NCBI GenBank assembly: GCA_964234715.1
Contig: OZ174292.1
Strand: one strand, 5' to 3'
Length of the DNA stretch: 64,000 nucleotides
Source: Podarcis melisellensis
Lineage: Eukaryota
In this document: piece by piece, positions 1 to 64,000 of the stretch
Position numbering within the stretch: position 1 is the first letter of the stretch
Layout of the letters: every line of letters begins with the position of its first letter
The notes under the pieces: generated by a model
The model's database searches: none
What the model was told of the DNA's origin: nothing
The model's input: only the letters and a program-made list of their open reading frames with translations
Translations under genes and position numbers: made by a program

Positions 1-350
1 CATGCTTTGCAATGGGAGTTTTGTGTGATCCGGGGCGACCAACTCATCTCAACAGCGACGCCCCGCGGGATCCTCAGCGGCAACGCTCAGCCTCGGCCGC
101 GAGAGGGCGCCGCGCCCCAGCGCATCCTCGGCCCGTGCGCTACGTGCGGGCGGCGCGGCTGCCTTTCCGCCGGTGGCTGTTCCCGAGCAGCCGCTTCGCC
201 CGCCTTCCCGGCCCACGCTCGGGCGCGCCTCATCCGCCGCTGGGCGAGGAAGCCGCCGTTGCACGCGAGGGAAGCGCTTGCTGCTGCGGCGGCGGCGGCA
301 GAAAGGAGGGAGCATCGCCTCGCCCCTTGCCAGGCACCCTGGGGTCTCCC
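1..350. promoter_or_regulatory. CpG island, probable promoter (truncated by window edge; gene unidentified)
   Basis: Very GC- and CpG-dense stretch with a (GCG)n run, in a window that is otherwise CpG-poor outside young repeats. Confidence 0.75.
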
Positions 351-371
351 CCGCCAGTTGTGTTTGTTTTG

Positions 372-475
372 CTACAACATCTGGAGACCCATCATCCCTG
401 GCCACTGATCCTGCTAGCTAGAGATGATGGGAGCTGTAGTCCAATCTCTGGGGGCCCCAAGTTGAAAAAGGCTGG
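372..475. mobile_element. Short palindromic hAT-type MITE, partial
   Basis: cccatcatccctg...gatgatgggagctgtagtcc...gttgaaaaaggctg; same family as 14968-15108, 20621-20758 and 32376-32511. Confidence 0.65.
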
Positions 476-565
476 CTTAGCTGCATGGATGTAGCTAGGA
501 TTTTTTGGGGGGGGGGCAGGTTTTATGTGGCGGGCAGAATCGGGGTATCTGTGACACAATGGGTC

Positions 566-735
566 CAGTGGCGTAGTGTGGGTTGTCAGCACCCGGGGCA
601 AGGCAAGTAATTTGCGCCCCCTAACCCGTGGATTTGCGCCCCCTAACCCGTGGATTTGCGCCCCCTAACCCTAACCCCCAGATGTTGCGCCCGGTGCGGC
701 CGGCCCCCCCCTGCACCCTCCACACTACGCCACTG
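566..735. mobile_element. hAT-type MITE with internal tandem units and CCCTAA hexamers
   Basis: TIR CAGTGGCGTAG/CTACGCCACTG; perfect 8-bp TSD AATGGGTC (558-565, 736-743). Confidence 0.9.
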
Positions 736-766
736 AATGGGTCAGTTAGTTAAGTATTTTTATTTA

Positions 767-992
767 CAGTGGTACCTCTGGTTAAGAACTTCATTCGTTC
801 CAGAGGTCCGTTCTTAACCTGAAACTGTTCTTAACCTGAGCTACCACTTTAGCTAAGGGGGCCTTCTGTTGCTGCTGCGCTGCCGCCGTGGGATTTCTGT
901 TCTCGTCCTGAAGCAAAGTTCATAACCCGAGGTACTATTTCTGAGTTAGCAGAGTCTGTAACCTGAAGCATCTGTAACCTGAGGTACCACTG
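767..992. mobile_element. Tc1/mariner (Tigger/pogo-like) MITE, family A
   Basis: TIR CAGTGGTACCTC/GAGGTACCACTG with TA TSD; copies at 3396, 30130 and 61224. Confidence 0.9.
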
Positions 993-2145
993 TACTTGAT
1001 TTGAGGGGAACGGCTGCCCCCTTTCCCGCTTACTCTGCAGAATCTTTTAAAAAATGTTTTAACCTATTTTTTAAAGGAATATCAACAGTTCCGATATGGA
1101 ACTGCCATATGCCTGGGTTTTCCTGGGCATTTGGACGCTTTGCAATAATTCCGCCCGGACTCCATTTTTGATGGACGAATCCTGGCTATTTCTGGGAAGT
1201 TCCGGGTCTATGGCAGCCCTAGGCTACGCCCATGCCTACCTGGGGTGGGGTTGATGGGCAGTATTGGAGCCCCTGCCCTGTCAGGCTGGCAGTATGAGAC
1301 TGGCACCAACAGGCCCCCTCCTCTCTTGCCCTGGCGGCCCCCTGGCTGACCCTGGGCCTGGCTCTCTGGACCTTCAACAGGAGGACACTTTGCATTGCTC
1401 TTTTCGATCCCAGGCTTCCCCCCTCAAACACTTCTGCTTGGGCCTTGACTCATTTCCTTTGTGTGCTCGCTTGCTCCTATTTTGGAAAGTTCCTGGGAAC
1501 TGGGGTGCCTTCGAGCTGCTGGTTAACAGTCCTGTGCAGTCCTAAGCCCCCATTTCCTTTTTTTTAAACTTGCAACATATCCTTGCCACAGAGGAAGTAT
1601 GGGTGGCTTGTGGGTGCTGCTTAGACCTTGCCAGCTGCCCACCACCCGCCTTTCCAACCCTGTGGTTGCATTGCAAACATGGCGTTGGAGCACAAAATGC
1701 CCGGAAGGGAAGTTTGGGGGGGGGCAGGGGAGGTGGCAGGTGGCTGAATAAGAAGGATTAAGCACCTTCTCCTCTCCAGAAGGCCTAAGAGCCTCTAAGG
1801 GTAGCTGGGCTGGGAGAACCAGGGCTGGGTGCAACCGACAAGTGTCTCTGCTTAACTTCTAAAATAAGAGGTTGAGGTCAGTGTTTAGACCTCTCTGAAC
1901 ATCATACTCTTCCCCCAGTCCATCTCCCCAGCAATTGGGGGGGGGTGAGGACTACAGTTCTAGATTGTGGGTGGGATAGAGAATTCATGGCACCTTGTTC
2001 AAACTGCAACCACAAGCATTCTTTGGGGAAAGTTAAAGTGGTATAAACATCAGGTTAAATGTTCCTGGTAGGTATGTTCTTAGCAAATAAAAGAGCAGGC
2101 CTAATTTGCTCTGATAACTTGATCTTCTTTATTGACCCAAAGAGG

Positions 2146-2782
2146 AATAGAATCACAGAATTGTGGAGTTGGAAAGGACTTAGATGGACATGTAGTCCAA
2201 CCCCCTGCAATGCAGAAAACTCAAGCATGGACACGCGTCCCAACCTCTCCTTAAAAGCCTCCAAGGTAGGAGAGCCCACCACCTCCCGAGAGAGTCTGTT
2301 CCCCTGTCTTACTGTCAGAAAGTTATTCCTGATGTTTAGTCAAAACTTCTTTTCTTGTAACTTGAAGCCATTGGTTCGAGTCTTACCCTCCGGAGCAGGA
2401 GATAACAAGCTTCATCTTCCATGGGACAGCCCCTAAGATATTTGAAGATGGCTGCCATATCTCCATTCAGTCTCCTCTTCTCCAGGCTAAACATACCCAG
2501 CTCCCTCAACCATTCCTCATAAGGCTTGATTTCCAGACTCCTGATCATCTTGGTCTCCTTCCTTGGCACACATTCTGGCTTGTCAATATCCTTTTTAAAC
2601 TGTGGTGCCCAGAACTGGACACCATATTTCAGGTGTGGTCTGACCAAGGTCGAATACAGTGGAACTCTGACTACCCTAGATTTCTGTTGATGCAGCCTAG
2701 AATAGCATTAGGGTTTTTTTGCTGCTGCATCACACTGCTGACTTGTGTTAAGCTTGTGATCTACTAAGACCCCTAGATCCCT
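2146..2782 (-). mobile_element. CR1 LINE 3' fragment
   Basis: ORF 2336-2647 (VRPHLKYGVQFWAPQFKKD...LRELGMFSLEKRRL.GD) is the typical CR1 ORF2 C-terminus; CR1-like (ATTCT) tail near 2146-2162. Confidence 0.9.
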
Positions 2783-3395
2783 TAGAACCCTGGAGAGATG
2801 CTGCCAGTCAGTGTAGACAGCACTGAACTAGATAGACCAAAGTTCCTCCTATGTTCCTATAGTATGTTGCATTTGGGTGGGGCTCAAATCAGCCACAGAG
2901 GTACTTTGCTATTCTACATCCTCCTAGGGTTAGTGTGAGAATAAAATAGGCTAGCCCTACTTGGGGGACCTTGGAGGAAGATTGGGATATTGCTGTGATT
3001 AATAAATAAGATGCTGACATATATTTATTCCAGGGCATGGAGTACTGTCTCCAAGGATAACATGAAACCTTGAAAGACTCCCTTTTCTCCACCAGGGCTG
3101 TCATTTGGCTCCCAACAAAATGAGCCTCCAGCCACCAGGAGATATAAATAGCAGTTGCTTCAGAGTAATGTCTCTCATCTGGCTGTGGTGATGACTCTGT
3201 ATTTTAGTTGCTCCGATCAAGGGAGGGAGAATTGCTGAGCTGTAAAAGGGGTGGGGGTATTTGCAGTGCCACTCTCCCTCTGGGTTTTGTCCTAGAGCTT
3301 GGCTGTTTTGACTGCTAGGTTGGAGGAGAAATTCTTTTACGTTAGAATTTTAATAAGAAATTACCAAATTCACACACCAATGAGAAAATAGTATA

Positions 3396-3620
3396 CAGTG
3401 TTACTTCAGGTTAAGAACTTAATTCGTTCTGGAGGTCCGTTCTTAACCTGAAACTGTTCTTAACCTGAGGTACCACTTTAGCTAATGGGGCCTCCCACTG
3501 CCACTGTGCCACCGCTGCACAATTTCTGTTCTCATCCTGAAGCAAAGTTCTTAACCCGAGGTACTATTTCTGGGTAGCAAAGTCTGTAACCTGAAGCGTC
3601 TGTAACCCGAGGTACCACTG
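3396..3620. mobile_element. Tc1/mariner MITE, family A
   Basis: Close homolog of 767-992; TA flanks. Confidence 0.9.
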
Positions 3621-4183
3621 TACAAAAAAGCCTATCAGGGAAATTGGTTCTAAGTGTATATATTAGTCAAAAATGCTAGCGGATTTTCATGATTAAAACA
3701 AATGGCACATTGCTGCGGAAATGTGAAGACCTGTAAAAATGAGAAACTCGGAGAACTGAAATGGTCAGGGTTGTCTTTCCTTAGCTATGGGCTCAGCTCT
3801 GCTTAGCCCTGGAGTATGTGAAGAGAGTGCCTCCGAGCATGTGCAGACTGCCGGGCCTCCCCCTCCAAAACAAAAACCGGCCCCTGCAATCTCTGGGGTT
3901 GTTGGTGGCCTTGAGTCCAGGCTGCACTCGCTACTGGCCTCTTGACTCTGCAGAAATTTCTTTGCTGGGTTTAGATAAGACCCAGCCAGGCCAGGGGACC
4001 CAGATCCCTGCTGCCTTGCCCCGATCTCCAGGCTGCATTGGTAAAAGGCCCTTTCCCTGCCCCCTGCCTGTCTTTCTGCCCCCCCCCCCCGCCCAGACTG
4101 CAGCTCAACCCGCTCAGCATGGGTGTGCAGTGGGGGTGGAAAAGGAAGGATCTGCTTCCAGGATAGCTCCATTTCCTCCAGGC

Positions 4184-4437
4184 CTATTTATAGTGGAGCA
4201 TACATCAAAAAGCTCTGGACAGACAAGGACTTCCTGACGGGGTTGTTTCAACTGCCGGGCGCCCTCACGTCACCCCCTTGCCTGCCCCCTCCCACTCCAT
4301 GCACTTACAACTGCTAAATAGAGCTCGCTGGGCCAGAGGGAGCTTGCCCTCTCTCCACACAGCAGCAGTGTCTACACAGGGACGCAAGGTCCTCCAGGAA
4401 TGGCCTGTCCTCCCAGAGATGGGCTAGAGGCAGATAA
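4184..4437. promoter_or_regulatory. Candidate muscle/immediate-early regulatory module
   Basis: MEF2 CTATTTATAG 4184-4193; CRE-like TCACGTCA 4265-4272; TAAATAG 4315-4321; TEAD/M-CAT AGGAATG 4396-4402; GATA AGATAA 4432-4437; non-repetitive context. Confidence 0.4.
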
Positions 4438-4614
4438 GCCCCGCAACTCTTACCCTGACCTCATGGATTTGCATGCAGTGTGGCTCCCATGGGGAAATCT
4501 CCTGGCGGAGAATATCCCACGTTAATTATTGTTGGGAGTAGGGCATGAATTCTCCTGCATCCTCCTCCTGCATGAAGATATAATGAGCTGGCCTTAACTT
4601 GAGGGTCTTGGCGT

Positions 4615-4873
4615 AGGGTTGCCACACGGCCAGAATTCCCTGGACAATGCCGGAATATGGCAGTCAGAAACAGTGTCTGGGCAGAAATTGCTGAAATGTC
4701 CCAAAGTCTAGATTTTGGTGAATAGCTAAAATAGCTCAAAAAGTTTGGACAAAACTAAAACAAAAGCTCAGCACCTTTGCTACTCCCCCCCCAAATGCTG
4801 AACAACTTTGGCCAATAAAAGCTCAACAACTATTTTCATTTTTTGAAACCCTAGTCAATCCTATGGCAACCCT
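4615..4873. mobile_element. Old TIR element (AGGGTTGCCA...TGGCAACCCT family)
   Basis: Terminal inverted repeats; related ends at ~1104-1220, ~25915 and ~29820. Confidence 0.5.
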
Positions 4874-5386
4874 AGTCTTGGGTGGACCTTGCCAAGCCTG
4901 AAGCAGCCCTCCCTCAAAGAGACCCTAATTGCCCCCCTCCCAACTTCCTCTCTGAACCTGATGAGCTTATTTGTGATAGGTGCCTATGTGTCCTTGGTGT
5001 GTTCCCTCGTCCCTCTCTGGGCAAACAGGCGCTGCAGGTTTTTGTAGTGTGCTTCCAAAACCTGGGGGAAAACCCAACTATTTGCCCAGAGAAAACAGTG
5101 AGAGAAAGAAATGTGTGTGACCACCACACAGGCATGATGGAGCTATCACACAACTTCATCTCGCCTTAAAAAGATGTCTACTGCAACTCTGTAATTGTTC
5201 TGTGAGGAAATGGAGCATGCTTATGAAGTGCAAGAAAGTACAGGAAAATACAAACCTATAAATACTCCTTGGGACATTGTTAGTTACTCAAGCGTGTGTG
5301 TGCGCATAAACACACACATTCCATTTAGATGAACATGTAGTTCACCCTTATTATTGTTTTCTCATTCTGTTATATTATTACCTATA

Positions 5387-5744
5387 AAAGGTAAAGGTAA
5401 AGGGACCCCTGACCATTAGGTCCAGTCGTGGCCGACTCTGGGGTTGCGGCGCTCATCTCACTTTATTGGCCGAGGGAGCCGGCATACAGCTTCCAGGTCA
5501 TGTGGCCAGCATGACTAAGCCACTTCTGGCAAACAAGAGCAGCGCACGGAAATGCTGTTTACCTTCCCGCTGGAGTGGTACATATTTATCTACTTGCACT
5601 TTTGGCGTGCTTTTGAACTGCTAGGTTGGCAGGAGCAGGGACTGAGCAACAGGAGCTCACCCCGTCGCGGGGATTCGAACCGCCGACCTTCTGATCGGCA
5701 AGTCCTAGGCTCTGTGGTTTAACCCACAGCACCACCCGCGTCCC
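5387..5744 (-). mobile_element. Sauria SINE, full length
   Basis: tRNA-derived head (GGGACGCGGGTGG...GGTTCGAATCCC) and (ACCTTT)n tail; TSD TATTATTACCTATA (5373-5386, 5746-5759). Confidence 0.93.
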
Positions 5745-6670
5745 TTATTATTACCTATACTTCTCCCTTAATTTTTATTTGTATTTTGATTTTTACTGGA
5801 TCTCTATTGACAGTATTAAATAAAATTACTTTTGGGGAGGGAGGAATTTGTCGTCTGTTTCCAGCTTTGGATTGGCATGAGAACTCCAGCTGAATACATA
5901 TATTTGAGAGGATATGTCTGGGTAAATGAAACGGTGGGGACTTGGTGGGCCGTCAGCTCTGCTAGTGGCTGACTTGAGCTCTCAAATTTCAGCGACGCTA
6001 ATATTCGGCACCCCTGCCTCTTGTGCTCTGTTCTACATCACTGTTGTGGCAACCCGTGTGGTGTGGTGCCCAGTGTGGCCGAACCAGTCGTTGGGCCCTG
6101 CAGCCACCTCTAGCCCTGCTACGAGGCAGCTCCTGCAGATGGTGAATTTGGAGCAAAATGAAGGGAGGCGGTTGATCAGCTCAAGGGGGACACAGCCTGG
6201 CGGTGGTTGCAGTAGCATTTGCATGGGAGAACTTGCTGGTCGGTTGTGCTGGGTCTTCAGGTGCCAAAATGTCTTGGGTTGACCTCGAGGACTTTGGACA
6301 GTTCTTGCCTTGGGCATTTTCACACCTGAAGCAAAAAGTCCATCCGTGGTGAGGAGAAGAGGGTGACATGGATGCTGGGCAACCAATCCCATCTCCTGCA
6401 AACCTGATGTTAGCACATCGGATTTGAATGAATTCTCTTGGGAGCGAAGGGGCAGCATGTGAGAATGCTAGTGACAGAGACTGAAGTAAACCGCAACATT
6501 TTGTTGGCAGGTTCCAGGGCAAATCGTCCCCCAACTCCCTGCACCCTTGGTTTTCATTTGCATCATCCAGAAAGGGGGACCTGCTCAGCTGTCTCTGCAG
6601 TGTGGATCAATACTCAGTCCCCCAAAAGGCTGCTCATCGGCTACTGGGCCAGGTTCAAGGCTCTTGTATA

Positions 6671-7020
6671 AAGCTAAAGGGACCCCTGACCATTAGGTCC
6701 AGTCGTGGCCGACTCTGGGGTTGTGGCGCTCATCTCGCTATATTGGCCGAGGGAGCCGGCGTACAGCTTCCGGGTCATGTGGCCAGCATGACTAAGCCGC
6801 TTCTGGCAAACCAGAGCAGCGCACGGAAACGCCGTTTACCTTCCCACCAGAGTGGTACCTATTTATTTACTTGCACTTTGAGGTGCTTTCGAACTGCTAG
6901 GTTGGCAGGAGCTGGGACCAATCAATGGGAGCTCACCCAGTCAAGGGGATTCGAATCGCCGACCTTCTGATCGGCAAGCCCTGGGCTCTGTGGTTTAACC
7001 CACAGCACCACCCGCATCCC
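6671..7020 (-). mobile_element. Sauria SINE, full length, inserted in an old L2-like fragment
   Basis: Same structure as 5387-5744; TSD AAGGCTCTTGTATA (6657-6670, 7022-7035). Confidence 0.93.
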
Positions 7021-7635
7021 TAAGGCTCTTGTATACAGATCCCCAAACAACTTGGATCCAAGATAACTTGGGGACCCCCATAGCCCTTATACCCCAGCTC
7101 CATCAGTGAGATCACCAGCTGTTCCCCATGCTACAAAGGCCTCAGACAGAAGTTGGGCACGTAGTGCCAGCACACGCCTGCTGTGGAACACTCAGTTGAG
7201 AAACAACAGGCACCCTTACCTTTGATATTCAGGTGCCTCTTTGAAGACTTTTGTATGTATAGGCCTACGTTGCTGCTTAATTTTTTATTAGCTAGTCATT
7301 TAATGATTTTTTTAAAAAGGTGCTTTACTGCATATATTGTTTACCCCACCATGTTATATTGTATGAATTGGCGCTGTATGAATGCTTCTGTAAATAAAAG
7401 AAACAAAGGGATTCGATCGGCTGGGACAGTAAAGGTGCCTGGCAGCTGGTTCCCAGGAGTCATTCACAGAATGTGTCCTTTGTCTCAGTGGACAGGATGC
7501 ACTCCCTCTCCATAACAGGTGCTGCTGAGCAGCCACCAAGGATCACCAAGTCCCCTGTCCCCAACCCCTGCGCCCTGTGCTACAACCAGGTGTACTTGGA
7601 CCCCACCCCTTCTGTGTTTCACCTCCCCTGCTACC

Positions 7636-7823
7636 CCAGCTGCCCTCCCCTGTTGCGCCTTGGTACACTCCAGCATTAACATTCCAGCTGTACCATCTTA
7701 CACCTACTGGCAGGGGTGTGCGGTGAGGGGCTCCCTCACCAGCTGCCCTTCCCCGTTGCGCCTTGGTACACTCCAGCATTAACATTCCAGCTCCACCATC
7801 TTACACCTACAGGCAGGGGTGTG
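7636..7823. repeat. Local tandem duplication, ~103-bp period
   Basis: CCAGCTGCCCT...GTTGCGCCTTGGTACACTCCAGCATTAACATTCCAGCT...CCATCTTACACCTAC.GGCAGGGGTGTG present twice. Confidence 0.85.
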
Positions 7824-8137
7824 TGGAGAGGGGCCTCTTGGGCTCAGCCCTGGCATGACTCAGAGTGGGTGGGATCCCCAGCGCCACTCCTCTCCTCTAA
7901 TCCCTTAATTGCTCACGAAGCCTGGACTTGCTGGCAGAGTGCATGATGGGGTGGCTGCGTTGGGGAGAGTGGGAAGGTTCACTCTGTGCCCTGCCTGGGC
8001 AGATGGCTTCAGGTGTTCACAACACGAGGGAGAATGCTGCAGTGGGGTTCGGGGAGGGGAGGGGAGGCCATCCACCCTACTGAAGGCAGTAAGAATAAAG
8101 AGCAGGACACCACACTTATAATCCAGTAAGTGTGGAT

Positions 8138-8587
8138 TATATTTCAACCTGTGTGCCGTGGCACCCTGGGGTACCTTGAATGATGATCAGAGGTGCCGTG
8201 GGCAACACTGGCCTCTGTCCCTCTTTCTTTCCTTCCCTCCCACCCCTGATTTTGTCTGGCATCTCTGCCTCCCAAAGGCTTGCACAGCTGTTCATTGCAG
8301 CAGCCCTGACTATCTGCAGGCGAATGGTGCCTCTGGGAAGCATCCCTCTTTGGGGTGGGGGAAGTTCAGAGACCAGGGATGGCAGCGGCAGCTTCCCGGA
8401 GGACTCCCAGAGAGAGGAGAGGAGACTGAAGGAACCCTCCACAAGGGAGGGTGTTCGAAAAAGGGTGAGAGGCTGCCAGCTATGCAGGCAAGGGGTGACA
8501 GAACTGGGCTCCTGAGCCCCACAGGTGTGCCGCAGAAAGAATGGTTGGTCAAGGGAGCTGTGGACTCAAAAAGGTTGAAAATCTCTG
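8138..8587. mobile_element. Non-autonomous hAT-like element (inverted homolog of 18789-19373)
   Basis: Extended reverse-complement similarity to 18789-19373; hAT-like terminus GGTTGAAAATCTCTG. Confidence 0.7.
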
Positions 8588-8985
8588 CTTCCGTTCTATT
8601 CAACAGGCGGAAATCCAAGCAAGGAGCCGACAACCGTTTAACAGCAACTGTTTATTTACATGTGGGGTGATGCAAGGCCAGCCCCCAAAGATGGTTCAGA
8701 TGCTCTCACAGAGTGATGCGGAGGAACAGTGAAGTTGTATGAGCTCTGGTGGGGAAGGTGAGAAGATTTTGGCTGGGCACTCCTGGCATCCAGCAGAGGC
8801 AGCTGTTTTCCTGGGAGGGGGGGCCTGCCAGTCTCAGTGTCCTCCGTGGCACACGTGCAGCTCAGGCTGTGCCCCTTCCCAGTGTTGTTGGAGGTGATGA
8901 CAATCCAGCTGTGACCATTGCCTGCGTCCTCGGAGGTGTGGGGTTCCCCAGCCAGCAGCTGAATCTTTGCAAGGTCTGGGCAAGA

Positions 8986-9059
8986 CTCCTGTTCCTGCTG
9001 AACTGAGCCAGTTTATCTAAAGCAACTGAGTATCAGCTCAGTAGGCACGGGAGGCAGAG
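8986..9059 (-). ncRNA. MIR24-2: pre-miR-24-2 hairpin (3p mature 8989-9010; 5p arm 9025-9048)
   Basis: Reverse complement of 8989-9010 is TGGCTCAGTTCAGCAGGAACAG, identical to miR-24-3p. 5p arm GTGCCTACTGAGCTGATACTCAGT; 5' flank CTCTGCCTCCCG as in mir-24-2; clustered with miR-23a/27a. Confidence 0.97.
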
Positions 9060-9338
9060 CCCCATGGAGGAAGCTGGGGTCTCCACGCCTCTCCTCTGCC
9101 TGCCCCCACCCCACCAACCCTCTCCAGCTCTATCTCAACCCCCACCCACCCTGCATTTTCTGTCCCCTATCAGGGTCTTCCATGGTGCCATTAAGGCAGG
9201 ATTTGGGGGCAGATGTCCAGGGCCCCACTGAGAAAGAGCGGGGGGGGGGGGCAGGGGAGAGACAGGACCAAACACAGGAGGGACTGCTTCTCACATACTC
9301 AATTGCTCAGGACAAATAAGGAGGGCTGGGGGTCTCTA

Positions 9339-9575
9339 CAGTGGTACCTCGCAAGACGAAATTAATTCGTTCTGCGAGTTTTTTCGTCTTGGGAAGCACG
9401 GATTCCCTGGGTATTAACGGTTTTAAGAAAAAGGAAACAAACAAGCAAGACGTTTTCGTCTTGCGAAGCAAGCCCATAGGGAAATTCGTCTTGCGAAGCA
9501 ACTCAAAAAACGAAAAACTCTTTCGTCTTGTGATTTTTTCGTCTTACAAGGCATTTGTCTTGCGAGGTACCACTG
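9339..9575. mobile_element. Tc1/mariner MITE, family B, inside the pri-miRNA spacer
   Basis: TIR CAGTGGTACCTCGCAAGAC/GTCTTGCGAGGTACCACTG; TA TSD; second copy at 40050-40304. Confidence 0.9.
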
Positions 9576-9639
9576 TAATCTTATTGGGCCTGGGGGACAT
9601 GTTTGGAAATCTTAAGGAAACGTAGGCACCAGCCAAACA

Positions 9640-9891
9640 CAGTGGTACCTTGGTTCTTGAATTTAATCCTTTACGGGAGTCCGTTCGATTCCCAAAATGG
9701 TTCGAAAACCAAGGCACGGCTTCTGATTGGCTGCAGGAGCTTCCTACACTCATTCAGAAGCCAGGGAAGCCCCGTCAGACATTCAGCTTCCAAAAAAACG
9801 TTTGCAAACCGGAACACTCACTTCCGGGTTTGTGACGTCTGGGAGCCGATTTGTTCGACAACTAAGCCATTTGACTACCAAGATACCACTG
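9640..9891. mobile_element. Tc1/mariner MITE, family C, inside the pri-miRNA spacer
   Basis: TIR CAGTGGTACCTTGGT/ACCAAGATACCACTG followed by TA. Confidence 0.85.
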
Positions 9892-10354
9892 TATCCATTT
9901 AACAGAAGGAAGACTCGTGAAGTCCAGGGCCATCACCCTGATCCAAATTGGTGGAATGCCTACCCCCCCCCCGAAAAAACAAAGCAAATCAAAGCAAACC
10001 CACAAACAGGCTACCACCACAAGCCAACCCCTCCCAAAAATGTCTATTAGACATTGGGAAGGTCAGGCTCCAAGTGGGTTAAGTAAGTCCAGTAAGTCTA
10101 GAATCACCTGCTCAAGCAGGTGCAGACCATAGTACATTCCTACCCCCCAATTAAGAATTCTGAGATCTGTAGTTTACCTCTCAGAGAGCTACTATTTCTA
10201 GCACCCTCAACAAACTACAGTTCCCTGGATTCTTGGGAGTGTTTTAAAGGTAGAGTACGCAGGCTGGCTGGCTGGCTCCCCTGGCATCCCTTCTTGGCGA
10301 GGTTTTGCCGAGAGATAAAGTTGTGGCATGCGCCTGCATGTGGGGACAATGGAC

Positions 10355-10435
10355 TCCAAGTGGCGGAACTTAGCCACTGTGAACATGATGGAACCAAACA
10401 CTGTTCACAGGTGGGCTAAGCCCTACCCTTTGCAG
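10355..10435 (-). ncRNA. MIR27A: pre-miR-27a hairpin (3p mature 10363-10383; 5p arm 10402-10424)
   Basis: Reverse complement of 10363-10383 is TTCACAGTGGCTAAGTTCCGC, i.e. miR-27a-3p (CCGC end; 27b has CTGC). 5p arm AGGGCTTAGCCCACCTGTGAACA pairs with it. Confidence 0.97.
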
Positions 10436-10658
10436 TCAGGAGGTCTTTCCTGGCGAACCCCATGCCCCTCGCTGAAGCCCCCAACCCCCACTCGCACATG
10501 AGTGCATGCTCCGCCCCCCCCACTCCTCAGGTACAGCAGCCACGCATGAGGTTGGTGGTGCATTTGCCATGCTTTGGGCAGATTTCTCACCTTCCCACAA
10601 CCGCTGGTGAGCCTCTGCTGCCTCCCATCCAAGTCGGGTGTGATCTCTCTCGCTCACC

Positions 10659-10732
10659 GACGGTTGGAAATCCCTGGCAATGTGATTCGGAGCGTCAAGA
10701 TAAAATCACATCACCAGGAACCCCAACTGGCA
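10659..10732 (-). ncRNA. MIR23A: pre-miR-23a hairpin (3p mature 10666-10686; 5p arm 10703-10724)
   Basis: Reverse complement of 10666-10686 is ATCACATTGCCAGGGATTTCC, i.e. miR-23a-3p (TTTCC; 23b has TTACC). 5p arm GGGGTTCCTGGTGATGTGATTT; 3' flank AACCG. Confidence 0.97.
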
Positions 10733-11244
10733 GCGGCAGCAGCGGCAGGAGAGGGGAGGCATCGGGGAGAGACCTTTGGGCATGAGCTGGAAGAGAAAAG
10801 AGAGGCATGAATCAGGTGGAAGCAGGTCACAAGGTGAGAGAGCTTTTGACTTCTTGAAAACCTCACCCCCTGCATCCAGCTGCGAGCCGGCTGTAGGAAG
10901 AGGGGAGTAGAAGCAGTAGGACACACAGCAGGATAGGCCCCCACCCCACTGTTTCTCATAAAAAATGGGCAAGCGAAGGAGAGGCCATGTCACAGCTCCC
11001 TGGTGAGGTGGTCTCTACAACACAAGATGTTTGATATGCCTGACATGTCATATTTTTTTTACATGTATGCTTAAAAATACCTCTAAGTGCATACTTGAAA
11101 CACATCATGTGGTGAGAAGTGGACTGCTGGGGACCAAAGGGCACACACGTCAAACGAAATGTACCATTGCATTTAAGGTGGGTGGGCATCAGGATGGGGA
11201 TTGTGGTGGGCATGAGTGGGCGGGGGGGTTGACACTTTCCTCCC

Positions 11245-11730
11245 CTGCTACGCAGAGGGCCTTCTCGGTAGTGGCACCCGCCCTGTGGAATACCCTCCCA
11301 CCAGATGTCAAAGAGAAAAACAACTAAAGTGGTACCTCTGGATATGAACGGGATCCGTTCCGGAGCCCCATTCCTATCCAGAAGTAAACGCAACCCGTGA
11401 CTGCATGTCTGCATGTGCGCGGGTTGCGATTTGCCACTTCTGTGCATGCGCGTGATGTCATTTTGACCGTCTGCGCATGCGCAAGCAGCGAAACCCGGAA
11501 GTAACGTGTTCTGTTACTTCCGGGTTGCCGTGGAGTGCAGCCCGAAAGCGCTCAACCTGAAGCACATTTAACCCGAGGTATGACTGTACCAGACTTTTAG
11601 AAGACATCTGAAGGCAGCCCTGTTTAGGGAAGCTTTTAATGTTGAACAGACTATTGTATTTTAATATTTTGTTGGAAGCCACCCAGCCAGATGGGCGGGG
11701 TATAATAATAATAATAATAATAATAATAAT
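11245..11730 (+). mobile_element. L2-type LINE 3' end, split by a MITE
   Basis: RAFSVVAPALWNTLPPDVKE motif, tail CTGAAGGCAGCCCTGTTTAGGGAAG...GGGCGGGGTAT(AAT)n; interrupted at a TA. Confidence 0.85.
11327..11586. mobile_element. Tc1/mariner MITE, family D, nested in L2
   Basis: AGTGGTACCTC...GAGGTATGACTG with TA duplication; related copies at 33010, 59001 and 63084. Confidence 0.88.
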
Positions 11731-13014
11731 TATGCTCCTAACAAAAATGCCCCCTGCACTGGAAGGGAAGCTCCTGTGGGGGCAAAAAAACAACAACAAG
11801 CAAGCAAACAGCTTTGAGGGAGCAGTTTTAGCCAGGAACACCACACATGACCCTGATGCCAACCCCTCTCCCAATCCATTTCAAATGCAACAACACATCT
11901 AAAGTAGCATGACCTTTGGGCCTCATTCTCAAAAAGCAGGGCCATCGGGCAGCAAAGTTCTCTGTGCCTCAGAGCCAAGGGGAGGGTCCACAAACTGGTT
12001 GCAAGGGAAGAGAACCCAGCCTAAACTGGGGCCAATACTGGTGCCCTCCTAGCAGTGCTAACCCCACTTTGCCAGAGCCAGCCTTTTCCTTTTGCTTCCA
12101 CCCAGCCAAAACTGAACCCCTTATCCCCAAGGGTGTTAGAGCTTGTTCTCACATGCATACTTAGCATGTGATGACTGCAGCACTGTCTCTCGACCTGCAT
12201 GTGGGAATGAGCTATCGCAGGTAACAAGCACCGCTGACAGTTTTTCATATACCTCGATGCCGGCTCAAAAGTAAGACATTTCTATGGAGGCCGCCCACCC
12301 ATTCAGCAAAGAGTCATCTGAATGTTGAGATATACGAGAGGTGAAGTGAGTTTGCATGAGTGTGACCCAGCCAGGAGAGAAGAGTTGGAACACTGAAAGA
12401 CATGTTCATTTTTCCACACAGGTCCCACTTTACGAACACAATGCGCTCCCTGGAAATAGTTCGACAGGCAAGCGTTTGCATAAAGAGCCAACAATTCCCA
12501 TTGATTCTTATGCAAAATTTTCCAGTGCGTTACTGACCGTGGAATTTTGACTCCCCAAGGCTAGAATAAAACCCAGGGAAACTGCTCTCTGGTTTGTCCA
12601 TTTGTTCCCTCTCCCTCCCTCAGCCAACCAGCAAAAGGCAAACAAGGAAGTAAAAAATGCTTTCTGTTTGGATATCTGAATTTATGGTCCATACTGTGAG
12701 GTCTGGGTACTAATTCTTCGTGTTCAGATAAGTGAATTTTCACACTGTGAACCCTTGCAAAGTGGGAGCTGCGTGTCTACATGGCTCAATTCTCATTGCT
12801 GAGACTCAGTCGCCTCATGGCCTGAGGCCTGCTCCATGTACCAGGACCTTGTTTGTGGCACTTAAAAGCAAGCCTGAGGCAGGACAGCAGGTCCATAACA
12901 TCTTCACCTGTAACGTTGAGGGCTTATGCTTTCACCAAGTTCCCTCCTCTGCCAGTTTCTATGTCTTTGGAGTAGGAATGAGGATGAGCTGAAGAAGGAC
13001 TGACAGTATTGGCC

Positions 13015-13363
13015 TATAATAACAATAATTTATTATTTATACCCCGCCCATCTGGCTGGATTTCCCCAGCCACTCTGGGCGGCTTCCAACAAAATATTAA
13101 AATACAATAGTGTGTCAAATATTACAAGCTTCCCTAAACAGGGCTGCCTTCAGATGTCTTCTAAAAGTCTGGTAGTTGTTTTTCTCTTTGACATCTGGTG
13201 GGAGGGCGTTCCACAGGGCGGGTGCCACTACCGAGAAGGCCCTCTGCCTGGTTCCCTGTAGCTTGGCTTCTCACAGTGAGGGAACCTCCAGAAGGCCCTC
13301 AGTGCTGGACCTCAGTGTCCGGGCTGAATGATGGGGGTGGAGACGCTCCTTCAGATATACTGG
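13015..13363 (-). mobile_element. L2-type LINE 3' end
   Basis: Reverse complement of the 17985-18370 family, with (TTA)n tail. Confidence 0.85.
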
Positions 13364-13744
13364 TCTACCTTAGAGGACTATTTTAATTCAACATTTCTCT
13401 AATCTTTTGATATTTAGGGCAGATGGGATTGTCCCTGGGGTAAAATTGGAGGGACACTTCAGACTTGTACTTAGAAGGATATAGACCAGCTTTCTGTCAC
13501 ATGGTGCCCTACAGATATTTTCATAGTTCCCACAATCCCTGACTATTGAGCATGCTGGCTTGGCGAGAAAGGACAGAGCGGCAGCAAAGTGCCTCCTCCG
13601 CCTCAGAGCCAACCTTGTTTCTTAACATTTGTGTTCAGGACTGCAGGCAAAGGGAGACCAAGAGTGTGTCCATACCATACATTCAAAGCACATTTTCCCT
13701 CTCCAATGAATTCTGGGAAGTGTAGTTCACCCCTCACAGAGCTA

Positions 13745-13888
13745 CATCTGAAGGCAGCCCTGTTCAGGGAAGTTTTTAATATTTAATGCTGTACTGTTTT
13801 TAGCATTTGATTGGGAGCCGCCCAGAGTGGCTGGGGAAACTCAGCCAGATGGGTGGGGTATAAATAATAAATTATTATTATTATTATT
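13745..13888 (+). mobile_element. L2 3' tail inserted in a short palindromic repeat (~13665-13958)
   Basis: CATCTGAAGGCAGCCCTG...AAATAATAAA(TTA)n between halves of a CTGGGAAGTGTAG...CTACAGTTC repeat also seen at ~10130-10258. Confidence 0.75.
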
Positions 13889-14256
13889 ACAATTCCCAGC
13901 AACCTACAGTTCTCTTGGGTTTTTGGTGCAGGTGGTGCTTTAATTGCAAGGTGTGTACGTGCAGCTGAAGAAGGGGAATGAGACTCACCAGAGGTAGAGA
14001 GAGGCCCAGGAGATTTGGGGTCTGCGATGCCTCGAGGGGGGCAGTCCTGTCGCCAGAGTGTCTCTGCAGAAAAACAAAGAAGGTGAGAGAGTGATTAGTC
14101 TCCTGCTCCGACCTTTGCTTCTGAGATTGCAGATTGAAACATCCTTGCTGGGCTGGGGAAGAGAATTGGGGAGGTGGGCCTGCCCACTCCCCCGACCTAC
14201 TGAGACCGCGAGGCCAAGGGAAAGCGGTGCAGCTCCCAAATCAGTTGAAAGCAGCC

Positions 14257-14266
14257 CTAAAAATAG
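14257..14266. promoter_or_regulatory. Consensus MEF2 site in the candidate host-gene intron
   Basis: CTAAAAATAG exact; AP-1 TGAGTCA nearby at 14654-14660. Confidence 0.4.
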
Positions 14267-14967
14267 AGCATTCAAAGCACCAAGATTATGTGGCAGCTCC
14301 GGAAACTCACTTCCCAGCTGGGTGGGGCCCACAGGGTACAGCACATTTACCAGCCGGAATATTCCCTCCAGGCCTGCCTGCCGCCGCCGCTAATTCGTTT
14401 TGTACAAATTGTTCCACTGCAGCCTCAAGCCAGGCCTGGCACACCTGGGGCACAAGGCTGCGGTCTGGCTCCGCCACCACCAGCTGGTTGGGCAAAGCTC
14501 CTGAGTGGGGCAGTGCCGGTACTGGAGTTGCTTTGGGCACAAGGCAGAAGACAGGGCACCCCTAAATGCTAAAGTGCTCTGCCTTGAGAGGAGCAAATGT
14601 TCAGAATGGGGGGTGCCCTAGGCCAGCGGGAGGAGGGGGACATTTGTTTGCATTGAGTCAAAGCGAACCAGCAGCCATCTGGGCTAAAGAGACAAGGCAG
14701 GGAGTTCAGAAAACATTGCCAAACCCCAACCGCACAGAAATTACACAACCTTATTTCCCATCCTACCCCTGCCCACGCAGCCCTTACTCCTCAGGTGCTG
14801 CTAGCCAGGCACACCAGAATGAACATGGAACGTACAGCCAGAACTGACCCAGGGAGTTTAGTCCCCTGAAATGAGACAGAGCAGCGCTAGATAACTGCCT
14901 GGTGCAGTCTGCCACTGCCTGAACTTGCTTATCCTATTTCACTGGCAAGAATCCTATTGGTTTAATC

Positions 14968-15108
14968 CAGCCTCGCCCGCCCAATGTGGTGCCCTCCACA
15001 TGCTTTGGACTACAAGTCCCATCAGCCCCAGCCGGCATGGCCAGAGGATATGGATGATAGGAGCTTTGGTACAAAAACATCTGTAGGGTACCAGGTTAGC
15101 GAAGGCTA
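14968..15108. mobile_element. Short palindromic hAT MITE
   Basis: GGACTACAAGTCCCATCAGCCCC core; degenerate 8-bp TSD GTTTAATC/GTTTAGCC. Confidence 0.65.
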
Positions 15109-15220
15109 GTTTAGCCTATTGAAAACATGCACCTTTTGTTCCCACAGGTTTTACTTTTGAAAATACTCTGCACTTCTTTCAGTTAGTTATCTGTGATAAA
15201 ACTCAGAGATAGGCATATGG

Positions 15221-15327
15221 CAGGGGTCAGCAAACTTTTTCAGCAGGGGGCCGATCCACTGTCCCTCAGACCTTGGGGGGCAGACTATATTGGGGGGGGG
15301 GGGATGAATGAATTCCTATGCCCCACA
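15221..15327. mobile_element. hAT MITE family E, left part only
   Basis: CAGGGGTCAGCAAACTTTTT start shared with 16138, 27431 and 48575. Confidence 0.75.
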
Positions 15328-15328
15328 G

Positions 15329-15899
15329 CATATTCACAGGCCAGAACTGAACTGAACTGAACTGAAGGGTTCAGTCAGCCTGCTTATATAGAGCTCCAGT
15401 ACAACGTAACTGTAACAATTTTCTAAAACTATCCAATCACTGAGGGACGCAGGTGGCGCTGTGGGTTAAAGCCTCAGCGCCTAGGACTTGCCGATCGAAA
15501 GGTCGGCGGTTCGAATCCCTGCGGCTGGGTGCGCTCCCGCTGCTCGGTCCCAGCGCCTGCCAACCTAGCAGTTCGAAAGCACCTCCGGGTGCAAGTAGAT
15601 AAATAGGGACCGCTTACCAGCGGGAAGGTAAACGGCGTTTCCGTGTGCGGCTCTGGCTCGCCAGAGCAGCGATGTCACGCTGGCCACGTGACCCGGAAGT
15701 GTCTCCGGACAGCGCTGGCCCCTGGCCTCTTAAGTGAGATGGGCGCACAACCCCAGAGTCTGTCAAGACTGGCCCATACGGGCAGGGGTACCTTTACCTT
15801 TTACTATCCAATCACTGAACGTCACTTTCGATCCCTTATTTGCATAACTATCTACAGTATCCCCCTGCTGGCCCAGGGTGAGAACTTCAGTACATAACA
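15329..15899 (-). mobile_element. LTR-like remnant (U3/R) interrupted by a Sauria SINE
   Basis: Minus strand begins TGTTATGTA (TG terminus), then CCAGCAGGGGG, ATGCAAAT, ATTGG, TATATAAG (15383-15390) and (GTTCA)n; truncated at the adjacent MITE. Confidence 0.6.
15444..15802 (+). mobile_element. Young Sauria SINE, full length
   Basis: 16-bp TSD ACTATCCAATCACTGA (15428-15443, 15803-15818); almost identical to 42236-42598. Confidence 0.95.
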
Positions 15900-16137
15900 G
15901 CCTTGGCCTGTGCATCTAGGCAATGCTGCTCCCAGCTGACGATGCCTCATTCTGGGCAGCTGAGATGGTTGGAAGTGTTGGGTTGCAGGACTCCCGCAAA
16001 TCTTAAAGCCAACCTTGACTTCTGGAGCTGTCAGCACTGCATTTGCACAACAGTCTCTCAATGTGAGCGAAGGATCTGCTCCTGGAGCTGAAGCAGCAGT
16101 GGAAACCACAGGAGGCCTTAGGCTGGAACCCTTAACA

Positions 16138-16447
16138 CAGGGGTTAGCAAACTTTTTCAGGAGGGCCGGTCCACTGTCCCTCAGACCAGGTGGGGGGCTG
16201 GATTTTTTTTGGGGGGGGAATGAACGAATTCCTCTGCCCCACAAATAACGCAGAGATGCATTTTAAATAAAAGCACGTATTCTACTCATGTAAAAACACC
16301 AGGCAGGCCCCACAAATAACCCAGAGATGCATTTTAAATAAAAGGACACATTATATTCATGTAAAAACACGCTGATTCCCGAACCATCCACGGGCCGGAT
16401 TTAGAAGGCGATTGGGCCGGATCCGGCCCCCGGGCCTTAGTTTGCCT
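16138..16447. mobile_element. hAT MITE family E
   Basis: Internal duplicated CACAAATAACCCAGAGATGCATTTTAAATAAAAG unit; homologous to 27431-27753. Confidence 0.85.
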
Positions 16448-17984
16448 TAATACCACAGGGGACAAACTTGCCTTGTCTCACTGTACAGTAGAGACGTCAT
16501 ATAAAGGGAAAGATTATTCTTGGTTTAGACACAATTGCCTTTTATTAGGCCTCTGGGATGGTTCTGAGGAGAGGAGAGGCTGCCCATAAATAATTCAACT
16601 TTTTCCAGAAGTTTGCAGCTACTCTGGAGGCTGAAAGCTCACATTGCAGAGTGTATCTCTTCCAGCAGTGCAAAAGTGTGGGGCAGACTGGAAGATTATC
16701 ACTCTATCGAAGCAGAACCATTTTTTCTCAAAGCAATTGCCAAAAGAAGAAACGGGGTCCCAAAGGGGGGGGGAGGGAGGGGGAAAACATCACGAAACCA
16801 GCCCCCCCAAATGAATCTGTGCTTGTTCTTATTCGGAAGGCTTATTCACAACCTTTTCACAAATGAAAAAAGCAACGATCTTCTGTATGTGTAGAAACCC
16901 CTCCTCCCATATTCAGGATGATTCCCTTGAGTAGCCTCACTGCCCCCCCTTTACATATGGCTCTTAAATTTTCTTCCTGCTGTACAACAGAATTCATTTA
17001 CTCCAACAGCCCCCCCAACAGAGAGTGCTTGTAAAAGATACACTGTTACCACATAACCATCTTATAATTATTTTGCATGATTGTGTGCTGTTTTTTTGCT
17101 TTTTGTCTGCTTTGATAACTTTTTGAAGAAGGACTACAAATTCTGTACATAAGGAAGAAGTACGTCGAACGCAACATTGAATGTGACCTTTGCCAGCTGC
17201 AACCATCTGAGAGCCAAACTAGACAAAAACGGCTTGTAAAAGGTCTTGAGCGTCCAGCTGGGATCAGGATCTCAGCAGGGGGCAATGTTTTGAAGCCCCT
17301 CAACCACCACGATCCCTATTTGTTTCAGTGGCCTGATATTTCAGTTTTAAAAGGTCATTTGTGCAGTTACTAACTCCTCCTCTCCTATGGTCCGCAGAAG
17401 GCTGGTTCCTCATACACAGGAACATTTTTTTTACCTGCTTGCGTATTGCGGACATGATACACCCTGCATGTTGCTACCAGAGAACTTGGCAAGGAAGTAG
17501 AAATCGGAAGAACAGCAACCTAAAAATCAGACCGGATTTTTAAAGGCAGCCACCAAATTTTTCCAAAAGTTCAAACAGAGATAGTGGTTTGCCCAGAACA
17601 GGTACCACCCACCTCCTTGCAAAATCAGGACTGCTTCTGGCAAATAGGGATCACATTAAAAGTGAAGGCTCACATAATGAAATGCTCCCCCCCCAATAAA
17701 CAAACAAAACCCTGTGCTTGGACAACTAACCTTTCAGAAGGAAAGCTAGCTTCACCACGCCAGGTGTTCAGTCTTAAGAGGTTGGGGAGTGGGTAGGTGA
17801 CCAGTTGAGATTGGCCTCTTAAGCTGCTCTTACTCCTGGTTTTTTTTTGGGGGGGGGAAGCTGGGGTGTTAATTTGCTTTTAGGTCCCCCTGCTCTTTTA
17901 AAGTAGGGCGATCTGATCACAGACCTCCCATGCCACATCTGTTTTTTGGGCCTCGGTCAGCTGGAACATTGTGGGCTTCCTAAC

Positions 17985-18370
17985 TCTAAATGGCCTTGGC
18001 CCAGTATACCTGAAGGAGCGTCTCCACCCACATCGTTCATCCCGGACACGGAGGCCCAGCTCCCAGGGCCTTCTGGTGGTTCCCTCCCTGCGAGAAGTAA
18101 AGTTACAGGGAACCAGGCACAGGGCCTTCTCGGTGGTGGCGCCTGCCCTGTGGAGCACCCTCCCACCAGATGTCAAGGAAATAAACAACTATCTGACTTT
18201 TAGAAGACATCTGAAGGCAGCCCTGTTTAGGGAAGTTTTTAATGTTTGATGTTGTGTCACTTTTTAAATTTATTGTTATTATTATTCTGTTGGGAGCTGC
18301 CTAGAGTGGCTGGGGGAACCCAGCCAGGTGGGCGGGGTATAAATAATAAATTATTCTTATTCTTATTCTG
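17985..18370 (+). mobile_element. L2-type LINE 3' end
   Basis: ORF LNGLGPVYLKERL...RAFSVVAPALWSTLPPDVKEINNYLTFRRHLKAALFREVF plus tail. Confidence 0.9.
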
Positions 18371-18788
18371 GATGGGGGTTTCTTAGAGAAAGATCCTCTC
18401 AGCCCACCTGAGTCATCCAAATGCCCAGAGTGCCTCCCCCATCATCAATGTGGCTCTGCTAACTTGTCTGGGGAGAGTTCCGGCGAGAGGCAGAGGTGCA
18501 CATCTAGAATAGAGACTCCAGGTGGGAGAGAGAGAAAGGAAAGAGGTGGGCAGCCAGAGATGGAGCAGTGACTGCAGAGGACAGAGGCTGGCTGCTCAAG
18601 CAGCTGCTTGGACTGGTCATCTTTTAGAGAAGCAGGACTCAGTCCTGGAGGATTTCCTTTTAAAGGATAAAAATGTCGCAGGACTCTCTGCAGCCCACAT
18701 TCCAAAGTCACATTTCCACCCTGCCTCAGAGGGCCTCACGCCATGAAGGTTGCTGACAGAGGCCCTTTGCAAATTAAATGTGCTAAGG

Positions 18789-19373
18789 CAGAGGTTTTCG
18801 ACCTTTTTGTGCCCACGGCTCCCTTGACCAACTACCTTCCTTTTGCAGCACCCCAGTGGGGCTCAGGAGCCCAGTTCTGTCCCCCGTTGCCTGCAGAGCT
18901 GGCAGCCTCTCACCCTTTTTCGAACACCCTCCCTTGTGGAGTTTTCCATCAGCCTCCTCTCCTCTCCCCTCTCCTTGGGAGTCCTCAGGGCAGCCACTAC
19001 TGCTGCCCCTGGTCTCTGAGCTGTGCCCCCTGCCCCAAAGAGAGGTGCCTCCTCACACTGCCCCACAGGGGCCTAAGACTTCCCAACAGCAAGAGCTGAA
19101 GGACAGGCTGGCTGGACTCCCTCACCTGCTGGCTTGCTTACTCCGAGGCCACCTCAGCTCCTGGCAACCAGCACCCCCTGGCCAGCTCCAGAGGCACCAT
19201 TCGCCTGAGGAGCTTGTAGCCAGGGCTGCTGCAACAAACAGCCATGCAAGCCTTTGGGAAGCCGAGATGGGAGAGGGCATCAGAGGAGAAATGGAAGGAA
19301 AGAGGGACAGAGGCCAGTGTTGCCCATGACACCCCTGACCATCATTTAAGGCACCACTGGTTGAAAACCACTG
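18789..19373. mobile_element. Non-autonomous hAT-like element
   Basis: TIR CAGAGGTTTTCGACC/GGTTGAAAACCACTG; near TSD TGCTAAGG/TGCTACAG. Confidence 0.75.
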
Positions 19374-20107
19374 TGCTACAGGAATGCCGGCAGCAGAAGA
19401 GGCAGCCTCAGCAGTGATGGAGGAAAGGTCCCTTATCACATTTTGCATTTCATTTGCCCCCAGAGCATGAAGGCTGTGTCTCATAAATATGTAGGGAGGG
19501 GCACTCTGAAACCTGTCTTAAGGGTTGCTACCCAACAGCTCATGATGAAATTGAAGCAGGACCACCCCGAGTTGTGGCATGAAAGGTCTACTGGTTACAA
19601 TGTCCACCTGTAGCTCTCAAGAGTACAAAGACTATAAAAAGTGTCTGCTTCCTGCTCTCCCTCCACAAATGAGTATTCTCAGAGACAGTAAGGCATTTTG
19701 GATATGTTCAGAGGAGTGCCTTAACTCAGCTGCCATGAGTGTCAGCATTTTTGAAGACATATATATTTCTCTGTGTGGAAAAATACATAGATAGGTAACA
19801 GAGATATCATGTATCCCTTCGAACTCTACCATTCTATGACACCAATGGCTACAACAGCACATAAAATCGGAACTGTGATACTTCTATGTTGATCCTAGGA
19901 GCTGAGTGTAAGATTTGGCTCTCCTGGTCAAAAACAGAAAGGGATGGATAAACTTCCCCAAACCAGTTGCTGGAGACCACAGAGTGCTCTTGTGCTTAGA
20001 TCCTGCTTAAAAGTTCTCCACAGGCAACTGGTTGGCCACTGGGAGAACAGGACATTGGACTAGATGGACCACTGGCCTGATTCTGCAGGTTATTATTATG
20101 TTCTTGT

Positions 20108-20481
20108 GGGAATGTGGATGGTGGTGTGGTCTAAACCACTGAGCCTCTTGGGCTTGCTGATCGGAAGGTCGGTGGTTTGAATCCCCATGACGGGGTGAGC
20201 TCCTATTGCTCTGTCCCAGTTCCTGCCAACCTAGCACTTCGAAAGCATGCCAGTGCAAGTAGATAAATAGGTACAGCTTCGGCGGGAAGGTAAATGGCGT
20301 TTCCATGTGCTCTGGCTTCCATCACAGTGTCCCGTTGTGCCAGAAGTGGTTTAGTCATGCTGGCCACATGACCCAGAAAGCTGTCTGTGGACAAATGCCG
20401 GCTCCCTTTGCCTGAAGCAAGATAAGTGGCGCTCCCCAAAGTCACCTTTGACTGGACTTAACCGTCATTTACCTTTTACCT
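20108..20481 (+). mobile_element. Older Sauria SINE
   Basis: Diverged head and body with ACCTTTTACCT tail. Confidence 0.85.
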
Positions 20482-20620
20482 CTACATATTATGTTCTTGT
20501 TTAATCAAAAGCTGGTAGCAAGTTGTTGCTAGTAATGGCATAAACACCCCACTATTTTAAAATCAGGGTTATGGGGTGTGAGTGTGTGAGAACTGGCTAC
20601 CCACTTCCCCTGGCCAAAAG

Positions 20621-20758
20621 CAGCAGTTCTCAACCTGTGGGTCCCCAGATGTTGTTGGACTACAATTCCAATCATCCCTGAGCTCTGGCCTTGCTAGCTA
20701 GGGGTGATGGGAGTTGTAGTTCAACAACATCTGGGGACCCACAGGTTGAGAAAGGCTG
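20621..20758. mobile_element. Short palindromic hAT MITE
   Basis: Near-perfect long inverted arms CTCAACCTGTGGGTCCCCAGATGTTGTT/AACAACATCTGGGGACCCACAGGTTGAG. Confidence 0.85.
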
Positions 20759-23700
20759 CTTTAAGGGATCCAAGCTAAGAAGGCAAACATCAACAGCATC
20801 ATCGCAGACACAGCAGAGGAAGCTCCAAGCATTTTGCTGCCCAGCTGCCACTGAGCAGTTGGTCGAGGGTGAGCAAGGGATCCAGGTGTGTGTAGGGATC
20901 CTGTGTTTTCCCACGGGCGCCCTAAAAGTACTGCTCACCACTTCAGTTGCCTGTGCAGCTAAGTTTGCTCTGGCTTCGGCTTTCAGTGAGAGAAGCTCAC
21001 GGCAGCCATTGGCCTTCCCATGGTAGAAGGAGACAGGGAACGTGATTTCGGCAAAGTCACCCGGACGTAACATTTTCATACTGCACTACCGTCACTTCTA
21101 TTTATGTAAGTGCAAATCTGTACGTTTCCCCACATCATGTAATACAGAGATACATCCCAAGTTAAGATCGTGCTAAACAAGAATAAACAAAATGTTGTCA
21201 AGAAAAGCTGTGAGATCTCATGCGGAAAAAACATTTCACAGCATTTTACAAACTACGTAGGTGCGGCTAAAAAAAACAGAGCATTTCCAGGTGGCCTGTT
21301 TATTGAGCATTCATCCTAATTCCTTTGCAGGGGGGTTAGATGACATTGGCTATTTAAATAGCATTTACCTGCAGGGAGTTAAATGATGTTGTGTTAAAGC
21401 AAGCGTTATCCCACTCTGGTTTACAAATCAGAGTGTTGGACTTGGAGATCCAGATTCAAATCCAGGCCTTGAAGTGATGCTACCTCACAGGGTTGTTGTG
21501 AATATAAGAATGGGAGAGACTTGTGTATGCCCCCTCAAACTCCTTGGAGTAAAGAAGTTTGGTATAATTGTACTTTTTTTAAAAAAAGAAGAAATGAAAT
21601 GAAAAGAAAGAAAACTGGGAGCGGGGAGGGAAGATGGACTGGAGTGTCCTAAACAGAAGCCTATGAGTAAAGTAAAAAAAGAGAAAAACTATTATAGCAA
21701 CAACAGGCATATATTTTCAAACCAGGTCTCCCCCAGAAAACAAGTGGGGGTGGGTGGGAGAGGAGCATCTGATCTAAGCAGCATGAAATTGCACCTATCC
21801 CTCTCCTGCCCCACCCCTGGGTCGTGCGCAAAGAATTGGCAGATCAAAGCTGGCAGCTTCTGCGGTTGCACTGCTTCTGCTTTCTCCCTTCCTTGAAGGT
21901 TACCGAAGAGAGTCACAAGGGCCGAGGGAGGGTTGAGTCATTGTGGATAAATAGGGAGACCACGTCCGTCCGGGAAGGAGAGAGAGAGGGAGGGAGGGAG
22001 GGAGAGATGGTGGTGTGTTTGTGTGAGCACATAGTTCTTGCTCCCTCTTGCCTGAGGGTTGCACAGCCAGCTCTGCCCGCCTTCCCCTCCCCAGTCTGGA
22101 TAGCCTGCTCCTCCTTACAGGATGCTGGGCCCCCTGCCACAACTCCCCCAGTTCTGTCGGTCCCTGCCTACGGAGCAGCCCTGTGGTTATGCTCTCTGGG
22201 ATCTATGTGGGGCACTGTTTGACAAGGCAGAAGGATTGTGACTGCAGCCGCTTCCAAACTCACTGCTTTTTTTTCTAGGTAGACATAAATCACATGCCAG
22301 CAAATTTAGGTTGTGCAGTTAAGAGCAGATTTGGCTCTGTCTCGCAGCAAACGGCACTTTAAAAAGCAGCCGCCACCGTGGAATTGTTATGGTAAGAAAA
22401 GCGGTGGGGAAGTGGACTGGGATGTGTTCTAGTGTGAGATAACAGCCATGCCAGGTGATGTCATACAACCTCTGAGAGTGAACACTCAATAAGCAACAAC
22501 ACTGCATCACATCAGCGCAAAATTTTGTCCAAACCAATTAAAACGAAAGCTCAGTATAAACTGTGATGCTGTATAAGCTCTGCACATTTCCCCCCCCCCC
22601 CCGGAAACGAATCAGGATGAATGCTGAAAATACAGGTTGTCTGGAAAAGCCCTCTAAGATCAGAAAGAAACTCAAGGTCTTGCAGGATTGCTCATTGCAG
22701 GGACAGAATGTGGAATACTGCCAACATGAGGCACCCCTGTGGAATTCCCCTTAGGAAGGTTGGCTCTGTGGGTGGATTTTTATATATCCAGGTTCTGAAT
22801 GCCATTTTTGTAGTCGGGAAGAAGGCATTGCCTGGGGTCTGCATTCTTCTCCCCCACTCTCATCTGTTTCTGCAAGCTGGTTTTGTTTGCGTGCGCTTAA
22901 AAAACTTGCAAGAACCATCTAGCCAGAGAACAACAGTGCTAGAAAAGAAATAATTGAAAATGTTGCATCTTGCACACCACCTTCGGATCTCTTTGGAAAT
23001 CCATTTCCTTGCCAGTCCAGGATTAGCTAGTAGATCAGGCTGTGCATGCGTTATCCTTCCCCTTTCCCTGTAGCATCTAGCTTGGCTGATTTGTCTGCGT
23101 GATCTGAGTTTACAGGCACTGCGCTGCGGTGGACCTGCCCTCTGCATGCAGCGAGCGGTGACTGAATGATCAGATATCATCTCACAGTTGGGGGAGCTTG
23201 TGAAGTTTCTAGGTCTCTCTGGAAGCCACTGCCTTTCCCTGCAGGACTGGGAGCCAAACCCCATCCACCTGGCTTCCATTTCCCCCAGGAATACCTGGGA
23301 ACCCAGCCACATAGGCCTTGCATCCCTTACAGACAACGCTTCCTGCTCTGATCAGACAACCCATACCTTCCCTTCCCTCAATCCAGATTTTATCTCACAC
23401 ACCCTTTTTCAGAGTATCCCTGATTTGGAGAAGAATGTCATATGGAAAATGGAGAATTAATGGAGGCACAGGAAGCACACCATCCCCATTAAACGGCAGT
23501 ATGGATGAGCCCAAACTCTCTTTCCAGCATCTGGTGGAAGTAGAGAGAGAGGGATAAGGCTGGTTGCTTCTGTAACAGCTTCCTGCTTCTCTAAGCATTC
23601 CTCTTCAGCCAACTCAGCCACCTGGCTGTTGCCCTGAGGCCAGGGCTGGCCCAATCTAAAGAGGTGTGCCCCAAAATTTCTCACAATGTGGAACCACAGC

Positions 23701-24789
23701 TCAGCAGTCAAGCACATGACTTGTTTTGAGAAGAACCAAACGGTTCAGTCACTGGCATCTCCAGTGAAAATGATCTCGGGTAGCAAGGCTGGGAAATACA
23801 CTTCTCCTCTGCAGCCCTTGGACAGGGACTGCCAGTTGGAGAAGATAATAATATTAGAGCCACCCGGACATGTGCAAGCCCATCAGAAGCTCTGGTACCC
23901 TAAAAGGCAGCTTCATTTCATATGTTTATAGGGGCAGCTGGGGTTCAACCCTTGGAATGCAGTCAATGGCGCCTCTCCAAAGTACTGCTGCCCGCAAGCA
24001 ACCGATTGTGCAGTAGGGCCCCATCCCAGGCGCCTCTCTGTACGGTGACGATGGAGCTGTCTGAGTAAAAATAACTCTGGGGTTGATCGGTTTTGTGCTG
24101 CATGGCAGACAGAAAACATGGCACACGTTTCCAGGGCCCTGCCAGGTCTTGGCACAGGGACTGGGCAACGCTGTCTAACCCAGCAGGGTATCCAACTTGG
24201 GCCCAGTTATAGAGCCTCTCCCTTTATTGGCACCCTTCAAAAACAGTGCTCTTGCTTGGGAAGTGCCATGGTGTATTTATCCGTGGTTTTTTGTACACGT
24301 ACATTTTTGATCGCCTGCCATTTTTCAGGCCAATCTGTTTCCTCTGTGTGCCCCCAAACACTCCCTGCGTCCAGCAAGTGTACTGTTGAAACTGTGTTCA
24401 ACTGGCCAGATCTGCAGACAATGAACACATGGAGGGAGGAGGGTGGGATTCCTTCTCCTGGCCCCACCCCACCCCAATCTTCATCACCAATGTTCTATAC
24501 AGAGCCTACGTGCGTAGAAGCTGTATCCTGTGTTTCTGCCGGGGTACAAACAGCGCTGACGGAAGCCTGTTCACACAGGCAGGCAGGAAGCGCAGAGGCT
24601 CCGCACGTAGGTTCAGATGAACACGCAAAAGTTGGGGTCAGCAGGTGCAACACTGACCTCCTTCCTCACACTGGACGGGGCTGGATGAACAGGCTTCAGC
24701 CATTCCATCCCCTCTGCAGGCTCACGTCTCTCCACTAGGTGGGCCTCTCACAGCTTGAGGAACTAGATGCCTTCAGGGAGAGGGAGGTG

Positions 24790-24833
24790 ATGACTTAGCA
24801 ACGGCAAGTGTTGTGCGCTGTTGCCATGGCAAA
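24790..24833. promoter_or_regulatory. ARE (NRF2/MAF) plus RFX X-box motif pair
   Basis: ATGACTTAGCA 24790-24800; GTTGCCATGGCAAA 24820-24833 (one mismatch to the X-box palindrome). Confidence 0.4.
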
Positions 24834-26150
24834 GCAACAAGAGCAAGTGTGCGCTGCTCCCCTTGTGCCAAACTCCACCCAGCAGTTAAGAGATGCAGGT
24901 GACCTGCACGGGAGAAAATCGCTTGTACAAATATTGAGGCACAGCCAGCATGAGACGCTGCTCTCAGTTACCGTGGCGTAAATCCAGGGACTCCTGCCAG
25001 ATTTTCACTAGGTGCCCGGTCCAGTATGGGGAGGGCGATTAGGGGTGGAGAAGGAGATATTTTCAAGCAGCATGGCCATAATGAGGAAGCCCCTGGGACG
25101 CAATTGGTGTGTGGCACAGGCAGTACTGGTTAGTGGCACCCTTGGATGAGAGAAGGACAGCCCAGAATACCTGGGCAGGGATGGAGAGCCTGGGACCTTC
25201 TCAATGTTGTTGGCCTCCCAGCTCCCTTCCACCCCAGACAGGATGGGCAATGATCAGGGATGGTGAGAGGTGTAGCCTGCCAAGGCCGGCATGTAGATTT
25301 TGAGTATTAAAAGTTTAAATGTTATGCCCATGGGGGAGAGGCAGGGGACCAAGGTGGGAATCAAATGGGGGTGACTGAAGCAAGCAAGATGTCTTTCAGT
25401 CTGTGGGAGACAGAGACCAGAGGACAATCCATTCAGATGTTCTCTGTTTACAAACCACTTGTAGGTTAATGGGAACGGCTGCACATATAATTAGTATTAA
25501 CACGGCTCCTCACCTCAGGCACCTAATTCTGTTTGGGCCTGCCTTGTCAGAGTCCTGTAGGAATCCCACCAAAACCAAAGTGAGGTCCATCTCTGCCCTT
25601 CTTCTAAAAAAACATAACTTTTATTTTTTTAAAATGCCTCAGTGGTGCATTTCCTTACGCCACAACTTCACAGTGCCAGAGGATGTAACAGAAACACAAT
25701 GGTACATGCCTCATCCTTTCCACAAAGAAAACAATGACTGCTCCTACGTTCAGAATGTGTAGCCCTAGAATGACTCCCATTTTGTTGTTTTACATAAAAC
25801 AGTCCTGTTCTTTAATCCTAACCCTGGCAGCCTGCTTGAAAACAAATGAGGCTAAAACATTCCTCACTCGCAACATCCTTTAGTGAACATTTTCTTGATC
25901 CTGGAACTCAGAGAAGGGTTGCCATATGTCCTCTTTTTCCAGGACATGCCCTCTTTTTCATGGGTATGTAAAATGAGAGTCGTCATAGAGATCCATAATT
26001 AAAAGCAGAAGTTGGCAAATGTGTCCTCTTTTTCGCTCTTCAAACTCTAGAGTTGCCCACTGAAGGTGACTGGCGGTAGGCTCAGGAGGCCAGACTAAAG
26101 AAAGGACATTTCCCCACACACTGCAGAAGTGATCCATCCAGGGATCCATC

Positions 26151-26435
26151 CAGTGGATGCAGGCCGCCCTGGGTGTCACCCACTGAGGGGAGTGAAAAAA
26201 TGCCACAGCGCGCCTAAGCCACGCGTCTCTCCTGGAAGTGACACGGTGGCTTGGGCGTGCACAGGCTCCACAGTGCCCAAATGGTCCACCCACTGCCTCC
26301 CCCCCGCTACAGGGTGGCTGAGAGGGAGGAGGCAGGCAGACCCCAGAGGCCCCATGGTGCACCCCACCCCTATGGGTGGCTCGCCCTGTCCCTGGGTGGC
26401 TGCCCCAGGCGCCCAAGCGGCTTCCTCCGCCACTG
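26151..26435. mobile_element. hAT-type MITE
   Basis: CAGTGG...CCACTG ends with 8-bp TSD GATCCATC (26143-26150, 26436-26443). Confidence 0.7.
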
Positions 26436-27430
26436 GATCCATCATGCCTAATCGACAAGATGTGGTTGTGATGGCTTTAGGAAAGGATTTGGGCAAACTC
26501 CTTGAGGCTACAGCTACCAACAAATATTAGGGTGAAGGCCACTAATTCCATTCCCAAGTGCTCTCTGGTTGGAAACAGGTTGCTGAGCCAGACTGACCTT
26601 GGCCTGTTCCTGTAGGGCAAATCCTTTCCCTCTTATGGATTAATTGTTTGAAAAAAGGGACCTCTTCATGGTCCTGTGTTATTACTAGCACATCACTCTG
26701 CTCCGTAAGGAGTGTGCTGACTGCGATGTGCAACAGGGTATTAGAAGACAATAAGATGGTCTCTTGGTAAAATGCACTCATAGTCAGAAACAGTGATTAG
26801 TTGTCACTGTGGTAAACCTATATTGACCTATGTAAAGCTTCACAATGCAAGTTGGGGCTCCCATAATGATACAACCCCCCACCCACCCCAAGAAAACAGC
26901 AACAGTGAAGAAAGAGACATCTTTTGCCCTAAGGTTTCTTCAGCTGGATGAACAGGTATGCAAAGCATCAGATCTAATTACACACGCTACTTTATAGGAC
27001 GTGAGCAATATGTCCTTCGTTTGTGCACCGTCTCAGTTTTAATTGCATGTGTGCTTGTCTGAGGACCAAGACTTTAAGTTTCTTTGTTTCACATGCTTTC
27101 TTGGATTCTAGGACTTCAAAGTTATGTTCTGCCACAAGTTTTCATACTTTCCCAGTTTGAAGACACCCCCCTCCAAATAAAAAAAATACAGAAATCTGGG
27201 ACATTCTTGGCTTGCATATACAACACCTGTCCTGAGCAGTCGGTACGAAAAGATGGGTGAGATCTTGTTGAAAATCAAAGCTTTGTTCTGTTCCTTCAGG
27301 GTGTGCTTGAGCCACTGATGTAATTGCTAATTAAACAGGATGTGCAGCACAATCCTATGCACTCAGATGTATGTCCAATTGTATCTAACAGGGCTTACTT
27401 CCAGTCAAGCATGCATTTAACACCTTAGAT

Positions 27431-27753
27431 CAGGGGGCAGCAACCTTTTTCAGCTGTGGGCTGGTCCACTGCCCCTCAGACCATGTGGGGGGCCGGACTA
27501 TATTTTGGAGGGGGAAAATGAACAAATTCCTATGCCTCACAAATAACCCAGAGATGCATTTTAAATAAAAAGCACACATTCTACTCATGTAAAAACACCA
27601 GGCAGGCCCCTCAAATAACCCAGAGATGCATTTTAAATAAAAGCACACATTCCACTCATATAAAAACACACTGATTCCCGGACCATCTGCAGGCCGGATT
27701 TAGAAGGCGATTGGGCTGGATCCGGCCCCCGGGCCTTAGGTTCCCTACCCCTG
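27431..27753. mobile_element. hAT MITE family E, full length
   Basis: CAGGGG...CCCCTG ends; perfect TSD CCTTAGAT. Confidence 0.92.
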
Positions 27754-30129
27754 CCTTAGATGCACTAAAAGTACATCTTTCGGAGCTATATTTACTGCAT
27801 ATATAGCCCACATGGGTAACACAGGCACACACACAAACTGGTTAAAAACAATAATATTTATAGGAATGTGCAGCTATTTAATTTCCTCTCTAAAAGAGTA
27901 AATCCAGTTGCTTCTGACTTTGGCATTCAAAAACTTCTTCTCTAGCAAACTCTTTCCGGCGCTAGTCTCTGTCCCTAGAGCAAAAACTTCTTTTGGGTGG
28001 AGGGGGGCTTGGATTTAGCATAGAAGTGGAGTGGGAGAGAGAAATGAAATTCTTGCTATTATATAAATACCATTGTCCGACTGCCTTAGAGCCAGATCAG
28101 CTTTCGGGACCAATTCACACAATCATTCTGCAGCTGGGGCACCTGACGTGTTTGTCATATAACTAACTGCAATTTGACGTGCCAGCTCAAACTTTCTGAA
28201 GTTGGTTAAGCGGTCATAAAATAAATACGCATGCCGTACCCATGACGAACACTTCAAATGAAGCTTTGATGGCTTGGCTGGCCCAGCGGACAACTGGGCA
28301 GTGTTAATCAAGAGCAACATTGCACCGAAAACATATTTGGGGTTTGTACCACTTGAACTGACATGGCTTCCCTCACAGAATCTTGGGAATTGTAATTTGG
28401 TGAGAAGGGCTGTGAATTCTCCTTTCAAGCTCCCTCCCTTTCAGATCTCCTAGCATCCCTGGGGAAAGGGAATGACTGTTAAGCCGATGGAAGTCTGTGT
28501 TATTATAGACACGCCCCAGGGAGACTCCATAGGTGGCTGGTGTAATTCTCACGCAGTGATGTTCTGAGCACCAGACTGACTGGTGCAGTGGTTAGCGAAC
28601 TCTCTGGGTGGTCTTGAGCAAGTCACCCTCTCTGCTTTTAATCTTGCTCACAGATGTTGTGAGGTCAAAAACGCCACTTTGTGCTCCTTTGGAAGGAGGA
28701 CAGGATCAAAATTAAATACCTTCAAAGTGGTTTGCCAAAACGGTGATTCAGTTCAGGCTGGGAAGAAGTGGCCACCCATATGTTGTGGCTGTTTGATGAC
28801 GGCCACAGCCACGTGATGACAGAAATGGCACAATCAGTGGGTGGGGTTGGGCACTCGCCAAAGCCTAGGTCCATTAAGGAACCCACCAGGAGCCAAAGGC
28901 CGCCAGCTGTCCCCTTTTTAGTAAGCCTACAGGGATGCCCAGTGGTCTCCACCCAAGCTTTGCTTAGCTTCAAAAATGCTACAGAAGCGGGTAAGTTCCT
29001 GACCCCTTACTGGGCTTGGCTAGAAATCACATCCATAGAGAGCATGAACTCCAAGGTACTGTCTCAGTTCTCATGCCTCACAATCTATACATCTACCCCA
29101 TGCCAAGAGAGTTAAGTGGGTCTTCTTCCATGGCCCAGAAATTAACTGAATCCAATTCTACACAGGACTTCTGGGTCCAAGCTTGCATGTTTTGCCCCAC
29201 TTTCCCTCCATTCCATTTACCAGGAATAGAACCCACCCAGACTGGTTGCCAGTTCCTCTTCAAATATTGCCTGAATTCCCAAGCCCCAGGTCCTTGTCAG
29301 TCACAAACACTCTTTTATCCCACAGATATGGCTCAATTCCAGATAAACTGGCTTGATTTTTGTCTTGTGGAGACCACTAAGACCCACGCTCTCCAATGCC
29401 ATCACTGTATCCATCGTAATTATGGGCAACTGTTCTTCAGAGTGGAAGGGCAGAAGAAGACCAAACAATATGCAGCTTAAGAACGAATAAGCTTGGGGAC
29501 ACAAACACATTGTCAGTTGGTGTTCCGGAGAAAACCGGAAAGGTTTCGTTGTCACTTTCTAGAGAAAAGACTTCTGAGGAGAGGCTCAGTGGAGGCACAA
29601 AGATGATAATTCAATGGTGACCAGCATAGTTACAAAGACCAAATCCAACAGGTATAATCTGATGTGATTAAATCTTTTCGGGTATCTCAATTCACGGTGG
29701 TAGAGATAACCTTAGAAAAGGGAGACTGGATAGCAATGACGGGCCCAACTGGGGTTGAGGCTGATTGGGGACACACACACACACACACACACCTGTTCAC
29801 AATTGAGAAACCTGGTACTAGGGTTGCCATATTTCAAAAAGCAAAAGCCAGTACACCCTGAAAGTTCTTGAGGTTTTTTTAAGAAGACCTCAAAACCGTT
29901 GAGCCTTTTTTACACAAACCCCCAAGTTTCCCCCCAAGTACTTCAGTGCTTTAATGCCCATCCCAATTCAATAATTTCCCAGCGTATACTACGAAATATT
30001 CTAATGTGCACTGCTATAGGACCTGAAAGTGATTTACAGGCCTAGAAAAAAGATTTAATAATACGTGCCCTTTAGTGGCCTGGAGACATTGCTTGGGAAG
30101 GACATGGAAGACCAAGTGTGGAAATCGTG

Positions 30130-30252
30130 CTCGGGTGTGCGCGGCAGCAGCAGGAGGCCCCATTAGCTAAAGTGGTGCTTCAGGTTAAGAACAGTTTCAG
30201 GTTAAGAATGGACCTCCAAAACGAATTAAGTACTTAACCCGAGGTACCACTG
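30130..30252. mobile_element. Tc1/mariner MITE family A, partial
   Basis: Right half ending GAGGTACCACTG-TA. Confidence 0.8.
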
Positions 30253-30700
30253 TAATCCACTGTGACATTTGTTCTGCCCAAGACCCATTGAAATGAATGT
30301 GAGATGCCCAAAAGCAAAGTAATGTTTATACGGAACTCCCAATAATTCCAACAAGGTTTTATGTAGAAGAACTTTCCAGTGAGTCGCACATCATGTTGAT
30401 GAGTGGGCGGGTGTGTGACATTTGGATTATCCAACTCAGGCACCAAAACATTTTGTCCTAGGGCAATGGAGGATTCAGACAGGTTTTGTTATAATCAGAG
30501 AGGGTTGATTCCAAGTAATGAGTCTTGGGTTGGGCAGTTTAAAAAACACACAAAAAGTACAGAACTTTTGGCAAACTACAAAGAATGGATTCTAATTCCC
30601 CACCTCCTAAAACATTACATTTTATGCCTTCAGATCCATGCCAGTGTTATTCTGAAACTGTTAAGATTGTATCAACTTCATGACGATTTTAATCATAGCA

Positions 30701-31057
30701 AGGTAAAAAAAGGTAAAGGACCCCTGGACAGTTAAGTCCAGTCAAAGGCGACTATGGGGTTGCGGCACTCATCTTGCTTTCAGGCCGAGGGACCCGGCAT
30801 TTGTCCACAGACAGCTTGACTAAACTGCTTCTGGCGTAACGGGACACCATGACAGAAGCCAGAGCGCACGGAAACACCATTTACCTTCCCACCGCAGCAG
30901 TACCTATTTATCTACTCGCACTGGCGTGCTTTCGAACTGCTAGGTTGGCAGGAGCTGGGACCAATGGGCTCACCCCATCGCGGGGATTCAAACCGCTGAC
31001 CTTCTGATTGGCAAGTCCAAGAGGCTCAGTGGTTTAGACCACAGCACCACCCGCCCC
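30701..31057 (-). mobile_element. Sauria SINE
   Basis: Typical body; TSD TAATCATAGCA (30690-30700, 31059-31069). Confidence 0.9.
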
Positions 31058-32375
31058 ATAATCATAGCATACCACCCTTGAGGCATGTGATGTGGTTGTC
31101 TTGGGACCAAAACTGAGAGCCATTCATGTGACTTAATTTTTCGGATATGTTCATGCCTTGACCAATATGAGAGGGGTCTTCTCTTTCCTATTTTGAAATG
31201 CCATTCATCCCAGAACTGAGCATTTAATAGGACAAAATGAATGCACAGAGAGCCAAAACTACTTGCCAATTTTCAGCAACATTTTTAGCAGTCAAAAAAC
31301 TTAAGCGACCTTAAGTAAAAAAAAATTCATTATTTATTAAATTACCCTCATTTGCCTTCAGTGAGACTAATGTGGAGCCAAATCTGATTGACACAGCATC
31401 ATGATATCACCCCGTTCGCTGCATGATTCCCTCTTGGGTGGGTTCACACATGTGACTAACACAGGAAAGAAGCAGCAGCAGTAGCCGGAGGAAACGAGAC
31501 AGTGCTTTAAGAAAGTGAATATTCATTCACACAAGTAAGAAAACATCCCAGTGAAATCACCAGTTGCCACCCCAAAGCTCAAGGTGGAGATTATTTAGCA
31601 CAGCCTTGTAGTCACCGTGAGGTAGCAGCCATGACAGCCATTTGGACATTCGACCTCACAGAAACACAACCAGGGTTTCGGATCCAGATGGAAGAAGACC
31701 ACCACATAAAAATAAGCAAGTGAATTGAGCCAAAAGGAGAAGACAGTCACTGGACAAACTGCTGCTTTGTCAGGTAGCCTGTCCACCTGGCCCACCCAAC
31801 CTTCGTCAAGAGGGAGCAGCTACAAAGCACATGATTTTGAGCATCTGATTAACGGTGCTGAATTCGTAAGAAAGCCAAGCATTGGGAGCTGGACCAATTC
31901 ATGTGCTCAACTTGGTAATTACGAATTTCGGGGTGATCACTTGAAAGCCTTTCTAGGAGCACCGATCCCTCAAAACCCTTCTGAACCAGCAGGATGAATA
32001 TATATTTTAGACATCTCGACAGTCCCTTGCCACGTGGTCTTTTATTACCCAGCTCTTTTCACTGTTTGGAAACATTTCTTGACATACACTTTGTTAAATG
32101 CAACTGTTTTCCTTAATGGCAACAATTGAAGATGTTTAGCCCCCTCTCTCCAAAAAAACCTATTGCCCTGTCCTCCCCAAGTCTTCTCTAAGGGCCTGTT
32201 CTGATACTACTTTAGCCTAGAGCCTGCTCCATCTGTGTGATAGCATGCTGCATCAATCTATGTTGAATGAGGGTAGCATTGAGTGAGGTGTAAGGGTAAT
32301 TTCTGCTTGGGCACCCCTTGTCCCAAGGGAGAGAGCCTTCTGTCATGAAGGAAGTCCTCGTGCATGACCCTAACC

Positions 32376-32511
32376 CAGGCATAGGCAATCTTGGCCCTCC
32401 AGATGTTTTGGGACTACAACTCCCATCATCCGTAGCTAACAGGACCAGTGGTCAGGGATGATGGGCGTTGTAGTCCCAAAACATCTGGAGGGCTGAGTTT
32501 GTCTATGCCTG
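32376..32511. mobile_element. Short palindromic hAT MITE
   Basis: CAGGCATAGGCAA/TTGTCTATGCCTG ends and a palindromic GGACTACAACTCCCATCATCC core. Confidence 0.85.
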
Positions 32512-33009
32512 CAACCCATCTCAAACATCATGGCAGTAGCTTGGGAAGAGGCCACACAGAAGTGGCAACCACATCATCACAGTAATTTAAGCATACTCCA
32601 GAGTTCAGTTCCTTCATCTTTGCTTTACATTTTCTTTGTTCCAATCCATTTATCCCTCCCCGTCTTCTAAATCTTCTTTCGCTTATTTGCATCATTCTTA
32701 AAGCGTGGAAGGGAGGCCTCCTACTTAGACCTGACCAGCACAGAAGTATCACAGGACTATTAGCTTAGCAGCTGGTCTTTTGGTTTGAAAAAAACAACAA
32801 CAACGATATTTCTGTTCCTGCATCTCCAAATAACACCTTCCCTAGGACTAAGCAACCCCAACTAGAGCTGCAACCTGAATGCAAACTGATTAACCATGTA
32901 AGTCTCAGGTTGCAATCCTATACATGCTTATCTGGGAGTAAGCATGCATAGGATTGCACTGCTGAAATCTGCATATGGGGAAAACTATATTCCTGCAGCA
33001 AGAGGTATA

Positions 33010-33245
33010 CAGTGGACGCTCAGGTTGTGAATGTGATCCGTGCAGGATGCACGTTCACAACCCGCAGCGGCGCACACGCAGGTTGCGATTTGGCGCTTCT
33101 GCGCATGTGCAAAGCGCGATTTAGCGGTTCTGCGCATGCACGCCCACTGAAACCCAGAAGTAACCCTTTCTGGTACTTCCAGGTTTCGGCGGTCCGCAAC
33201 CCGAAAAAGCGCAACCTGAAGCGCCTGTAACCAGAGGTATGACTG
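33010..33245. mobile_element. Tc1/mariner MITE family D
   Basis: TA-CAGTGG...GAGGTATGACTG-TA. Confidence 0.85.
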
Positions 33246-34689
33246 TACTTTATTTTTAGATGATGTTGTAAGAGGAATCTTCTTAGAAGACACATTCTTC
33301 TGGTGTGTGAGCAGGACTTTGAGGCAGACATTGGGGGGCCCGCCAGCCAGCAAAAGGAGCATGACGGGATCACCCAACACAACATAGCTGGCTCACCACA
33401 TTTTGAAAGAAGTTGTGGGTGGGGGTCTAAGACTATGAAGTCCAGAGTCACTGGAGAAAAGGGGGAAAGCCTCTTTTAAGATGGTATTTGTCACCTACAG
33501 TTTATATAAACTCAAGACCGCCTTTTTAGCTTATTAACATTTTTTAATAGAATAAAACAACAACCGAACATTGCAGCTGTAGTATAAACCCAAAGGCCTC
33601 ATCTCAATGTATGCTAGACACCAGGGATTCCCTCCTTTTATATATATATATATTTAGGACTGTTCTAGATGGCAGCCATCCCAGTCGTGGTCACAGGCAA
33701 GACACAGCACAGCAGCTGCCTCAGCTGGCAGATTAAAAGTGTCAGATCTGACCCCCACGGGGGCACAATCCGTCTGGGAATTTGCCTGTGCAAGTTCCAT
33801 TAAAATGGACAGGAGCTACAAAAGGTCTTATTTATTTACTTCACAAGTCCTGGTCCTGAAAGAGGTTCTGTGACAGAGCATTGCTGAGGCAGCACCCAAA
33901 GGGCCCCAATAAATCTGGAAGAGGAACACCTCTTCCCTTTTGCTGTTCCAGTCTTCTTGGTTCTTCCCAGCTCCTCTTTATCTGCCACCGCAACATCTTA
34001 AAATCCCAGCTCTTCTCCAAAGCCATGCCTGACCCTGATCTTCAGCTGCATCCTGCCAGACAATCTCTTCAACCCTTGATCCTCGCACACCCTTGCTCCA
34101 TCCATGTTGGATGTCACGCTCTGCCTCTTTTTTAAAATGTTAGTCTAGTTACTGTCCCACCAAAAGCAACAAGTTGCAAAAGACTCGGAAGGGCAAGCTA
34201 CAAATGAAATCAGCTTTGGCACAGCAATGCTTTCAGTGGCATGTCCCTTTATACTTGATATAATGTGTAGTTTTTCCCTAAGATGCTCCCAGGCTAGAGC
34301 TGGCAGGCTGCAACTTGGATGACCAGGTGTTTACCTTTAGATGCAGCAACCAAGCAGGAGTCCAGGTGGCGGTGCCTGCTCCCTCCCTTTCTCTCCAGGT
34401 CCTTTCATCGGATCTCTTCCCCTTGCAGTTCCACAAGGCGGGGAGGAAAGGTAAAGACATGCTCCCCAGGTTGCAAACTGGCAACACCAGCTGTAGAATT
34501 TGGGTGTGGCGGAATGGGAGGGGAAGGCTCAGGAAAAACACCCTCAGTGGATCCCCTTGAGTGGATCCATTGGGATGCACAGATGGAGAATTCTTCCCTC
34601 ACATCAGCTGATTTTCTTGGATGTTACATGCATGTCACAGTGGTGCGGCTGGTTGGAAAGTATTTAATTTTTCGGTTATTGCTTAACCA

Positions 34690-34878
34690 ATGTCAAGGAA
34701 ATAAACAACTATCTGACTTTTAGAAGACATCTGAAGGCAGCCCTGTTTAGGGAAGTTTTTTTAATGTTTGAAGTTTTATTCTGTTTTTAATGTTCTGTTG
34801 AAAGCCGCCCAGAGTGGCTGGGGAAACCCAGCCAAATGGGCGGGGTAGAAATAATAAATTATTATTATTATTATTATT
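34690..34878 (+). mobile_element. L2 3' tail
   Basis: Matches the 18170-18370 tail; (TTA)n end. Confidence 0.85.
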
Positions 34879-35039
34879 AACTGAATTTACATCACACCTT
34901 TCCTCCCAAAGGAGACCAGGACAGTAGGGTTTGCTGGGTAAGGAGGCCAATGTTGAGGCTCTAGCTAGTGTTCCATCTCCCCAGCCTCTACAGTCTGGCA
35001 ATCCTATCTCGCTCCAACTACAGCTACGGTTTACGTTGA

Positions 35040-35572
35040 CTTCTTCTTCGGCGATCATTCGTAGCTGAGTAAGACTGTCTTCCATAGACACGGTTTTAAC
35101 AATGAGTCCGTAAGTGACTGTGGAGACCAATTCTGGACCCACACGTCCTTCCACAGTGAGGACATTGGTTCCTGGGAAGGAGTTGATTCAGGTGCGGATT
35201 TGCTAAGCCTGTCTTCCTCCTAGCACGTTTCTCCCTTTCGTCCTGAGTTTGAGCATCTTCAAAGCCCATTACACTTTTGGTAAAGGCTGTTCTCCAACTG
35301 GAGCGCTCGCAGGCCAGTGTTTCCCAGTTGTGAGTGTTTAGACTACATTTTTTAAGATTTGCCTTGAGACAGTCTTTAAAGCTCTTTTGTTGACCACCAG
35401 CATTACGCTTTCCATTTTTAAGTTTGGAATAGAGGAGTTGCTTTGGAAGACGATCATCAGGCATCCGCACAACACAACCAGTCCAACGAAGTTGATGTTG
35501 AAGAACCATTGCTTCAACACTGGTGATCTTTGCTTTTTCCAGTACACTGATATTAGTTCGCCAGTCTTCCCA
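35040..35572 (-). mobile_element. RTE-clade LINE 3' fragment with open C-terminal ORF
   Basis: QLRWTGCVVRMPDDRLPKQLLY...GGQQKSFKDCLK...CPHCGRTCGSRIGLHSHLRTH, then a short 3' UTR and (GAA)n tail. Confidence 0.9.
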
Positions 35573-36780
35573 GACGATGGAATCTTTGAAGGGATATTCA
35601 GAGACTGTTCCTAGATATAGCAGCACAGGAAAGAAAAGGTCTCAGGAGAAAACGTGGGAGCCTGGAACTGAGACATGAGTGCCCCATGTGAAGGACTGAG
35701 AAACCTCTGCTGAGGGAGATTTAGGAGCAGCTTGCCAGCCCCTCTCCTCCTTGTGAGCAGGGCAGGCTGGTCGGAGGGGGGCTGCTTCAGCAGTCTCTCC
35801 CCCCCTTCCCCAAGGCAGCAGCACACACCCAATTCAGACTGGGCAGGATTCAAAGCAGTCTCTGCTTTTGGGACTTTCAGATCTTGCATGCTCTGCTCAG
35901 CGGTAATGGATCCAGCTGGCTTACAGCTTCCCACGCCTGCCCTGGGCTGTCTAGCACACAAAAGGCGTTTTGTATTATAGTTGTATATGGGAAAAAGGGG
36001 GTTATGGCATTATACTAAAAAGGGGCTGAGATCAAGGACGAGACGGAGCAGGGAATTAGGAGAGGAGGGGAGCTGTAAGTGGAAGAGAATGGCAGTTGTC
36101 TGCAGGACTGGAAACAAAGTTAAAGGCATAGAGGAAGTGAGCCGGTGAAATATAAATGTGGCTTGTCTACAGCTGGCCCAAGACATTTTGGTGCCTGCAG
36201 AAGAAAATTAAAACATCAGGCCCCTCCTCTAACTAATTAATACAAGGCACAACCAGTCAGGGAAGTCTCTTGTGAATGCCCCCCACCCCACTGAAACAAA
36301 CAAGAGCTGCAGCAGAGTGCGCTGTCAGTAGGGAGGGGCACATTTATACATTTCAGTTCCTCTCTGTTTCTCATTTTTCCAATCTTCTATTCAATTCTCC
36401 AAATGTCTGCCTCAGTTTGCAATCTTTTGTTAAAAAAAAACATCCTCACGAAAATTCATCAGTGCCAATTTCTCCTACTGTATTTTTCGCATACCACACA
36501 TTTTCGCAAAGCATTTCCCCATAATATAACACATTTTCGCATACTTTCTGTAATAAGTGCCTTTTCAGCCACACTTCCCCAAGAAGATGCATTTTTGTAC
36601 ATGTTATTTGGCGTGCAAACGGCAATGCAAAATTCAGAGAAGCAAGAATTTCCCAAGAGTTTTAGTTCTCCTATAGTTTCGGGAAACTGCAAATCCGGTG
36701 GATTCACCTTTAAATGTGAACTGAATTGAATTTACCCTCATCCCTGATTGTCACTCATATTAAGTAGCCCAGATTGTTAA

Positions 36781-36783
<3 letters not shown>

Positions 36784-36812
<29 letters not shown>
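36784..36812. repeat. (CT)n microsatellite
   Basis: Direct read. Confidence 0.95.
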
Positions 36813-36815
<3 letters not shown>

Positions 36816-37218
36816 TGTGTGTCTCACTTGAACGTCTTAGGCTTCCCTGTCATGACCAAACAATGACCATACTAGGCTGCCCTCTAGAAACATGTCTGGG
36901 GCTGAAGAGTTTAATGGCCATTCCTCACTCGCTGAAGTGTCAACTGCGCATTGAGGTTATTGTGCACATTCATTATGTCCCTTATTAAAAATGTATTTTT
37001 TTTGTAATGCTTTTGATATTTTGCAATTTTAAAATGTCCAAAGCTAGTCTTAGGATATGGATACAAGGCTTTCCCCCGGTTCCTTTAATAAGCATCTGTT
37101 ACGCTAAGGCAGTTTGAGTCGCTAAAGGGATTGTCTGAACATCCTGGAACTCTGCTTCCTTCTCTATTAATCCACATGTGGTAGACACACGCAAACACTT
37201 TATTCTCAGATGGGAAAA

Positions 37219-37220
<2 letters not shown>

Positions 37221-37254
<34 letters not shown>
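37221..37254. repeat. (GT)n microsatellite
   Basis: Direct read. Confidence 0.95.
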
Positions 37255-37256
<2 letters not shown>

Positions 37257-37366
37257 AAAGAGAAACAAATTGGAACAATCAACCCCCCCTGAGAGTGCTG
37301 GTCTCCTTTTTGGGTTAGGTATTAATTAATTGTTAGAATTGTGTATATGTATGACTTTATTATAGA

Positions 37367-37579
37367 TAAAGGGTAAAGGGACCCCTGACCATTAGGTCCA
37401 GTCGTGACCGACTCTGGGGTTTCGGCGCTCATCTCGCTTTATTGGCCGAGGGAGCCGGCGTACAGCTTCCGGGTCATGTGGCCAGCATGACTAAGCCGCT
37501 TCTGGCGAACCAGAGCAGCACACGGAAATGGCGTTTACCTTCCCGCCAGAGCGGTACCTATTTATCTACTTGCACTTTG
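37367..37579 (-). mobile_element. Sauria SINE truncated by the assembly gap
   Basis: Matches the 5387 family up to the Ns. Confidence 0.9.
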
Positions 37580-37779
37580 NNNNNNNNNNNNNNNNNNNNN
37601 NNNNNNNNNNNNNNNNNNNNNNNNNNNNNNNNNNNNNNNNNNNNNNNNNNNNNNNNNNNNNNNNNNNNNNNNNNNNNNNNNNNNNNNNNNNNNNNNNNNN
37701 NNNNNNNNNNNNNNNNNNNNNNNNNNNNNNNNNNNNNNNNNNNNNNNNNNNNNNNNNNNNNNNNNNNNNNNNNNNNNNN
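37580..37779. other. Assembly gap (200 N)
   Basis: Run of N; the round length suggests a placeholder of unknown true size. Confidence 0.99.
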
Positions 37780-39699
37780 CGCTGTGTTTTTGCGGGTGAT
37801 TGGTGGCTGCGGCAAGGTCTGCTGGCTATTGGCTGCTGCGGCAATTGGGCGGGCGATTGGTGCTTGCCTTTGGAGAACATGCAGACGATTGGTGGCATCG
37901 CCGATGTGCATGCGATTGGCAGGCCCAGACAGAGGGGGGGGGGCTATATGGACTCCGATTCCAAAGGGGGGCCTTGGTCAGCATATTCACAATCGCAGGG
38001 GATGCACTGGGGTTTTAAATGTAAATACTGAAAATAATCCTTTTCCCTATGTATTTTTTAAAAAGCACTATTGTAGATCTATATTTTCCATTTTGTCTTT
38101 ATATGCAGATATGGTTCAAGCCTTGAAATAAAATTATTTGTTAGCATAACATTTGTGAAAATTATTTACTTATTTATAAGACTTCAGTTATCCCCAGAGA
38201 TAAAAAAGGGGGGCACATTATCTACCTGGCCCAGCCTCTGCCTGGCTCTGCAAGGCCCTAGCAATTGGCTGTTATGTTCCTGCGGCAACCCCCCCCCCCA
38301 AAGAAAGCTAAACAAGTCTGGGAAATCCCCCTCAAAAAGCTTAGCAACTGTCGGCAATTCCCCACAAAAAAGCTCAACAACTCTGTGCCATCTCCCCGCA
38401 TTTTCTCTATTTGGAGTCCCCAAAAAGACACAGAGAAGTATGGTATATTTCACATGGATATATGAGCTTCAGCTCTGCAGCCATCCTGTGTGTTCTCTTC
38501 CATTCTGCTCTTTCACTTTCCCATTTTTCTTTCCCCCTCTCAAACGCCTTCCTTTGGGCCTTCTCCTTCCTAGGGCACACGCCAACTCACTCACGGCTCT
38601 CTTTGCCCAGTGCCTTATCAGATACCTTTTTTATGCCCTTTTGCCTACCCTGCTGCCATTCTCTAGAATAACAGCAGCTCACGCAATGGCAGCCATTTCT
38701 GCCCGCCTTAAAACTCTACGATATTAGAGAAGCTTAGCCAACCACTGCCAGAGACGTCAGTACCGCTACCATTCAGCCCAAAACCTCTTAGCAAAATACA
38801 ACATACGTAAAGTTATTTCTTTTGTATGTTGTATGCATATATTAATTGTGTAGAAAGATTCTTTAAAATTAAAAAACAAACCATGTTTCGAAATTGCAGG
38901 GCAGCATGTGTTTTGTAAGCCTGGCTGCCATCTTTAAAAAATGTTACCGAACATTAATTACTCTTCTCCAGACAGATTACATGCCTAGGGGGAAACCTCA
39001 CAGAAACATGTCCCAACACATACATTTAGGAATATTTGGACTTGCTTTGTCCAGGCTGCTAGCAAGACTTTCTCAACTCCCTCTCCCTCTCTGCCCACTG
39101 AGAGCGCTCTCTCTTTAAAGTGCTTAAGTGAGCCCCTGCTCACTGGCTTCCATCACTTTTATTCTAGAAACACATTTGGAAAGCCTTTTTAAAAGCCTTA
39201 CTACACCCAACGCTGTGGAATGGTTTAAGCCTTAAACCAATCCACAAGATCGTGCAGATGCAACAACCACAGCTGCCAGAGCCCTGCAGTTAACACAAGA
39301 TTTCTGCCTGCGACACCTTTTGCGCCAGAAGAAACAAAGCTCTTTTCAGTATTGGATGGTTTTAATTACAAAAATTCAGGGGCTGGCCCAGTTACTGGAT
39401 GTAGACCGGGGAAATATCACAGCCCAGAACAGATATGTGTTAAATTCACATCAACCCAAGCAACTGGAACAAGAGTTGGGGTGTCTTGATTTATTTTCTA
39501 TTGCCCCTGACTGCAAGCCAGACTGAGATGTAGAGAAAAGGCCAGAACAACTGTACTGTATTGCTCTCCATTAATTTGTTCTCCATCCACCCATCAAGAC
39601 AACCCATTAATTCTCACACACCGGACTGGGGAACAGTCAGATTCTGACCTTAGCCCCATTTGCACATCGCGCTAAGCTAACCCAAACCATGGTTTAGTG

Positions 39700-40434
39700 T
39701 TGCGGTTTTCAAAGGTGTGCCGCACCACACTGGTGTGGCAGGAGAGGGTGGCAAGTGTTGTGGGAAGATTCAAAGACATAGAAACATCTAAACATTTCAG
39801 TGTAGTATATTATAGTATAAATGGTTGTTGTTGTTTACAGATACCGTTTCAAAATGACAGCCAGAGCATCAAGTGATACTGAGGACAAGCCTAGTTGTGA
39901 TCCAGAATCACCATTCGAACAGTGTTGGAGAAGACTCATTTATAATTATATTTTGGGAATGATTCATGTTCTTATGTAGCTGTGTTGTTCTCCACTTTCT
40001 GGATGTCCCATGATCATATTACAAAGTAGTTGTGTTCTATGTTATAATACAGTGGTACCTCGCAAGACGAAATTAATTCGTTCTGCGAGTTTCTTCATCT
40101 TGTGAATTTTTCGTCTTGCGAAGCACGGATGCACCCTGGTATTAACGGTTTGAAGAAAAAGGAAACAAACTCACAAGACGTTTTTGTCTTGCGAAGCAAA
40201 CCCATAGGGAAATTCGTCTTGTGAAGCAACTCAAAAAACAAAAAAACTCTTTCGTCTTGCGAGTTTATCATCTTACGAGGCATTCGTCTTGCGAGGTACC
40301 ACTGTACAAGCACTGCTAAGAGTTGTTTCTTTTTGTTTTACAATCTTTTTCTTAATAATGATAATAAATCAGTGTGGTGCGAGCAAATTTTTATTCTGAA
40401 AGTGTGGCCCAGCGAAGAAGTTTGGGAACCACTG
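39700..40434. mobile_element. Old hAT (Charlie-like) element with nested MITE
   Basis: Right end AAGTTTGGGAACCACTG, degenerate left end, flanks GTTTAGTG/GCTTAGTG. Confidence 0.5.
40050..40304. mobile_element. Tc1/mariner MITE family B
   Basis: TIR CAGTGGTACCTCGCAAGACGAA with TA TSD. Confidence 0.9.
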
Positions 40435-41623
40435 GCTTAGTGTGAACACACTGGTTCCCAAAGTCAGCACACCATGGCAGCTAAGCCGAAGTCTGACTTA
40501 GCATGTTGTCCAAATAAGGGACATACTTAGGCTTTCTCCTCTTAACCATGATCTATAGCCAAGGTGTGTTCAAGGTGTGTTAAGGTGTACAGATCTTTAA
40601 CCATAATCCCAGGTTTGGGCAGTGTGCCAATTGCACAGCTAATATGCTTCATTTCAGATCTGTCACCTTAATTCTACAAATTGCATGAGTGATAGGCTAG
40701 TCAATCAGCCTTGCAGATTGTTCCTGGTTATTTTAAATACATTTGAGTTGTTTTTTCTATATGAAAAGTGACACACCACAAATCTGGAGTGTGCCAAGGG
40801 AGAATCAGATATGTGGCTCTTATGCATAGTTCCACGGGTCCCACTCTAGGACCTGGGAGCTGAAAACAATGCTACCCACTTTCTGCCAGCCTCCCAAAGT
40901 CTCCGGAAAGGATGAGTAGGGAGAAAGGTTTCATCACAATCAGAGGTGCAACTAGCTAGCAATGCCTTTGCATATGCCTGGCTGAAATGAATGGCGATTG
41001 CACAAAAGGGCAAGCAATGGGGTGAAGATGGGGGGAAACACTTCAGGATGGTACTGAATAGGGATGGACGACTATGTCCTTTTCATCTTCCAATCAGTTT
41101 CCCAATCCCAAGTTCAGCTGTTCACATTTCCACAGTTGATGGCAATTAAAAAAAATCCTCATGAAAATTCCTCAACATTTTAGTACAATTTTTTCCTAAC
41201 ACACACCACTTTCGTATGCAATTTTGACGGCTATACATAATTTTGCAAGCAACTTCCCCAGATGCCTTTTACTTTTATTTTCAGTAAAATATGCATTTTT
41301 ATGCACCCCCTGATATATACATACGTATTTGGGAGACCTGCAGTACAAAATTCACTGGTGGACACGTTCATACGGATTCACAAAGTGCAAATTAGGTGGT
41401 CTCTAATTTAAATGAAAACAGAAATAATTCCTGCCCCATCGCTAGCCCTGAACCACAAGGCGAATGCTGCTGCTTACTGACCCGGCTGGAGATCTGATTC
41501 CTGCAACAAGTTCGGCTCACACTGCTAGAGCCTGGCTGTACAGTTTAAAAGCCACTCATAAGTTTCCCGCAAATACTTTTCCTGCACAGGTCCAGCTTTT
41601 GCCACTGCCACATTTGCTTAAAA

Positions 41624-41984
41624 GCAGGTGGTGCTATGGTCTAAACCACTGAGCCTCTTGGGCTTGCCGATCGGAAGGTCGGCGGTTTGAATCCCCACGA
41701 CGGGGTGAGGTCCCATTGCTCGGTCCCTACTGCTGCCAACCTAGCAGTTCGAAAGCATACCAATGCAAGTAGATAAATAGATACTGCTCCAGCGGGAAGG
41801 TAAACGGCGTTTCCGTGTGCTGCTCTGGTTTCTCCAGAAGCGGCTTAGTCCTGCTGGCCACATGACCCAGAAAAACTGTCTGCGGACAAACGCCGGCTCC
41901 CTCAGGCAGTAAAGCGAGATGAGCGCCACAACTCCAGAGTCGTTCGCGGCTGGACTTAACTGTCAGGGGTCCTTTACCTTTTTA
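41624..41984 (+). mobile_element. Older Sauria SINE
   Basis: Head, body and CCTTTACCTTT tail. Confidence 0.88.
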
Positions 41985-41989
41985 CTTCC

Positions 41990-42630
41990 AAGAGCAACTG
42001 TAATCAACAAATTACACTAGTAGGACTACAAGAAGTTTTGTAAGGAGAAATATATGAAGTGTTACAAAGTAGAAAAAGATAGAGATATTGGTTATGAGTT
42101 TGAAATGTAATAGGGAAAATAAGAAATGCATACTAAGAGATTATATTGGAAAATTTCCAGACAGGACTGATGAAAGTAAAAAAAAAAACTGAATAAGATG
42201 TAAAAGTATGTTTAATTACCGGTACTGTTGAAAATGGGACGCGGGTGGCGCTGTGGGTTAAAGCCTCAGCGCCTAGGGCTTGCCGATCGAAAGGTCGGCA
42301 GTTCGAATCCCTGCGGCGGGGTGCGCTCCCGCTGCTCGGTCCCAGCGCCTGCCAACCTAGCAGTTCGAAAGCACCTCCGGGTGCAAGTAGATAAATAGGG
42401 ACCGCTTACCAGCGGGAAGGTAAACGGCGTTTCCGTGTGTGGCTCTGGCTCGCCAGAGCAGCGATGTCACGCTGGCCACGTGACCCGGAAGTGTCTCCGG
42501 ACAGCGCTGGCCCCTGGCCTCTTAAGTGAGATGGGCGCACAACCCCAGAGTCTGGCAAGACTGGCCCGTACGGGCAGGGGTACCTTTACTTTACCTTTTA
42601 CTGTTGAAAATGATATGTTAAAAAACTAAT

Positions 42631-42635
<5 letters not shown>
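41990..42635 (+). mobile_element. L1/Tx1-like LINE 3' UTR fragment (SINE-interrupted)
   Basis: A-rich strand-biased sequence ending AATAAAA then (AT)n; similar in character to 63700-64000. Confidence 0.55.
42236..42598 (+). mobile_element. Young Sauria SINE, full length
   Basis: TSD TACTGTTGAAAAT (42223-42235, 42599-42611). Confidence 0.95.
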
Positions 42636-42678
<43 letters not shown>

Positions 42679-42681
<3 letters not shown>

Positions 42682-42766
42682 CTTTCGTAGATTTTCACGG
42701 GTACAGGAATGCAGGTTTTGGTGTCCTTTTACACGGGAAGACACCCGAGGACACCAAAACCTGCAT
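42679..42766. mobile_element. Penelope-like terminal fragment with inverted duplication, embedded in (AT)n
   Basis: 19-bp perfect inverted repeat ATGCAGGTTTTGGTGTCCT (42709-42727; 42748-42766) flanked on both sides by (AT)n. Family assignment is from recall. Confidence 0.5.
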
Positions 42767-43027
42767 ATATATATATATATATATATACATACATACACAT
42801 ATATATATAGAGAGAGAGAGGGAGAGAGAGAGAGAGACCCATGGGCACAAACAACTTATCAAAATGGATGCTTCCACATATGCTAAGGGCATGTGAATTT
42901 GCCTGTTGCCGTACTCCACACTCTCCACTTAGCACAGAGGCTTTTACAAGGGTCCATCCTTCCTGTGCTGAGCACCTGAGGGTCAAAATAAAATCTAAGA
43001 GCGACAGCAGCAGCCATGTAAATGCCA

Positions 43028-43347
43028 TAGCCTCCAACATTTCTCCCCTTCCAAAATGATATTTTTACTCTTTATACCCCACACATTTTACTTGGGTTGC
43101 CCCAGCCACTCTGGGCAGCTTCCAGCATTTATAAAAACACCATAAAACATTCAACATTAAAAAAACAAAACCCTTCCCTATACAGGATTGCCTTCAGACG
43201 GCTCGGGGGTCAGATAATTCCATACCCTCCAACATTTCTCCAATGAAAATAGGGACATCCTAAGGAAAAGCAGGATCAAAACGGAAACCGGAACGGCTTC
43301 TCTAAATCAGGGGCATCCCTGGAAAATAGGGAAACTTGGAGGGTCTG
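43028..43347 (+). mobile_element. Composite TIR element carrying an L2 tail
   Basis: CCTCCAACATTTCTCC...[L2 tail]...ACTTGGAGGGTCTG; same layout at 60044-60350 (inverted) and 61550-61856. Confidence 0.7.
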
Positions 43348-43577
43348 AAATGCACCTGTCCAGTTAATCTACTAAGCGAGGGGGTGGCATCTAATTTTTA
43401 CAACACAGGACATGTGTGGGAGAAGCGGAGTGAAACGACTCATCTTCAGATCCCATGCTCTTTCCCATTGGATACTTTTCTTTCTTTCCTGGCTCATACG
43501 CCTCCACCAACACACAGAGAGACACACTTTATGAGCAGATACATAAGAAAGCCATTGTGGTGACGGCCGCTGTCACC

Positions 43578-43731
43578 CAGTGGCATAGCGTGGGTTGTCA
43601 GCACCCGGGGCAAGGCAAGTAATTTGTGCCCCCTAACCCGGTAGGGGCAGAGAGCCGCAAGTGCGTGCGCCCCCCCAGATGTTGAGCCCGGTGCGGCTGG
43701 CCCCCCCTGCACCCCCCACGCTACGCCACTG
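43578..43731. mobile_element. hAT MITE (566-735 family)
   Basis: Same TIR; perfect TSD CTGTCACC. Confidence 0.9.
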
Positions 43732-46700
43732 CTGTCACCTTTTGGCATTTGACTACAGTGAAGAAAAGTGACCAATCCCCATGTTCACCCGAAACCAGCA
43801 TGTAAACTGATTACTCCCCAATTTCAGGCTATGCAGTGAATTGAGAGAACGGAGAGATAGGAGGCTGCGGATGAGCTGTATGTCACCAAAGCAGCGACTA
43901 TTTCTTATATTTCTTGAGCTGGGGTATTGTGTGGAGGGGGTTGGGTGTGGGGTTGTTGCTATTGTTGCTGTTGGGGTTTTTTTTGTATCTTTATTTTCGA
44001 TCTTGTTAGGATTTATGCGGAAATTGTTCAGTTTGGTTGTGCATTTTTAAATGTTTCATTTATTGTTTATAACTACTTTTATTATGTTGTAGCTATGTAT
44101 TCCTCTCTTGCCATAAGCCACCTTGAGCATGGACTGAAGTCTGGAAAGACGGCGTACAAACAAAATTATGTGTGCATGTATGCAGGATAATATTTACTAG
44201 GAAAATCACTTCTTTTTCTTAAAAGAGCACAACCATCGACAGTACTCACGCACAGCCACCCACTTTTAGAAGAAATTTATTGACAGCAGGCCAGCATTTT
44301 AGACCCCTTCTTCCATTTAAGTTCAGTGTCTTCTGTTTTACAATTTGGGAACAAACCATATTTTCTTCTTGCTTTCCTTCTCCCCCCCCCCCATTTTTCT
44401 CCTAGACTGTCACCTGACCTATGGTTATGCAGCGGATTAGGGTGTTGTTGTTTTTCACCCTAGCACAGTGATACGCCTTATGAAAGCTCAGACAAACTTC
44501 AACATGTGCCTCCACCGGCTTTCTCCTGATTCAAGCCACACTTTGCAGGTTTTCCAGGCTACAGTGAGTCACCAGCCTCATGTTGGAGCATTTATTTGCA
44601 AGATCTGTCTGCCGCATCGTCCAAGGAACCAACTCGTCGTTTTTCACTTTCACCACAAAACTGCCATAAAATGCCCAAATTGCCCCATGAACTTGACCTC
44701 TTGTTTTCTTCAAGGGGTCAATCTCGCATGGTGGGTTTGCACGCTTGCGCACATTCAGCCGAATCCAGCCCCTGCTTTGAATCGTTCGGAGGAATAAATA
44801 ATTGTAGTCGCTCGCACACAAGACACGCCATTTTAGGTGGGGCTTCTAAGACATAGCTGCTGAAATGGCAGAAACTAAAGGTGCTTTCATTATATTGTTT
44901 AATGAGGCTCACATACATAAGCTCTTCTCACTTCCAAATATTACGGAACTATAAAAAAAAACCCTTTTAATTTTATAACCTATATTCTTTTTCATTTTTG
45001 CCCATTTCATTTTTATTTTTGGGGGGATGTGTCTTACAGCTTTTGGGTTTTACATCTTCAGACATTTCTTCACAAGTCAGAAGTAGTCTCATTATTGAAA
45101 AGAAGAAAGGACAGAACCCTGCTCTAAGTCCCTTTTGCTAACATTTATCTCAAATATTATCTTTAATGGTCTCCTTTCACAAACAGGGCAAGGCAGAGAA
45201 AACTACTGACATGATCAAAAAGAAGGCCGAAAGTCTCGAATGATTCATTTCTGAATTTCCTGTGCTATTCTGAATCTTGAAAAGCCACCTGAAATTGGGT
45301 CTGGCAACCGTAAGGACAGACCTTATTTGAGACATAGCAACCAGTGAAGCACCAAGCATGCGGGGGCAAGAGACTGGAAGGCATAAATCATCCCCAAAGC
45401 AGATTCAGGGACACTGAGAAGAGGGAGGAACGGATCTGTCAGTTCTCATTCCGTTACTCCCTTCTCCAGTCTGAAATTCCTTCCTCCAAATCAGCTTGTG
45501 AGTTAGTTAGTTAGTTAGTTAGTTGTTTTTAAAGTCCTCATGAAACTTCATTAGCATTTAATGTGGATTTCTTTTATGGACACTTTCCCCTAGTTTATGA
45601 ATTACATGGATGAAGAACTGCACAGCAAAATCTGGAGACGAGAGAAGGGTGGTTCTGCTTTAGTTCCTGCGTTGTTTTTTGAAAGCGCAAATTATTCAGC
45701 CCACAGTAAACTGAGAGTGCAGTTGACTAGAGCTGGGCACTAAAACTCACAACCAAGGGCCCGGGCTCAGTGCAGAGAGTCAGCTTTGTATACTAAGTAG
45801 AACTGGCCGGTCCTGCGCACATGGACGGATGCCATTATGCCATTAAACCCAGTACTGTCTGTTCTGACTGGCAGCTGTTCTCTAGGGGTCTTTCCCAGCC
45901 TTGCTGTCTGAGATCCTTTTAGCTGGAGCCACTGGGGGGCTGAGCCCAGGGCGTTCTGCACACAAAGCATGCGCCCGACTGATAACCTACAACCCCCTTC
46001 TAAACCCCTAACAGCTGCAAGATCAGCAACACATGCTCGTCTGAGCTGCTCAGAACCACTAATTGGGGTCTTCCAAACGAGAGCTGTTTGTTCATCCCCG
46101 CATTTTTTCAGTCTTTACCCAAACTCTCTCTGGGACTTCCCTGTATTTCTAATAGCCTGGTAGGTGGCTGTGAGGTGTCTGGCTTGGGGGTTGGGGGGTG
46201 CACACGCTTGGGCAATCGGCAAACGCTGGAATTAATGGGAAACCTGAAAAGGACTTACAGACATTTTTAAGCAGATGAGACAACCACCCTCTTCAAGTTA
46301 CAATCCCTGATAAGCCCAAAAACTACAAGTGAGTCGACGATTTGTGCTTCCCTTTGTTTACTTTTATTTTGCATTTATCTTAAAATATCTATGTGCCACT
46401 GCTCCAAGGAAAGCCTCACAAAGCGACTTAACAACAATAAAAAGTACATTTTAAAAAATGGTATGACTAAAACCAACAATAAAACAAAATTCGCGAAAAT
46501 AAAAACAGATTCAAAATTCTGATAACCTGCATCATTTTTCAACAAGCAGACATCAGCTAAGATGGTGGCGGCTATGTTACACCTCCCCCCCAAAAAACCC
46601 CCACAAATCTGTGCTAGCAGCAATGTACAGCAGTAAGCAAAGACACAGAGCTCAGCACAAAGAAGGTTTTCACACCATTCTTCCCACCCTTTTCCTGGAC

Positions 46701-47969
46701 TCCTGAAGATCCCTTAAAGATTTCGCCCAGATTTTGGCTGAATAGGGACCTGATACAGTCATGAACAAGTGGAAAAGGGAAGGAATTTATTCTACCATAG
46801 CTAACAAAATGATAGGTGTTAGGGAGAGAGGGTCTTGTCGAAACTGACTTGGGAAGGAGGTGAGGATCCACCAACATAAATTTTCCATAAATTTGGTGCT
46901 GCTAACACAGCCGTTTGACTGCACCTCCAGAGGTGCACTCCATTGTCTCTTGAGAAAGACGGATGCCAGCACGGAGAGCCACACCTCTGGCGCTGCTGTA
47001 GACTTGAGCATGGCTTCGGTGGGGCGCTGCTAGTTTTTGCCCACCCTGAGCACTTGGGCTGTGAACCTTACATGGGCAAGTCTGCATCTATAGCGTGTTG
47101 TATAACACCCGTTCTCAATGATATTATGCAAAGCAGGAATTAACTGGAAGTAGGGAGGGGAAAACAGCCATCGAAGGCAGGGCAGTGGTGATTCATTCAT
47201 GCTCTCGCTGAGTGCCAAAGCCAGTGGAAAATACCAGATCTGCCACACCCAAGGTCTGCATAGAGACCACTAGGCCACTTCATATGCACAAGGACAGGGC
47301 AAGAGAAAGCGTTTTAAGTGCCCAGAACAAAAAATTCCAAATGGAAACCCTTCCCACTAACTGACAATGGGGTAGAAACCATGACAGAGTTCTCCTCCCC
47401 AAGCCCCACTGGAGTGAACTGCCATGCTCTTGCCCAGCCGCGGTTTACTTCTATGGAGCTTGCAAGAAATTTCCCCTGCGGTTTATTTTCCCACTGAAAC
47501 CTGCCTCCCAGCCTGCCCTGATTTTGAAACCTCGTTTTGCCTATTGTGGGCCTACTACCTCTGCAACCCAAGGCCAGCCAGTTGCAGGAACTGGTCTGTG
47601 CATCTGTAAATGCTCAGTTAAGCCTGGCGTTTCTGCAATGGCCCGTCTCTGCCATGGCCATACAGTCTCCACAGTCATCGAGCACTCCGTGGATCACGCG
47701 TCTACAGCTCTCCTCCACTAGCTTCCTTCTTTGTTGCACCAATGCCTGATTTCCCCTCTCTGATTGGCCGGACCAATTTGAGGATTTCAGCAATAAGAAA
47801 GACACATAAACCGGGCAGTGGTATATTAAAAGCACCGACTGTCAGCCTACCGGATCAACTTTCAAACATGATCTGCAGTTCTATGCAGGGGTTCCTTTGT
47901 CCCCCTTCAGGCTGTAACACACAGAGAGGACCCAGGTTCGAAATATGAAGCACCCATGTCAAAAAGCAG

Positions 47970-47972
<3 letters not shown>

Positions 47973-48003
<31 letters not shown>
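47973..48003. repeat. (CA)n microsatellite
   Basis: Direct read. Confidence 0.95.
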
Positions 48004-48004
<1 letters not shown>

Positions 48005-48307
48005 CCCATTTAATGGACTGCAGAGAAAGGTCATGGCCGGAGGAGAGGGTCAGAGGAAGAAATGCAGACAAATGTGGGCAAATGATCTTGGTACCCTGAA
48101 CTATATCTTATTAATGGTGCCAGTCGCTGTGGTATCTCAAGGTAACACCCAAGCTTCCAGAGCAAATAGCTTATCTTGCAAACCCCTCCCAGGCATCAAG
48201 GAGACGAGGGGATACGTTGGAGAGGTTAGGAGCAGGGCAAAGGGAAGGGGAATTATTAGGAGGAAAGGCATATTCTCAAGTCCATGTTTTTCTTGTAATA
48301 TTAAATA

Positions 48308-48562
48308 CTGTATTTTTTGCTCTATAAGACTCACTTTTTCCCTCCTAAGAAGGGGAAATATGTGTGCGTCTTATGGAGCGAATGCAGGCTGCGCAGCTAT
48401 CCCAGAAGCCAGAACAGCAAGAGGGATTGAGGCTTTCACTGCACAGCGATCCCTCTTGCTGTTCTGGCTTCTGAGATTCAGAATATTTTTTTTCTTGTTT
48501 TCCTCCTCCAAAAACTAGGTGTGTCTTGTAGTCTGGTGCGTCTTATAGAGCAAAAAATACGG
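48308..48562. mobile_element. Tigger-like MITE family F
   Basis: TIR C(T/C)GTATTTTTTGCTCTATAAGAC with TA flanks; inverted copy at 59753-60011. Confidence 0.85.
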
Positions 48563-48574
48563 TACTATATAAGG

Positions 48575-48899
48575 CAGGGGTCAGCAACCTTTTTCAGCCG
48601 TGTGCCAGTCCACCGTCCCTCAGACCATATGGTGGGCCGGACTATATATATATATATTTTTTGGGGGTGAACAAATTCCTATGCCCCACCAATAACCCAG
48701 AGATGCATTTTAAATAAAAGCACACATTCTACTCATGTAAAAACACCAGGCAGGCCTCACAAATAACCCAGAGATGCATTTTAAATAAAAGGACACATTC
48801 TGCCTGTAAAAACAGGCTGATTCCCGGACCGTCCGTGGGCCAGATTGAGAAGGCGGTTGGGCTGGATCCGGCCCCTGGGCCTTAGGTTGCCTACCCCTG
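48575..48899. mobile_element. hAT MITE family E, full length
   Basis: Perfect TSD ATATAAGG. Confidence 0.92.
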
Positions 48900-51800
48900 A
48901 TATAAGGTATTTAGGGTGGCATCAAACAGATGACTGAATTGCTGTCCCGACTTTGGTTCTACATGGTTTTTGGAATCAAACATCATCAACAACAACAGCG
49001 CCACAACACTCACACAAAAGCCGTTCGCCATGTGCAACACACCCGTACATGGTGATTCCCCAACAGCCGCAGCCTGGGTTCTCGAGGTACATGCTTGTTT
49101 CGACACTTTGATGTTAGGAAGCAGGGCGGGACGTGAAAATTCTGTTCCCAAGAGCAGAAACAATTTGGTGTGGCAAAGGCGAGCCCTTTGCCAGCTTCCC
49201 TCCTGCACACACATGTGGGGCTCTCACAAATCCAAACCGCAGGCTGCAGGGGCCGGACGTACACCCTTCATCATGACAATGGGGTAGGTACCCTTCTATG
49301 GGGGGTGTCTAGTCATTAAAAGAATTTGTAGATGACTATTTATTTTTCTTTTAAAACCAATTGATTCAGTAAATTCAAATCAATTTGTATTTTAATAAAA
49401 TTTTCCTTTGGGGAGTTTGAAGGAAATGTGACATAATTTACAGTGTAATCAATGAGACAAAACCCAAATATTTTCTTTTCATCCCCCTATTACATTAATA
49501 CACCAGAATCAAAACCTCAAAAACATTATTCTAAAATGCTTTTAATCAGTTTAAAATTGTGAATGATGTCATTATAAATATAATTGCTGTAATTTCCCCC
49601 CACTTTGAACATATATATAGTAATTTTCCATCTCTTTGTACAGTTTGCAATGTATTTATTTGTCCAAGCTAAGTGTGGGGCTTTTGGGGGGGGTGCCAAG
49701 AATCCTTTGCCCCACAAATTAAAAATTGCCCTCACCAATGTAAATTGTCCTCCACCAGTTAATTGACGAAAGCTCAAGCTGACGGGGAAGCTACCAATTA
49801 ACCTGAGCAAAGCTTGCAGTCCTGCCTTGCATTCATTGGCTAGCAATTGTTCCTCTAGCCTGAAACTTTGAGGAGATGCCGCTTTAGAATTTATACGGGT
49901 GTCGCGTTCGCCACAGCATTGCACTGGAGTTTAACACTATATAAAATGCAAAAAGAAGAACTGTGCATAGTGCCTTCTGGGTATGGGCACTTGAAAATAA
50001 ATAAATGAATGAATCAATAAGTAAGTAATTGTTGGCAATAGTAAGAATAATAGAGCTACACTTTACTTGTTAACCATGGGGAGCATTAGGGCAGACAGCA
50101 CAAACACACTTGGAGAAGTTCTTCTTCGACAACAGAGAAAAGGAATGGGCAGCCAGAGGGCAAACACTTATTTCCCCCCCCCCCCCTTTCCTCCTTTTAT
50201 AAAGTGCTGTGCCTTGAGAGAGGAAGGGCACATCTTGTGTTGATGCCTGCCTCCTTACCTTCTTGCAAAAGAGAAGGCCCTTCCCATATTGTCCATTAAT
50301 AATTCCCCCATGATCGGAAAACTCAAGAGACATTAAACACATTCAGCTCAGAAGACAAGGATTCGGACGGTCACAATGTTGTGTTATTCGATTAGCAGTG
50401 GTGATGGGAGGAGGGCTGATAAATTGGAAAAGGGACCGCATGGCAAGGGTCCCCAGTGCTAAAATCCACTTCCTCACTTCAGCCTACATCAAAGTACATC
50501 ATGCACACATCCTGACATGCTCACAAGTTTCCACAAGGACTTGTAGGATTTCACCTATTCCTTTTCCCCTCTTTTAGGAGGGGAATCCTAGATTTCCTCC
50601 ATATCCAGCCATTTGAAACAACCCTGGCTGTAGCTTCTACTTCTGAAACCGAGGCTAGACTTCCTAGGAGTGCGGATTAGGGGTAAGAAGTGACCCGAGC
50701 AGGAATCATCCCCAAGACGCTTCAGGCCAGAACGCATGTGACGCAGTAAGAACCATGAATGGATGTCCCAACATCGTTTTAAAGCTCAAAATTTAAAACG
50801 TACTTGTATATATATATATTTGCCTAGGGATGCTAGCCCAGAGGGAAAGGGTTAAACAGCCCTCCCCTCCAGTACAGCTTCTCTACCCCAACGTGAGTTT
50901 GTGCAAAGGAGGCTATAGCAGCTTTTATATAAATAAGAGAGAGAGAGGGGTAATGAAATAATCTTAAATAGAACAAATGTAGTATTTCAATGAGGCAAGT
51001 GGCGGGTGGCAGAAAGATCTGATATACATCTGTCTCCCAATGGGGCACACTTTTCCCTATGCAAACCTGATGGAAGTCATTTTGCTCAAGCTTGCATTTT
51101 CCCCTCCAGGCACCAAATGTCTTGGGCCACCCTTAATAGTGAAAAGTTGGGGGATCCTCAGTATGTGACTCGCTGCAGACCAAAACGAAAGGGAGAAAAG
51201 CGTCGATATAAATTCACCATTCTGTCTGTCCCCGGGCACACCAGCAATGCCACAAGTCTACTATCAACAAGCATGTCTGGGCTTCAAGAATGGAAAATAT
51301 GAAAGGGAGTGGCCCTGAAATTTGCAAAGGACCATCCGTCCCGGCAGAAGCGATTTCACGCGGAAAATGGAGAAGTAAATCTACGAGGAAAGAATGAATC
51401 ATTCTCCCTATGGGTGTGAGCCAGGCAGAGTGTGTGACTGGTGCCATTTTTGAGGGTACCACTGACGAGGAAGTGCCCCCACCCAAAACTGATGCCTCAT
51501 CATGTTCCAATTGTCCTTATATAACTTAGCTGTGGGCGGTTATACAAGCTCAAAGGAGACTCAACAGAGGGGGAAGCCACTCAACATTCCCAGCCAAAGT
51601 TATGTCTCTCTCTTTCTTTTGTCTTTGTTTGCCAGATTCACCAAGGAGGTTGGGTTGTTTACCTCCACCCTGCTGCTTGTGTGGGGACGTGTTACCACGT
51701 CTCTTTATGGCCCGGACACATTTCAACCTGAATGAAGTTTTCTCAACATACCACAAATCCCCACATCTCATGCACATACACACGGGAAAGGAGCTTATCG

Positions 51801-52669
51801 CTGAGACAAGCACCATGCGCGCCTGGGAACTAGCATGCTCCAGGAGAGGTTCTGTCCTCTCAAACGGTGTCTGGAACATCCTCATCAACCCCCACTGTAT
51901 TTTGCCACGGCGGGTTAAGGGAAAATTGTACCGTATTAATCATATTAATGCAGATTTCCGCCCAGGCAGAATCTTCCTGCAGGACTAACATTCTCCTGCA
52001 TGCCTGCTCTGGACAGGCAGTTCAGCCTTACAAAAGCCAGAGCACACTTGGAAGTGGTCAGAAAGGCCTGTTGCAAAAATGGGGCAGGTGCCTTCGTTCT
52101 ATACCAGCTGTACTTGCAATTGACACTGTGGGGTTAAGCAAATTCACGTACGCACCTAGCAAAGGAAAGAGGCAGCACTTGCTAAAGTCATTCCTCCTGA
52201 AGGAGCTTCTGTTAGGATCTAAAGAGCAAGAATGCAGTTTAACCAACTTTCATCTTTCTTTTTTTCTCTCTCTCTCTCTCTCTGTCTCCCTAGTGAAACA
52301 CTTCAAGGGGATTTCGGGTGTGTCCGGCACCGTTCTCAACTACGCCAGTCCACGGTCAAAGGAAGACCCCATGACTGTGATAAACTCCTGCCTGCACCAG
52401 CAGCAAGTCCTAAACGTGGCCCCCAGTAGAAGAATTCCCCCCAGCTGCCTTCTGAATTACATTTTTTCAAGAAAGTGAATGAGATTTATGACGCAAATCC
52501 CCTTCATTATGAAACCAAACACCATCCAAGAACATTTTGCCGCCGTGGGGAGCAATTTCTAGACGACACACAACACATGCTGAAATACTTTTTTTTAAAA
52601 AAAAAAAATTGTAGCTGAAGAGCCAGATTGCAAGATGCAGAGAAAAACCGCAAAAAAGTTAGCGCTTAC

Positions 52670-52722
52670 CTAGCAATCTGAATGTTCCTGGTAAGAAGGT
52701 CCCAGCTGCTGTATAATTCCTC
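52670..52722 (-). other. Candidate small non-coding exon
   Basis: (CT)n tract plus TTTCAAG| acceptor; TAG|GTAAGC donor; upstream donor TG|GTAAGT at 52841. Confidence 0.3.
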
Positions 52723-53438
52723 CTTGAAAGAGAGAGAGAGAAAGGGCAAGAAGATAAGAGAGAGGGAGAGAGAGAGGGAGAGAGGGAGGGAGAGAGAGAG
52801 AGAGAGTATCCAGCTGCCAAGAGTCTGAGCTGGGAACTTACCACTGAAAGTCACTGACTTTTAGTCAAAGAAGGGAAATCCTTTTTAAAACCTTAGCCCC
52901 TCCCAGGCCAGTAATTGTGAGGGCAGACAGATGAGACAGGACGTAGGAGGGGCCTCTTTACTGTAATGTGTGTGTGGAATAGGAATAACACCCTTTCATG
53001 TCTGCAAACTGGCAGCCAACATTCCTGCTCTATGGTATTTGGGGCTGAGGCTGTCGGTATTTAGGGAGTCAAAATGATTCTGGGTTACAAGGGGAGGGGG
53101 AATCAAGGTTATTCTAGGACACATGGAGAGTTGCCGGTCTCTAGGGTGGACTGCTGGAACGTAGCATATGCTGCTCGGAGCTGGATTCTCATCCCAAAAC
53201 GACTGGGTGCTGACCGTATTGTTTTCTCTTTTCCACTGTGTTTCCTTTTGAAACCCAGAAAGTTATCGTTTTTGACCTGTCTTTTAGGCCTGGTTCTCAA
53301 TCTGGGCCTGGCCTGACTTTTGGCTGCTCATTGCGGGGTTCACATGCTTCAAATGGTTTTCTCTTCAAAAAATGGTCTGCATGTACAAAATTCGATGCGA
53401 GAGGAAACAGTTCGCTTTCTAGCCTAACCTCCTCCCTG

Positions 53439-53584
53439 CAGTGGCGTAGCGTGGGTTGTCAGCACCCGGGGCAAGGCAAGTAATTTGCACCCCCTAACCC
53501 GTGGATTTGCGCCCCCTAACCCTAACCCCCAGATGTTGCGCCCGGTGCGGCCGGCCCCCCTGCACCCCCCACGCTACGCCACTG
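53439..53584. mobile_element. hAT MITE (566-735 family)
   Basis: Same TIR; perfect TSD CCTCCCTG. Confidence 0.92.
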
Positions 53585-55028
53585 CCTCCCTGACAGGTTA
53601 GTTCTCCATGTGCAAGGACTGTGTGTGTCAGTACAAAAATAATTCTGCCATCTGGGCAATCTAAAGGGAATAAAGATTAGCTACTGGTTTACCATTTCTG
53701 TGAGAACCAGGTCACAGCCACTTCTGGGACTAATGAACCCTACATATGATTGGTGCATCCTGAGAAATATGTGTTTAATGTGCTTTGCTTACTTGTCCTG
53801 AGGAACTCTGCGAGCAGATTGTCAATAAGTTAAGTTTTCCAGTTTGACTTTACTTGTTCCGATTGTTTTCTAATGACGGTTAAAGACATTTTCCAGCCCG
53901 TACTGAATTCCTACCAGAGCCTCAGTATTGTGTAGATAAGGAAGGCTGGAGGTAACCAAGACATGTTTCCCCTGGTATGGTCCAGTGTAGCGAGACTAAT
54001 TTGCTCTCCAGGACTCGGCAGCTGCAATATGAACAAAACCAGTTCATATTTCGTGGAATTTACTGCTTTTCTGGGTCATCAAGATGCAAAGTTAGGTTTG
54101 GCGCTAATTATGGGCGCAGCCCCACCTCTGAGTCATTTCAGAGAAGCTTGTGCAGAACCAGTTCTTACTGGATTATGTGCACCCTTGGTTGTACGTATTT
54201 TGGCTGTTCAGAGAGCCGATCCAAAGAGCCGCCTTTGGTTGAAACCATCTGGCATGTACTTTTTGGGTTGGGTACAGGCAATAGGATGTAGAGCTGAAAC
54301 AAGTAAGATCTGTTCAGGTTCATGAGTCAGATACGGATCTTTGTGAACAATCTTTTCTGCCTTTGACTCTGGGAGCTCTGCTGTGTTACTTCAGAATCAG
54401 TTTGTAGGGCCACAGCTCAGAAGTAGCACCCCTAGTTTCATTCCAAGACATCAGTAGCAAGTCTGAGAAAAGATGTGAAGGCCTGGGGTCAAAAGTGACC
54501 TGAGTTAGGCACAACCCACACTGCTGTTCATGTGTGGTCGCTACCAAATGAAACCATCACAAATTGATAGTTTTTGACAAAGTTGTGATTCTTGCATTCC
54601 ACTATCCCTAGTGTCAGGAATTTCAAAGGTTTCCCAGGGTCTGGCAAGCTGTGATTGTGACAAATTCACAGCGTACTTCAAGGGTCATCGCCAAGAACCT
54701 TCTGATCTCCACCCGGAGCACCAACTCTGTTGCAAAAGGGAAGGAAGTTTAAAACGAAAATGAGAAAATAATATTCCAGTCAATTCTCAGCTCCACAGCC
54801 TTCTCTTACAGTGTTGAGAAGCAAGATCCATGCCACAAGACATGTTCAACTCCAGCACTGAAAAAAACAAAAACAAAACTCCAGCACTGTGACCCTCTAC
54901 AAGAAGAAAGGTTACTAACATGTAACAACCACTATGGAATCTCCCTGCTGAGTACTGTGGGGAAAGCCTTAACCCATGTAGTTCTCAACAGATTACATTC
55001 ACTGGCCTATAGGTCTATCCCGAGTCAC

Positions 55029-55208
55029 CAGGGGTGCCAACTTGAATAAAATATTAATAATAAAAATAAAAATAATCAATCACAAGACGTCACACACAAA
55101 CACAATTTGAATGGCAATGCCCATTAACTTTGGGGGTGGGGCCCCTCAAATATTTTATGGGGGGGAGAGGGAGTGAAGGACCTTGGCTCCTAGGAGTTGG
55201 CTCCTATG
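55029..55208. mobile_element. hAT-type MITE
   Basis: Ends CAGGGGTGCCAAC/GTTGGCTCCTATG; TSD CGAGTCAC/CAAGTCAC. Confidence 0.7.
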
Positions 55209-55234
55209 CAAGTCACAAGGCAGCTTTTGAGCTC

Positions 55235-56572
55235 TGAGGTCAACTGTTGACATGATTTGATCACTGTGTCAGCTGCGGGAGAAATGCCAAGAGCAGAGGC
55301 GCGCCATGTAATTTGCCTTCATAGACCTCATCAGCCGAAAATGATTCTTCACACCGCTCAATAAGATAGGATGCCCACCTATACCCCATGAGATGATCAT
55401 GCCCTTCCACCAAAACATGCACAGCATCAAGTATGACGGCTCATCCTTGGATGTCTTCCTATAAAGAGCTGTGTTCTCACTCCAACTCTCTTCGGCATGT
55501 TCTTCTCCCTGTTGCTCTCAGATGCCTTCAGCTCAACAGAAGACAGTGTATACATCCATTCAAGGAGCAATGGAGGCCTGTTCAACCTGGCATGTCTCCA
55601 CCCAAGACAAAAGTGTGGTGGGTCCTGTGAGATGTTGTTTGCAGATGACGCAGCCTTGACTATGTGCTCTGAGGAAGCTCTACAGAGACTCACCAGCTGT
55701 TCTGCATGGAGTTTGGCCTCACCATCAGCTTGATGAAGACCAACATCCTGGGTCAAGATGTCACCATCACTCCACACATCAGCATTGGTGACCACATGAT
55801 TGAGGTGGTAGGTGATTTTCTCTACCTGGGCTCCACCATAACTAGCAACCTCTCCATCGACTCTGAGTGGGACAAGCATGTTGGCAAGGCAGCTACAGCA
55901 ATGACTTGCCTCTCCAAAAGGGTATGGGAGACTGTGATGCTATTGACCACAATGAAGATCTACCAGTCTTGTGTATTGAACATGTTACTTTATGGGAATG
56001 AGATGTGGGCAACTTATACCTGCCTGGAGCAATGCCTCAACGCCTTTCACATGTGCTGCATCACATAGCAGGACAGAGTCTCAAATAAAGATGTGCTGTC
56101 CCAAACCACATTCCCAGCATGTTCACACCCCGTCTCAGTGATGTCTCTGCTGACTTGGTCATGTCCACAGAATGGAAGAAGGCAGGACCCAAAGGATGTG
56201 CTGGCTTCAGGCACCAGGCCTGTTGGCAGACCTTGTCTAAATTACAAAGATGCCATGAAGGCTGGTAACATTAACCCCGCCTTGTGGAAATACCTTGCAG
56301 ACATCTGCAGTGCCTGGGGCAGGCAGGCAGGTCATGTAGCCTCAGCAATGACCAGAGGGGGAATGACCATGGAAGGAGTACAGAAAGAAGAAATGCCTTG
56401 GTAACACGTATCGGCACAATCCAATGCCTTCATCTGCCTCACCTGCAACAAAACATGTCTCTCCCTTATTGGTCTGTACAGTCACAGCAGGCATGGTAAC
56501 TCTCCAAAGGTTTGACTTCACCTCCAAAGGCACACTCCTCCATTGTCTCCTGAGACAGATGGATGCCAACCA
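55235..56572 (+). mobile_element. Decayed RTE-clade LINE (RT domain to 3' end)
   Basis: Frameshifted pieces: MFFSLLL...GGLFNL...MLFADDAAL; EFGLTISLMKTNILGQD...FLYLGSTITSNLSID. 3' end CCATTGTCTCCTGAGACAGATGGATGCCAA also seen at ~46911-46970. Confidence 0.9.
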
Positions 56573-59000
56573 GCTAGTTAATTCTCAAGCCAGACAATGT
56601 GCTATATTGTTATGCTTCTCACTATATAATTAGATACAAGGGGAGGGTGCAGTGTGGTGGTTCATGTAGGACAGCAAAAAGAACCACTAGCCTGGATAAC
56701 AACAAGAGTTCCAGCAAATGCAGCTTTTATCAGCCCTGTAGCTTGATGAGGCTACTCTTGCTGAAATTTCTCTTCCTTAAAAATCTCTACAGTACTAGAG
56801 GCCTGTTCTGGGATGTGCAGGCCATTGAAAGGCTTGGGATCTCAAACCGATAATTTTCAGCACCATCACCAAACTGCAGTTCTCAGGATTCTTTGAGGGA
56901 AGCCGGGGCAGTTAAACTGATGTACTGTATAAACAAAAACAGAATCAGAGTAAAAAAGGTGTTGGCGCACCTCTACGGTATGTTCAAACCCTACCCCAAA
57001 TCCTGTGTCTCTTCACCATGCCATTTCCCAACCTCCAGTTAAGACACGCCATTGAAAACAGCACAGAGGAACCCAAGTTCAGTGCCAAAAGTGCTGTGTT
57101 CCCACACCAAGGATAAAACTGTGGCCATCGCCTTTAGAATGAGTACCAAAGATTTCAAAATGCGCATGAAATGTCACTTGTTCTGTCCAGCCAGTAGGCA
57201 GAGGGGAATCACCTCTGATGCCTCTCTTTATACCGCTATCCACACCGTTGCTCCCAGTGGCCTCCTTGCATTTCCTTCAGTGGACGCTCTCTATTTATGG
57301 ACAGCATCTGGAAGGGCCTTGCGCAGGCTTGGGGCCAGCTGCAAAGAGCCAGAGTCTTCAGAGGCTGCCTTAAGCCCTGTCCCGTAGGTCCCTCCTTTGG
57401 TCTTTGAATCCAGCGTTGAGTCACATACTCGGTGCTGCCCAGCAGTCCCAGACCTCAGTCATAAATCCTTTTCACAGTAATTGCCTTCCCAAGAGTGTGT
57501 TCCTGTGAAGATCAAAGATTTATGGTGTGCGCATGCGAGAGAAAGAGGGCTAATTTCAGGCATGTATGGTGCGCTTCATGCGCCCACTTTGTCCTGTTCA
57601 AATGCACCCCTGTGTTCTAATTTTGCAACGGAAGTGAGTGTACTCGGGATCTTTTAACGGTTAATGCATAGTTTTTCCTGTATCAATTCCAAAGTCCATA
57701 TTGGGGCAATGCCATCATTAAGCCAACCAAAAGAGTTCTGGGGAAATCAAAAGCTTACACATTACTTTATGGCATTTTGGTTGGCCTAACAAAGGCCTTG
57801 CCCTAATATGGACCTTGGATTTTTTTCTTATGGGCCAGCAGAGCTACCTTTATTCTCTGTATTAAGTTATCCTGAGTACCAAACACTCTTTATTAAGAGC
57901 TATGCCCATTTGATCTAGCCGTTGCAGCATTTTTTGCAAGAATCTCGGAAACTAGCCGTTTCCAGTAGTTCACCAGAGGACCAGTGCCCTTTCAGCCGAT
58001 TCCTGCCCTGCTTCCTCTCTTCAGAAGCCACCTGCGTATCCCCAGAAGAGACACAACATCCTCCCTCCAGGGCCCCAGGCCTTTGCTTAGCTCACTCCAC
58101 CCTGCTACCAGCTTCTCCCCTTACTTTGGGTGTGGCCATTTCTGAATGGCAAAGATATTTGTGCCAACATGTACTTCTGTGGGGAAGCTGTTCTGGGTTC
58201 AGTTTCCCATCCCCATTGTTTCCCATCTTGGATGATGATGGCAGGAAGTTCAGAATTTAAAAATGAATAAAATAAATTCAATAAAACAATTCTTTGTTTT
58301 TCTGCAGGCGTCACCTTGTAGGCATGTGCCAATTCTAGAAATGGAAGCTACTAGTAATGGCTTCTGCTTGTCTAGAACAGCATTTATTTATTTATAAATT
58401 ATTATTACTATTATTATTATTATTATTATCACCATCATTGAATTTATATACTGCCCTGTACCTGGAGGTCGCAGGGCAGTTCACAGAACAAAATCAAATT
58501 ATAAAACTACAAAAATATATTGCCCTCAAATAGCACTGGGTACGGCACAGCTGGGAAGTGAAGTGTTGGTGGATGAGAGAGTGCGCTTATCACACAGACA
58601 GAGGTTGAGCTCGGTTCAGATTAAGCAGCTGTTTGGGACAGTTTCTCTCCATGGGACGCAGCAGCCCAGTCTGCACGGAACTCTAAGCCAAAACATGGCA
58701 TCAGGATTGGCGGAGGAGCAGAACAGCTGTGATCTTCACTCATGTAGTTGCTCATTCACAAGAAACCATGGTTTGGTTTAGCATGATGAGCAAACAAGTG
58801 AGGCGACAGACCCAAGCGGTGGGTTAAAGCTCCATTAAGGGCCAAGCTAGATGTGGCAGAAGCTGTCAGGTGTGTTTGTTTTGGTCCATGTTTAAGTAGC
58901 AAGAGGGGTGTCTCATTTTTAGGATACAATGTTTGTGGCTTTAAGAGAAACTAAGCACAACTTTGCGAATGTATTCAGAAACATTTGTCTCTTGAACATA

Positions 59001-59226
59001 CAGTGGTACCTTGGGATGCAAACGGGATCCGTTCCGGAACCCCATTCGCATCCTGAAGTGAATGCAACCTGTGTCTGCACGTGCGCGGGTCGCGTTTCGC
59101 ACTTCTGCGCATGCGCATGACGTCATGTTGACCATCTGTGCATGTGCACATGGCAAAACCCGGGTCGCTGTGGAGCGCAACCCGCAAATACTTAACTTGA
59201 AGCACATTTATCCCGAGGTATGACTG
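59001..59226. mobile_element. Tc1/mariner MITE family D
   Basis: TA-CAGTGGTACC...GAGGTATGACTG. Confidence 0.85.
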
Positions 59227-59650
59227 CATACTGTTGTTTTCTTTTAATTCTCGTTTTATGTAACTGTTGCATATCTTGTGTCATCATCATTCTCTTCCCT
59301 CTACCGTATCAGAACCCTGCTTGTATGCTGTGTTCCCTCAAGCACATTTTCCAGAGCTCAGCTCAGCTGTAGTACCGGAAGTGGACCAGGCCGGGCAGGT
59401 GTGTGCCTGGAGCCACGGAATGTGGCCCAGTGAGGGGGGGAGAGCGAAGCCTCAGCTCTCCTCACCTCCGCACCCATTGTGATGTTATAACCCCTCCCCA
59501 CCCTCCATTTAATAAGTGAGTGGGGCAGATGCATGAATGAATAATAAGCATGCTTTCATGAACTCTGCTGAATTCGGACTGGGTGGCTACAGCTATCCAC
59601 CAAGAGCTTTTCCTGCACCGGTCTCACTGTGAGTGAACATGAGCTGCACA

Positions 59651-60350
59651 CAGACCGTCCAAGTGCTTTTTTCCTCCCTAAAAAAATGTTTAGGGGGTAC
59701 TCTCATTTTCCCATTCATATTGAAATACAGCCCCTCAATGAGGCCAAACTTACCGTATTTTTCGCTCTATAAGACGCACCAGACCACAAGACGCACCTAG
59801 TTTTTGGAGGAGGAAAATAAGAAAAAATATATTCTGAATCTCAGAAGCCAAAACAGCAAGAGGGTTCACTGCGCAGTGAAAGCAGCAATCCCTCTTGCTG
59901 TTCTGGCTTCTGGGATAGCTGCGCAGCCTGCATTTGCTCCATAAGACGCACACACATTTCCCCTTACTTTTTAGGAGGGAAAAGGGGAGTCTTATAGAGC
60001 AAAAAATACGGTAGATTCTGCGTCCCCCCAGAAAAAAGCACTGTCCAAGAGTCCCAAAATTAGGAGAAGCCGTCCTGGTTTGATCCCGGAATATCCCACT
60101 TTTCCTTAGGATGTCTCTATTTTCATTGGAGAAATGTTGGAAGGTATGGAGTTATCTGACCCATGAGCCATCTGAAGGCAGTCCTGTATAGGAAAGTTTT
60201 TCAAAGTTTAATGTTTTATGATGTTTTTATATATGTTGGAAGCTGCCCAGAGTGGCTGGGGCAACCCAGTATGATGTGCCGGGTGTAAATAGTAAAATTA
60301 TCATTATGGAATGGGACGTCCTTATTTTCATCAGAAAACTGTTGGAGGGT
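59651..60350. mobile_element. Triple-nested transposon stack
   Basis: Composite element (CAGACCGTCCAAG...TGTTGGAGGGT) contains a GTGCTTTTTTC...GAAAAAAGCACTG MITE (~59660-60043), which contains a family F MITE (59753-60011). Confidence 0.65.
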
Positions 60351-61223
60351 GCCCTGTGAGAATTAGTAAGAAGGCACGCCAGTTCCATTTCAACTTGTTT
60401 TGGGTCAGATTTCCCCTGTCCCCTCTATCTTCATTTACACCGATGGCTTGTGGCTTGGTTTTGTTTTTTTCTCTTGTTCCCAGTAGCAATCCTAAATAGT
60501 AAAGTCTATTCCTCCACTGTCCGGCTGCGCCTTTTCCCAGCAGAAGATTGAGGCAAACCCAGGAATTACTTCCTCTGCGTGTTTTTGTCAGCCACTCAAT
60601 CGTCCCTGGCTTGCGTCAAGCCCTGGCTCGGCTCAGATTTCCTTCCCTGTGATAAGCAGGCTGCGCACGCACGCACACAACGGCACACACAAACACACAC
60701 ACACACCCCTCGCCATGGCAACACTACACACACAGACATTAAACAGTGTTTTACTTCGGAAGTCTGCAAAGCCGCAGGACGTCACTGTGGTTGCTGCAGT
60801 TATGTGAGGCCTATAATATAACACTTAATTCAGTACAGGTTGTCTGGCGAGGAGTAGCAGGGGCTATTTTTTCCCTCTTAAATGCAAATCTCTGTAATTT
60901 GAGCAAACTTCCTGGCTGCTGCTGCCACCGCCACCGCCCAGCCCCCAAAACCTTAAGAGGGCCGTGTGTGTGTTTTTGGACACTTCCATGGCAACAAGTC
61001 ATGTTGTTGACTGGGTATTCCCCACAGTTTGTCACGTCCCTACAATGGCAAACGTTGTAGTTTTGCTCCTTTGTCTCTTGTTGGGAACCTTGCAGAAACA
61101 ACAGTAAATAGATTAACTGCCTGCAGCCATCCATCTAACCAACTAACTCGTCCCCAATTGTGAGGGCTTTGCGGCCTTTTTATGGGGGAAGTGTGGAGGG
61201 GGTGGGACTGGGCTTCAGAAGTA

Positions 61224-61448
61224 CAGTGGTACATCGGGTTACATACGCTTCAGGTTACATACGCTTCAGGTTACAGACTCCGCTAACCCAGAAATAGTGC
61301 TTCAGGTTAAGAACTTTGCTTCAGGATGAGAACAGAAATCGTGCTCCAGTGGCGCAGCGGCATCAGGAGGCCCCATTAGCTAAAGTGGTGCTTCAGGTTA
61401 AGAATGGACCTCCAGAACGAATTAAGTACTTAACCCGAGGTACTACTG
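61224..61448. mobile_element. Tc1/mariner MITE family A
   Basis: Inverted copy of 767-992; TA flanks. Confidence 0.9.
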
Positions 61449-61549
61449 TAAATGGGCCCAAGTATGTGGGGAGACTCTTCTACAGACCTAGAGAACAAGA
61501 CTCTGAAGACACGTGTGCTCTACAGTCACAACTTTCTGTACAATTCCAT

Positions 61550-61856
61550 AGCCTACAACATTTCTCCAATGAAAATAGGGACGTCCCATTCCATAATGAT
61601 AATTTTACTCTTTATACCTCACACATCTTACCGGGTTACCCCAGCCACTCTGGGCAGCTTCCAACGTATATAAAAACATAATAAAGCATCAGACACTTAA
61701 AAAAAATACTCTATACAGGATTGCCTTCAGACGGCTCAGGGGTGGGATAACTCCACACCTAAGGAAAAGTGGGACATTCTGGGATCAAATCAGAAACCGG
61801 AATGGCTTCCCTAAATCCGGGACATCCCTGGAAATTAGGGACACTTGGAGGGTCTG
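61550..61856 (+). mobile_element. Composite TIR element carrying an L2 tail
   Basis: Collinear with 43028-43347. Confidence 0.7.
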
Positions 61857-62584
61857 CAATTCTCAGCATTATCTCGGCATTCTGGTATAAAGCTGATGTA
61901 TGTTGTTGTGTAGATATACTGTAGTGAGCTCCCAGCCACAAATTTTCAGTTGGCTATGGGAGATGAGCATGTGAAGAGAAAATGTGGGTTGGGGTTTTTT
62001 ATTTGTTGCGCTTTTTTAAAGGATCCTAGCATGTTTTTCCCTGTTATGAGAACGCTACTTATCTGTCCAGAGTGTGCATCTATATCTCCTTTGGGAACTG
62101 ACTATGATATCCATTTGAAGAAGCTCATAAATGTGACTGCGGCTGAATCAAAATGTCTCAGCTGATGAGCAACTCATAGAGCTGAGCTTGGAACCCCCAG
62201 AATTTGGATTGGAAGAGTTGCATTGCTTTGCAATGGAGTCTTGGCGGGATTTTTCTTTCAGACACTTCATTACACATCTGCAGACCCCTCCAAGTGTCCC
62301 TATTTTGGAGGGTAAGCATCTGAAAAAGAGGGCTGTTGTCTTTGAAAGCTTGTGCGGTAATAAAGCCACTGCCACAAAACCCTTTGTTGTTGTTTTTTAT
62401 CATTATTGCTGGATCCTTCAGCACAGTAAGTCACCTGTGTAAATAATACTGAGACCCATATTGTGGAAATGAAATACAATATGCAATTGACTGCTGTTAC
62501 TGGCACTCATTGTAGTTTTGCACTCATTCAGGAATGCTGTTATCGTATGATGATTCTTAGGAGCTATTTATTACATGTTAACAC

Positions 62585-62586
<2 letters not shown>

Positions 62587-62628
<42 letters not shown>

Positions 62629-62935
62629 TTATTATTTGTACCCCGCCCATCTGGCTGGGTTTCCCCAGCCACTCTGGGCGGCTTCCAACAAAGATGAAAG
62701 ATACACTAAAATGTCACATATTAAAAACTTCCCTGAACAGGGCTGCCTTCAGATGTCTTCTGAATGTCAGGTAGATGTTTATCGCTTTGACATCTGATGG
62801 GAGGGCGTTCCACAGGGCGGGCGCCACTACCGAGAAGGCCCTCTGCCTGGTTCCCTGTAACTTGGCCTCTCGCAGTGAGGGAACCGCCAGAAGGCCCTCG
62901 GAGCTGGACCTCAGTGTCCGGGCAGAACGATGGGG
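62587..62935 (-). mobile_element. L2-type LINE 3' end with (TAA)n tail
   Basis: RSSSEGLLAVPSLREAKLQGTRQRAFSVVAPALWNALPSDVK...LKAALFREVF. Confidence 0.9.
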
Positions 62936-63083
62936 GAGGAGACATGTTAACAGCCCCCCAACACTGTGGTTCTTTTCTTTTAAAAGCTGCTGTGGGAGGA
63001 GGGAATTGAGAGCAGAGAAATGATGCAGGCAAAGGGAGGGGGACTTAGCTTTTGCCCCACCTGCCATTTCATTGCTCCAAGTA

Positions 63084-63321
63084 CAGTCATGCTTCATGTT
63101 ACGTCCGCTTCATGTTACGTTCTTTCAGGTTACGTCCCGCAGCGACCCGGAAGTACCGGAAAGGGTTACTTGCACAGAAGCGCAAAATAATATCATGTGC
63201 ATGTGCAGAAGCGGCAAATCCCAACCCGCGCATGCGCATATGCGCTGCTGCGGGTTGCGCTCTTTTCATGTTGTGAACGGGCCTCCGGAACGGATCCCAT
63301 TCGCAACCAGAGGTACCACTG
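63084..63321. mobile_element. Tc1/mariner MITE family D
   Basis: TA-CAGTCAT...GAGGTACCACTG-TA. Confidence 0.85.
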
Positions 63322-63699
63322 TATCCTTCAACGTGCAAGATTCTCCCTCCCACTACCACCCTGTAGCAATACATAACATGCAGTTCATGCCAACCCCCTT
63401 ATAACACACATGACCATGTGGTGGGTCATAGTAGGCCACATCTGCCCCTTGCCCTGGATTTCCTAAACTCCCACCACCCTTCCTCATGCCAGATAGGGAA
63501 TGCAAGGCGTGCCATTGCTTCTTAAGTATCATCCCCCTTTTTTCCTGGAAGGAGGGACCCTGGCCAGCAAAGAAGTGGCCTCACATCTGCAGTCTAATGA
63601 CATTAGTTTTGTTTGATTCGCCTTTTCAAGTGACCTGACCTGTTTGCAGTTCCTGGATTAATACAGTCATACCTCGAGTTACAGACGCTTTAGGTCGCG

Positions 63700-64000
63700 T
63701 TTTTTTTAATAAATATTTTTTATTAATTTTCCCACATACATTTATAATATCCAATCTAAATTTATCACATATTTTCTCTTTTGGACTTCCTTCAGCCTCT
63801 CTAACAATCATCCATTGTTCAATTTTTTAATTACACATTTCCTAATTTTTTTATTGCATTTTATATACCTTCACCGTCTTATTTTTCTTCAACACAATAT
63901 TCCTCAAACATTCACAGAGCTTCTTGAAATCCCACTAGCGTTGTTTGCTCATCACATATACATTACAAATAATCTGAAAATTTTCCCCGTTTTTTTGGGT
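63700..64000 (-). mobile_element. L1/Tx1-like LINE 3' end inserted into a MITE that starts at 63664
   Basis: MITE start CAGTCATACCTCGAG breaks off at a poly-T followed by T-rich LINE-like 3' UTR running off the window. Confidence 0.55.

Follow-up and report, generated by a model that had tools for sequence, protein, structure and literature searches.

The minus strand of the lizard DNA analysed here, a stretch of 64 kb hereafter called the window, carries a miR-23a/27a/24 unit with all three hairpins intact and in the usual order, and with a much enlarged spacer between mir-27 and mir-24 (Table 1). This type of cluster is ordinary, long known and deeply conserved, and it is found here in a part of the lizard genome where the ORF-based track is blank. 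The locus is probably orthologous to the miR-23a~27a~24-2 polycistron of vertebrates, with the insertions in its spacer as neutral passengers.

The whole window was scanned against all Rfam families with covariance models, and exactly three matches above the gathering thresholds were obtained, each on the minus strand and each covering the full model. They follow one another in the canonical order mir-23, then mir-27, then mir-24 over a span of 1747 nt, and the trio therefore lies within the 10 kb that is the usual distance criterion for a microRNA cluster (PMC4144971). When folded with 10-nt flanks the hairpin of mir-23 gave -42.8, that of mir-27 -42.2 and that of mir-24 -37.9 kcal/mol, with z values of -4.6, -4.4 and -3.1 respectively against dinucleotide shuffles. 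The initial annotation of this DNA had described three intact minus-strand hairpins in canonical order, and the Rfam matches have exactly the same outer coordinates, with stable folds in addition. A permissive Rfam rescan of positions 7000-16500 gave mirror matches on the plus strand at 42.9, 32.9 and 30.7 bits, all of them under gathering, indicating that the strand assignment of the three hairpins is secure, and apart from the hairpins and these mirror matches the rescan recovered no RNA family, in the spacers or elsewhere in that region. The mir-24 mirror is located at 8984-9053 (+), where the mir-24 model scores 42.9 bits, under gathering; human mir-24-1 has a microRNA, mir-3074, annotated on the strand antisense to it (PMC8185923).

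Table 1. Positions of the hairpins, spacers, repeats and candidate transcript signals of the cluster in the 64-kb window
Feature	Position	Strand	Remarks
pre-miR-23 hairpin, a-type	10658-10732	-	RF00642, 67.6 bits (gathering 52), E 5e-13
pre-miR-27 hairpin, a-type	10356-10433	-	RF00644, 73.7 bits (gathering 48.5), E 9e-15
pre-miR-24 hairpin	8986-9055	-	RF00178, 87.5 bits (gathering 50), E 1e-19
23-to-27 spacer	10434-10657	-	224 nt, no recognisable repeat
27-to-24 spacer	9056-10355	-	1300 nt: 573 nt repeats and 727 nt single-copy
MITE-A	9337-9577 (element proper 9339-9575)		~239 nt; TA target-site duplication on both sides
MITE-B	9640-9891		252 nt; terminal inverted repeats of 16 nt with 94% complementarity
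Palindromic repeat fragment	10153-10234		82 nt; 23-nt arms, 83% complementary
Acceptor-like pyrimidine tract and CAG	10787-10800	-	54 nt upstream of pre-miR-23; predicted from sequence only
Donor-like AGGTAA	10174-10179	-	inside the palindromic fragment; consensus match only
ATTAAA in MITE-B	9662-9667	-	sense orientation; GU-rich run ~30 nt later; possible cryptic polyadenylation site
Acceptor-like pyrimidine tract and CAG	9228-9243	-	consensus match only
AATAAA, the first one past mir-24	8651-8656	-	~330 nt downstream of the hairpin; the primary transcript may end here

Between the a and b clusters miR-23 and miR-27 each differ at a single nucleotide (PMC2940846), and it is on these two diagnostic nucleotides that orthology of the lizard locus to the a cluster depends. 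The mature strings of hsa-miR-23a and hsa-miR-27a, as printed in PMC3995942, are present without mismatch as the 3p arms at 10686-10666 (-) and 10383-10363 (-), and the b-form strings of miR-23 and miR-27 are absent here by exact string match. The diagnostic nucleotides are thus of the a type, U and not A in miR-23-3p, and C and not U in miR-27-3p. The string at 9010-8989 is what we take to be the canonical miR-24-3p, in agreement with the Rfam consensus. An a-type 23~27~24 polycistron was what the initial annotation had proposed; the 3p arms, which match hsa-miR-23a and hsa-miR-27a and not the b forms, bear this out, and we assign the locus to the a paralogue (23a~27a~24-2) with high confidence.

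The locus could instead be the b cluster or yet another paralogue of vertebrates, with a-type nucleotides present by chance, since a and b are told apart by no more than one nucleotide in each of the two mature arms. In its 5p arm the mir-24 hairpin appears nearer to human 24-1 than to 24-2, which would favour such a paralogue. The human a cluster is intergenic, with ZSWIM4, NANOS3 and mir-181c/d as neighbours. The 53 kb upstream of the lizard cluster showed neither a mir-181c/d hairpin nor an ORF of nanos type, which also speaks for another paralogue since human mir-181c is located 38 kb from mir-23a (PMC6315597); mir-181 is without an Rfam match anywhere in the 64-kb window, and these neighbours may be outside it. 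A window without coding exon fits the intergenic a cluster, and a long intron of AOPEP, the host of the human b cluster, equally so. With both diagnostic positions of the a type, however, we regard a b or other paralogue as quite unlikely, and in the following the locus is treated as the a cluster.

Among the 71 long ORFs of the 64-kb window no Pfam domain was detected, except for one weak zinc-finger hint. This is found in one of three abutting ORFs at 34747-35961 (-), as a C2H2 zinc-finger match below the Pfam cut-off (E 0.003), and these ORFs may derive from a transposon or from a zinc-finger gene that has decayed. By eye, the translation of an ORF downstream of the cluster, at 2336-2647 (-), resembles the C-terminal portion of the reverse transcriptase of a CR1/L2-type LINE, and it is probably a decayed LINE fragment. 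Positions 1-2000, likewise downstream, constitute the GC- and CpG-richest part of the window (GC 0.565, CpG observed/expected 0.55), with long ORFs that are of low complexity and lack a Pfam match. A run of 200 N at 37580-37779 is an assembly gap or a masked stretch.

The spacing within the cluster is where the lizard locus departs from the human one. The human a cluster, MIR23A~MIR27A~MIR24-2 on chr19p13.12, is like that of the lizard in its three Rfam families on a single strand, their order and the non-coding setting, and its miR-23a-3p and miR-27a-3p strings are identical to those of the lizard; in contrast, it spans 373 bp with gaps of 69 and 80 nt (from coordinates in PMC6315597), and the lizard cluster spans 1747 nt with gaps that are about three times (23-27) and 16 times (27-24) as long, the longer one containing two MITEs and a repeat fragment. 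Gaps of ~220 nt and ~1.3 kb, and a human cluster of about 0.4 kb, had been given in the initial annotation, and the measured 224 and 1300 nt and the 373 bp agree with these values. The human b cluster, MIR23B~MIR27B~MIR24-1, in an AOPEP intron on chr9q22, has the same order and gaps of 140 and 479 nt, again with the longer one between mir-27 and mir-24 (PMC8185923), while its miR-23b and miR-27b differ from the lizard microRNAs at the diagnostic nucleotides. The 27-to-24 link is therefore the longer gap in the lizard cluster and in both human clusters, indicating that a loose link at this place is normal for the family. Distances have been reported to be unequal between paralogues and enlarged in fishes (PMC4144971), so that variable spacing in the miR-23/27/24 family is already on record. 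Most simply, the enlarged spacer is a tolerated, probably neutral and lineage-specific expansion, located at whichever link of the cluster is the looser.

Three repeats are located in the 27-to-24 spacer. MITE-A has 24-nt terminal inverted repeats that are 96% complementary, and a second copy at 40048-40306 is 86% identical and has TA on both flanks. MITE-B is flanked by CA and TA, one side of the TA duplication being mutated. The two elements have only their termini in common (CAGTGGTA followed by C or T and after that by CT), and their terminal inverted repeats start CAGTGGTACC. This terminal motif occurs 13 times in the 64-kb window against 0.01 expected, which corresponds to about nine elements per 64 kb, and at that density the presence of two elements within 1.3 kb represents a slight excess, noted post hoc (Poisson P ~0.015). 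The TA duplication together with the terminal motif indicates the Tc1/mariner superfamily and points to both elements being MITEs of this type; presumably the termini resemble those of pogo/Tigger. In common with MITEs of the Tc1/mariner superfamily they do not code for protein, are short, occur in many copies and have terminal inverted repeats as well as TA flanks, and it is by termini and TA flanks that they are classed here, without a family name or an autonomous parent. In the palindromic fragment the arm 10200-10234 is the high-copy part, and partial relatives of the fragment are found at 13708-13745 and 56853-56893.

MITE-A, MITE-B and the palindromic fragment make up 573 nt, or 44%, of the 27-to-24 spacer, close to the earlier estimate that roughly half of it consists of recognisable insertions. 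The other 727 nt show no match elsewhere in the 64-kb window and are still about nine times as long as the 80-nt human spacer, so that transposons explain less than half of the expansion. The earlier description of the spacer as transposon-inflated therefore stands as far as the presence of transposons is concerned, but not as an account of most of the added length; the spacer would have reached 1.3 kb only partly by way of two Tc1/mariner-type MITEs and one repeat fragment.

Copy number and age of the insertions were approached with contigs from public sequencing runs, for which the query was the 27-to-24 spacer only (9056-10355), the hairpins being left out. Parts of the spacer were matched in 20 runs from 8 studies, none of the 20 being on record as RNA. 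The aligned contigs came from X1 (organism A, probably the source of the window), from X4 of organism B and X6 of organism C, and from X15, a run of organism H that was guessed to be RNA, with more than 10,000 contigs aligned per run, nearly all of them on repeats, and in X15 the matches are confined to the spacer repeats. Over 9320-9583 and 9628-9891 (the regions of MITE-A and MITE-B) the contig depth sums to 1e5-2e6, and over 10156-10243 (the region of the palindromic fragment) to 1e3-1e5, as against 8-50 over the unique parts of the spacer, indicating that all three repeats are very high-copy in organisms A, B and C. The 727-nt remainder of the spacer is single-copy. The bins adjoining the hairpins are empty even for X1, which may be an effect of filtering.

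Most of the aligned repeat copies are 90-95% similar to the copies in the window, indicating that the insertions are not young. One contig each of organism B (record 23) and organism C (record 30) runs from MITE-B through unique spacer into the palindromic fragment with ~98% identity, and the presence of the two repeats at the matching site in both organisms indicates that they were inserted before A, B and C split. MITE-B and the palindromic fragment are thus old and common to two related organisms. Junctions were traced for these two repeats only, as contigs break at repeats. An empty-site allele that skips exactly one MITE was absent among the joints listed, which is weak evidence. At 10079-10088, in a unique part of the spacer, the contigs of organisms B and C are about 45 letters longer than the window.

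The human cluster is transcribed by RNA polymerase II as a single primary transcript of ~2.2 kb, according to the work of Lee and colleagues as relayed in PMC11130849, and to PMC2940846. For the lizard we infer the same from analogy: one RNA polymerase II primary transcript on the minus strand would run through all three hairpins, probably entering at the acceptor-like site near 10787 and ending past the AATAAA at 8656, and there is no AATAAA on the minus strand between mir-23 and mir-24. The Microprocessor would then excise each hairpin separately as a canonical substrate, and Dicer should release miR-23a-3p, miR-27a-3p and miR-24-3p, with the spacer presumably having no effect. When 10790-8930 (-) was folded globally, with the span limited to 400 nt, all three microRNA hairpins are retained, and MITE-A, MITE-B and the palindrome are each self-closed, so that the insertions should leave the hairpins undisturbed and add less than their full length to the effective distance. 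A CNNC motif is found at +18/+20 past the 3p end of mir-27, and none within 30 nt downstream of mir-24; the lizard mir-24 otherwise matches the model over its full length and folds into a stable hairpin of normal length, and as a Microprocessor substrate it may be somewhat sub-optimal owing to the missing motif.

The initial annotation had gone further and suggested that the 1.3-kb, repeat-laden spacer partly uncouples the output of miR-24 from that of miR-23a and miR-27a. This could come about by a weaker Microprocessor neighbour effect, with less assistance or less competition, by polyadenylation at the ATTAAA of MITE-B, or by splicing within the spacer. The length of the spacer, 16 times that of the human one, is in its favour, as are the missing CNNC downstream of mir-24 and the fading of neighbour effects with distance: suboptimal hairpins profit most from cluster neighbours at 120-250 nt, still do so detectably at 900-1200 nt, and no longer do at 2000-3072 nt (review PMC13686912). 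A gap of 1.3 kb, however, is still in the range of partly retained neighbour effects by the same measurements (PMC13686912), and the repeats are predicted to fold as closed domains, which would shorten the effective distance. Cluster assistance as known from mir-144~451 and mir-15a~16-1, dependent on ERH/SAFB2, is similar in that the hairpins are co-transcribed and the distance to the neighbour can matter, but it acts on suboptimal recipients, unlike the human 23a/27a/24 hairpins, which are canonical and compete. Shang and colleagues found all three hairpins to be canonical in human 23a/27a/24 constructs, and the maturation of miR-24 to be best from the solo construct and poorer from two- and three-member constructs (PMC10576077), indicating that the neighbours compete rather than assist and that any effect of distance would be a relief from competition and not a loss of help.

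As for regulation of single members, miR-24-1 of the b paralogue reportedly has its own promoter and a splicing route (PMC13686912), and would in part be regulated on its own, which lends some support to uncoupling. In the compact mammalian cluster the members are already separately regulated post-transcriptionally via RNA-binding proteins (PMC11130849), so that the spacer is not needed to explain member-specific output. MITE-B and the palindromic fragment are moreover old and common to related organisms, as expected for tolerated neutral insertions. On balance published work does not favour an uncoupling of miR-24 by the spacer, and we consider it unlikely.

A more specific form of the same idea is that the MITEs have rewired the primary transcript, so that putative isoforms made by way of the ATTAAA or of the splice-like sites give miR-23a and miR-27a without miR-24. 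The ATTAAA in MITE-B is in sense orientation, followed by a GU-rich run, and no other hexamer of the two commonest polyadenylation-signal types lies between mir-27 and mir-24; it could end some transcripts ahead of mir-24. The predicted donor at 10179-10174 and the predicted acceptor at 9243-9228 are located on either side of the MITEs and bracket both of them, and if used they would remove ~0.94 kb. These signals are consensus matches, and we find isoforms of this kind very unlikely. If true, they would make the output of miR-24-2 separately adjustable in these lizards, and would constitute a natural experiment on the effects of distance and isoforms in a canonical microRNA polycistron.

At the extreme, the large distance and the two transposons in between might indicate that the cluster is broken, and that mir-24 is a stranded or decaying copy outside the working unit. 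Its hairpin is, on the contrary, the best-scoring of the three, with 87.5 bits over the full-length model, a perfect 3p arm and a stable fold; decay of mir-24 is rejected on this ground, and a broken cluster is scarcely credible. That the hairpin is intact although MITE-B and the fragment predate the split from two relatives argues for purifying selection. An a-type cluster that is still a working unit, with spacer insertions that are probably neutral passengers, remains the reading we prefer.

The added value of the locus is small: it is a natural spacing variant in which one gap is 16 times that of human and all hairpins are perfectly kept. A gap of this size next to intact hairpins indicates that large insertions are tolerated in the 27-to-24 link and that the hairpins can be retained without tight spacing. 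Measurements of distance effects have to date come from reporter constructs only, and if small-RNA data from these lizards gave a shifted ratio of miR-24 to miR-27a, the cluster would provide an evolutionary test of them.
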